35,906 bases of DNA from an uncultured archaeon (GTDB taxonomy: Archaea; Aenigmatarchaeota; Aenigmatarchaeia; CG10238-14; SCSR01): assembly GCA_964475145.1 (NCBI GenBank), contig CAYYVK010000003.1, positions 1-35,906 of the forward strand, in the 5' to 3' direction. A model generated the notes under the pieces. That model searched no databases and had not been told where the DNA came from. It saw nothing but the letters and a program-made list of their open reading frames with translations. Shown here in pieces: positions 1 through 35,906 of the stretch (its first letter is position 1; each line of letters starts with the position of its first letter). The position numbers were made by a program, and so were the translations under genes.

Positions 1-1487
1 TCTACTGAAAGATCATAGACATATCCTTCAAACTCGATCTTTCTTATCTCCTTAATTTTATCCCAAAAGATATCGTTAGTTACTAGCTCGATTAATTTCT
101 TTCCGTCAACAGGATTGTTAAGCTTTACAACATTTCCCATATTCTCGTTCACAAGCCTTAGCAAATGTTCCCTACCTATATTTGATCCTTTCAAATATAC
201 CTTATGCCAACTCTTCCAATGGGAATATGAATTAAACCAGCGTCTAAATACATACTTTAACTCTCTGTATACATGCTTAGGCAATGGTATTATATCAGCA
301 ACTTCATGCCATTTCCTGCATAAAAGTTCGTTTAATTTTTTCTTCTTGTATTCTTGCTCAAAGTTTATGAATCTCGCAAAATTCTTCAAAAACCTTTTAG
401 AAGATATTCTGCATTCCCAGTATTCCTTGCCTTGTTTATCCTTATAAAAGCTTTTCCTCAGAACTATACCAAAATTGAGCAAAAGTGTCTCTAAATCCTT
501 TGCCAAATTTGCAGAATATGTGGAAAGCTTTACCTCATTCTTACTAACCCAACCTTCTGCTGAAAACAAACCCTTCAAAAATTCAGACTTTAGTTCTTGC
601 CTAAAGGAGAATACAACCTCTGGTATTCTCTTATTAAAGGAATCTCCAGTAAAACCAAGATTAATCATAAGTTGCTTAAGTAAAGAAGAGTTTATCATAA
701 CAGAAAATCCATCAGAATGTCTCTTCGGAGAAATACCATACTTTTTACAAAAGCTCTCCAACCTTCTTAAAAATTCTTCATCACTCATAGTTATTATGAT
801 GCTATTTTTGTCATAGCGCCCATCACCAACCCAACAGCCTAACAAGAATGCAAAATCCTTATCAATTTTAAACTTGGCTGGAAGGCTTAGTCTGCCTTTT
901 AAGACATAAAAGTCTTCCAATTCTGCTTCACTAAAGTAGTTTTTTATTTTTCTAAACAAGCTAATAGGTAAAACTCCTTTAGTTCTGTAGAACCTTCTTT
1001 TACTCCTCAACCTAGTAGGTATGTTCTCTATAAGGAACTTCCTACCTTCTTTACTTTTTAGAAAATCTTTAAGCTTTTCGCTTTTCACGAAAACTTTATT
1101 GTCTTTGAGTACTTCTATTAAATCGATTTCATCTATACTTTCTGGCAATACAAGAAACCTTGGAGTAGCTATGTAAGAACCTTCTCTTAATTCTTGAACC
1201 TTTACAGGCACTATTGATAGATCTTGAGATAGAGAAAAGAGTGAGTGGTCACCAGTTGTCTTTATCATTTTTCCTGAAGCTAACAGAATTTCGTACAGAG
1301 GTTTTTTGACTTTATGTCTAAAAATTTTTCTTACTCTTCTAAACTCAACTCTACCCTCTTTATTTACCGATAAAACTTCAAGGTTAGCTGGGAATACTTC
1401 ATCAGAAGCATCTAACAGTTCCTTTATTTTTCTCCTTTTGATTTTCCCATCTTCCTTCAAAAGAATTTCTTCTTCTCCACTAACACT
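1..1487 (-). mobile_element. Intein with LAGLIDADG homing endonuclease (C-terminal splice junction just outside the window)
   Basis: Block A SVSGEEEIL starts at 1487 directly after IED. Block B IKTTGDHSLF (~1265-1236). LAGLIDADG-type helices FAFLLGCWVGDG (~855-820) and EFLKGLFSAEG (~585-553). Block F region IFWDKIKEI...GYVYDLSV at the window edge. Confidence 0.9.
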
Positions 1488-2312
1488 ATCCTCTATTGAT
1501 AGCACTCTCTGGTTTGGAGGTATGAAATTCATGAAAACGTTCAGCAAAGAAGTTTTACCAGTAGCGGTACCACCAGTTACTATCATGTTTAGCTCGTATT
1601 GAACAGCAAGCCAAATCCAAGCAGCAACCTCATAGTTTAAAGTCTTATTCTCTATAAAGTCGACTATTGTCCAAGGTGATCTTCTAAACTTTCTTATTGT
1701 TATCGTGTTACCAAAAGTTGAAATTGGAAAAAGTGTTGCATTTACCCTGTCTCCAGTAGGTAAATGAGCATCCATCAAAGGATTCAAAATTGTTATCTGC
1801 CTTCCTACTTTTCTACCTATGTTGTTCGCGTAATTTAGAATGTCGTTCTCAGATTTTATCTGCAAAGTTGTCTTAAGCCATCCAAACTTTTTATGATAGA
1901 CCCAAACAGGCTCTCTTACACCATTAACAACTACTTCTTCTACGTTAGGGTCTGCTAGCAAAAATTCTATCCTGCCAAGACCAAACATCTCCTGAATAAG
2001 CAAACCTATTAGTATATCTCTTATTTCCTTTGTTAAAGTTGGTATTTCCTTCTGGAGTAAGGCAGTTCCTTTCTCGTAGAAAGTTTTTTTCATTTTTTCT
2101 ATAGAAGAGGGGTCCATCAGTTCTGTTGTTTTAACTGGGATTTCTGTCAAAAGAGTAGTTCTTACCTTATCCAGCAAAGCTAAAGTAGCAGGTGCAACTT
2201 CTGGAACTTTCAAATCATAAACAGGTACAAAATCTTTTGTCCTCACTATGTTTATAACCGTCTTTATTCTATCAGCTTCCACGCTATAACTTTCCAAAAT
2301 TTTTTCTGCCAC
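1..2312 (-). CDS. Type II/IV secretion or pilus-assembly ATPase (VirB11/TadA/CpaF-like), intein-containing, runs off the left edge
   Basis: Read manually on the minus strand from GTG at 2312: MAEKILESYSVEAD...GLGRIEFLLADPNVEEVVVNG...DAHLPTGDRVNA...ITIRKF...Walker A GGTATGKTS...VLSIED, then intein sequence. The frame at position 1 matches the start frame. Probably missing from the ORF track because the stop lies outside the window. Confidence 0.9.
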   Translation of the reverse strand, partial: MAEKILESYSVEADRIKTVINIVRTKDFVPVYDLKVPEVAPATLALLDKVRTTLLTEIPVKTTELMDPSSIEKMKKTFYEKGTALLQKEIPTLTKEIRDILIGLLIQEMFGLGRIEFLLADPNVEEVVVNGVREPVWVYHKKFGWLKTTLQIKSENDILNYANNIGRKVGRQITILNPLMDAHLPTGDRVNATLFPISTFGNTITIRKFRRSPWTIVDFIENKTLNYEVAAWIWLAVQYELNMIVTGGTATGKTSLLNVFMNFIPPNQRVLSIEDSVSGEEEILLKEDGKIKRRKIKELLDASDEVFPANLEVLSVNKEGRVEFRRVRKIFRHKVKKPLYEILLASGKMIKTTGDHSLFSLSQDLSIVPVKVQELREGSYIATPRFLVLPESIDEIDLIEVLKDNKVFVKSEKLKDFLKSKEGRKFLIENIPTRLRSKRRFYRTKGVLPISLFRKIKNYFSEAELEDFYVLKGRLSLPAKFKIDKDFAFLLGCWVGDGRYDKNSIIITMSDEEFLRRLESFCKKYGISPKRHSDGFSVMINSSLLKQLMINLGFTGDSFNKRIPEVVFSFRQELKSEFLKGLFSAEGWVSKNEVKLSTYSANLAKDLETLLLNFGIVLRKSFYKDKQGKEYWECRISSKRFLKNFARFINFEQEYKKKKLNELLCRKWHEVADIIPLPKHVYRELKYVFRRWFNSYSHWKSWHKVYLKGSNIGREHLLRLVNENMGNVVKLNNPVDGKKLIELVTNDIFWDKIKEIRKIEFEGYVYDLSV

Positions 2313-2343
2313 ATATATAATTTAGTTTGTAATAAAAAATCGT

Positions 2344-3087
2344 TTATAACTTAGCTTTCATCTTGACTGAAGGATTTCCTACAACAGGATACTCAACTTC
2401 CAACAACCCATGTTCCTCTAAGACTTTGCACCACTCCTCTATCAAACTTTCTGGAACATTTAGCCTCCTAGAAAGCTCTTTAAAAGTTTTTCTACCTTCT
2501 CTTTCCAGAATCGCAACCATCTCGTCCACCTTTGTAAACACCTTTTGCTTTATCTCTTCCTTCGACTTACCTCTCAACAGGTCAGTTCTTGTTATTATTC
2601 CAACTAAATTTTTCCTCTTGTCAAGAACTAAAAGCCTTTTTATCTTAAACTTGTCCATCTTCTTCTCTGCTTCTTCTATCGTCTCATGCTGATAGATGCA
2701 GATAGGCTTTTTCATCACTTCCCTTACCTTTACTTTTGCTAACATAGACCTTTCATCTTCTGTTAGTCCTTCAAGAGTATCCTTTTTTAACAAGTTCAAA
2801 ATGTCTGTCTTGCTTATCTCGCCAATGAAAAATTTCCTATCAAGAACAGGTGCACCAGATATATTTTTGCTCAAGAAGAGGTCTACAACACTATCTAGAG
2901 TAGAAGAAGGACTGACAGAAATTATCTTTCTCGTCATTAGTTCTGAAACTAAAACTTTTCTCTTTTCAACCTTTCTTACTTTACCAAGCTTTACCAGCCT
3001 TCTTACCTTTTTTCTGCGTTTAACAACAGGTTTTACGGGTTCTTTAACCTTTCTTCTAAAAATAGACTTCAACCACTCAAACACCAT
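2344..3087 (-). CDS. CBS-pair protein with C-terminal winged-helix domain
   Basis: Two CBS repeats (VSELMTRKIISV...ISGAPVLD...GEISKTD; VREVMKKPI...IKRLLVLD...VGIITRTD). C-terminal HTH-like TFKELSRRLNVPESLIEEWCKVLEEHGLL. Confidence 0.85.
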   Translation of the reverse strand: MVFEWLKSIFRRKVKEPVKPVVKRRKKVRRLVKLGKVRKVEKRKVLVSELMTRKIISVSPSSTLDSVVDLFLSKNISGAPVLDRKFFIGEISKTDILNLLKKDTLEGLTEDERSMLAKVKVREVMKKPICIYQHETIEEAEKKMDKFKIKRLLVLDKRKNLVGIITRTDLLRGKSKEEIKQKVFTKVDEMVAILEREGRKTFKELSRRLNVPESLIEEWCKVLEEHGLLEVEYPVVGNPSVKMKAKL

Positions 3088-3146
3088 GATTTTTATTTTT
3101 GTTTTTTAAGATATTAAGTAAAAGCTTGAACAGGAAATTGATAAGT

Positions 3147-4973
3147 ATGAGAATATTGCAATTGCACGTAAACTATGTGGAATATGAGCCTATCAAAAAG
3201 GAAATTGCAAAGGCTGAAGAGGCTGAAAAGAAGAGATATAAATTTGAAGATATACTGCTTCTACTTACTTGCGTAGAAAAGAAGGATGATGTAGAAATTG
3301 GAAAAAAGGCTATAGAAGATGTGAAAGAATTCTTAAGTAAGCTAAAACTTAATAGAATTCTCATCTATCCTTTTGCTCACTTGAGTAGTGATATTGCTGA
3401 ACCAGAAGAAGCTTTAAAAGTTGTTAGAGAAATGGAAACTTATGCAAAAAGTTTAGGCATAGAAACTTATAGAGCGCCATTCGGGTGGAACAAAGCTTTA
3501 ACGATTTCTGTAAAAGGTCATCCCTTAGCAGAGCAGTCCAGAACCTATACAAAAGAAAGCATTAAAGAAGAAAAGCGTGGAGAAATGAAAAAAGAGTATC
3601 TGATATTAACGGAAGACGGAAAACTTTTCAAACCAGAAGAATACAAATTCAAAAAAGAAGAGGAAGACCTTAAAGTTCTGGTAGAAAAGGAAGCTTTGGG
3701 AATAGAGTCTAAAGCTCGTGGAGAACCTAAATATATAAAATTCATGAAAAGGTTTGGGTTTGACTGGGAACCTATGGCTGATGTTGGGCATATGCGATTT
3801 GGCCCTGAAGCATCGCTTATATTCGATTTAGTTGCTGACTATTCTCAAAAGCTGGCTCAATCCTTAGGAATTCCAGTCTACCTGATAAAAGGAAGCAATA
3901 TGTTCAACATGGGTATAGATGCGATAAAAGAGCATGCTGGTCTTTTTGGAAGCAGGATGTATAAAGTAAACGTTGAAAACAAGAGCTTTGTGATGAGGTA
4001 TGCTGCATGCTTTCAACAATTTGCTCTAATTAGAAACTGGCAAATAAGCTACAAGCATTTGCCTTTTGGTGCTTTTGAAGTTGCTGATAGTTACAGGCTT
4101 GAACAATCCGGTGAACTTCTTCTCTCTTTCAGGTCAAGAAAGTTCACCATGCCTGACTTACACGTTTTTTGTAAAGATTTAGAAGAAGCAAAAGAATGGT
4201 TCTTCAAAATTCACGAAAAGATATACGAAGAAATAAAAAAGATTGGAAGAGACTATTACTCACTTTACAACTTGACTTCCAAAGAATTTTTCGAAGAAAA
4301 TAAGGAGTGGATACTAAAACTTGTAAAGCATGAGAGGAAGCCTGTAGTATTGTGCTTCTATCCTCCGGGAGTAAACTATTACTGGATCTTAAACATAGAG
4401 TATTGTATCATTGATGAGATGAAAAGACCAAGAGAAATAGCTACTGTTCAAATAGATGTAGGGAACTCAAAAAGGTTTGGAATAAAGTTTACTGATAAGG
4501 GTGGTGAGGAGCGGTACCCCGTTATTCTACATACTGCCCTAATAGGTTCTATAGAAAGATATATCTACACAATCTTTGATACTGCTCTAAGGATGAAAAA
4601 TCCCTTGTTACCTATGTGGCTTTCACCAACACAAGTTAGAATATGCCCAATGAGCGATGAATTCAAAGAAGAAGCTGTTAGAATTGCAAATAGGTTGAAA
4701 AAAGAAGGTATAAGAGTTGATGTAGACGATAGAAGAGAAACAATAAATAGGAAAATAAGAGATGCAGAAATTTGCTGGATTCCTCTTCAAGTTGTCATAG
4801 GTAAGGAAGAAGTTAAAAGCGGTAAGCTTTCTGTCAGGATTAGAGAAAGCAGTAAAATTGAAAAAATGAATCTAGAAGAACTGATAAAATATGTAAAAGA
4901 AAAAGTAAAAGGCTATCCGTTTAGAGATTCTTCCATGCCAATGCTTTTATCCCAAAGACCAGTCGTATCTTAA
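3147..4973 (+). CDS. thrS: Threonine--tRNA ligase, archaeal type with N-terminal editing domain
   Basis: MRILQLH N-terminus (ATG 3147 preferred), YPFAHLSS, RAPFGW, GHPLAEQSR editing motifs; MRYAAC, FTMPDLH, ILHTA zinc ligands; GSIER motif 3; anticodon-binding domain. Confidence 0.97.
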   Translation: MRILQLHVNYVEYEPIKKEIAKAEEAEKKRYKFEDILLLLTCVEKKDDVEIGKKAIEDVKEFLSKLKLNRILIYPFAHLSSDIAEPEEALKVVREMETYAKSLGIETYRAPFGWNKALTISVKGHPLAEQSRTYTKESIKEEKRGEMKKEYLILTEDGKLFKPEEYKFKKEEEDLKVLVEKEALGIESKARGEPKYIKFMKRFGFDWEPMADVGHMRFGPEASLIFDLVADYSQKLAQSLGIPVYLIKGSNMFNMGIDAIKEHAGLFGSRMYKVNVENKSFVMRYAACFQQFALIRNWQISYKHLPFGAFEVADSYRLEQSGELLLSFRSRKFTMPDLHVFCKDLEEAKEWFFKIHEKIYEEIKKIGRDYYSLYNLTSKEFFEENKEWILKLVKHERKPVVLCFYPPGVNYYWILNIEYCIIDEMKRPREIATVQIDVGNSKRFGIKFTDKGGEERYPVILHTALIGSIERYIYTIFDTALRMKNPLLPMWLSPTQVRICPMSDEFKEEAVRIANRLKKEGIRVDVDDRRETINRKIRDAEICWIPLQVVIGKEEVKSGKLSVRIRESSKIEKMNLEELIKYVKEKVKGYPFRDSSMPMLLSQRPVVS

Positions 4974-5791
4974 TGTATAGGTTTAGAGTGTTCCCAAACT
5001 AATTGGAAGAGTGGGTCCAAAACATTCCTAGAAGCATACTCGCTCTTGCTCCATATACCTAAATCTTGGGTAGAGTGTATTGCTTTATGGTCGACCAAAC
5101 CAAAAAACATTTCTTTACCATCGACTATAGCAAACCTGCCATAGAGAGGTATTTCCTTTTCGTCTACAAGTCTTACTTCTGCTATGCCACTCAACACTTT
5201 TAATACATCAGCATACTTTTCATTAAAGTTTGTAGCTATTTTTATTTCAACTCCTTTCTCCTTCGCATTCTTCAAAGCATTGAAATTATTAGTCACAACT
5301 TCACTCAACCATTCAGGAGTTGCGACTATGTTTATCTTCTTAGACGCATTTCTAAACATAGAATCTAGCTGCTGAGCTACAGAATGTTTGCCCCTTACAG
5401 CGCCAGTTATTTCTTCAGGAGAAATCAGCTTCATTCCTTTGTTAAAAATTTCTTTTAACTCACGCATTACTGGAGATGATTTAATATCGTCTATCCTCTG
5501 TTGCATTTCTTTTATTTTCTCTTCCATCCTTTTCTTCATCCTTTCTAATGCTTCTTCTGGTGGAATTGCTACATACCTTATTGGCTTGGTAGTTTGAACT
5601 AGCACAAAACCCTTCTCAACTAGAGACTCCAGTATATCATAAGCTCTAGAACGTGGCACGTTTGCTATTTCTGAAAGCTCACCTGCAGTAGAATTGCCAC
5701 GTGCTAACAGAGCAACCCATATCCTTCTTTCATACAAGTTCAATCCTATTCCTTTCAACGCATCCATTACTTTTGTAGATGCTAAAACCAT
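4970..5791 (-). CDS. TrmB-family transcriptional regulator
   Basis: GLNLYERRIWVALL...TAGELSEIANVPRSRAYDILESLVEKGFV TrmB HTH, coiled linker, C-terminal effector domain (RFAIVDGKE). Confidence 0.9.
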   Translation of the reverse strand: MVLASTKVMDALKGIGLNLYERRIWVALLARGNSTAGELSEIANVPRSRAYDILESLVEKGFVLVQTTKPIRYVAIPPEEALERMKKRMEEKIKEMQQRIDDIKSSPVMRELKEIFNKGMKLISPEEITGAVRGKHSVAQQLDSMFRNASKKINIVATPEWLSEVVTNNFNALKNAKEKGVEIKIATNFNEKYADVLKVLSGIAEVRLVDEKEIPLYGRFAIVDGKEMFFGLVDHKAIHSTQDLGIWSKSEYASRNVLDPLFQLVWEHSKPIH

Positions 5792-5835
5792 GAACTCACT
5801 TATTAGTGATTAACAGTACAAACATTTAAATGTTT

Positions 5836-7545
5836 TTATCCTGCCTTCCCTTGACTCTCATAAAGCGCCTTTAATCTGTCGATGGTGTCACAATCTTCAG
5901 GCGAACGATCTTCTCTTATCCTAATCAGCTTTGGAAAACGCAAGGCCATTCCAGACGTATAGTTTGGGGATTTTTGTATTTCCTGATACCCTACTTCTAC
6001 AACTATTGATGGTCTTACCTTTACTTCTCTACCCTTCTCCTCAATTATTAAAGGTTTTAGCACGTCTGTCATCAACTGGAACTGTTCTTCTGTAAGGCCA
6101 GTTCCCATCATCCCACAAGTCAAAAACTCTCCGGTATCTGGGTCACGACATGCTAAAACATAAGAACTTAACCACTTAGCTCTCGCGCCTTCTCCCCAAG
6201 TAGCTCCGACTATCACTAAATCTAAAGTTTCCATGATAGGCTTTATCTTGAACATAGTCCCAACATGCCTGCCAAAAACATAAGGCGAATCTAAAATTTT
6301 CAGCATCAAACCTTCCTGCTTCGCCTCTAAAGCCTCTTTATAAAATTTTTCTAACTCTTTAACATCGTCGCTAATAATTTGTTGTGATAGTTGGAATTTC
6401 CCAGGAATTGGTTTTACTATTTTTTCTAATATCTTTCTTCTTTCTTTAAAGGATTTTTTAATTAACATTTCCCCATCGACAGATAAAACATCAAAAAGGT
6501 TAACTTGAATTGGTATTTCTTTCACCATTTTGTCAACATCATACTTCCTATGTATTCTTTGAGAAAGAAGTTGGAAAGGAAGCGGCTTGCCTGTTTTAAC
6601 ATCTATTGCCAAAGTTTCACCCTCTACTACGCATTCCTCTGGCTTTAAACATTCTAATGCAAGCTTCACCACATCTGGAAACTGATTTGTTACATTTTCC
6701 TGCCTTCTCGTAAACAGAAGAACATTCTTCCCTTTCTTTTCTATTATGGTCCTCATCCCATCATACTTATACTCTGCAGCAATCCTTCCATACTTTTTCA
6801 CAACCTCTTCTATACTTTCTGCCTTTTCACCAAGCATTACTTGAAAAGGTCTACCAAACTCGATTTTAGCTTGCTTTAATCCTTTTACTCCTTTTTCTTT
6901 TGCAAGCTTAGCAACTTCTCCAAAATCTGAAAGGATGTTCCATGCATAATCTACTGCCTCGACAGAGTTTTCCTTCTCTTCCTCTGTTTGTTTTGGGAGG
7001 AAAGCTTCAACTATAGCATCTCTAATTATACCTTCTGCAACCCCCATTCTTAACTCTCCAAGGATTGTCCTAATTATGTACCTTGCCTCTTTAGGTCTTG
7101 CAAAAGTTATCAATCCTGCTATTAAGTTAAGCTTCTTTTCTTGTGATCCTTCTCCGCTAATAGTCGCTAACTTTTGTAAATTTTCAAAAACATAGTCTAC
7201 TGTTAATTTTTTCTTTAACAGAGAAACTTGTTTCTTCTTTTCTAAACACTTTTCTCCGGCGAGCCCTAAATCTCCAGTCTTCTTAAATATTTCCTCTATT
7301 TCATTCGTAGAAAACCCAGTTGCTTTCGATATAGCTCTAATCATCATTTGTGTAGCAACACCAAGCTCCAGCTGATAGTAAGGAGGAAAAACTCTCCCTA
7401 AGCATAGCAATACTACTTTAGGTAATAGCTCACTTGGAGTCTTAGATAAAAGCTCAGCAACTATTCTAGTCTTTTCTAGCTTCGATGACACAGCTTCGAG
7501 CCTTTCATAAGTTTCTGCCAGGAGTAAATACTCCATTCTACTCAT
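5836..7545 (-). CDS. lig: ATP-dependent DNA ligase
   Basis: Motif I EYKYDGMR, VVEGE, LFDVL, EGLMLK, FKIKP, LRFPKLIRIRED. Confidence 0.97.
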   Translation of the reverse strand: MSRMEYLLLAETYERLEAVSSKLEKTRIVAELLSKTPSELLPKVVLLCLGRVFPPYYQLELGVATQMMIRAISKATGFSTNEIEEIFKKTGDLGLAGEKCLEKKKQVSLLKKKLTVDYVFENLQKLATISGEGSQEKKLNLIAGLITFARPKEARYIIRTILGELRMGVAEGIIRDAIVEAFLPKQTEEEKENSVEAVDYAWNILSDFGEVAKLAKEKGVKGLKQAKIEFGRPFQVMLGEKAESIEEVVKKYGRIAAEYKYDGMRTIIEKKGKNVLLFTRRQENVTNQFPDVVKLALECLKPEECVVEGETLAIDVKTGKPLPFQLLSQRIHRKYDVDKMVKEIPIQVNLFDVLSVDGEMLIKKSFKERRKILEKIVKPIPGKFQLSQQIISDDVKELEKFYKEALEAKQEGLMLKILDSPYVFGRHVGTMFKIKPIMETLDLVIVGATWGEGARAKWLSSYVLACRDPDTGEFLTCGMMGTGLTEEQFQLMTDVLKPLIIEEKGREVKVRPSIVVEVGYQEIQKSPNYTSGMALRFPKLIRIREDRSPEDCDTIDRLKALYESQGKAG

Positions 7546-7618
7546 TTAAATTTAGTAGAAAGTAAGCTTATATCTTTTGTTGAAAAACATTTTATTCTTT
7601 TTCGCCTAATTCTTATAC

Positions 7619-8287
7619 ATGAACGTGTTTGAAGCTATTGTAGGAAGAAAATCCATAAGAAAGTTTGAAAAAAGAAGTGTGGACGACAAGCTGATAGGAG
7701 TGTTGCTATACATGGCAACACAAGCACCTTCTGCTGGAAACGTGCAAGACTGGAGGTTTATTGTCGTTAAAGACGAGGAGCAAAAGAAAAAACTTTACAA
7801 AGCTGCTCTAGAGCAAGATTGTATCATAAATGCTCCGGTGGTAATAGTTGTTTGCGGCGACACGAAAAGCATTGCTCTAAGGTACGGCAAAAGAGGTGAA
7901 AATCTTTATTCAATTCAAGATACATCTGCAGCTGTTGAAAACATTCTACTCTCTGCATACGCTCTTGGCCTTGGTACGTGTTGGGTTGGGGCTTTTGATG
8001 AAGAGAACGTTAAAACTGCATTAGGATTGCCAGAGCATGTAAGGCCTTATGCTCTAATACCAGTAGGATATCCAGCTGAAGATCCTAAAAAGCCTGAAAG
8101 AATAGATTTCAATAATTTGACATGGGTAAATAAGTGGGGAGAAAAGTATGAAATATCTTACATCATCCAACCAGGAGTAAAAAGAGAAATTAAGCCTATT
8201 GGTAATCTTCTCGAGGAAAAGCTTAAAAAGGTTAAGAAGAGTAAGAAAATTACGTTTGAAGAACTTTTAAGGATGTTGGCAGAATAA
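7619..8287 (+). CDS. Nitroreductase-family protein
   Basis: RKSIRKF, APSAGNVQDWRFIVV, ENILLSAYALGLGTCWVG, IPVGYP. Confidence 0.93.
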   Translation: MNVFEAIVGRKSIRKFEKRSVDDKLIGVLLYMATQAPSAGNVQDWRFIVVKDEEQKKKLYKAALEQDCIINAPVVIVVCGDTKSIALRYGKRGENLYSIQDTSAAVENILLSAYALGLGTCWVGAFDEENVKTALGLPEHVRPYALIPVGYPAEDPKKPERIDFNNLTWVNKWGEKYEISYIIQPGVKREIKPIGNLLEEKLKKVKKSKKITFEELLRMLAE

Positions 8288-8327
8288 AGTTAAATACGTT
8301 AAAATGAAATTATTAATAGGCGATGGG

Positions 8328-9755
8328 ATGAAAAAGGTTTTGCTTATAATGTTTGCATTGTTATTGATACCTTTTTCAGCTTATGGACAAAAGTTAGTAG
8401 AAGTAACACCATCCCAGGATGTTCTTACCTTAAGTACTGGTGAATCTACGTACGTAGAAATTATAATAAAAAACAATCAACCTTTTACCGACACCTTCTC
8501 TTTTTCTGTTTTCCCCTCTACCTCCTCTGGTGTTAGTGTAACTCCAGAAAAGAATGTAATAACAATAGAGAGGACTTCTGAACAAACTGTAAGAGTTTAT
8601 TTTTCAGCGCAGATCGATGCTCCAGAAAACTTGTTAAAGTTTTCAGTCTTGGTAAAATCTTTAACTACCGATGCTAGCAGTGGTTGTGACATTATTGTCT
8701 TTACCAAGAGGAAAACACCAATCTACATTTCTAACATAAGCGTCAACAAATATACTTTTGAGCCTGAAGAAAAATTGACTATAGAAATATCATTGACAAA
8801 CATTTATCCAAAAACTTCTTACACTTATGAGTTGCAAATGTTTATAAAGTATGGAAACAACATAGTTCAGGAATTTGATGAACATATACTAATTAGACCT
8901 TTAGAAACAGTAAAAATAAAGAATGAGTATAAGTTCGGAAAGTATGAGAGACCAGGACAGTATAATATAATTATATACTTAAAAGATGAAAACGGCAATA
9001 TAGTATCTAGTAGGGAAATAAGCGTAACTTTACTGCCTGTTGTAAAGATTCCTTCTAACTACACAGAAAAAACTACAAGTATAGGCTTTCTCTCATTCAC
9101 AACAACCATAGTCATCAAGAATGATGGAAATACGGTAGCTCCTCCGTTCTACTTGAGCGAAGAGTTACCCGTTATTGCAAAAGGTATGTTTTCAGCAAGC
9201 ATACCCCCAGTAAAAGAAGAGGTGCGTGGTAGTACCATTGTATACAGCTGGTACATTCCATACCTTGCTCCAGGCGAAGCTATTGTAATAAAATACCAAG
9301 TTAGCTTCTTAGGTCTTTGGTTAACTCTAATAATTATAGGTGCTCTTACATACTTTTCTTACAGATACACTTTTACTGCAACAGTAGTAAAGATTTGCAA
9401 ATATAAAGGGGCTATCAAGAAAGACAAGGAAATTTTTGTTGCAGTAGAAGTTAAAAACAAGACTGTAAGAGAGCTAAATGACGTGATACTTACAGATAGA
9501 CTACCTGCTGTTGTTCAAGTAGTAGAAAAGTTTGACACCCTTCAACCAAAGATAAGGAAATCGAAAGGTGGTACCGAACTTGTTTGGAATCTTGGAAAAT
9601 TAAAGCCCAGAGAAGAAAGAGTTGTGACCTATAGAATTAAGCCAGTGATGGACATTGCAGGCAGTTTAAGGTTACCAGCTGCATCCCTAAGCTATACTGG
9701 GAAAAAAGGTTTAGAAACAGTATTCTCAAAGAGCGTTCTCCTTCAACCAAAGTAG
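8328..9755 (+). CDS. Membrane-anchored protein with several Ig-like (DUF11/CARDB-like) beta-sandwich domains
   Basis: Signal peptide MKKVLLIMFALLLIPFSAYG (ATG 8328; 8304 also possible), beta-rich repeats, one TM helix FLGLWLTLIIIGALTYFSY, and a further beta domain after it. Confidence 0.7.
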   Translation: MKKVLLIMFALLLIPFSAYGQKLVEVTPSQDVLTLSTGESTYVEIIIKNNQPFTDTFSFSVFPSTSSGVSVTPEKNVITIERTSEQTVRVYFSAQIDAPENLLKFSVLVKSLTTDASSGCDIIVFTKRKTPIYISNISVNKYTFEPEEKLTIEISLTNIYPKTSYTYELQMFIKYGNNIVQEFDEHILIRPLETVKIKNEYKFGKYERPGQYNIIIYLKDENGNIVSSREISVTLLPVVKIPSNYTEKTTSIGFLSFTTTIVIKNDGNTVAPPFYLSEELPVIAKGMFSASIPPVKEEVRGSTIVYSWYIPYLAPGEAIVIKYQVSFLGLWLTLIIIGALTYFSYRYTFTATVVKICKYKGAIKKDKEIFVAVEVKNKTVRELNDVILTDRLPAVVQVVEKFDTLQPKIRKSKGGTELVWNLGKLKPREERVVTYRIKPVMDIAGSLRLPAASLSYTGKKGLETVFSKSVLLQPK

Positions 9756-9770
9756 AAAACTTTTTAAATA
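9755..9770 (+). promoter_or_regulatory. BRE/TATA promoter for the 5S rRNA
   Basis: GAAAAC followed by TTTTTAAATA; TATA element 22-29 nt upstream of the 5S start, the typical archaeal spacing. Confidence 0.55.
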
Positions 9771-9791
9771 GTTTCCACTAATAGATTATTT

Positions 9792-9910
9792 GGTTGGCGA
9801 CCAGAAAGAAGGGGAAACACCTGAACCCATTCCGAACTCAGAAGTTAAGCCCTTCGTTGTGCTGGTTTGTACTGTGCGAAGAGCACGGGAACTCCAGTAA
9901 GTCGCCAACC
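9792..9910 (+). rRNA. rrf: 5S rRNA (not linked to 16S/23S in this window)
   Basis: Terminal helix GGTTGGCGAC/GTCGCCAACC, conserved ACACCTGAACCCATTCCGAACTCAGAAGTTAAGC, 119 nt. Confidence 0.95.
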
Positions 9911-9965
9911 ACTATTTTTAACTATAGCAAATAAAAAGAGTTTAAGAGAAAAATATTATTATTAA

Positions 9966-10053
9966 GCCTCGGTCGTCTAGATCGAAAGAGGAAAATGGTC
10001 TAGGATACAGGTCTGTCACACCTGTGACACGGGTTCAAATCCCGTCCGAGGCG
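9966..10053 (+). tRNA. tRNA-Asp(GTC) with 15-nt D-loop intron (9981-9995, position 15/16)
   Basis: Acceptor GCCTCGG/CCGAGGC+G, anticodon arm CAGGT-CTGTCAC-ACCTG, T arm ACGGG-TTCAAAT-CCCGT. Removing 9981-9995 restores GTCTAGTGGTCTAGGAT. Confidence 0.9.
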
Positions 10054-10281
10054 TTACGGCACAACCTCAACATCTGCAATCGATCCCAACAAGCCATCCA
10101 GAGACTTAACTTAAAGTTAATTTTGCCATAAATTGTTTGAGGTTATAGAAAAAGAACATAAACCTTAACTTTCCGTAAAGTTTAAGAATTAAGAACTTCA
10201 TATATTTTTACACAAACCAGTAGTAAAAACCATCTGAAGAATGGTGATTTAACTCTGTAGAGTTCTGCCGGAGATGTTTGA

Positions 10282-10521
10282 ATGAAAGAATTAGACGTAA
10301 CTAAGCACGTATTAGTACCCAAACATGAAATAATTAGTGAGAGTGAAAAAGAAGAATTACTTAAAAAGTATGGAATAACCTTAAGACAACTCCCCAGAAT
10401 TTTGTTAAACGACCCTGCAATAAAACATTTAAACCCAAAAGTAGGGGATGTAGTCAAAATAATAAGGAAAAGTTCTACTGCTGGCGAGGCGGAATATTAT
10501 AGGGTTGTCGTGAAGGGGTGA
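10282..10521 (+). CDS. rpoH: RNA polymerase subunit H (Rpo5)
   Basis: HVLVPKHEII...QLPRILLNDP...GDVVKIIRKSSTAG...YYRVV. Confidence 0.97.
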   Translation: MKELDVTKHVLVPKHEIISESEKEELLKKYGITLRQLPRILLNDPAIKHLNPKVGDVVKIIRKSSTAGEAEYYRVVVKG

Positions 10522-10526
10522 TGTAA

Positions 10527-12023
10527 CTGAACGAGGTATTCCTAACCCTCCTAAACACATTCATAAGAGATAGAGGGCTCGTAAGGTTTCAAATAGAGTC
10601 TTATAATGATTTCATCACTCGTAGAATCCCAAAAGTTTTAAGCGACATAGGTGTTATAAAGCCTGAACTACCTGAGCTTGGCGATTTAAAGATAAAGCTA
10701 GGAGAATTTAAAGTAGAGCAACCTTCAGTAAAAGAGGCTGACGGAGCTGTAAGGCCTATTCTACCTATGGAAGCTAGAACAAGAAACTTGACCTACTCTT
10801 CACCAATGTACGTGGAAATGACTACTGTTCTAAATGGGATAGAAAGTAGGCCTGTGTTCGTCAATTTTGGGGATATACCAGTTATGGTCAAATCAAAGAT
10901 ATGTCCACTTTCAACCATGTCAAGAGAGCAACTAATAGAAGCTGGGGAAGATCCAGACGATCCTGGAGGCTACTTCATAATAAATGGGACTGAAAGGATT
11001 CTCGTTCTTGTTGAGGAAATTGCACCTAACAGGATTATAGCAGAAAAGGTTAGTTCTGGAAATGTTAGTGAAGTTGCAAGAGTACATTCGGAAAAGGATG
11101 GATACATTCAAAGGCATTTAATAGAAAGAAGGAAGGATGGGCTAATAACAATAAGCTTTGGTAATGTTGTAAAGCTTCCGTTAGTATTATTGCTAAAAGC
11201 ACTTGGGCTTGAAAGTGATAAAGATATAGTTACTGCTATATCTTTGGATGAAGAAGTTCAGGAAGAAGTTTACGCAAATTTGTACGAAGTAGAAGTAACT
11301 ACTAAAGAAGAAGCTATAGATGAGATAGGAAAACATGTTTTTAAAACAGCACCAAAAGAAGAGAGAATAGATAGAGCTAAAAAGTTAATAGACAGGTATT
11401 TATTGCCACACATAGGACAAAATCCGGAAAACAGGATGGAAAAGGCGATCTTCCTTGCTAAGGCTGCTGAAAAAGTTATAAAGCTTCATCTAAACAAGAT
11501 AGAGGAGGATGATATTGATCATTACTCTAACAAGAGACTGAGGCTAGCTGGCGATCTCTTAGAACTTCTACTCAGGTCTATACTTTTAGGGAAGTGGGGA
11601 TTAATAACAAGAGTCACCTACAATTACCAGAAGCTGACAAAAAGAGGTAGACTTCCTCCTTTACAGGCAATAGTAGAATCTAATGTTCTAACCAATCAAA
11701 TAGTCTCTGCTATGGCTATAGGTTCATGGGTTGGTGGAAGGACTGGTGTAAGTCAAAGATTAGAAAGGAGTAGTTACGTTAAAACTGTATCCCATATGAG
11801 AAATGTTCTTTCACCATTAACTTCAACACAAGAGCATTTTGCAGCAAGAGAATTACATCCCACGCACTGGGGCAGATTATGTACAAGTGAAACACCAGAA
11901 GGTGCAACCATTGGACTTAGAAAATATCTAGCGCTCATGGCTGATATAACTACTGGAATTACTGAAAAAGAAAGTAAGCTTCTCATGAATATTATACAAA
12001 AATCTGGTGCAAAGTTATGGTAA
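10527..12023 (+). CDS. rpoB2: RNA polymerase subunit B'' (Rpo2N), probable CTG start
   Basis: The frame is open upstream of ATG 10767 with the conserved N-terminus GLVRFQIESYNDFI...EADG...PMEAR. Also GGYFIINGTER, DHYSNKRLRLAG, ARELHPTHWGRLC. SD GGGGTGA lies before CTG 10527. Confidence 0.92.
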   Translation: MNEVFLTLLNTFIRDRGLVRFQIESYNDFITRRIPKVLSDIGVIKPELPELGDLKIKLGEFKVEQPSVKEADGAVRPILPMEARTRNLTYSSPMYVEMTTVLNGIESRPVFVNFGDIPVMVKSKICPLSTMSREQLIEAGEDPDDPGGYFIINGTERILVLVEEIAPNRIIAEKVSSGNVSEVARVHSEKDGYIQRHLIERRKDGLITISFGNVVKLPLVLLLKALGLESDKDIVTAISLDEEVQEEVYANLYEVEVTTKEEAIDEIGKHVFKTAPKEERIDRAKKLIDRYLLPHIGQNPENRMEKAIFLAKAAEKVIKLHLNKIEEDDIDHYSNKRLRLAGDLLELLLRSILLGKWGLITRVTYNYQKLTKRGRLPPLQAIVESNVLTNQIVSAMAIGSWVGGRTGVSQRLERSSYVKTVSHMRNVLSPLTSTQEHFAARELHPTHWGRLCTSETPEGATIGLRKYLALMADITTGITEKESKLLMNIIQKSGAKLW

Positions 12024-13807
12024 ACATATTTTTCGATGGAAAATATATTGGCACGACAGAAGAACCTGAAAAGCTAGTAAAGACTATTCTTGAGAAGAGA
12101 AGAACTGGGCAAATATCAAACCAAGTAAACGTTGCTTATTATCCGCACTTGAATGAAATAAGAATACTTGGTGATAGTGGAAGAGTAAGAAGACCACTAA
12201 TTGTTGTAGAAAATGGTAGGCCTAAGTTGCAAAAGGAGCATATAGAACAACTGAAAAAGGGAGAAATGACTTGGAACGATTTAATCAAAGAAGGTATTAT
12301 AGAATATTTGGATGCAGAAGAAGAGGAAAATGCATACATAGCTATTAAAGAAGAAGATCTCACACCTCAACATACACATTTAGAACTGGATCCTGCATTA
12401 ATTCTTGGATTATCCGCTTCGTTTATCCCTTACGCAGAGTTTAACAGGGGTGATAGAGTTAACTATGGTGCAAAGATGGTCGGACAATCTATAGGCATTT
12501 TTTCCACAAACTTTTTACAGAGAACTGACTCTAAGTCAAATATATTAATTTATCCTCAAAAACCGTTAGTCAAAACTCATGCTTATATTGCAACGAATTA
12601 CGAAAGCCACCCAGCAGGGACAAACGTGACAATCGCTCTTATTCCTTTCGAAGGATATAACATGGAAGATGCGCTAGTGTTTAACAAAGCATCGATAGAG
12701 CGTGGTTTGTTCTGGTCTTTTATGTACAGAACTTACGAGGCTGAACAAAAAAGATATACAAGTGGGCAAGAAGATGTTATAGGAATACCACAACCAGGAA
12801 TAAGAGGTTACAGTGGTGAAGACGCGTATAAGCACCTGCCAGAAGATGGAGTAGTAAACCCAGAAACTGCAATAAATTCTGATGAAATACTGATAGGAAG
12901 GGTATCGCCACTTCGTTTCTTGGGGAGTGCTGATCAATTCATAACAGGAATAGAAAACATAAGAGAAACATCAGTTAGGCTGAGACATGGAGATAGCGGA
13001 ATAGTGGACAGGGTTTTTATAACGGAAACTGCAGACGGGACTAAACTGATAAAAGTTGTTGTAAGAAGTTTGAAAAAGCCTGAAGTTGGCGATAAGTTTG
13101 CATCAAGGTACGGACAAAAAGGAGTAATAGGACTTATAGTACCTGCAGAGGACATGCCATTCACCAAAGATGGAATTATACCTGATATCTTGTTTAATCC
13201 ACACAGCATTCCATCCAGAATGACTGTTGGCCAGATTCTAGAGATTTTAGCAGGAAAGGTTGTTGCACTCTCTGGAGAATACGTATACTCGCCTCCTTTT
13301 AATCCAACTCCTGAGACTATTATAAGAGAAAAGTTAAAAGAGTATGGATACGAAGATAAAGAGGTTATGTACGATGGAAGAACCGGAAAAATGTTTGAGC
13401 ATAAAATACTTATAGGAAGTAGCTTCTACCAAAAGCTCGATCATCTCGTTTCCAACAAGATTCATGCACGCTCTCGTGGTCCAGTTGCACTTTTAACAAA
13501 GCAACCTACTGAAGGTAGGAGTAAAGAAGGTGGTTTGAGACTAGGTGAAATGGAGAAGGATGTTTTAATTGCACATGGGGCTGCTCTCACATTGAAAGAA
13601 AGGTTTGACTCTGATAAAACTGTAGTACCAATCTGTACAGAATGTGGGATGGCAGCCTCTTATAGTAGAGTAAAGAATAAGTATGTTTGTCCTCTGTGTG
13701 GTGAGAGTAAAATTGTAAACGTTGAGATGAGTTATGCTTTCAAGCTTATGCTTGACGAACTAAAGAGCATGCTGATATATCCAAAAATAATCGTGGAGGA
13801 AGTTTAA
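12017..13807 (+). CDS. rpoB1: RNA polymerase subunit B' (Rpo2C)
   Basis: GRVRRPL, EYLDAEEEE, GYNMEDA, GDKFASRYGQKG, HARSRGP, GGLRLGEME, C-terminal Cys4 zinc site. Confidence 0.97.
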   Translation: MVNIFFDGKYIGTTEEPEKLVKTILEKRRTGQISNQVNVAYYPHLNEIRILGDSGRVRRPLIVVENGRPKLQKEHIEQLKKGEMTWNDLIKEGIIEYLDAEEEENAYIAIKEEDLTPQHTHLELDPALILGLSASFIPYAEFNRGDRVNYGAKMVGQSIGIFSTNFLQRTDSKSNILIYPQKPLVKTHAYIATNYESHPAGTNVTIALIPFEGYNMEDALVFNKASIERGLFWSFMYRTYEAEQKRYTSGQEDVIGIPQPGIRGYSGEDAYKHLPEDGVVNPETAINSDEILIGRVSPLRFLGSADQFITGIENIRETSVRLRHGDSGIVDRVFITETADGTKLIKVVVRSLKKPEVGDKFASRYGQKGVIGLIVPAEDMPFTKDGIIPDILFNPHSIPSRMTVGQILEILAGKVVALSGEYVYSPPFNPTPETIIREKLKEYGYEDKEVMYDGRTGKMFEHKILIGSSFYQKLDHLVSNKIHARSRGPVALLTKQPTEGRSKEGGLRLGEMEKDVLIAHGAALTLKERFDSDKTVVPICTECGMAASYSRVKNKYVCPLCGESKIVNVEMSYAFKLMLDELKSMLIYPKIIVEEV

Positions 13808-16300
13808 ATGAAAGTAGATAGAATAGAGTTTAGTGTTTTAAGCCCTGAAATGATAAAAAGGATGGCTGTAGCTAAGATAACTAAGACTGAGCTCTACGAT
13901 GAAGAAGGTTATCCGATAGAAGGGGGGTTAATGGACCCAAGACTAGGCACTATAGATCCCGGAATAAGATGCAGGACTTGTGGCGGATCTATAGGAGAAT
14001 GTCAAGGTCATTTTGGATACCTAGAACTTGTAAAACCAGTTATACATGTTCATTACACAAAAATAATTTTCAGCCTTTTAAAAGTCTTTTGTAAAAAATG
14101 TGGGAGAATTCTTCTAGACGATAAAGAAATAGAGGAGGTTAAAAGCAAAAGGTTAACGTTAAAAGATGTAGTAAAGATTGTTAAAAGCAAATGTCCTCAC
14201 TGCAAAACAGAACAAGGTAAAATAAAATTCATTAAGCCTTACACTTATTTTGAAGATAATAATCAGCTTAACCCGCTTCAAATTAGAGAAAGGTTTGAAA
14301 AGATTGCTTCTGAAGATTTGGAATTAATAGGCATAAAAAATATAAGGCCAGAATGGTTCATAATAACATTGCTCCCGATATCACCGGTAACTGTCAGGCC
14401 CTCTATTACATTAGAGACAGGTGAAAGAAGCGAAGATGACTTAACTCACAAACTTGTAGATATAGTCAGAATAAATGATAGACTGAAAGAAAACATAGAA
14501 TTGGGAGCGCCTGAATTTATTATAGAAGACTTATGGGAACTTTTGCAGTATCATGTTTCTACTTATTTCGACAATGAGTTGGCTGGTGTACCTCCGGCCA
14601 GGCACAGGTCTGGTAGAATTTTAAAAACTCTTTCACAAAGGCTTAAAACAAAGGAAGGTAGGTTTAGGGGAAACTTGGCAGGAAAGAGGGTAAATTTCTC
14701 TGCAAGAACAGTAATCTCACCTGATCCTATGATAGATATAGACGAAGTTGGTGTTCCGTTAAGTATAGCAAAAGAACTGACCGTACCCATGAGAGTAAAC
14801 GAAAAGAATATAGAAGAAGCGAGAAAGCTTGTCTTAAACGGACCTGACGTATGGCCTGGAGCAAATTATATAATTAGACCTGATGGAAGAAGAAAGAAAA
14901 TTACTGAACAAAACAAAGAAGAGTTAGCAAAAGAACTTAACGTTGGATATGTGGTGGAAAGACACATAAAAGATGGGGATATAGCTCTTTTCAACAGACA
15001 GCCTAGTCTTCACAGAATGAGCATGATGGCGCATAGGGTAAGAGTCATGCCGTACAAAACTTTCAGGTTAAACTTATGTATAACTATACCTTATGGTGCT
15101 GACTTTGACGGAGACGAAATGAACTTACACATACCACAAACAGAAGAATCCCAAGTTGAGTCAGAAGAGCTAATGGCTGCAAAGAAACATTTAAGAAGTC
15201 CTAGGTTTTCTGGTCCTATAATAGGAGCTAAAATAGACCATTTAACTGGTCTTTATCTTTTAACAAAGAGTGAAAAAAGGTTTAAAAGGGAGGAATTTGT
15301 CCAACTTATTCGTTCTGTTGATCCTGATGTTGAAATACCAGAGAAATCCACCATGACTGGCAAAGAAATTTTCAGTATATTCTTACCAAAAGATTTTTCT
15401 ATAGAAACCAAGTCTGCTACAGGAGAAAAGGTTGTAATCAAGAATGGCAAGCTACTAGAAGGTGTTATAGACAGAACTGCAGTAGGCGCAGAAAGTGGTA
15501 AAATTTTGGATGAAATAGAGTTTCTTTATGGACCTTATGTAGCAAACAAGTTTTTATTCAACATTACAAAATTGGGAATAGAATATTTGACACAAATTGG
15601 CTTTTCTCTAAGTATTTCTGACTATGATCTTCCAAAAGAAGCTAAAGAGGAGATAAAAAAGATAATAGAGAAAACTAAAAAGGAGGTAAACGAAACTATA
15701 ATAAAATTCAACAAAGGAGAGATAAAGCATCTAATTGGAAGAACACCAAAAGAAAGCCTTGAACATTTCATAAAAATCCTAGTTAGGAATTGTTTGAACG
15801 ATGCAAGAAAAGTTTTAGAAAAGTATGCAGTAGAAAATTCTGTGTTTATAATGGCGAACAGTGGATCGAGAGGCAGTCTAGTAAACATAGTACAGACTTC
15901 TGCGCTTATTGGGCAAGAATCTATCATGGGTGAAAGAATGGATATAGGTTATTACAAAAGGGTATTCCCACACTTTAAGAGAGACGACATAAGCTTAGAA
16001 GCAAAAGGATTTGTAAGCTCTGGTTTTAAGGATGGTTTATCACCGTTTGAGTTTTTCTTCGATGCAATGAATAGTAGAGAATCTCTTATGGACAAATCGC
16101 TAAAAACAAGACACTCAGGATATATGGAAAGAAGACTCATAGGCGCCTTACAGGACCTTAAAGTTGAATATGACGGAACTGTTAGAGATAGTTCTGGAAA
16201 AATTATTCAATTTGCTTTTGGTGAAGATTCTTTAGATCCTTCTAAAACTGAAAAAGGTGGTATAAACGTTGAAAGAATCGCAGAAAGAATCTTTAGTTGA
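13808..16300 (+). CDS. rpoA1: RNA polymerase subunit A' (Rpo1N)
   Basis: [48 protein letters not shown]. Confidence 0.97.
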
Positions 16301-17399
16301 ATTACCAAAAATCGTATTAGAAAATATTGAAAAGGTTGCTCAGAAAAAAAGATTGACTAAAGAACAAAAAGAATTGTTAAGAAGAGAAGTTGAAAAGGTA
16401 TACATGAAACAGAAAGTAGAACCAGGAGAAGCTATAGGAATAATTGCCTCCCAAAGTATATCTGAACCAGCTACACAAATGACGATGAAGACATTTCACT
16501 TTGCTGGTGCTGCGGGAGTAAAAATTACACAAGGTCTTCCTCGTTTAATAGAAATCTTCGATGCTAAGCGTGAGCCAGAAACACCTATGATGACCATCTA
16601 TTTGAAGAAGGAATATAATAATGCAGAAAGCGCAGAAAAGTTTGCAGAAGAAATTATAGAAAGGAAAATTGTTAACATAGTTAAAAATGTTTCAATAAAT
16701 CTTAACGAAGGTATAATAGAAATAGAACTTTCTGACAGAAAAAGAGAAGGAACAGTAATAAAGAGTATAAGGGAGTCTTTGGAAAACGTAAACGTGAGAA
16801 CAAGAGGCGAAAAAATAGTAGTAGCCCCGAAAGAAGAGCTATCAATAAAAGATTTACAAAAACTAAGGAACGATATACTAAAAATTAAGATAAGTGGTAT
16901 CAGAGGGATTGAAAATGCTGTTGTTAGAATGGAAGGTAACGATTGGATAGTAACTACGATAGGAAGTAACCTTGCTGACATTTTGAAGTTAAAGGAAGTG
17001 GATGAGCAAAGAACTATAACAAACGATATCCATGAAACTGCTAAAGTACTTGGAATAGAAGCTGCTAGAAACTTGATAATAGAAGAGGCTACAAAAACAC
17101 TTCAAGAACAAGGGCTTGATGTGGATGTAAGGCATGTTATGCTCGTCAGCGATATAATGTGCTTCTCTGGAGAAGTAAGACCTATAGGAAGATACGGCGT
17201 TGCTGGAAGTAAAACTTCCATACTAGCCAGAGCTGCTTTTGAAGAAACGATAAAGCATTTGGTAAGAGCCAGCATAAGAAACGAGTCTGACAACCTCAGT
17301 GGTATTTTTGAGAATGTAATGATTGGGCAGGTCATTCCTTCTGGTACTGGTATGTTTGATTTGATTGCAAACTTTCCAGAAGAAAAGAAAGAAGAATGA
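16269..17399 (+). CDS. rpoA2: RNA polymerase subunit A'' (Rpo1C)
   Basis: [43 protein letters not shown]; TTG start is tentative. Confidence 0.96.
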
Positions 17400-17453
17400 T
17401 AAGTATTTAAGCTAAAATATTTATTATTCTGATAAATTTTGAAGGTGTAAGAA

Positions 17454-17714
17454 ATGGTAACACAAGAAGAAATTAGGTCTGCAGTAAGTAAAGGAAACGT
17501 AATTATAGGCTATAGAGAATCTATAAAGTATTTAAAATCAAACACTCCTAAGTTGGTAGTAATAGCGAACAACATTCCTGAGCGAATGAGAAAGAACTTA
17601 GAAGATGTATCGAGTGTTTCAGGAGCAAGAGTAGAAGTGTTTGAAAAGGACAGCGTAAGCCTTGGTGTTATATGTGGTAAACCATTTCCTGTAAGCGTGT
17701 TAGTGATAAAATGA
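17454..17714 (+). CDS. rpl30e: 50S ribosomal protein L30e
   Basis: GNVIIGYRESIK...LVVIANN...LGVICGKPFPVSVL; conserved position after rpoA''. Confidence 0.93.
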   Translation: MVTQEEIRSAVSKGNVIIGYRESIKYLKSNTPKLVVIANNIPERMRKNLEDVSSVSGARVEVFEKDSVSLGVICGKPFPVSVLVIK

Positions 17715-18133
17715 CTATAGTGCTAGACAATAATACAATAAACCTTATAACATTCTTTGAAAATTTTACTGGTGTTACAGTAAAAGATTGTATAGTAGAT
17801 GAGGAGACAAATACTGTATATTTTCTGGTAGAAGAAGGAAAAATAGGTCTTGCTATAGGCAAGAATGGTTTTAACGTCAAAAATGTTGAGAAAGTTCTTA
17901 ATAAAAAAGTAAAATTGATAGAATTCTCTTCAGATGTTTGTAAGTTTATAAAAAACCTAATACCAAAAGCTAATGAGATAACCATCAAGAACGGTCAAGA
18001 AAAAAGAATCGTAGAGATAAAGGTTGGAAAAAATGAAAAACCTTCTGTGATTGGAAGAGATAAAAGAAAATTAAAAATTATGAAAGAAATATTAAGAAGG
18101 AACTACAAATTTGATGAACTGATCGTAAGGTGA
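17711..18133 (+). CDS. nusA: Archaeal NusA (KH domains)
   Basis: [26 protein letters not shown]; conserved position. Confidence 0.93.
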
Positions 18134-18140
18134 CTTGTAC

Positions 18141-18563
18141 ATGCCAGGAGAGTTTAGCGCAAGGAAGTTGAAGAGAACGAGAAAAAAGTTTAGATGGAAA
18201 AGTATAGCCTACAAAAGAAGGATGTTGCAACTTTGGAAGAAAGACCCACTAGAAGGAGCACCACAAGCAAGAGGAATAGTAATCGATAAACGTGCGGTAG
18301 AGCAGAAAAAACCAGCTTCTGGTCTAACAAAAGCTGTCAGAGTTCAATTAATTAAAAACAATGTTCAAGTAACTGCTCATGTGCCAGGAGAAGGTGCTAT
18401 AGACCTGATAAACGAGCATGACGAAGTAATTATAGAAAAGGTTGGAGGAGGACAGGGAGGACCAAAAGGAAGTATGGTTGGTATAAAGTATAAAGTTGTT
18501 AAGGTTAACGGTGTTGCTCTAAGCGAAATTCTTGCAGGTAAGAAACAAAAACCAATTAGGTAA
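18141..18563 (+). CDS. rps12: 30S ribosomal protein S12 (uS12)
   Basis: GEFSARKL...[13 protein letters not shown]...VRVQLIKN...HDEV...KVVKVNG; SD AGGTGA before ATG 18141. Confidence 0.96.
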
Positions 18564-18568
18564 GACTT

Positions 18569-19171
18569 ATGACGGAAATTAAACTTTTCAACAAATGGCC
18601 TGTAGACAATATAGAAGTTAAGGATCCTGGGCTAAAAAGATATATAAGCTTAAAGCCTGTAGTAATACCAAAGAGTGGGGGTAGACTAGCAAAACAACAA
18701 TTCCATAAGTCTAATGCTAACCTTGTTGAAAGGTTAATAGGCAAACTTATGGTTCCAGGGCATAGAGGTAAAAAACATACGATTAGCTCTGGTGATGTTG
18801 TAGGAAAATATATAACTGTTTATAAAATTGTAAAAAGGGCATTTGAAAAAATAGAAAAGGAAACTGGGATAAACCCAATAGAAGTTTTTGTCAGAGCTGT
18901 AGAAAATGCAGCATTAAGAGAGGAGATAGCAGCTTATCAAGTAGGCGGTATTATAGTAAGAAAAGCTGTTGTTGTTTCTCCTCAAAGAAGGGTTGATATA
19001 GCATTGAGAATGATTGCACAAGCAGCTTACAGAAAAGCTCATGGAAAAAAAGAAAACATTGTTGATGCGTTAGCGAACGAAATAATAGGCGCTTACAAAA
19101 ACGATAAAAGTAAGTCTGAAGCAATAGCAGAAAAAGAAAGAATAGAAAAAGAAGCAGAAGGTGCAAGATAA
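18569..19171 (+). CDS. rps7: 30S ribosomal protein S7 (uS7)
   Basis: KLFNKW, VKDPGL, NPIEVFVRAVENAALREE, SPQRRVD. Confidence 0.96.
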   Translation: MTEIKLFNKWPVDNIEVKDPGLKRYISLKPVVIPKSGGRLAKQQFHKSNANLVERLIGKLMVPGHRGKKHTISSGDVVGKYITVYKIVKRAFEKIEKETGINPIEVFVRAVENAALREEIAAYQVGGIIVRKAVVVSPQRRVDIALRMIAQAAYRKAHGKKENIVDALANEIIGAYKNDKSKSEAIAEKERIEKEAEGAR

Positions 19172-19243
19172 TCTCCACTTCTTCTTGTTGGTTAAAACAA
19201 TTAAATATTAAACGTACAAAATTTAGAAATACCAGTGTTAGAT

Positions 19244-21445
19244 ATGGTCAAAAAAGAGTTAGTAGAAAGGATACTTGAAGTAATGAGAGATCCTAGAAGA
19301 ATTAGAAATATTGCTACATCTAGTCATGTCCACCATGGGAAAACTTCCTTAACAGATAATCTAGCTGCCTTAGCTGGAATGATCTCAGAGAAAGTAGCAG
19401 CTGATGTTGAAACAGGAATGCTCACATGGATTGACGAACAAGAACGTAAGCGACAGTTAACAATTTATGGTGCGAACGTTTCAATGGTACACGAATTTGA
19501 AGGGGAAGACTATCTTATTAACCTTGTAGACACTCCTGGCCACGTGGATTTTGGTGGGGACGTTACTCGTGCAATGCGTGCAGTAGACGGAACTATTTGT
19601 CTAGTGTGTGCGGTAGAAGGAGTAATGCCTCAGACCGAAACAGTTTTTAGACAAGCACTCAGGGAACGTGTAAAGCCTGTTCTTTTCATTAATAAAGTTG
19701 ATAGATTGATAAAAGAACTTAAGCTTAGCCCAGAAGAAATGCAAAAAAGGTTTGAAGAAATTATTCATGAGGTAAATGGTTTAATTCAAAAGTATGCTGA
19801 GGATGAATACAAGAATAAGTGGATGGTTAATGTTGCTAATGGTTCTGTGGCCTTTGGTTCTGCAGTTAAGAAGTGGGCTATATCAGTTCCTTTCATGAAA
19901 AAAACTGGAATTACTTTTAAAGACATAATTGATATTACACTAGCTGGGAGGGAAGATGAACTGGCAAAAATTGCGCCACTTCATCAAGTAGTTCTAGATA
20001 TGATTGTTAAGCACTTACCAAGTCCATTAGAAGCTCAGAAGTATAGGTTGGGGAAAATCTGGAAAGGTAATTTAGATTCTGAAATCGGAAAACAAATGCT
20101 TTCTTGCGATATGAACGGGAAGCTTATGATGATTATAACAAAAGTTGTTCCTGATCCTCATGTCGGTTATGTGGCTACTGGAAGGATTTTTTCAGGTAAG
20201 ATTTACAAAGGGAAAGATGTGTATTTGATTGGTCAACACAAGCAAGAAAAAATACAACAAGTGGCTGTTTATAAAGGTGCAACTAGGATACCAGTAGATG
20301 AAGTTGTGGCTGGAAATATAGCTGGGATTGTTGGTATACCGGATGCATTCACAGGAGAAACTGTATGCGAACCAGGTATGGTAGTAGAACCTTTTGAAGA
20401 AATTAAACATTTGTTCGAGCCTGTTGTGACTAAATCTATAGAACCTAAAAATCCGATGGAACTTCCTAAGCTTATCGAAGCACTCAAAAAAATAGGGAGA
20501 GAAGACTCTGTTCTTCAAGTTAAAATAAATCAAGAAACTGGTGAATACCTTGTCTCTGGTTTAGGCGAATTACACTTAGAAGCTAAAGTAGAAAACAAAC
20601 TAAAAGAACTTGGGATAGATGTTGAGATGAGTAAGCCTATTGTAGTATATCGTGAAACTATCTTCAAGAAGTCTCCAGAAGTAGAAGGGAAATCACCCAA
20701 CAAGCACAACAAGCTTATATTTGTGGTAGAACCCCTTGAGGACGAAGTATACAAAGCTATGATTGAAGGTGAAATACCTAGCCAGCTTGAAATGAGAGGA
20801 AAACATTTAGAAATCATGAAGAAGATATCAGAACTTGGAATGCCATACGATGAAGCGAAAAATATACTAGTAATTCATAACAAGAATGTGCTCATAGACG
20901 TGACGAAAGGTATTCAGTACTTGAACGAGGTGATAGAAATGGTTAAGGATGCCTTTAAGGAAGTTTGTGAAGATGGACCATTAGCAAGAGAGCCGTGTAT
21001 AAAGATTAAAGCAAAGCTGGTGGATGCCGAACTTCATGAAGATCCTGTTCATAGAGGACCTGGTCAAATAATGCCAGCTGTAAGGTATGCCATTAGACAG
21101 GCTATGCTAAAAGCTGATGCAACCCTCCTTGAGCCTAAGCAAACAATAAGGATAGATTCACCTTCAGAGCTTGTTGGAAGCGTGATAAGAGAAGTGGAGA
21201 GTAGAAGAGGGCAAATACTAGACATGAAAGAAGAGAAAGGAGTCACTATAATCACTGCGAAAATGCCTGTAAGTGATATGTTTGGATTCGATGCTAGCCT
21301 TAAGTCGGCCACATCTGGACGTGGTTTTTACAGCTTGATAGAAACTAGCTTTGAAAAATTACCCACCGAACTAAGAGATGAAGTAATAAAATCTATAAGG
21401 AAGAGAAAAGGATTGCCTGAAGATATACCTCAACCAGAAGTGTAA
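19244..21445 (+). CDS. fusA: Elongation factor 2 (aEF-2)
   Basis: IRNI, DTPGHVDF, NKVD, GELHLE, KSPNKHN, diphthamide loop HEDPVHRGPGQ. Confidence 0.97.
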   Translation: MVKKELVERILEVMRDPRRIRNIATSSHVHHGKTSLTDNLAALAGMISEKVAADVETGMLTWIDEQERKRQLTIYGANVSMVHEFEGEDYLINLVDTPGHVDFGGDVTRAMRAVDGTICLVCAVEGVMPQTETVFRQALRERVKPVLFINKVDRLIKELKLSPEEMQKRFEEIIHEVNGLIQKYAEDEYKNKWMVNVANGSVAFGSAVKKWAISVPFMKKTGITFKDIIDITLAGREDELAKIAPLHQVVLDMIVKHLPSPLEAQKYRLGKIWKGNLDSEIGKQMLSCDMNGKLMMIITKVVPDPHVGYVATGRIFSGKIYKGKDVYLIGQHKQEKIQQVAVYKGATRIPVDEVVAGNIAGIVGIPDAFTGETVCEPGMVVEPFEEIKHLFEPVVTKSIEPKNPMELPKLIEALKKIGREDSVLQVKINQETGEYLVSGLGELHLEAKVENKLKELGIDVEMSKPIVVYRETIFKKSPEVEGKSPNKHNKLIFVVEPLEDEVYKAMIEGEIPSQLEMRGKHLEIMKKISELGMPYDEAKNILVIHNKNVLIDVTKGIQYLNEVIEMVKDAFKEVCEDGPLAREPCIKIKAKLVDAELHEDPVHRGPGQIMPAVRYAIRQAMLKADATLLEPKQTIRIDSPSELVGSVIREVESRRGQILDMKEEKGVTIITAKMPVSDMFGFDASLKSATSGRGFYSLIETSFEKLPTELRDEVIKSIRKRKGLPEDIPQPEV

Positions 21446-21493
21446 AATATTTAAATATGGAATATAATTAAAGATATACCAAAAGGTGATTGT

Positions 21494-22768
21494 TTGCCTG
21501 CAAAGCCGCATTTGAATATAATAACAGCTGGACACGTAGATCATGGTAAGTCCACTTTGGTCGGTAGGCTACTCTTCGAATCTGGTGCTATCAGAGAAGA
21601 AGAACTAAAAAAGTTACAAGCTCTCGCACAGGAATTTAAGATCGAGGGTGCAGAATTTGCTTACATAATGGACAAAGAAAAAGAAGAGAGAGTTCGTGGA
21701 ATGACGATAGATATTATGCATAAGCCTTTTGAAACTAACAAATATTTCTTCACCATCATAGACTGTCCTGGACACAGAGACTTTGTTAAAAACATGATAA
21801 CCGGGGCCTCACAGGCTGATGGTGCTATTTTAGTGATTTCTGCTAGACCTGGTGAGGGTATTCAAGAACAAACAAAAGAGCATACCTTCCTGATAAAAGT
21901 TTTAGGTATAAACCAACTTATTGTAGTAATAACAAAAATGGACTTAGCAAACTGGAGCAAAGACGTTTATGAAAAATTGAAAAATGATGCTATTGCCTTG
22001 CTTAAACCTTTAGGTTTTGATGTGAATAAAATACCATTTATTCCTATATCTGGTCAACTTGGCGACAATCTTTTTAAGAAATCAGATAAAATGCCCTGGT
22101 ATACAGGACCGACTCTAATCGAAGCTTTAGACATGTTCCAAGTGCCCCCAAGACCTGTAGATAAACCTTTAAGATTGCCTGTTCAAGACGTTTATAGCAT
22201 AACAGGTGTAGGTACCGTACCTGTTGGTAAGGTTGAAACAGGTATACTAAGAGAAGGTGATAAAATAATATTCGAACCTTCTGGAGTAACAGGTGAGGTA
22301 AAGTCTATAGAAATACATCACCAAAGAATACCAGAAGCTAGACCCGGTGATAACGTGGGTTTCAACGTTCGTGGAGTTGCAAAAGAGCAGATCAAAAGAG
22401 GTGACGTTGTTGGACATCCAGACAACCCACCCACAGTAGCTAAAGAGTTTACCGCACAAATAATCGTTTTGCAACACCCGACTGTAATTACAGCTGGATA
22501 TACCCCTGTTTTCCACTGTCACACTGCAACTCAAGCTTGCACAATTGAAGAGATAATAGCGAAGATTGACCCAAGAACCGGACAAGTCATTCAAGAAAAG
22601 CCTGATTTTATAAAGACTGGTGATGCAGCTAGAGTTAGAGTAAGGCCATTAAGACCATTTGTTATAGAGAAGCAATCAGATTTTCCTGAATTAGCAAGAT
22701 TCGCCATAAGAGATATGGGAATTACAGTTGCAGCTGGAGTTTGTTTAGATGTAGTTAAAGCTAAGTGA
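21494..22768 (+). CDS. tuf: Elongation factor 1-alpha (TTG start)
   Basis: [34 protein letters not shown]; SD AGGTGAT. Confidence 0.97.
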
Positions 22769-22968
22769 ACCACTTTTACATAAACCTGATGCTGTTAGTT
22801 GGCCTAGTTTACAAGTTTTAAAGAATTATTTCTAAACATCTACCCAAGGACAATCGAAATTTTCGAGTCAGAACCTTTGAAAAACTCGTTTATGTCTAGA
22901 AAGCTCTGAGGTGAGAAAGATTTTCCAATAGAAAAGGATTTAAATAAGCATTAACTAAGGTTGTTAAT

Positions 22969-23289
22969 ATGCAATTAGCAAAGATAAAACTAAGCGGGAA
23001 GGACCCTGCACAACTAGATAGGATATGTGCTGAAATAAAAGAGATAGCAAAAAAGTTTGGTGTAGATTATAGAGGACCTATACCATTACCAACAAAAATA
23101 CTCAGAGTAACTACGCTCAAAACACCATGTGGTGACGGCACTGGCCATGGCAATGCAACTTATGATAAGTGGGAGATGAGAATACATAAAAGGTTGATGG
23201 AAGTTCAAGCCGACGATAGAACGTTAAGACAAATTATGAGAATAAATGTTCCCCAAGATGTTCACATAGAAATCAAATTACAAAGCTAA
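22969..23289 (+). CDS. rps10: 30S ribosomal protein S10 (uS10)
   Basis: GPIPLPTK, KTPCGDG, WEMRIHKRL. Confidence 0.96.
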   Translation: MQLAKIKLSGKDPAQLDRICAEIKEIAKKFGVDYRGPIPLPTKILRVTTLKTPCGDGTGHGNATYDKWEMRIHKRLMEVQADDRTLRQIMRINVPQDVHIEIKLQS

Positions 23290-23318
23290 TTTATTCTCTG
23301 ATTACAATACTATTTTTA

Positions 23319-23885
23319 ATGTCTCTTACAATTATCATTTCTGGTCCTGCCGGAAGCGGTAAAAACACGCTCGCCAAAAGATTAGCAAAAAGGTACAAAT
23401 TAAAACTTTATACTGGTAGCGACTTCTTTAAGAAAGTAGCAAAAAAATATGGTTTCAATTTTCGAAAAAACTTTTGGGATAGCGAAGAAGGTATGAAATT
23501 CTTAGAGTTAAGGAGTAGAGACCACTCTATAGATAGAGAGGTGGATAACCTTCTTTTAGAGATTGTAAAAAAAGGGAACGTAGTTATCACATCATGGACC
23601 TTGCCCTACTTGGGCACTCCTGGAATTAAAATATTTATAACAGCCAGTCCAGAAGAGAGGGCCATAAGAATAGCTAGAAGAGATAGAATAGAATTTAAAG
23701 AAGCTCTAGAAGTAGTAAAAAGAAGGGATGAAGAAAACTTGAACCTTTACAAGAAAATATACGGTTTTAATTTTGGCAAGGATTTGAGTGTATTCGATAT
23801 AGTCCTAGACACTACTGATATGGAAATAAGGGATGTTGAAAAAGAAGTTGTTAGGCGTATAGAATCTCTTAGAAATGCTAAATAA
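23319..23885 (+). CDS. cmk: Cytidylate kinase, archaeal type
   Basis: P-loop ISGPAGSGKNT, IDREVD, ERAIRIARRD, YKKIYG, DLSVFDIVLDT. Confidence 0.88.
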   Translation: MSLTIIISGPAGSGKNTLAKRLAKRYKLKLYTGSDFFKKVAKKYGFNFRKNFWDSEEGMKFLELRSRDHSIDREVDNLLLEIVKKGNVVITSWTLPYLGTPGIKIFITASPEERAIRIARRDRIEFKEALEVVKRRDEENLNLYKKIYGFNFGKDLSVFDIVLDTTDMEIRDVEKEVVRRIESLRNAK

Positions 23886-23950
23886 TTTCTTTTGAAATAT
23901 ATTTTTGATTTCAGATTTGAATTTAAAAAAGATGTTTTATAAAGAATCTC

Positions 23951-24094
23951 GTGCCTTTATCAAACTCTAAAATCAAATGCCCAAGATGTAAAGCCAAAAT
24001 TCTGAAGCAGATCCTCAAAAAAACTGGTGGAAAATGTAACAACTGTGGGTATTTGATAGCAAATTCTGTTGAAAAGTTTTTAAAAAAGACCTAA
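23951..24094 (+). CDS. 47-aa Cys4 zinc-ribbon microprotein
   Basis: GTG start; MPLSNSKIKCPRCKAKILKQILKKTGGKCNNCGYLIANSVEKFLKKT*; TTTAAA ~24-29 nt upstream. Confidence 0.65.
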   Translation: MPLSNSKIKCPRCKAKILKQILKKTGGKCNNCGYLIANSVEKFLKKT

Positions 24095-24195
24095 AATTTT
24101 TTACGACACTTTTTACAAAGATATAAAGACTTATATTTGAAAAGCTTTCCAACTTTCTTAACAGACTGGCCACAACCGTCACATTTAGTATGCAC
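24091..24195 (-). CDS. 34-aa Cys4 zinc-finger microprotein
   Basis: GTG start; MHTKCDGCGQSVKKVGKLFKYKSLYLCKKCRKKF*; TTTAAA ~22-27 nt upstream on the minus strand. Confidence 0.65.
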   Translation of the reverse strand: MHTKCDGCGQSVKKVGKLFKYKSLYLCKKCRKKF

Positions 24196-24225
24196 AAATA
24201 TTTTTTGGATTTTAAGTTTAAATTT

Positions 24226-25083
24226 TTATTCTACAAGAATTGTAGTTTCTGCAACAGCGACTGGTCTGCCTGTTTCTTCTTTCAAAGGTGGATAAGCCAC
24301 TATAGCATTTGCCTCTAAAAGTTCTCTAATGGCCATTTCCATCTTTATCTTTGGTACGTTTTTTATCCACCTTGGAGTGAAAGGTAAACCTTCAAACTCA
24401 GTTTTAGCCAGTTCTAGTATTTTTCTCGCTTCCCATAATCTTACTGGTTTATCCTGCTCAAACCTATATATACAAGGAGGTTCTGACTCTTTCACAAGCC
24501 CTGAACCATCTGTAACAAAAACTTCTATGGCTATTGCTTGATCACGAATTTCGTCTTGAATGTTATTTTTAACATTTGGTATAGAGGGTTGTGCATGGAC
24601 CGTATACCTATCCAAACCATGGCCTGTTAAGTTTCTAATAACCTTAAATCCGAATGATGTTACAGTATCTTCAATTACTTCTGATAACTCACAAACTTTT
24701 ACGCCCTTCCTTACCAAAATTACTGCTTTTTCTAATGCTTTCTCCGACGCTTCTATCAGTGGATTTTTATCATCACCTACACATACAGTAAATGCTTGAT
24801 CCCATATGTAGCCATTCACTTGTACACCAAAATCTATTTTCACCAAATCACCATCCTTAAGAATTAAGGAAGTATCAGTAGGAGAGTAGTGTGCAGCTAT
24901 TTCATTAACACATACGTTTACAGGCCAGGCAGGTTTTCCCTTTTTATCAATTATTAACTTCTCTATAGTTTCTGCAACACTCAATGCCGTAACATTCTCA
25001 AACTTAATACTTTTAGCATATTTCAGTACTTCGTCAGAAATACTCTTAGCTTTCTTATAACATTCTTTTGCTTCCTCTTCCAT
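24226..25083 (-). CDS. map: Methionine aminopeptidase type II
   Basis: AWPVNV, AAHYSP, KIDFGV, DQAFT, NLTGHGL, AIEVF, helical insert. Confidence 0.95.
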   Translation of the reverse strand: MEEEAKECYKKAKSISDEVLKYAKSIKFENVTALSVAETIEKLIIDKKGKPAWPVNVCVNEIAAHYSPTDTSLILKDGDLVKIDFGVQVNGYIWDQAFTVCVGDDKNPLIEASEKALEKAVILVRKGVKVCELSEVIEDTVTSFGFKVIRNLTGHGLDRYTVHAQPSIPNVKNNIQDEIRDQAIAIEVFVTDGSGLVKESEPPCIYRFEQDKPVRLWEARKILELAKTEFEGLPFTPRWIKNVPKIKMEMAIRELLEANAIVAYPPLKEETGRPVAVAETTILVE

Positions 25084-25116
25084 GGATATAAATTAACTTC
25101 TTACACAAATTAATAT

Positions 25117-25683
25117 ATGATAAAAAGCCTTACACTGTATTTCATCTTGTTCATGACTTTAATTTTTATTATTCAAAACATGGTAGACTTGGACGATTTT
25201 GCATTTGTTCCAGCATTACTCCTAAAAAGACCTTGGACGCTCTTTACTTCTATTTTCTTACATGCTGATATAAGCCATCTACTTTTTAATATGTTTGCTC
25301 TCTTCATCTTCGGGAGTTATTTAGAAAGAATAATCCCTCAAAAAGATTTTCTTATGTTATTTCTTCTTTCTGGGATAATAGGCAACATAGGATATATGGT
25401 AACAACCTTTGATCCGAGTATTCCAGCAGTAGGAGCTTCTGGTGGTATCTATGGTATCATTGGAGGGCTTGCAACTATAAGACCCTTTGCTATTGTTTAT
25501 ATAAACTTTGTGCCTCTTCCGATGATACTTGCTGCAACATTCTGGGGTATTTCTGAATTTTTAGGGCTTTTTACACCTTCTTATATTGCACGAGGGGCAC
25601 ACCTATTTGGTTTATTGTCCGGCATTATCTACGCACTTGGTATAAGAAGGCTTTTAAATTATAAAAAGCATAGTTTTTTCTAG
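25117..25683 (+). CDS. Rhomboid-family intramembrane serine protease
   Basis: PWTLFTSIFLH...HLLFNM, GASG catalytic Ser, AHLFG catalytic His, multiple TM segments. Confidence 0.93.
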   Translation: MIKSLTLYFILFMTLIFIIQNMVDLDDFAFVPALLLKRPWTLFTSIFLHADISHLLFNMFALFIFGSYLERIIPQKDFLMLFLLSGIIGNIGYMVTTFDPSIPAVGASGGIYGIIGGLATIRPFAIVYINFVPLPMILAATFWGISEFLGLFTPSYIARGAHLFGLLSGIIYALGIRRLLNYKKHSFF

Positions 25684-25718
25684 TCACTTTGCACGGGGTC
25701 GTGCTAGATGGTGAGTGA

Positions 25719-25988
25719 ATGCAGAAAAATACTTTAAAAAACATAATTAAAATAGTTAAATGCTTAGAAGAGTCAAAAAATGACTGGATTTGGCTAACAG
25801 CTATAGCAAAACGCGTAAAATTGCATAGAACTACTGTTTCTCGCCTTATCAACAAGCACTTAACACTTTTTATTGAACAAACCACACTAGAGCCTTTCAA
25901 CATAAAAATGATAAAACTTAAGCCAGATTCTAACCTTCAGTCAATCCTAAAATTTTTACTAATAAAAGAGAAAGTCAAGAAAAGTTAG
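25719..25988 (+). CDS. Small HTH DNA-binding protein
   Basis: IWLTAIAKRVKLHRTTVSRLINKHL; SD GGTGAG upstream of ATG. Confidence 0.75.
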   Translation: MQKNTLKNIIKIVKCLEESKNDWIWLTAIAKRVKLHRTTVSRLINKHLTLFIEQTTLEPFNIKMIKLKPDSNLQSILKFLLIKEKVKKS

Positions 25989-26700
25989 AACTTGAGGGAG
26001 TTTGAGAGCTTTCAATCGCTTCAAAGCGATTTGAATCGGTTTTTCCTGTATATCTAACCCATCCTTTGTTATACTTTTCGAATCGCTCAATTTCAGTAGT
26101 CCTCTTGAGCATATTTGATAGCAATCCGCGAAGAGCTGAAATGCTTATTCCAAGCTTAGACGCCAATTCTTCATAGCTTATTTCCTTAGCCCCCTTAACT
26201 ATCTCTAATAGTTCTTTCATTTTATTTGTTAATGGTAATTGTGCTTCAATTTTTTCTATTTTTCCTGTCAGTTCCGATCTTATAGGTTCAGGAGTCTTTT
26301 TTACTATGTTTTTAAGGTCAACAAGTATATTTTGAATTATTTCAAATCTTTTTTGATCATTTTCTTCATGAATTTTAACTAAATTAATAAATTCTGATAT
26401 TTTTTCATCAAATTTATGATCAAACCAGTCTTTTGTTAATATTTGAGATTCAATTCTATCTAAAGAAGATTCAATCCTTTTAATAAAATGCGCTGTATAG
26501 CCAGCTGCAACACCTAATTGTAAAGAATCTTTCTGAAGTTCCAACCTAGCTTGAGGCTGAAGTTCTTCTTCGCTTTGAAGCGCTTCAAAGCGATTTAAAT
26601 CTATACTTGAAGCGCTTTGAAGCGATGTTGCATCGCTTTGAAGCGCTTCCTTCTTGCCTCTTACTCTTAATATTTGTTTAATTTTGTCCCAAAAACCCAC
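25975..26700 (-). CDS. Uncharacterised protein: N-terminal amphipathic helix, coiled coil, C-terminal winged helix
   Basis: MGFWDKIKQIL (GTG 26700; TTG 26709 possible), helical core, LTNKMKELLEIV...ISYEELASKLGISISALRGLLSNM...GWVRY. Confidence 0.75.
   Translation of the reverse strand: MGFWDKIKQILRVRGKKEALQSDATSLQSASSIDLNRFEALQSEEELQPQARLELQKDSLQLGVAAGYTAHFIKRIESSLDRIESQILTKDWFDHKFDEKISEFINLVKIHEENDQKRFEIIQNILVDLKNIVKKTPEPIRSELTGKIEKIEAQLPLTNKMKELLEIVKGAKEISYEELASKLGISISALRGLLSNMLKRTTEIERFEKYNKGWVRYTGKTDSNRFEAIESSQTPSSSNFS
26007..26038. repeat. Three tandem 10-bp palindromic units (array A)
   Basis: AG-CTTTCAATCG-CTTCAAAGCG-ATTTGAATCG; contains AATCGCTT-CA-AAGCGATT at 26014-26031. Confidence 0.85.
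26571..26648. repeat. About seven tandem ~10-bp palindromic units (array B)
   Basis: CGCTTTGAAG CGCTTCAAAG CGATTTAAAT CTATACTTGAAG CGCTTTGAAG CGATGTTGCAT CGCTTTGAAG CGCTT; CG at 26571, 26581, 26591, 26613, 26623, 26634, 26644. Confidence 0.9.
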
Positions 26701-26984
26701 ACCAATCAATTATTCTTTAAATTCTCACTTTATAAAGTTTTTCTTGAACACTCACTTTCTAACATTTGTTATTGTTTAAGAGTTATCGTTATTTAGTCGC
26801 ACGAAACTCTCACTTTACTAAGGAACAGACGAGTTCGCTTGTCCCCCCAACCAATACACTCTAAAATATATGTCTCATCACATATTTCAACCAACTTCAC
26901 GTTTTTCTTGATTATTATATACGGTAAAATATATATAAAAGAATAGAAAAATATTTATTAAATTAGTATAATTGTACCAAAAAT

Positions 26985-27197
26985 ATGGAAAAATTTTTAA
27001 TAGCATTTGATATACCGGCCAATGAGCGTCTTTTCAGGAAAAAAATAAACCAACTTCTAAAGAAAATTGGTGCAAAAATGGTTCAAAAGTCACTTTGGGA
27101 ATCAGAGGATCTTCCTAAGTTGTTAAGGATTGCTATATTAATCAAAAATATTGGTGGTATTGCTTACGTTTACCAAGGTAAAGTTCTGTTTTCATGA
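26985..27197 (+). CDS. Stand-alone Cas2/VapD/PaaX-central-domain-like small protein
   Basis: FLIAFDIP...RKKINQLLKKIGAKMVQKSLW matches the Cas2-fold pattern hhh(Y/F)DI...R...L...G...Q.SVW. Confidence 0.7.
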   Translation: MEKFLIAFDIPANERLFRKKINQLLKKIGAKMVQKSLWESEDLPKLLRIAILIKNIGGIAYVYQGKVLFS

Positions 27198-27259
27198 TTT
27201 ATTCTCACCAAACTATATTTTCCAGAGCATATAATTATGAAAAGAGAGAGCTCAAAATT

Positions 27260-27289
27260 ACTTAGAGATAATCAATTTTATCTATAAGT
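27260..27289. other. dif-like Xer recombination site 1
   Basis: ACTTAGAGATAA-TCAATT-TTATCTATAAGT: 12-bp inverted arms (1 mismatch), 6-bp spacer, ATAA-N6-TTAT core. Confidence 0.8.
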
Positions 27290-27310
27290 TAATAAGAAAA
27301 CTTTATCTTT

Positions 27311-27340
27311 ACTTAGAGATAATAAATATTATGAGTTATG
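27311..27340. other. dif-like site 2 overlapping the recombinase start codon
   Basis: ACTTAGAGATAA-TAAATA-TTATGAGTTATG; left arm identical to site 1, right arm degenerate. Confidence 0.6.
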
Positions 27341-28242
27341 AACTAACAAACTTCAATAGTGTAAACAAGATGCTAGGTGAATTAAAACTCTTAACAAGAA
27401 GTAAAAACACAGAACTTACTTACCTAAAAAGTTTAAAAAGCTTCTTCAACCAAATAGGAGTTTCAGACCCTGATGCGTTAATAGAAAAAATAAAGAATAA
27501 AGAGATTGATGCAAACGAAATTTATAAGCAGTATGTTGTTAGCTTAGCTTCTCGAAACATTGCTCCAAAATCTGTGGCAGCATGGGCAGCTGGTGTTAAA
27601 AAATTCTTTTCAGCGAATGGGATTGAGGTAAAACCTATACCCATAAAGGTATATCCTCTTCATGAAGATACCCTACCAACAAAAGAAGATCTAAAAAAAG
27701 TATTAGAGAGTTCTTCTTTAAAAGCTCGTTTATGTATTCTAATCTTGTTGTCCTCAGGTTTAAGAGTAGGAGAATTGCATCAACTTAAAGTTGGTGACAT
27801 AGAGTTAGATAGAGACCCTCCTGTGATAAGGGTAAGAGGAATTAGCGCCAAGGAAAGAAAAAGTAGGATAACATTCATTTCGCCACAAGCCAAGGAGGTT
27901 TTGAAAGAATACTTAGAAAAGAGAAAATTAAGCGAAAAGCTAACACCTGACTCACCTTTACTCGTCACAGATGATGGAGAGCCTATGTCCTACCAGAATC
28001 TACAGTACATTCTAAACAACGCTTTCAAAAAAGTTGCAAAAAAGGTTGGGAAACGTTATTCCTTACATCCACACTCTCTTAGAAAATGGTTCAAAACTCA
28101 ATTGATATCGGCCGGTACTCCTGGCCCGATAGTCGATAGGTTAGTAGGGCATTCTAGATATTTAGCTAGGGAGTACGAGCTTTATACAGAAGAGCAACTT
28201 AGAGAATGGTATATAAAAAGTATGGATGTCTTGAGGATTTAA
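27331..28242 (+). CDS. Tyrosine recombinase, XerA-like
   Basis: SSGLRVGE (R), AKERK (K), HPHSLRK (H-x-x-R), LVGH, REYELY (Y); N-terminal core-binding domain; 303 aa. Confidence 0.92.
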   Translation: MSYELTNFNSVNKMLGELKLLTRSKNTELTYLKSLKSFFNQIGVSDPDALIEKIKNKEIDANEIYKQYVVSLASRNIAPKSVAAWAAGVKKFFSANGIEVKPIPIKVYPLHEDTLPTKEDLKKVLESSSLKARLCILILLSSGLRVGELHQLKVGDIELDRDPPVIRVRGISAKERKSRITFISPQAKEVLKEYLEKRKLSEKLTPDSPLLVTDDGEPMSYQNLQYILNNAFKKVAKKVGKRYSLHPHSLRKWFKTQLISAGTPGPIVDRLVGHSRYLAREYELYTEEQLREWYIKSMDVLRI

Positions 28243-28529
28243 CCCTTCTCTTTTATCTGAGACATTTTTACTAATGCATTGTCCAAAGCTCTTGCTACTT
28301 CCTCACCAACACGCGTTAGCTTTACTATCTTTATTCTACCCTTCTTTTCAAATTCTACCAACCCTAAATCGTTAAATAAATCTAACAACTTAACTGTATG
28401 AGAATAAGTTATATCCGTATTTTTAGAGAGAATTGTTGCATATTTTGGTCCTTCCCTTAGCATTACCAGCATTTTGACGGGTTTTACTCGTAAAAACAGG
28501 CGTGGTGCAAGCTTTTCACGCACAACCAA
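28239..28529 (-). CDS. Small MarR-like winged-helix protein
   Basis: YATILSKNTDITYSHTVKLLDLFNDLGLVEFEKKGRIKIVKLTRVG. Confidence 0.85.
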   Translation of the reverse strand: MVVREKLAPRLFLRVKPVKMLVMLREGPKYATILSKNTDITYSHTVKLLDLFNDLGLVEFEKKGRIKIVKLTRVGEEVARALDNALVKMSQIKEKG

Positions 28530-28692
28530 GTTGAAACACCCTATTTAAAATAATTGAAAAGGTAGTATTTATATTTGAAACATATTTATTTTTTAACATG
28601 TTTGGGTTTAGATGCTTTAAATCATATATTTTATAGAAAACTTATCAACGATTCTTATTAAGAATTTTAACCGGAAATACAAGTTAATTATC

Positions 28693-30348
28693 ATGGAAGA
28701 GATCTTTAAGAAGCATGCGCTGATTAATGCAGTACAACATAAAGGTAAAGCTAGTGTTCAAGCTGTCTTGAGCAGATCTATAGCTGAAAGACCTGAACTA
28801 AAAACTAGAATTAACGAGATTGTTAAAGTTATTCAAAAAATAGTTGACGAAGTGAATGCGCTCTCGCTAGAAGAGCAAAAAAGGAAAATAGAAGAGCTTG
28901 GTATAAAATTAGAAAGGAAAGTAAAAGAAGGGTTGCCTGAGCTTAAGGGTGCAGAAGTTGGAAAAGTAGTAATGAGATTGGCACCTTTTCCCTCTGGTCC
29001 TTTACATTTAGGTAACGCAAGAATGGCAATCTTGAACGACGAATATGTGAAAAAATATAAGGGGAAATTATTACTTGTTTTTGACGATACAATAGGTAGT
29101 AAGGAAAAGAGTATACTACCAGAAGCTTATGAGATGATAGAAGATGGGCTGAAATGGTTAGGAGTAGAATTCCATGAAAAAGTGTATAAGTCTGATAGGC
29201 TTGAATTGTTTTACAAGTATGGAAGAGAGATTATAGAAAAAGGATTTGCATATGTTTGTACATGCTCAGAAAATGAAATCAGAGAGAATAGAAGGAATGG
29301 AATAGAGTGTTCGTGTAGAAGTAGGAGTGTTCAAGAAAACCTTGATTTGTGGAAGAAAATGCTTGAAGGAAAATTCAAAGAAGGCGAGGCGACAGTAAGA
29401 ATTAAAACTAATATGAAACATCCAAACCCGGCTTTTAGAGACAGAGTCTTGTTTAGGATTAGTGAAAGAGAACATCCAAGAGTAGGAAAAAAATATAAGG
29501 TATGGCCGATGTTAGAATTCTCCTGGGCAGTAGACGATTGGTTGTTAGGAATAACCCATATTTTGAGAGGAAAACAGCTTGTGATAGAGGATATGATGGA
29601 AGAATTTATATGGGAAAAAATGGGCTGGCCAAAAAAGGAATTCATTCATTATGGGATGTTAAAGATAGAAGGAGCTGTTTTGAGTAAGAGCGAAACTAGA
29701 AAAATGATAGAGAAAAGGGTTATAAGTGGTTGGGAAGATCCTAGAACATGGTCATTACAATCTTTGAGAAAAAGGGGATTTCAACCTGAGGCTATAAGAA
29801 AATTTATAATTAAGATGGGCTTAAGCGAGGCAGACGTTTCCGTCCCGTTAGAAATACTTTACGCAGAAAATAGAAAGTTAATAGACCCTATAGCAAACAG
29901 GTATATGGCAGTAATCTCGCCTGTATGCATTTCTGTAGAAAATGCACCAGAACTCTTTTCCACAGAAATTCGAATGCATCCAGATTTCCCAGAAAGAGGG
30001 ACAAGGAAAATACCAGTCAACACTCAAAAAATATACTTGGAAAGTGAGGATATAAAAAAGTTAGAAGGAAAAGAAGTAGGATTAATAAACCTTTTTTCTG
30101 TAAGAATCGGTAAAAAAGTCGAATTTTTAAGTAATGAGATAAGCTATGAAATTCCAAAGATCCATTGGGTCTCTGAACCAAACGTGAAAGTTAAGATAAT
30201 AATGCCAAACGGAGAAGTGAAAAAAGCCTTAGCAGAACCATCGATAGAAGAGCTTAAAGAAGGAGAAATTATTCAACTCTATCGTATAGGCTTTTGTAGA
30301 GTTGACAAAATGGGAGAGGATAAAGTTTTATATTTTGCACATAAATAG
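28693..30348 (+). CDS. gltX: Glutamate--tRNA ligase (archaeal)
   Basis: [14 protein letters not shown] (HIGH), LSKS (KMSKS), GWEDPR, ends YFAHK. Confidence 0.97.
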
Positions 30349-30364
30349 TATTAGAGATGATTAT

Positions 30365-30736
30365 ATGCCAAAAGGTTACGTTAAATTTGAAGTTCCAAAA
30401 GAATTGAGCGATAAAGTATTGCAACTAGTAGAAGTTTCCAAGAATACTGGAAAAATTAAGCGGGGCACGAACGAGACTACTAAAGCTGTTGAAAGAGGGC
30501 AAGGGCAGTTGGTTGTAATAGCAACTGATGTAGATCCAGAAGAAATAGTAATGCACCTACCACCTTTATGTGAAGAAAAAAATGTTCCATACATATTTGT
30601 TCCGAGTAAACAGGAGTTAGGTAGAAGTGCTGGAATAGACGTAGCGGCAGCTGCTGTTGCTATACTAGACCCTGGTGAAGGAAAAGAACTTTTAAAGGAT
30701 ATTCTAAACTCTCTAGAGAAGATTAAGAAACAGTGA
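30365..30736 (+). CDS. rpl7ae: 50S ribosomal protein L7Ae
   Basis: YVKFEVP...[12 protein letters not shown]...[18 protein letters not shown]; ATG 30365. Confidence 0.97.
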
Positions 30737-30740
30737 TAAT

Positions 30741-30950
30741 ATGGCAGACGTCGCATTTCCTGCGGAAGTAGTCCAACTACTTGGAAGAAGCGGTGTTAAA
30801 GGTGTACAACAAGTAAGATGTAAAGTTCTTGAAGGACCTGATAAAGGAAAAATTCTTATAAGAAATGTGATTGGTCCAGTAAGGCTCAAGGATATACTCA
30901 TGCTAAGAGAGACAGAAATGGAAACCGCTGGAAAATTAGAAAGTAGATAA
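30741..30950 (+). CDS. rps28e: 30S ribosomal protein S28e
   Basis: [12 protein letters not shown]...QVRCKVLEG...RNVIGPVR...LRETE. Confidence 0.96.
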
Positions 30951-30952
30951 AA

Positions 30953-31111
30953 ATGAAGTGTTCTTTTTGTAAAAGACCTATAAAACCTGGGACAGGAAAA
31001 ATGTTAGTAAAAAATAGTGGTGAAATACTGTACTGGTGCTCTTCTAAATGCGAAAAAAACTTCATGATGGGTAGAAACCCAAAAAAGTTAAAGTGGGTTG
31101 AAAAAGTCTAG
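30953..31111 (+). CDS. rpl24e: 50S ribosomal protein L24e (52 aa, below the ORF-track cutoff)
   Basis: [52 protein letters not shown]. Confidence 0.95.
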
Positions 31112-31119
31112 GCGATTAC

Positions 31120-32124
31120 TTGCGAGTTGGTATCGCCTTAAAAGAAAAGGATGTAGACCTTATCATCTCACTCTTAAACTCCCGTAAAGAAATAAAAGTA
31201 GAGGAAATCCTCTTCCAAATGTTAAGAAAAAATATAAGCTCCTCTGATATTCTTTTCATCCTGCTCCAAATTTTAGGACGAGACGGATTTATAGAAGGTT
31301 CTAAAGGAGTTATAAAGATTATAAAACCGATTGACGAGAAAGAGGCGTATATAGCTAAAAAGAGATTAATAGAAAGTTTGTCAAAAAGTACAAAAGTTTT
31401 TGTTACACCATTGGAAATTGGAAAATTCTTTCAATGCCCAAGAAGGATTTGGTTAGAGAAGGTGGTTATGTCTACCCAGAAAAAGGAAGAGAAAGGGAAA
31501 GCTTGGGACGGTGAAGCTTTACATTTTGCCATAAATCAGCTTGTTAAAAACCTTGAAAAGGGTATATCTACTGCTGTAGAAGATGCGGTAAACAGTGCTG
31601 TAAGTAAGTATGCTGGAAAAATTGAGCTTGAAAGAGAAAAGTTAGTAGATTTTTTGAATAGATTTTGTGAATTCATGAAGGAAGAAGGTATATCCACTGT
31701 TTTTACCGAAAAACTTTTAGAATCTTTTCCAGAAGGGTTGGTAGGAACCCCAGACTTGATAGGAATTAGTAAAGATGGTAAAATCATAACTATTGACATA
31801 AAGCTTGGTCAATTATCAAGAAAAGGTTTGAAAAAGGAACATCTATTACAAATTGTTGGAGAGGCCATTCTTGCAGAAAAATTCTTTAGAAAAAGAGTTG
31901 AAATAGCTTACCTAATTTATTTCGAATCTAACTCTCTTGCAAAGATTATTATTAGGGAAGATATGAAAAGAGAATTTTTGAAGTACAAGAGGGGTTTGAT
32001 AAAGACTTTTAGAAGCAGTTACATACCTCCTGTTAGCAGATTGCCAAACTTCAAAAAAAGAGTTTGTCAAGGATGTCATGTGAGACATGTTTGTGAAAAC
32101 ATAGAATTGTTAAAGAAGATTTAA
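31120..32124 (+). CDS. Solo Cas4-like PD-(D/E)XK nuclease with Fe-S cysteines and extra N-terminal domain
   Basis: FFQCPRRIW, GEALH, GTPDL, IDIK, C-terminal CQGCHVRHVC. Confidence 0.85.
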   Translation: MRVGIALKEKDVDLIISLLNSRKEIKVEEILFQMLRKNISSSDILFILLQILGRDGFIEGSKGVIKIIKPIDEKEAYIAKKRLIESLSKSTKVFVTPLEIGKFFQCPRRIWLEKVVMSTQKKEEKGKAWDGEALHFAINQLVKNLEKGISTAVEDAVNSAVSKYAGKIELEREKLVDFLNRFCEFMKEEGISTVFTEKLLESFPEGLVGTPDLIGISKDGKIITIDIKLGQLSRKGLKKEHLLQIVGEAILAEKFFRKRVEIAYLIYFESNSLAKIIIREDMKREFLKYKRGLIKTFRSSYIPPVSRLPNFKKRVCQGCHVRHVCENIELLKKI

Positions 32125-32192
32125 ATTTTTAAGGGATTTAAAACAGAAGGTAAAACCTATTTGATTGAGAAAGTGTAAGAAATTCTATAGAA

Positions 32193-32295
32193 GGGCCGGT
32201 AGATCAACGGTAGATCGCCGCTCTAGCCTAGGCGAGTGCAAAGCGGAGAAGTTTTCCAACTCCGTAAGCTCCGGGTTCAAATCCCGGCCGGTCCA
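32193..32295 (+). tRNA. tRNA-Ala(TGC) with two introns: 32225-32236 (33/34) and 32249-32267 (45/46)
   Basis: Acceptor GGGCCGG/CCGGTCC+A with G3:U70; D stem GATC/GATC. After removing both inserts: CCGCT-CTTGCAA-AGCGG-AGGCT-CCGGG-TTCAAAT-CCCGG (72 nt). Confidence 0.88.
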
Positions 32296-32400
32296 TTAAA
32301 ACTTTTCTGCTATTTTGCAATTCGTATAAATCTTTAAGACTCTAGGCATTAAAGCTTAAAAACATCAAACGATTATATTACTTAAACCAAAGTGTTTAGT

Positions 32401-32967
32401 ATGGGAATAAGTAGAGTAAAGGATGAAAAAGTAGAGAAGGAAGAGAAAAAAGAAGAAAGGCCAAAAAAGGAAGAGAAAAAAGAAGTTGTTAAAACAAAGG
32501 TAATTGTTAGAATTGCAAATACTGACCTAGACGGTGAGAAACGATTAGCATATGCTTTAAAAGGTGTTAAAGGAATAGGCTTTACCATGGCAAAAGCTAT
32601 TTGTAAAGCTGCTGGCCTTGACCCCTCTAGAAAGCTCAGTTCTTTAAACGAAAGTGAAATAGAAAAGCTAGAAGATGTTATTTTGAATCCATCAAAATAT
32701 GGTATACCATCTTATCTTTTCAACAGAAGAAAAGATTTAGAAAGTGGTAAGGATTTGCACCTTATTGGATCTGACCTAGAAGTAGTAAAGAAATTTGACA
32801 TAGAAAGGTATATTAACCTAAAAACGTATAGAGGATGGAGGCATATGCTCGGTCAACCAGTTAGAGGTCAATCAACAAGAAGTCACTTCAGAGAAAGGGG
32901 TAAAATAGTTGGTGTTACTAAGAAAGCAATAAAAATAAAAACAGGGGAAAAGAAGGAAGAGAAGTGA
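32401..32967 (+). CDS. rps13: 30S ribosomal protein S13 (uS13)
   Basis: [37 protein letters not shown]; charged N-terminal extension. Confidence 0.96.
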
Positions 32968-32971
32968 TCAA

Positions 32972-33424
32972 ATGAGAAGACTAAAGAAAAAGTATGAAAC
33001 TCCTCTAAAACCTTGGGATAAGGAAAGATTAGAAAAGGAAAGACAGCTGATGAAGACCTATGGACTTAAGAAAAAACAAGAGTTATGGAGAATGGAAGCA
33101 ATGCTAAAAAAGTATAGAAAAATTGCAAGATCGTTAATAGCCAAGAGAGATAAAGAGAAAGAAATGAGACTAATAGAAAAACTAAACAAAATTGGTGTTT
33201 TGAGTGGAAATGCGACCTTAGATGATGTATTAAGTTTGACTGTAGAAAATTTTTTAGAGAGAAGGTTGCAAACTATTCTTTTTAGGAAAGGAATGGCTAA
33301 GTCTGTAAAACATGCAAGACAACTTATCACTCATGGACACGTTGTTATAAATGGTAAAAAGGTTGTATATCCTAGCTATCTTGTACCTGTTTCAGAAGAA
33401 GAAAAGATAGAGGTGACTCTATGA
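32972..33424 (+). CDS. rps4: 30S ribosomal protein S4 (uS4)
   Basis: [30 protein letters not shown]. Confidence 0.96.
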
Positions 33425-33810
33425 AAGAAGAAAAATGGGGAATTGCTCATATACTCAGCACACCAAACAACACCATAGTTCATATCACTGATCTAAGCGG
33501 AGCTGAAACTATAGCAAGATACTCTGCTGGTATGATGACAGACAAAGATAGAGAAGGTGGAAGTCCTTTCCCAGCAATGCTCGCAGCAAAAAAGGCCGCT
33601 GAAGTTGCAATAATGAAAGGTCTGACTGGTGTGCATATACGAGTTAGAGCTCCAGGTGGAACAAAAAGCAAAATCCCTGGACCTGGGGCACAAACAGCAA
33701 TAAGAACCTTAGCACGAGCTGGCCTAAAGATAGGTATTATAGAAGATGTTACCCCAATAATTCATGGATATATGCGACCAAAAGGTGGAAGAAGAGGAAG
33801 GAGAGTCTAA
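33421..33810 (+). CDS. rps11: 30S ribosomal protein S11 (uS11)
   Basis: [35 protein letters not shown]. Confidence 0.96.
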
Positions 33811-33861
33811 GCTTGGGTTATTTAAAGATGAAAAATAAAATATTCAAATCATGCGATCCTC

Positions 33862-34473
33862 ATGAAGGTAGAAATTTTAAACCTAACCGAAAATGAGATA
33901 AAATTCTCTATAGAGGGGATAAGCCAGTCTTTAGCTTCTGCACTCAGAAGAGTTATGCTTTCTGAAGTACCGACTATGGCCATAGAATGGGTAGATTTCA
34001 AGAAAAATGATTCTGCATTGAATGATGAGATAATTGCCCATAGGTTAGGTCTAGTCCCTTTGACGTTTGATAAAAAAGTTTATAATCTGCCAAACGAATG
34101 TACATGTGAAGGAAAAGGTTGTAGCAGATGCCAAGTAAAACTTACTCTGAAGAAGAAAGGCCCTTGCACAGTTTATGCAGAAGATTTAAAGTCTACAGAC
34201 AAGGATGTAAAACCAGTATACCCAAAAATACCTATAGTTGAACTTTTAGAAGATCAAGAACTCCAACTTGAAGCAACGGCACAACTTGGTACAGGTAGGG
34301 AACATGCAAAATGGCAAGCAGCCGTAGTTGGCTATGAAGTAAATGGTAACAAGTTCATGTTTGATGTAGAAAGTGTATGTGGATTAAAACCTGAAGAAGT
34401 GGTGATTTCTGCAATAGAAGTTTTGGAAAAGAAGTTTAAAGAATTTGGTAAATTAGTAAAAAAGATAAAATAA
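33862..34473 (+). CDS. rpoD: RNA polymerase subunit D (Rpo3)
   Basis: LRRVMLSEVPTMAIE, DEIIAHRLGLVPL, GTGREHAKWQ. Confidence 0.96.
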   Translation: MKVEILNLTENEIKFSIEGISQSLASALRRVMLSEVPTMAIEWVDFKKNDSALNDEIIAHRLGLVPLTFDKKVYNLPNECTCEGKGCSRCQVKLTLKKKGPCTVYAEDLKSTDKDVKPVYPKIPIVELLEDQELQLEATAQLGTGREHAKWQAAVVGYEVNGNKFMFDVESVCGLKPEEVVISAIEVLEKKFKEFGKLVKKIK

Positions 34474-34496
34474 ATAGAATTCTTAATTAATTCTGT

Positions 34497-34613
34497 GCCG
34501 GGGTCGCCTAGCCTGGTCAATGGCGCGAGGCTTAAGCGTTGCTTAAGCTCTGAAGAAAGATGAAGAAACCTCGTGGATTAGTTCCTTCGTGGGTTCAAAT
34601 CCCACCCCCGGCA
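34497..34613 (+). tRNA. tRNA-Leu(TAA) with 31-nt intron at 37/38 (34537-34567)
   Basis: Acceptor GCCGGGG/CCCCGGC+A73, anticodon stem CGAGG/CCTCG, loop CT-TAA-G|A, long variable arm GGA-TTAGT-TCC, T arm GTGGG-TTCAAAT-CCCAC. Confidence 0.88.
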
Positions 34614-34959
34614 TCAATTTTAACTATAAGGCTTCGGTTTTTCTCCTTCGACACACTTTGGAATAGAAAATTTATGAATAAGAATGAAAGTAATTTATTT
34701 GTGAACCTTCAATAATCGATAGGTTTATGGGGAACTTCTAGTAATAGTGCTCAAGTGGTTGGCAATAATTATACTTTTTCAGAAAAAGTAGTTGGAAGTT
34801 AGACCCTTTAACTGTAACTTTTATTTCTAGCCTAGCAGTAGCTTAATGTTGGGCACAATTCATTTATCAAAGTGTCTCTATTTCAAGAACCCATTTAATT
34901 TGATCATTCCAGCTCTCATATACAACCATTTTAAATAGGTACTTGTAAACTAGAATAAT

Positions 34960-35568
34960 ATGAAAAACCTAGAAAGCTTAGTCAGAAAACTAGAGAAAAA
35001 AGCAAAAGAAAATGGCGCAACATTTGTTAAACTCATTAAAAGTAGCGATGTAGTTGTAAAAGATTGGGTAAGAGAAAAATGTATGTTTGGATGCAAAGGC
35101 TTTCGCTGGCATTGCCCGCCGTTCGCTAAACCGCCCAAAGAAACCAGAGAATTTTTGAAAGATTATAACTACTGTTTGCTTGTTGGTTTTGGAAATCTTA
35201 AGAAGACTACAGATAATAGAAAAGTCCAGCTGACGATCTTCCAACTTGAGAGAATTTGTTTTTTAAATGGGTTCTACAAGGCTTTTGGACTAACTGCAGG
35301 TCCTTGTAGGATATGCAAAAAATGCAACGTGAAAAGAAACCTGAAGGTTTTTATAAGAGATGTAAGAAGGCTCACTAAAGAATCCTCTAAAGTAATTCTT
35401 GGGGCGCTTTACAAAAAATTCTGTAAAGGAATAAAAATTGCAAGACCAGCAATGGAGGCATGGGGAATCGATGTTTACGAGACTGTTCGAAGAGCTGGAG
35501 GGGTAATAAATGTTATTAAAAGAAGGGGTGAAAAATTTAAAAGTTTTGGGCTTGTTTTAATAGAATAG
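34960..35568 (+). CDS. DUF2284-like Cys-rich metal-binding protein
   Basis: WVREKCMFGC...WHCPP...LERICF..GFYKAF..AGPCRICKKC...ARPAMEAWGIDV. Confidence 0.85.
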   Translation: MKNLESLVRKLEKKAKENGATFVKLIKSSDVVVKDWVREKCMFGCKGFRWHCPPFAKPPKETREFLKDYNYCLLVGFGNLKKTTDNRKVQLTIFQLERICFLNGFYKAFGLTAGPCRICKKCNVKRNLKVFIRDVRRLTKESSKVILGALYKKFCKGIKIARPAMEAWGIDVYETVRRAGGVINVIKRRGEKFKSFGLVLIE

Positions 35569-35851
35569 CGTTAAAAATAGCGTTAAATTTTCAATTGGGC
35601 AGATTTTGTTTTATGCTAATAAGTGCTCTTTCCTATCTTCACTTTTTCCAACCAGCTCTTTTTGCCTCTTTTTTTAGCATTTTTTGGCAAATTCCCTTGA
35701 AGTGAACTTAGATTTTTAAACAAATAACAAGGTAAAATGCAAGCAAGAAATAAATGGTTTTATCTAATCCTCAGTGAAGTTTATAATTTTTTAACTTCTT
35801 TCAAATATGCGATAACAAAACTAAGTAGAGTTGAATTCCTGTAAATTTATT

Positions 35852-35905
35852 TTAAAATTTCATCAGGCTCTCTACTAGCTTTCTTGTAGCCTCTTGTGTT
35901 TCTTT
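35852..35905 (-). CDS. Possible 3' end of a gene entering from the right edge
   Basis: KETQEATRKLVESLMKF* with genome-typical codons; too short to identify. Confidence 0.35.
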   Translation of the reverse strand, partial: KETQEATRKLVESLMKF

Positions 35906-35906
35906 A

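What the first reader, a model, noticed from the sequence alone, without database searches (positions are those of the whole stretch)
25719..28529. Candidate archaeal terminus/segregation module: Xer recombinase + dif sites + three HTH genes + in-gene phased palindromes
Seen: a compact 2.8-kb block between rhomboid and gltX. It holds a catalytically intact tyrosine recombinase with two ATAA-N6-TTAT sites just upstream, two small HTH genes, a Cas2-fold gene, and an amphipathic-helix/coiled-coil/wHTH protein whose gene carries palindromic arrays. No tRNA att site or replication/virion genes are visible. Known: Xer/dif resolves chromosome dimers; bacterial Noc (N-terminal amphipathic helix, palindromic sites) and MatP/matS link DNA to the membrane or divisome; archaea generally lack FtsK/KOPS guidance. 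Inference: the wHTH protein may bind the arrays and tether the dif region to the membrane, positioning dimer resolution. I know of no described system like this in archaea.
Basis: partly seen in the sequence, partly recalled or inferred. Interest (0 to 1): 0.82.

Follow-up and report, generated by a model that had tools for sequence, protein, structure and literature searches.

The report
Divergent archaeal Xer/dif beside a dif-linked wHTH gene
A tiny hot-spring archaeon keeps its only site-specific recombinase, that enzyme's likely 28-bp target site and an uncharacterised membrane-helix/DNA-binding protein gene full of odd palindromes side by side, and relatives keep the target site next to that protein gene even when the recombinase gene has moved away.

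Summary
The block is chromosomal, not mobile, in an Aenigmatarchaeota genome (618 kb, 50 contigs). D (27331-28242) is the genome's only tyrosine recombinase. It sits in the slot that canonical XerA holds in sister genera, but scores below the XerA cut-off (123.6 against 220 bits). The site at 27261-27288 is an 11-6-11 inverted repeat. Its arms are conserved and its spacer varies in close relatives. It shares 18 of 28 bases with the tested Pyrococcus abyssi dif. Arm sequence tracks recombinase type (GAGATAA or CGTATAA), and half-sites lie at xer promoters.

The new result is that the full site stays 0.5-0.9 kb upstream of gene B, even where xer lies 5-17 kb away or on another contig. B has an N-terminal amphipathic helix, a repeat linker, helices and a C-terminal wHTH. 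Its in-gene palindromes are unique in the genome and constrained at nucleotide level. B is also preceded by conserved, strand-specific GTGAGAGTT boxes. Some homologues carry an XisH-like nuclease-fold domain.

B and Xer presence are uncorrelated among 40 relatives. The locus lies nearer the GC-skew minimum and cdc6 than the terminus. The Cas2-like gene is multi-copy. No binding was tested.

The parts
25719..25988 (+). Gene A: 89-aa wHTH protein, tail-to-tail with B and overlapping it by 14 nt
   Evidence: ORF. Weak HTH_IclR and MarR matches. Adjacent to B in 25 of 37 distinct B loci (my count).
25975..26709 (-). Gene B: N-terminal cationic amphipathic helix, repeat linker, conserved LQLGVAAGYT helical core, C-terminal wHTH
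   Evidence: 102 clusters at E<=0.001 among 1.84 billion representatives. AF2 model pLDDT 68. wHTH residues 159-223 match MarR/ArsR folds, Z 10.7, rmsd 1.2 A over 64 residues. muH 0.61, charge +2.
26008..26037 (.). 3'-end in-gene palindrome (AATCGCTT-TG-AAGCGATT), encoding NRFEAIES
26570..26650 (.). 5'-end in-gene palindrome array built from CGCTT/AAGCG half-sites, encoding the EALQS / SLQS / RFEALQS repeats
   Evidence: Rare-codon bias. RNA fold z = -4.7. G/T swaps that keep the half-sites.
26720..26816 (-). Three strand-specific boxes (consensus AAAGTGAGAGTT on the B-sense strand) at 26720-26731, 26747-26758 and 26805-26816, upstream of B
   Evidence: AGTGAGA occurs in two or more copies in 25 of 32 B-upstream regions, with the core hexamer only in B-sense orientation in the 31 windows of 480 nt. 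Not enriched genome-wide: 32 AAGTGAGA in 618 kb. This is the only triple cluster.
26985..27197 (+). Gene C: 70-aa solo Cas2-like protein (FDIP motif), one of 5 matches in this genome
   Evidence: No Cas1 found in the genome.
27261..27288 (.). dif-like core site CTTAGAGATAA-TCAATT-TTATCTATAAG (11-6-11)
   Evidence: 18 of 28 bases identical to the P. abyssi dif; 0.005% of random 28-mers reach that.
27303..27339 (.). Extra arm-type half-sites: TTATCTTTA (27303-27311), and a left arm CTTAGAGATAA (27312-27322) with a degenerate right arm overlapping the ATG of D
   Evidence: (repeat family D4).
27331..28242 (+). Gene D: divergent Xer-like tyrosine recombinase ('type A')
28239..28529 (-). Gene E: 96-aa wHTH, a constant neighbour of xer and gltX
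   Evidence: Within about 3 kb of the recombinase in 13 of 16 loci and in 7 of 7 metagenome loci.

Best explanation
The block joins two vertically inherited chromosomal units of Aenigmatarchaeota.

Unit 1 is a single-recombinase Xer system. D is a divergent Xer-like tyrosine recombinase that has taken the genomic slot of canonical XerA. Its substrate is most likely the 28-bp site at 27261-27288, 42 bp upstream of its start codon. Extra half-sites, one over the ATG, probably let D repress its own gene (inferred).

Unit 2 is the A-B(-C) locus. B is a DNA-binding wHTH protein with an N-terminal cationic amphipathic helix. The dif-like site belongs physically to the upstream region of B. It stays there when xer moves away, and it does so for both recombinase/site types.

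My best reading is that B, perhaps with A, assembles on DNA next to dif. The candidate binding sites are the GTGAGAGTT boxes and/or the palindrome arrays inside its own gene. From there B would act as an accessory or organising factor for Xer recombination, possibly at the membrane. That would fill the spatial or directional control role that FtsK or plasmid accessory proteins play in bacteria.

Shown in silico: the anatomy, the synteny, the covariation of sites with recombinase type, and the nucleotide-level constraint on the arrays.
Inferred: recombination at the site, autoregulation, B binding, membrane association, and any B-Xer functional coupling.

My odds: Xer/dif assignment about 0.8; functional B-dif coupling about 0.35.
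For: Not mobile. The order xer-E-gltX-L7Ae-S28e-L24e holds in 13 of 16 relatives' loci and in 5 of 7 metagenome loci (the other two, L082 and L085, end at E). The closest relative, L080, keeps the whole kinase-to-L24e order.

Same slot, two enzymes. Relatives with only about 30%-identical recombinases at this position carry canonical XerA (NF040815, 285.5 and 252.3 bits against a cut-off of 220). D and its G005 orthologue score 123.6 and 119.6 bits. D is the only PF00589 hit in the genome. Its best PDB matches are the XerA entries 4A8E and 5HXY, with catalytic residues aligned.

The site. In the three closest metagenome relatives, L080, L081 and L082 (93, 80 and 69% Xer identity), the arms are conserved and the spacers all differ: TCAATT (window), then TCTGTA, CTATGA, AGAATA. 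Identity to the tested P. abyssi dif (oligo in the Methods of PMC2958812) is 18 of 28 for the window and 22 of 28 for G040. Random 28-mers average 8.7.

Covariation. Type-A genomes carry GAGATAA-N6-TTATCTC sites. Canonical-XerA genomes carry CGTATAA-N6-TTATACG sites. I saw no mixed case among the genomes or contigs where a site was found, about 11 type A and 8 type B by my count. Half-sites lie just upstream of xer: TTATACGAACT in 7 of 9 type-B loci, and AGAGATAA in the window, L080, L081, G014 and G031.

dif stays with B. A full site lies 502-896 nt upstream of B in 8 of 29 distinct B genes that have at least 900 nt of upstream sequence, plus 2 with shorter flanks. The G000 background predicts about 0.4 in the 29 windows (6 sites per 618 kb). 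In G038 and G040 xer is about 17 kb away, and in L076 about 10 kb. In G031, G034 and G009 it is on another contig. In G023 it is 5.3 kb away, with B at the adjoining contig end.

B as a DNA protein. The wHTH fold is clear. At least 12 homologue clusters carry a C-terminal domain with an E...PD...ExK motif. That domain matches XisH structures at Z 11.9, rmsd 2.7 A over 107 residues. xisH is needed for XisF-mediated excision (passage in PMC4874684).

The arrays. In repeat regions Ala is GCG in 58% of 108 codons, against 11% of 234 in the core. Arg is CGC in 38% against 9%. Between the window and L080 the array has 2 synonymous and 6 non-synonymous changes, against 31 and 13 in the core. The changes swap G and T while keeping the CGCTT half-sites. 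A recognition-helix N-cap residue is E or Q in 8 of 8 CAAT-type genes and in 0 of 18 others.
Against: No association in gene content. Among 40 relatives, 27 have a recombinase match and 27 have B. Eighteen have both (18.2 expected by chance), 9 have only a recombinase, 9 have only B, and 4 have neither. B therefore works without Xer in several lineages. G015, for example, is 90% complete with no recombinase match. Completeness of the relatives ranges from 71 to 97%.

Incomplete linkage. In 21 of the 29 well-flanked B loci no dif-like site was found upstream under my criteria. In G014 the site lies with a C gene on a separate 2.2-kb contig. Under my criteria the closest relative, L080, has a degenerate right arm, 7 of 11 symmetric.

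Synteny as an alternative. The map-A-B...xer-E-gltX region is a generally syntenic housekeeping neighbourhood. Linkage could therefore be ancestral order, protected by B's promoter and by gene C.

Not at a terminus. Searches place the locus nearer the skew minimum. The skew correlates with gene orientation (r 0.77-0.85) and is weak.

Array-helix covariation. It rests on 4 changes on a poorly resolved tree. Only 1 independent pair lies on well-supported branches.

Other candidate targets. The GTGAGAGTT boxes, not the arrays, are what is conserved across the whole family. The arrays could be kept by palindrome-driven template switching. C is multi-copy.

No experiment or expression data exist for any part.
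Confidence: 0.5

Rival explanations
1. Synteny only. D and the site are a Xer/dif pair. B (with A) is an autoregulated transcription factor or membrane-associated regulator unrelated to recombination. The dif site merely sits in the shared divergent upstream region by ancestry.
For: B and recombinase presence are statistically independent (18 with both, against 18.2 expected). B keeps its GTGAGAGTT boxes in loci without any site. The whole neighbourhood (map, rhomboid, gltX, ribosomal protein genes) is syntenic.
Against: In at least four lineages (f5: G038, G040 and L076; f2: G031 and G034; G009; G023 with L061) the break fell in the short dif-xer interval rather than in the 0.5-0.9 kb between dif and B. 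I saw no case of the full site staying with xer while B lies elsewhere. Long-form B homologues carry an XisH-like domain.
Confidence: 0.3
2. The in-gene palindromes have no sequence-specific binding function. They are by-products of a heptad or short peptide repeat in a disordered linker, kept palindromic by slippage and template-switch (quasi-palindrome) mutation, or they act only as mRNA hairpins.
For: The peptide pattern [AS]-[LI]-x-S recurs even where the DNA differs (ALQS, INQS, INHS, IES). CAAT-type arrays are not palindromic. Differences between the window and L080 look like clustered template-switch events, for example TTTGAA changed to TTCAAA. The 5' region folds strongly as RNA, z = -4.7.
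Against: The rare codons GCG, CGC and AGC are kept across genera whose cores are about 50% identical. Amino acids change (A to S and S to A) while the half-sites persist. The N-terminal repeat type matches the C-terminal tail type in about 12 of 14 genes with a tail of about 10 residues or more (my count). The recognition-helix residue tracks array type 8 of 8 against 0 of 18. The predicted RNA structure is not conserved between the window and L080 (-38.8 against -25.0 kcal/mol, different pairing).
Confidence: 0.3
3. The 11-6-11 palindrome is an operator for one of the local wHTH proteins (B, A or E), not a recombinase substrate. The half-sites at xer reflect co-regulation.
For: Dimeric wHTH operators also show conserved arms with free spacers. 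Three HTH genes are adjacent. Extra half-sites cluster near promoters.
Against: The invariant inner ATAA-N6-TTAT, the 11-6-11 geometry and 18-22 of 28 identities to a biochemically tested dif. Arm type switches with recombinase type. Genomes with B but no recombinase match, such as G004 (L075), G012 (L024), G015 (L027) and G019 (L035), show no such site upstream of B.
Confidence: 0.07
4. The block is an integrated mobile element, an integron, or an element that exploits Xer (IMEX), and D is its integrase.
For: D also matches phage integrase families: PHROG 216 and PHROG 1. The Cas2-like gene is multi-copy. The 64%-identical copy in G001 lies beside a tRNA 3' end in a GC-rich stretch away from gltX.
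Against: Position is conserved between housekeeping genes across the order. No flanking att repeats or tRNA are present. No replication or virion genes are present. The integron-integrase model scores 52.7 bits against a cut-off of 265, and integron integrases need an extra domain (passage in PMC9668308). No second full site lies on the far side of C. Contigs from other samples show no joints.
Confidence: 0.03

Closest known systems
Archaeal XerA/dif (Pyrococcus abyssi, Thermoplasma, Thermococcus)
   Same: A single tyrosine recombinase, no FtsK, and a 28-bp site of 11-bp inverted arms with a 6-bp spacer. The window's site shares 18 of 28 bases with the tested P. abyssi dif. The best structural-sequence matches of D are XerA entries.
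   Different: D is below the XerA equivalog cut-off (123.6 against 220 bits), whereas sister genera carry canonical XerA in the same slot. Thermococcales dif sites are not next to xerA and lie in the termination region (passage in PMC2958812). Here the site is 42 bp from the gene, and the locus is not at the skew-defined terminus in relatives.
Bacterial single-recombinase systems with the dif site next to the recombinase gene: XerS/difSL (passage in PMC2958812) and XerH/difH (recalled)
   Same: A divergent single Xer replaces the canonical enzyme and is encoded next to its own dif-type site.
   Different: XerS still depends on FtsK and lies at the terminus. Here there is no FtsK. In several relatives the site follows gene B rather than xer.
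Haloarchaeal dif-like sites upstream of a xerA operon, and TrmBL2 acting on dif-flanking DNA in T. kodakarensis (Yamaura et al. 2025, PMC11840125; abstract and section 8 read)
   Same: A dif-like element lies upstream of xerA. A wHTH-type DNA-binding protein acts on DNA around dif, independently of Xer. The dif site lies in a long non-coding stretch (about 0.7 kb in G018).
   Different: TrmBL2 is a genome-wide nucleoid protein, not encoded at dif. B has no detectable relation to TrmB beyond the wHTH fold. No 3C or ChIP data exist here.
Noc, RocS and RicO DNA-membrane tethers, and ParB/parS with parS inside spo0J (RocS and RicO from search-listing abstracts; Noc and spo0J recalled)
   Same: An HTH DNA-binding protein with an amphipathic membrane-type helix, palindromic sites inside its own gene, and an origin-proximal rather than terminal position in two relatives.
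   Different: No ParB or other Pfam family matches B above cut-off. The helix is N-terminal, as in Noc, but membrane binding is untested. The arrays occur only in gene B, not dispersed across the genome.
XisH/XisI accessory factors of XisF site-specific recombination
   Same: Long-form B homologues end in a domain matching XisH structures 2INB and 2OKF (Z 11.9) with an E...PD...ExK motif. xisH is required for excision and may set its direction (passage in PMC4874684).
   Different: The window's B lacks this domain, and no separate copy was found in the genome. XisF is a serine recombinase. The PD-(D/E)xK fold is widespread.

Membership tests
XerA (NCBIfam NF040815 recomb_XerA_Arch) | Score over the curated equivalog cut-off (220 bits) | tested here: not met
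   123.6 bits for D and 119.6 for the G005 orthologue. The syntenic recombinases of G006 and G013 score 285.5 and 252.3.
XerA / tyrosine recombinase | Catalytic R...K...HxxR...H/W...Y set | tested here: met
   The R of GLRVGEL, HSLR, GHS and the Y of ELYTE align with 4A8E and 5HXY. They are invariant in 10 orthologues: R145, H248, R251, H274, Y285.
Xer/dif system | Chromosomally encoded, vertically inherited, sole recombinase of the genome | tested here: met
   One PF00589 match in the genome. Conserved synteny with gltX and ribosomal protein genes.
Xer/dif system | A single 28-bp 11-6-11 site with ATAA-N6-TTAT, conserved arms and a free spacer | tested here: met
   The genome is only 91% complete, so 'single copy' is provisional.
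Xer/dif system | Recombination at the site; resolution of chromosome dimers | not testable with these tools
   Needs protein and DNA, or genetics.
Xer/dif system (bacterial and Thermococcales paradigm) | dif lies in the replication termination region | tested here: not met
   Tested in relatives only. In G018 the site is about 140 kb from the skew maximum and about 45 kb from the minimum. In G023 it is about 50 kb from the minimum and 62 kb from cdc6. The signal is weak, and the window's own genome is too fragmented to test.
Integron integrase (TIGR02249) | Model cut-off; IntI-specific extra domain; attC cassette array | tested here: not met
   52.7 bits against a cut-off of 265. No arrays of same-strand cassettes. 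Criteria taken from PMC9668308.
Mobile-element integrase with att sites | Flanking direct repeats or a tRNA target; patchy presence at variable loci | tested here: not met
   The G001 copy is a possible exception.
Cas2 (TIGR01573) | Model cut-off | tested here: met
   29.0 bits against 24.5. Pfam Cas2 at 21.3 is below its 23.8 cut-off. Only residues 5-42 match.
Cas2 as part of CRISPR-Cas | cas1 or a CRISPR array in the genome or locus | tested here: not met
   No Cas1 (PF01867) match in the genome. Five family matches are scattered over the genome.
MarR/ArsR-type winged helix (B, C-terminal domain) | wHTH fold | tested here: met
   Z 10.7, rmsd 1.2 A over 64 residues against 4XRF. All Pfam HTH families are below cut-off.
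ParB/Noc | ParB N-terminal and HTH domains | tested here: inconclusive
   No ParB family among the Pfam, NCBIfam or fold matches. The helical part of the model has only moderate confidence.
Membrane-targeting amphipathic helix | Cationic amphipathic N-terminal helix that binds lipid | tested here: inconclusive
   muH 0.61 and charge +2 in the window's B. In most of 26 homologues the best 14-residue window lies at the N-terminus, with muH of about 0.44-0.85 and charge +1 to +6. Shuffle p-values are modest at 0.004-0.3. Lipid binding was not tested.

The most novel reading that the evidence does not exclude
B and the repeat arrays inside its own gene form a lineage-specific, self-encoded centromere-like or anchor complex. 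It would be a functional analogue of ParB/parS-in-spo0J combined with the Noc or RocS membrane helix. It sits origin-proximally in Aenigmatarchaeota chromosomes. The Xer core site has been placed beside it so that dimer resolution, or another Xer reaction, happens at a membrane-tethered and spatially defined DNA locus, without FtsK. Array sequence and the B recognition helix co-evolve. The XisH-like long forms would add a directionality or nuclease function.
Probability: 0.15. Interest if true: 0.85.

Novelty: new variant of a known kind. Interest (0 to 1): 0.62.

Why it matters
How archaea control where and when XerA acts, without FtsK, is an open question. It is raised in the discussion of PMC2958812 and in PMC8371274.

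This locus offers a concrete candidate: a conserved, uncharacterised protein family whose gene is the fixed neighbour of dif across two different Xer/dif specificities. It also shows in-situ replacement of canonical XerA by a divergent Xer with a matching change of site. That is a natural specificity swap which gives a compact set of recognition changes to test.

The in-gene arrays are a rare case of nucleotide-level constraint overriding the encoded peptide. A dif site that lies nearer the skew minimum than the terminus would, if confirmed, loosen the assumed tie between dimer resolution and termination in single-origin archaea.

Every component is small enough for in vitro tests.

Tried and rejected
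Complex prediction with D (alignment A2) and B residues 55-244 (alignment A1) gave no verdict: score 0.00 in two runs, controls not folded. I do not use it as evidence either way.

The look-up of sequencing runs listed no RNA holder. Read laying on three contig-only DNA runs showed no joints, indels or alternative forms. Contigs of run X2 end at 26511 and start again at 27479.

Rfam at the permissive threshold gave only sub-threshold miRNA-like hairpin hits on the array. PHROGs gave only generic integrase families for D. PADLOC gave only Cas2 for C and weak Csa3/CARF-type wHTH hits for E. The ESM Atlas gave nothing at 0.9 or above for B.

Foldseek and VIA-align on the B model found only the wHTH domain. 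The helical part has no confident match.

A symmetric type-B full-site pattern with up to 3 mismatches found nothing in G006, G008, G013, G021 and G023. A right-arm pattern found a second site only in G023.

No second full site flanks gene C, so a mini-IMEX reading was dropped. The XisH-like domain has no significant match in the window's genome.

GC skew of G005:C1 showed no pattern. The first generic inverted-repeat scan was flooded by runs of N and was repeated without them. A generic 11-6-11 repeat with at least 10 of 11 matches occurs 16 times in the genome, so symmetry alone is not distinctive.

The covariation between a wing residue (IERF against IQRF) and array type looked phylogenetic, and I did not rely on it.

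Literature searches for a described equivalent found none. The terms were XerA/dif/archaea; DPANN/dif/Xer; archaea/chromosome segregation/amphipathic helix/winged helix/membrane; and Aenigmarchaeota/recombinase/dif. Supplements are closed.

Full report
WHAT IS THERE

The window is contig C3 of a 617,950-bp, 50-contig genome that is 91% complete. Titled relatives in public genome collections are all Candidatus Aenigmatarchaeota. The DNA holders are hot-spring metagenomes.

Between rhomboid (25117-25683) and gltX (28693-30348) lie five genes:
- A, 25719-25988(+), 89 aa, weak wHTH matches.
- B, 25975-26709(-), 244 aa.
- C, 26985-27197(+), 70 aa. It passes NCBIfam cas2 at 29.0 bits against a 24.5 cut-off, and is below the Pfam cut-offs.
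- D, 27331-28242(+), 303 aa, Phage_integrase at 84.9 bits.
- E, 28239-28529(-), 96 aa, weak wHTH matches.

A and B overlap tail-to-tail by 14 nt. D and E overlap by 4 nt. The only tRNA in the window is at 9966-10053.

THE RECOMBINASE

D is the only PF00589 match in the genome. Its best PDB matches are XerA of P. abyssi (4A8E) and T. acidophilum (5HXY), with R, HxxR, H and Y aligned. These residues are invariant in ten orthologues.

Its best NCBIfam family is XerA_Arch, but at 123.6 bits, far below the 220-bit cut-off.

Among 40 relatives of the same order, 56-64%-identical orthologues ('type A') occur in 8 genomes, and G034 holds a 55%-identical fragment. Most of the other recombinase-positive relatives hold a recombinase of about 30% identity and about 275 aa ('type B'). 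Both types occupy the same position, next to E, gltX, L7Ae, S28e and L24e, in 13 of 16 loci examined.

Type B proteins are canonical XerA (285.5 and 252.3 bits). So D is a divergent Xer-like enzyme standing in XerA's slot. This conserved housekeeping context rules out a prophage, plasmid or integron, as do three further points: the whole gene order is kept in a 93%-identical metagenome relative (L080), there are no flanking repeats, and no joints appear in contigs of other samples. The integron model scores 52.7 bits against a cut-off of 265.

THE SITE

The sequence at 27261-27288 is CTTAGAGATAA-TCAATT-TTATCTATAAG, with arms symmetric at 10 of 11 positions. Of the 54 ATAA-N6-TTAT instances in the genome it is the only one with 6 of 7 outer-arm matches.

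The same arms with different spacers stand upstream of xer in relatives: TCTGTA in L080, CTATGA in L081 and AGAATA in L082. This is the conservation pattern of a tyrosine-recombinase core site.

It shares 18 of 28 bases with the P. abyssi dif oligonucleotide that Cortez et al. tested (Methods passage). The G040 site shares 22 of 28. Random 28-mers of this composition average 8.7, and 0.005% reach 18.

Site 2 (27312-27339) repeats only the left arm and overlaps the ATG. A right-arm-like TTATCTTTA lies at 27303-27311.

Type-B genomes carry a different motif. TTATACGAACT lies just upstream of xer in 7 of 9 loci. Full sites have the form GTTCGTATAA-N6-TTATACGAAC, and the G009 site has perfect 11 of 11 arms. 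Arm type and recombinase type never mixed in the genomes where I found sites. This covariation, together with the invariant ATAA-N6-TTAT, is my main reason to read the sites as Xer substrates rather than HTH operators.

THE UNEXPECTED LINKAGE

A whole-genome pattern search in five type-A relatives found the full site next to B, not at xer:
- G040:C31:43794-43817, 0 mismatches, 142 bp beyond the C gene that is divergent from B. The xer gene is about 18 kb away.
- G031:C27:19800-19823, about 760 bp upstream of B. The xer gene is on another contig.
- G014:C57, beside a C gene on a 2.2-kb contig.

Scanning all fetched loci added G038, L076 and G034. For type-B sites it added G009, G018, L066/L067, L061 and G023.

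Under one fixed criterion (a TAA-N6-TTA core, at least 8 of 11 arm positions symmetric, and at least 2 G/C per arm), 8 of 29 distinct B genes with at least 900 nt of upstream sequence have a site 502-896 nt upstream. Two more with shorter flanks also have one. The window's genome has 6 such sites in 618 kb, so about 0.4 would be expected in the 29 windows. Relatives are not independent. I count at least four separate lineages in which xer and dif-B are apart.

In G023 the site is 751 nt from the end of contig C1, and B is 71 nt from the end of C2. This reproduces the usual spacing if the two ends abut.

The other 21 well-flanked loci show no site under this criterion. Loci from genomes with no recombinase match (G004, G012, G015, G019) show none either.

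GENE B

The family is small: 102 clusters at E<=0.001 among 1.84 billion representatives. Named members are Aenigmatarchaeota, with one Micrarchaeota record, and all are annotated hypothetical or given inconsistent automatic names.

Invariant residues cluster in LQLGxAAGY...IExSLxRIE and in the wHTH region. The AF2 model (pLDDT 68) gives long helices at 57-89 and 93-137 and a confident wHTH at 159-223. Only the wHTH finds structural matches.

The N-terminus is a cationic amphipathic helix in most homologues.

At least 12 homologue clusters are about 340 aa long, with an added C-terminal domain bearing E...PD...ExK. Its model (block pLDDT about 81-91 over residues 241-330, lower at both ends) matches XisH-family structures 2INB and 2OKF at Z 11.9, rmsd 2.7-2.8 A over 107-108 residues, and the EndoMS nuclease domain at Z 10.4. 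xisH is required for XisF-mediated excision and may set its direction (passage in PMC4874684).

In two loci, L062 and L078, this domain is encoded just downstream of B. In L030 it is fused. It is absent from the window's genome.

TWO KINDS OF DNA REPEAT AT B

(i) Upstream boxes. The boxes have the consensus AAAGTGAGAGTT. The 7-mer AGTGAGA is present in two or more copies in 25 of 32 B-upstream regions. The core hexamer AAGTGA occurs only in B-sense orientation in the 31 windows of 480 nt. There are three copies in the window, at 26720-26816. The motif is not enriched genome-wide, and this is the only triple cluster. These boxes are the family-wide candidate operator, or a leader element.

(ii) In-gene arrays. 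The arrays lie after the N-terminal helix and, in about half the genes, again in the C-terminal tail. Their sequence differs by lineage: GCGC-type palindromes (AAGCGCTT, CGCTT-YR-AAGCG) encoding EALQS or RFKALQS; CAAT/ATCA repeats encoding INQS or INHS; and ATCGAT-type repeats. The tail copies the N-terminal type.

Nucleotide-level constraint on the arrays shows in three ways:
- Rare codons. Ala is GCG in 58% of 108 codons in repeats, against 11% of 234 in the core. Arg is CGC in 38% against 9%.
- The same codons recur across genera.
- The comparison between the window and L080. The array has 2 synonymous and 6 non-synonymous changes, against 31 and 13 in the core. Paired G/T swaps change Ala and Ser while keeping every CGCTT/AAGCG half-site. 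One change, TTTGAA to TTCAAA, is a centre inversion.

A residue at the N-cap of the recognition helix is E or Q in 8 of 8 CAAT-type genes and in 0 of 18 others. Both traits need 4 changes on the best tree and change together. Only one contrast lies on well-supported branches, so independence is not shown.

The array also folds strongly as RNA (z = -4.7), but the pairing is not conserved in L080.

WHAT COUNTS AGAINST THE SEGREGATION-MODULE READING

- Gene content. Among 40 relatives, 18 have both a recombinase match and B, 9 have only one, 9 only the other, and 4 have neither. This is exactly the chance expectation.
- Position. The only Cdc6_C hit above cut-off in G023 is 62 kb from B on the same contig. 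In G010 the distance is 105 kb. Cumulative GC skew has its minimum near cdc6 in G023, about 50 kb from dif and B. In G010 the minimum is at B. In G018 there is a clear maximum at about 65 kb and a minimum at about 250 kb, with dif and B at 207 kb. G005 shows no pattern. Skew follows gene orientation (r 0.77-0.85), so these are weak signals. None of them puts the locus at a terminus.
- Gene C. It is one of 5 family matches in this genome, and G004 has 16. There is no Cas1. C lies divergent from B in 7 of 37 distinct B loci, and A lies tail-to-tail with B in 25 of 37. Only the window and L080 have both (my counts).

VERDICT

The Xer/dif assignment is well supported in silico and is a new variant: a divergent Xer with a matched change of site and promoter half-sites. 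dif adjacent to xerA has been proposed before, for haloarchaea (PMC11840125). For XerS it is noted in PMC2958812.

The conserved tie between dif and the B gene is a real and, as far as my four searches show, undescribed pattern. So are the nucleotide-constrained, lineage-specific arrays inside B.

Whether B controls Xer, tethers DNA to the membrane, or is simply a neighbouring regulator cannot be decided without experiments.

Noticed in passing
G000 contigs C9:114-320, C13:16741-16947, C2:35868-36077, C5:11752-11922 (loci L178-L180): The Cas2-like gene C is a multi-copy family with a conserved [FY]DIP motif. Each paralogue has its own perfect 16-bp palindrome upstream: TTTCACACGTGTGAAA, or TGTAATACGTATTACA with a near-copy beside it. 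The C9 and C13 copies are identical over about 290 nt. Their neighbours are ScpA (PF02616, 52.7 bits), a DEAD/Hef-like helicase and a MinD/ParA-type ATPase. Three of the four intact copies therefore sit beside chromosome-maintenance genes. G004 has 16 copies.
   Followed up: partly
L042 (G001:C4), upstream of the 64%-identical recombinase: The closest type-A orthologue among the 40 relatives lies beside the 3' end of a tRNA-like sequence in a GC-rich stretch, away from gltX. This copy might be on a mobile element, and could hint at how type A spread.
   Followed up: no
window 26840-26900 (B-C intergenic region), and the same place in L080: A block conserved between the window and L080 contains GTGATGA on the B-sense strand. 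This resembles a box C motif, but no matching box D was evident. Rfam found nothing here.
   Followed up: no
window 9966-10053: tRNA-Pro is called with anticodon AGG and is 88 nt long. The length and anticodon are unusual, so it may hold an intron or be mis-called.
   Followed up: no
L050 (G018:C1, about 206.9-207.7 kb) and L029, L066: In canonical-XerA genomes about 0.5-0.7 kb between dif and B has no ORF of 45 aa or more in L050 and L029 (L066 has one unrelated 143-aa ORF). This stretch carries the GTGAGAGTT boxes. It recalls the long non-coding dif region of T. kodakarensis.
   Followed up: partly
Relatives G011, G020, G022, G030 and G015: Several genomes of this order that are 84-90% complete show no tyrosine recombinase match at all. 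Some Aenigmatarchaeota may do without Xer.
   Followed up: no
window 26511 and 27479 (run X2): In one other sample the assembly breaks on both sides of the stretch holding the arrays, gene C and dif. This could reflect hairpins, repeats or strain variation.
   Followed up: no
Any genome-wide motif count misses these stretches.
   Followed up: no

Follow-up and report, generated by a model that had tools for sequence, protein, structure and literature searches.

Helically phased palindromic arrays at both ends of an archaeal winged-helix gene as putative binding sites for the gene's own product

Analysis of a 35,906-nt stretch of an uncultured archaeal genome (the window) revealed two arrays of helically phased palindromes within a single gene encoding a predicted winged helix-turn-helix (wHTH) protein. 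Comparison with related loci indicates that the arrays are constrained as DNA and not as peptide, and the word that they repeat co-varies with the recognition helix of the encoded protein. We propose that the arrays are phased double-stranded DNA sites for the gene's own dimeric product, which would bridge the two arrays in autoregulation or possibly as a single-locus chromosomal handle; we give this proposal an even chance of being right. The gene family is uncharacterised, and a narrow search of main texts outside subscription journals yielded no report of the family or of such arrays.

The palindromic arrays and their host gene

Features of the locus are listed in Table 1. A first-pass annotation had described three units at 26007-26038, about seven at 26571-26648 and a separation of about 530 bp. 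Exact matching revealed two perfect units in the 3' array and a third, AGCTTTCAATCG, with a mismatch at its first base. The 5' array contains four exact units that overlap at their CG, and given its degenerate and half units the count of about seven is therefore fair; the gap between the blocks measured 532 nt. The consensus CGMTTNNAAKCG has six exact matches in the window (at 26017, 26027, 26571, 26581, 26613, and 26634), compared with a mean of 0.03, a maximum of 1 and no instance of 6 in 100 dinucleotide shuffles. In the whole 618-kb genome, all six matches fall within the host gene. The motif is thus exclusive to this gene and not scattered, and the earlier remark that no such array occurs elsewhere in the window holds for the rest of the genome as well.

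Table 1. Coordinates of the arrays, the host gene and its predicted domains in the window
Feature	Position	Strand	Description
5' array	26571..26648	.	Exact 12-mers CGCTTYRAAGCG at 26571, 26581, 26613, 26634
5' array, degenerate units	26591; 26623		CGATTTAAATCT at 26591; 13-mer CGATGTTGCATCG at 26623; half units at 26606, 26644
3' array	26007..26038	.	Three 10-bp-phased units AGCTTTCAATCG, CGCTTCAAAGCG, CGATTTGAATCG
Degenerate mid-gene copy	26329..26358	.	TTTGAA-ATAA-TTCAAA at conserved helix KRFEIIQN; 63% copy
Host gene	25975..26709	-	ORF, 244 aa from TTG 26709
Probable true start of host gene	GTG 26700	-	241 aa; family N-terminus MG...
Convergent wHTH gene	25719..25988	+	89 aa; directly downstream; 14-nt overlap with host gene end
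N-terminal amphipathic helix	26665..26697	-	Residues 5-15, GFWDKIKQILRV; predicted, low confidence
Predicted homodimer interface helices	26233..26379	-	Residues 111-159
Winged helix-turn-helix	26050..26226	-	Residues 162-220
Recognition helix	26101-26142	-	Residues 190-203; I190 and N199 vary with DNA word

The 5' array lies 61 to 138 nt inside the ORF, in the part encoding a disordered linker, and encodes the peptides EALQS, TSLQS, and NRFEALQS. The 3' array lies 19 nt beyond the stop codon of the convergent neighbour and encodes the tail peptide DSNRFEAIES. Structure prediction placed the arrays in a low-confidence linker (residues 15-56, pLDDT <50) and in the C-terminal tail, in agreement with the earlier assignment to linker and tail. 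The scarcity of CG reported for this DNA was borne out by a genomic CpG observed/expected ratio of 0.49; the arrays, which total 110 nt, contain 10 of the host gene's 17 CpGs, and its other 625 nt contain 7. The 5' block also includes a perfect 24-bp palindrome (26570-26593) and two perfectly complementary 18-nt arms (26577-26594 and 26632-26649).

Use of the start codon GTG 26700 is supported by a 241-aa gene call, by an Atlas record that begins at residue 4 and by a profile match at 25999-26700. A TATA-like box is located at 26727-26734, whereas the arrays begin about 60 nt inside the ORF; this position away from the promoter counts against the function proposed below.

The genome of the window comprises 617,950 bases in 50 contigs and is 91% complete. 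A mobile element was considered and rejected: the gene is positioned amid RNA polymerase, ribosomal, and translation-factor genes with conserved synteny, and the remaining genes of the window are housekeeping genes. The gene is single-copy in most related genomes, and an integrase was found upstream of it in only 3 of 31 loci. Its conserved neighbours are a methionine aminopeptidase gene and the small wHTH gene, the latter directly downstream in 28 of 31 unique loci. The family is near-universal in one order of the Aenigmatarchaeota (27 of 31 genomes in f1 and all 7 in f5); no confident member was detected in the rest of that phylum.

Conservation, phasing and word switches among related loci

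Searching 61 related genomes for CGCTTYRAAGCG revealed 43 sites in 13 of them, 42 of which are in the host gene; a reversed-pattern control gave 4. The sole site outside the gene (G020:C2:42058) was rejected as a further array locus, as it marks the start of an unrelated membrane-protein ORF and has no array. In another genus, a different word, CGATACGNATCG, occurs at 23 sites in 3 of 5 genomes (control, 0), all of them at both ends of the homologue and in 10-bp steps. Two unrelated words thus share the same CG-N8-CG architecture with a 10-bp step.

Alignment of four close relatives revealed the arrays as invariant islands within a fast-evolving linker. In the 5' array, 67 of 78 columns and 24 of 26 third codon positions are invariant, compared with 102 of 160 third positions in the core; in the 3' array, 27 of 32 columns are invariant, compared with 13 of 29 in the adjoining tail. 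In other genera, with about 50% protein identity, the same 12-mer is present in all three reading frames. In 31 unique loci of other genera, the gene regions (27.9 kb) contain 116 copies of the core word AAKCGMTT and the flanks (94.5 kb) contain 12; its frames are distributed 60/38/8, and it encodes EALQ, KALQ, QSAS, KRF, and other peptides. Codon usage follows the word: GCG encodes alanine in 51 of 92 cases in linkers, 22 of 142 in the core and 5.8% genome-wide, and CGC encodes arginine in 18 of 31 cases in linkers, 22 of 174 in the core and 2% genome-wide. Even in the conserved core helix, RFEIIQN is recoded as RFKALQS so as to carry the word, and other genera have a full array at this mid-gene position (RFKALQSAL = CGCTTCAAAGCGCTTCAAAGCGCT).

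A word of at least 12 nt common to the 5' linker and the downstream part of the gene was found in 68 of 86 unique loci, compared with 4 of 166 control windows. The shared 3' copy is located entirely past the stop codon in 12 loci and across it in 3. Exact identities between 5' and 3' copies run to 24-39 nt, a length beyond that required of a binding word, which suggests that the arrays undergo gene conversion with each other. The suggestion of a DNA-level constraint, made originally from the 10-nt unit, is thus supported by the homologues, which retain the DNA word while the encoded peptide shifts with the frame. The locus represents a clear natural case of dual coding: a DNA-level signal, read in any of the three frames, sets the amino acid sequence of the linker; it has also led to recoding of a conserved helix and is retained where the stop codon moves upstream of the array.

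Site spacings in the 31 loci cluster at 9-11 (34 cases), 20-22 (15), 30-33 (7), 42 (3), and 51-53 (3) bp. The best-fit period is 10.5-10.7 bp (R 0.81, versus 0.74 for 10.0), and in 25 of 38 loci the strongest significant autocorrelation falls at a period of 10, 21, or 30/31. All 17 loci of the window's word class have a 5' array together with a mid-gene and/or 3' array; a mid-gene array is present in each of the five loci that lack one at the 3' end. This ever-present, separate second array fits bridging or looping, and the combination of two clusters with helically phased repeats of about 10-11 bp is a parC-like trait.

In lineages that use other words (CGATACGNATCG, TCAATCA, or GCGATGCA), the 5' and downstream arrays have switched together. 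With 26 of 89 loci excluded from the two main classes for weak or mixed words, the first residue of the recognition helix is E or Q in 26 of 26 TCAATCA-class loci and in 0 of 34 AAKCGMTT-class loci, but the loci are related to one another, and the split therefore cannot be read as a tally of independent changes. On the tree, the TCAATCA label needs five changes, and well-supported branches force only one origin. N199 is present in 27 of 34 AAKCGMTT-class loci, and the first recognition-helix residue is K in 3 of 3 CGATACG-class loci. It is from this co-variation of helix and word that we infer the binder. The TCAATCA class is non-palindromic, with repeat periods of 4, 12, 16, 19, or 23 and not 10.5, and is not well described by a symmetric dimer on phased palindromes.

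Predicted architecture of the encoded protein

From N- to C-terminus, the predicted protein comprises an amphipathic helix, a disordered linker, a helical core that would dimerise, and a winged helix. The hydrophobic moment of the N-terminal helix, itself a low-confidence prediction, is 0.68 (0.52-0.74 in five homologues). Homodimer modelling predicted a symmetric interface formed by residues 111-159 with an ipSAE of 0.51 (best control, 0.02). Among proteins of known structure, 20 of 30 pairs attain this value, compared with 1 of 23 single chains; runs had at least 45% of contacts in common and partner pLDDT values of at least 75.

Superposition of the C-terminal domain on 7wze_A (Z 10.3, rmsd 1.5 over 65 residues) and 6jmi_A (Z 9.1, rmsd 1.3 over 60) revealed a winged helix-turn-helix fold of the DNA-binding, MarR/ArsR-like type, and comparison by VIA with MarR, ArsR/SmtB, and MecI chains gave Z scores of 9-10.8 and rmsd values of 1.3-2.3 over 60-66 residues. 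RNA- or peptide-binding winged helices (SelB, ESCRT-II, ScpB) score nearly the same as DNA binders. Foldseek against the PDB gave no match at an E value of 0.001 or better (best, 3.5e-3), a PDB sequence profile search gave a best E value of 0.12, and the best ESM Atlas matches (0.82-0.86, to MarR/TrmB-type or unnamed archaeal clusters) are in the chance range. Pfam wHTH matches were all below cut-off (best, HTH_Mga with 19.5 bits versus 23), with MarR and HTH_5 absent from them, and NCBIfam wHTH matches were far below cut-offs. No ParB-type family and no ParB/CTPase domain was among the Pfam and NCBIfam matches at E values up to 0.1. For the helical core, VIA returned no informative match; the lists were filled by matches to the wHTH, so residues 58-100 were barely probed. 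Long forms of the family carry an extra domain that resembles PD-(D/E)xK nucleases (match to 2okf_B with Z 12.1 and rmsd 2.7 over 107 residues) and in which D262, E275, and K277 are invariant in 9 of 9 sequences. Such a domain fits DNA as the substrate of the family.

Proposed function and comparison with known systems

The core of the array can be written as an 8-bp palindrome, AAGCGCTT, or equally as the CG-overlapping 12-mer. The sites repeat with each helical turn, so all would face one side of the helix. A symmetric dimer joined through helices 111-159 and presenting two C-terminal winged helices could bind them cooperatively. Bridging by proteins on both arrays, with looping or coating of the gene, is proposed because a second array is always located 220-650 bp downstream, in mid-gene or at the 3' end. 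The likeliest consequence would be negative autoregulation: the bound protein would form a roadblock at +60 to +140 and another at the 3' end, the latter in the path of transcription from the convergent gene. Through its amphipathic N-terminal helix, the protein could be titrated off the DNA, for example, to the membrane.

Alternatively, the same complex could be the chromosome's only handle for the protein, a tether or centromere-like site. A narrower version, in which arrays coated by the product of their own gene form, in tiny DPANN cells, a self-contained one-gene chromosome handle whose N-terminal helix links to the membrane or to an orphan ParA/MinD ATPase, is in our estimate unlikely. 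Site and binder within one gene would explain the joint switching of words across lineages. The window's genome has seven ParA/MinD-like ATPase genes, all on other contigs, and no linked motor gene that would justify a centromere label was found among the conserved neighbours or window genes. The sites are confined to a single locus per genome, neither clustered at an origin nor scattered. Proximity to the origin, gauged by an orc1/cdc6 match and not by a mapped origin, was rejected on the two measurable contigs, where the distances are 105 kb (G010) and 142 kb (G029).

DNA-level selection, phasing, and uniqueness do not name the binder, and another factor could use the sites, either the convergent 89-aa wHTH protein, whose gene lies so regularly downstream with the 3' array between both genes, or a protein encoded elsewhere. 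We regard this as quite unlikely: the neighbour's recognition helix LHHKTVSRLI is invariant across word classes whereas that of the host gene co-varies with the word, and six loci (L018, L019, L041, L042, L020, and L043, the last two in the CGATACG class) keep arrays where the neighbour was not found. With a symmetric dimer predicted as well, the host gene's own wHTH protein, named as the probable binder at the outset, is the best candidate. Recombination or slippage substrates are a highly improbable explanation, whether for (CAAT)n phase variation, deletion of the core between direct repeats or targeting by the nuclease of long forms. TCAATCA-class relatives do contain (CAAT)3-4 tracts, direct repeats of 17-39 nt flank the core, and the long forms carry the PD-(D/E)xK-like domain. 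The tracts are nevertheless short and interrupted such that the frame is kept, none of the tetranucleotide type occurs in the window's class, and the window has no long uninterrupted short-unit tract, the hallmark of a phase-variable locus. Contigs from four public DNA runs covering 25700-27000 revealed no joints, indels, or variants; these data are contigs, so rare variants would escape. Some of these contigs end between 26283 and 26516.

There is little probability that the arrays have no cis function and are low-complexity peptide repeats, homogenised by slippage and gene conversion under selection on the peptide. Their location in regions of pLDDT <50, the exact 5'/3' identities of up to 39 nt and peptides such as NRFEA(L/I)(Q/E)S that are common to tail and linker would suit such an origin; it is opposed by the noncoding copies in 12 loci, one word read in three frames, CpG-rich rare codons despite a CpG-depleted genome, nearly invariant third positions (24 of 26), 10.5-bp phasing, the core helix recoded to carry the word, and the CG-N8-CG architecture shared by two unrelated words. 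A role of RNA or single strands, with mRNA hairpins or DNA cruciforms controlling translation, mRNA stability, or transcription, is very unlikely to the same degree. The cruciform potential raised in the first-pass annotation is real in the window, where 26560-26660 folds to -28.9 kcal/mol in two hairpins (z -6.0), and RNA folds with z < -3 were obtained for 14 of 17 loci of the window's word class. It is not family-wide, however, as only 3 of 12 TCAATCA-class loci reach this level, and the window's long hairpin is not kept as such in either L004 or L005, whose units repeat in direct orientation. Words shared by the 5' and 3' parts have the same orientation in 57 loci and opposite orientations in 11, and pairing between the two ends is therefore not conserved. 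The spacings follow the 10.5-bp repeat of B-DNA, a periodicity that is meaningless for a single strand. A trans-acting complementary RNA was rejected; the palindromic word has no other copy in the window's genome.

Chromosome organisation and segregation in DPANN archaea are little known, and a protein with a single-locus putative target and a membrane-type helix would offer a concrete, testable entry point. The lineage-specific word switches, together with changes at two recognition-helix positions, would provide a natural specificity series for a winged helix.

Several known systems resemble the proposed binding of the arrays by the gene's own product. SegB and HpaB, adaptors of archaeal ParA-like ATPases, have an N-terminal helix or tail that touches the ATPase, a flexible region and a C-terminal dimer that binds DNA site-specifically; they are ribbon-helix-helix proteins encoded beside their ATPase, as described in sections of PMC8682754 and PMC13722703. 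The predicted layout is the same here, with a winged helix as the putative DNA-binding domain and no ATPase gene nearby. AspA of Sulfolobus pNOB8 is a helix-turn-helix protein that binds one 23-bp palindrome beside its own gene, upstream of the aspA-parB-parA cassette, and then spreads into a higher-order protein-DNA structure, according to excerpts of PMC13722703. The likeness lies in an archaeal helix-turn-helix protein with a palindrome at its own gene, and the difference is that here the gene itself contains arrays and belongs to no cassette; the AspA structure 4rs8_B was a weak Foldseek match (rank 40, E 0.025).

Operators inside coding sequence include lac O2 in lacZ and gal OI in galE, and auxiliary operators hundreds of base pairs apart cooperate via looping. 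LacI at O3, at the end of lacI, acts as a roadblock by which the repressor limits its own transcript at the 3' end of the gene, as reported in part of PMC3711431. Those are single operators, in contrast to the multiunit phased arrays that dictate a linker in three frames here and whose only genomic sites are in the putative binder's own gene.

The palindromic parS site within the spo0J/parB coding sequence likewise lies inside the gene of its own binder. Noc of Bacillus subtilis binds DNA site-specifically and brings it to the membrane through an amphipathic helix at its N-terminus, as outlined in portions of PMC4331003 and PMC8429893; such a helix is predicted here with low confidence. Unlike ParB and Noc, the present protein has no detected ParB/CTPase domain, and it is associated with one locus per genome and phased arrays of 8-12-bp words instead of single 16-bp sites around the chromosome.

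ParR-parC of plasmid R1, a type II partition system, has two clusters of helically phased repeats of about 10-11 bp that flank the promoter. ParR, a small dimeric ribbon-helix-helix protein encoded beside parC, binds them cooperatively, and the complex is both autoregulator and centromere. The present locus differs in its winged helix, in arrays inside the ORF and at its 3' end, and in its chromosomal, archaeal setting without an adjacent motor gene; what it shares with parC is the two clusters of repeats of about 10-11 bp in helical phase.

Two arrays within a winged-helix gene

Analysis of the window revealed six copies of CGMTTNNAAKCG in the array-bearing ORF, compared with 0.03 predicted from shuffles. 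The copies lie in two blocks separated by 532 nt, and the first-pass annotation, which had described phased 10-bp palindromic arrays at both ends of a winged helix-turn-helix (wHTH) gene, was accurate on this point. It had proposed a genome-wide search for the motif; the scan of the whole assembly (617,950 bases, 50 contigs, 91% complete) returned the same six matches only, all inside this gene. The scarcity of CG that it remarked on was also confirmed: the assembly has a G+C content of 36.9% and a CpG observed/expected ratio of 0.49, and 10 of the 17 CpGs of the gene are concentrated within 110 nt in the arrays.

Features of the array-bearing locus, its protein product and its surroundings
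Feature	Position	Strand	Remarks
Array-bearing gene	25975-26709	-	244-aa ORF
5' block	26571-26648		4 exact units, several degenerate
3' block	26007-26038		2 exact units, 1 near-exact
Mid-gene copy of the word	26329-26358		degenerate
TATA-like TTTATAAA	26727-26734		upstream of array-bearing gene
Three direct CTCACTTT copies	26724-26731, 26751-26758, 26809-26816	+	upstream; span 93 bp of intergenic region; first overlaps TATA-like element
Neighbour, 89-aa wHTH	25719-25988	+
Solo 70-aa Cas2-like ORF	26985-27197	+	TIGR01573, 29.0 bits (cut-off 24.5)
XerA-like tyrosine recombinase	27331-28242	+	adjoins Cas2-like ORF; NF040815, 123.6 bits (under cut-off 220)
T2SSE type II/IV secretion-type ATPase ORF	3-2312	-	split by intein with LAGLIDADG domain; runs off window end
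Short N-terminal helix	residues 5-15		AlphaFold2 model
Disordered stretch with 5' array	residues 15-56		AlphaFold2 model, pLDDT <50
Long helices	residues 58-89, 93-138, 143-157		AlphaFold2 model
Winged helix-turn-helix	residues 162-220		AlphaFold2 model, confident, pLDDT ~90
Disordered tail with 3' array	after winged helix		AlphaFold2 model

GTG 26700 is probably the true start of the gene, which, together with the TATA-like element, suggests a nearly leaderless transcript. The upstream CTCACTTT copies may form a separate operator; the motif occurs 35 times in the genome, where base composition predicts about 24, and the trio is its only cluster. The AAGTGAG copies on both sides of the TATA are invariant among close relatives.

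None of the sequence family models matched the protein at its cut-off, and the best Foldseek E value was 3.5e-3. Superposition of the winged helix on the DNA-binding domains of MarR, ArsR/SmtB and MecI gave Z scores of 9-10.8 and an rmsd of 1.3-2.3 over 60-66 residues. The N-terminal helix is strongly amphipathic (hydrophobic moment 0.52-0.74 in six family members). A predicted homodimer of residues 55-226 scored 0.51 (best control, 0.02), and, among proteins of solved structure, this value is attained by 20/30 of those found as pairs and 1/23 of those found as single chains. The dimer runs had at least 45% of contacts in common, with a partner pLDDT of at least 75, and the predicted interface is symmetric and comprises residues 111-159, immediately N-terminal to the winged helix.

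Conservation and phasing of the arrays as DNA

The first-pass annotation had placed the constraint on the arrays at the level of DNA, and comparison of homologues bore this out. Protein alignment of distant homologues revealed odd linker peptides (ALQS, RFEA, RFKA, ASKR, DLKR and AIES), which arise from one 12-mer translated in all three frames; every three 10-bp units complete a superperiod of 30 bp or 10 residues, SDLNRFEALQ. In 31 unique loci, the AAKCGMTT core was counted 116 times over gene regions totalling 27.9 kb, with a frame usage of 60/38/8, and 12 times over 94.5 kb of flanking DNA. The codon GCG accounts for 51/92 linker alanines versus 22/142 core alanines (5.8% over the whole genome), and CGC for 18/31 linker arginines versus 22/174 core arginines (2% over the whole genome). 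Linker codon choice is thus pinned to the DNA word. When the window was compared with three close relatives (protein identity 89%, 89% and 75%), 67 of 78 columns of the 5' array were invariant, including 24 of 26 third codon positions, versus 102 of 160 third positions in the core and wHTH; the adjoining linker retained 23/41 columns. The 3' array retained 27/32 columns versus 13/29 in the remaining tail. These results indicate that the constraint on the arrays acts on DNA.

Distances between successive cores, counted over related and hence non-independent loci, were 9-11 (34), 20-22 (15), 30-33 (7), 42 (3) and 51-53 (3) bp. The best-fit period was 10.5-10.7 bp (resultant 0.81 versus 0.74 at exactly 10.0). 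In the 38 loci with a significant autocorrelation period in the 5' linker, the top periods were 10 (12 loci), 21 (8) and 30/31 (5). The spacing tracks the B-DNA repeat and not the codon, which suggests that double-stranded DNA is recognised from one side of the helix. A weak point of this reading is the TCAATCA class, which is neither palindromic nor 10.5-phased.

For the downstream array, 120 loci were fetched, 107 parsed and 90 found unique, of which 86 had enough sequence beyond the stop to be scored. An exact word of at least 12 nt common to the 5' linker and the downstream gene region was present in 68/86 loci versus 4/166 same-length control windows. Of the downstream copies, 40 fall in the coding tail, 13 in mid-gene, 12 wholly past the stop codon and 3 across it, and all three stop codons are in use; the array downstream is not a feature of the peptide. 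All 17 loci of the window's word class have a 5' array and at least one further array. Five of the loci (L008, L009, L016, L018 and L029) have a mid-gene array instead of a 3' array, and in these the sequence of the conserved helix, otherwise KRFEIIQN, has become RFKALQSAL and so spells the word. At that place the window retains just its degenerate copy (26329-26358). Exact 5'/3' identities reach 39 nt, suggesting that gene conversion homogenises the arrays, so that part of their co-variation may be mechanical.

Family distribution and the candidate binder

The family comprises 165 proteins (E <=1e-3) and is present in 42 of 61 related genomes, mostly in exactly one copy. In a phylum-wide sample it was found in 41/151 genomes, nearly all from the order of the window (27/31 in family f1, 7/7 in f5, 1/1 in f6 and 1/1 in f2); outside these families the sample gave four weak matches only (E 5e-6 to 1e-3, partial profile coverage). 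The genomic setting is ordinary core chromosome (RNA polymerase subunits, ribosomal proteins, EF-2 and EF-1alpha), and membership of a mobile element was rejected on this basis, together with the conserved synteny and the mostly single copy. Records of the relatives give the group name as Candidatus Aenigmatarchaeota. The wHTH neighbour, always convergent, is the immediate downstream gene in 28/31 unique loci, and methionine aminopeptidase comes next in 16; a related recombinase lies upstream in 3/31 only.

Nine long forms of about 340 aa (P0012, P0011, P0035, P0022, P0024, P0032, P0044, P0062 and P0109; locus L010) carry an extra C-terminal domain beyond the tail array. It has no Pfam match and a PD-(D/E)xK nuclease-like fold (1y88_A, Z 10.4; NucS 2vld_B, Z 9.2), its best structural match being the fdxN-element excision controlling factor (2okf_B, Z 12.1, rmsd 2.7 over 107). 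D262, E275 and K277 are invariant in all nine. This domain, too, points to DNA as the substrate of the family.

Of the 43 CGCTTYRAAGCG sites, which come from 13 of the 61 related genomes (reversed-pattern control, 4), 42 lie inside the homologous gene and one at the start of an unrelated ORF. Other lineages use CGATACG(A/T)ATCG, TCAATCA/(CAAT)n, GCGATGCA, AGCGCTTCGAAGCGCT or AAGCGCTTAAAGCGCTT, and within every lineage the 5' and downstream arrays share one word. In one genus, CGATACGNATCG has 23 sites in 3/5 genomes (control, 0). Every one is located at one or other end of the homologue, where units that share a CG again advance by 10 bp. The recognition helix of the gene's own product (residues 190-203) varies with word class: its first residue is E/Q in 26/26 TCAATCA-class and 0/34 AAKCGMTT-class loci, after exclusion of 26 loci whose words were weak or mixed (E/Q in 2), and residue 199 is N in 27/34 AAKCGMTT-class and K in 3/3 CGATACG-class loci. 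The neighbour is near-invariant across genera, and its recognition helix, LHHKTVSRLI, is identical in all word classes. Since the family tree is poorly resolved (the TCAATCA label needs five changes, of which strongly supported branches force one), independent co-variation of word and helix is suggested.

Candidate mechanism and comparison with known systems

We infer the identity of the binder and all later steps. In the proposed model, whose chances we judge to be about even, the gene's own product, a dimeric winged-helix protein, would bind the arrays as helically phased sites on double-stranded DNA and bridge at least two separated arrays. Autoregulation would be the most economical consequence: a first roadblock would stand 60-140 nt into the transcript and a second at the 3' end, meeting convergent transcription, and the amphipathic N-terminus could be a means of sequestering the protein. 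Public-run DNA over the locus (contigs only, DNA only) was free of joints and variants and carries no weight as a test.

The consequence could instead be a single-locus chromosomal handle, either a membrane tether or the centromere-like site of the first-pass annotation. Such a handle would fit the strict one locus per genome, the adaptor-like build of the protein and the presence in the 618-kb genome of seven ParA/MinD-like ATPases not linked to the gene. Against it, the locus lacks a motor gene and, in the two genomes with both on one contig, orc1/cdc6 is 105 and 142 kb away. The seven P-loop ATPase genes (253-269 aa) are on contigs C2, C5, C8, C17, C18 (two) and C24, none near the array-bearing gene. 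That single-strand hairpins are the functional element is improbable: they are strong in the window and in 14/17 loci of its word class, but for TCAATCA-class loci the figure is 3/12. The two copies of a common word have the same orientation in 57 loci and opposite orientations in 11, a pattern that speaks against conserved 5'-3' pairing at the RNA level.

A narrow literature search found no description of the family or of such arrays. ParR/parC and, as a site inside a gene, parS within spo0J are among the closest analogues. The list extends to Noc (PMC4331003, PMC8429893), to the pNOB8 protein AspA and to SegB and HpaB, adaptors with an N-terminal helix (PMC13722703), as well as to operators in coding regions and the roadblock at LacI O3 (PMC3711431). 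Unlike ParR and SegB/HpaB, the array-bearing locus has no ribbon-helix-helix fold; unlike ParB/parS and Noc, it has no ParB domain; and unlike ParR/parC, it has no linked motor gene. Its arrays lie away from the promoter, unlike parC, and at one place, whereas Noc sites are scattered over the chromosome. As defining features of each known family are missing, the locus would, by analogy, work like these systems without belonging to any of them.
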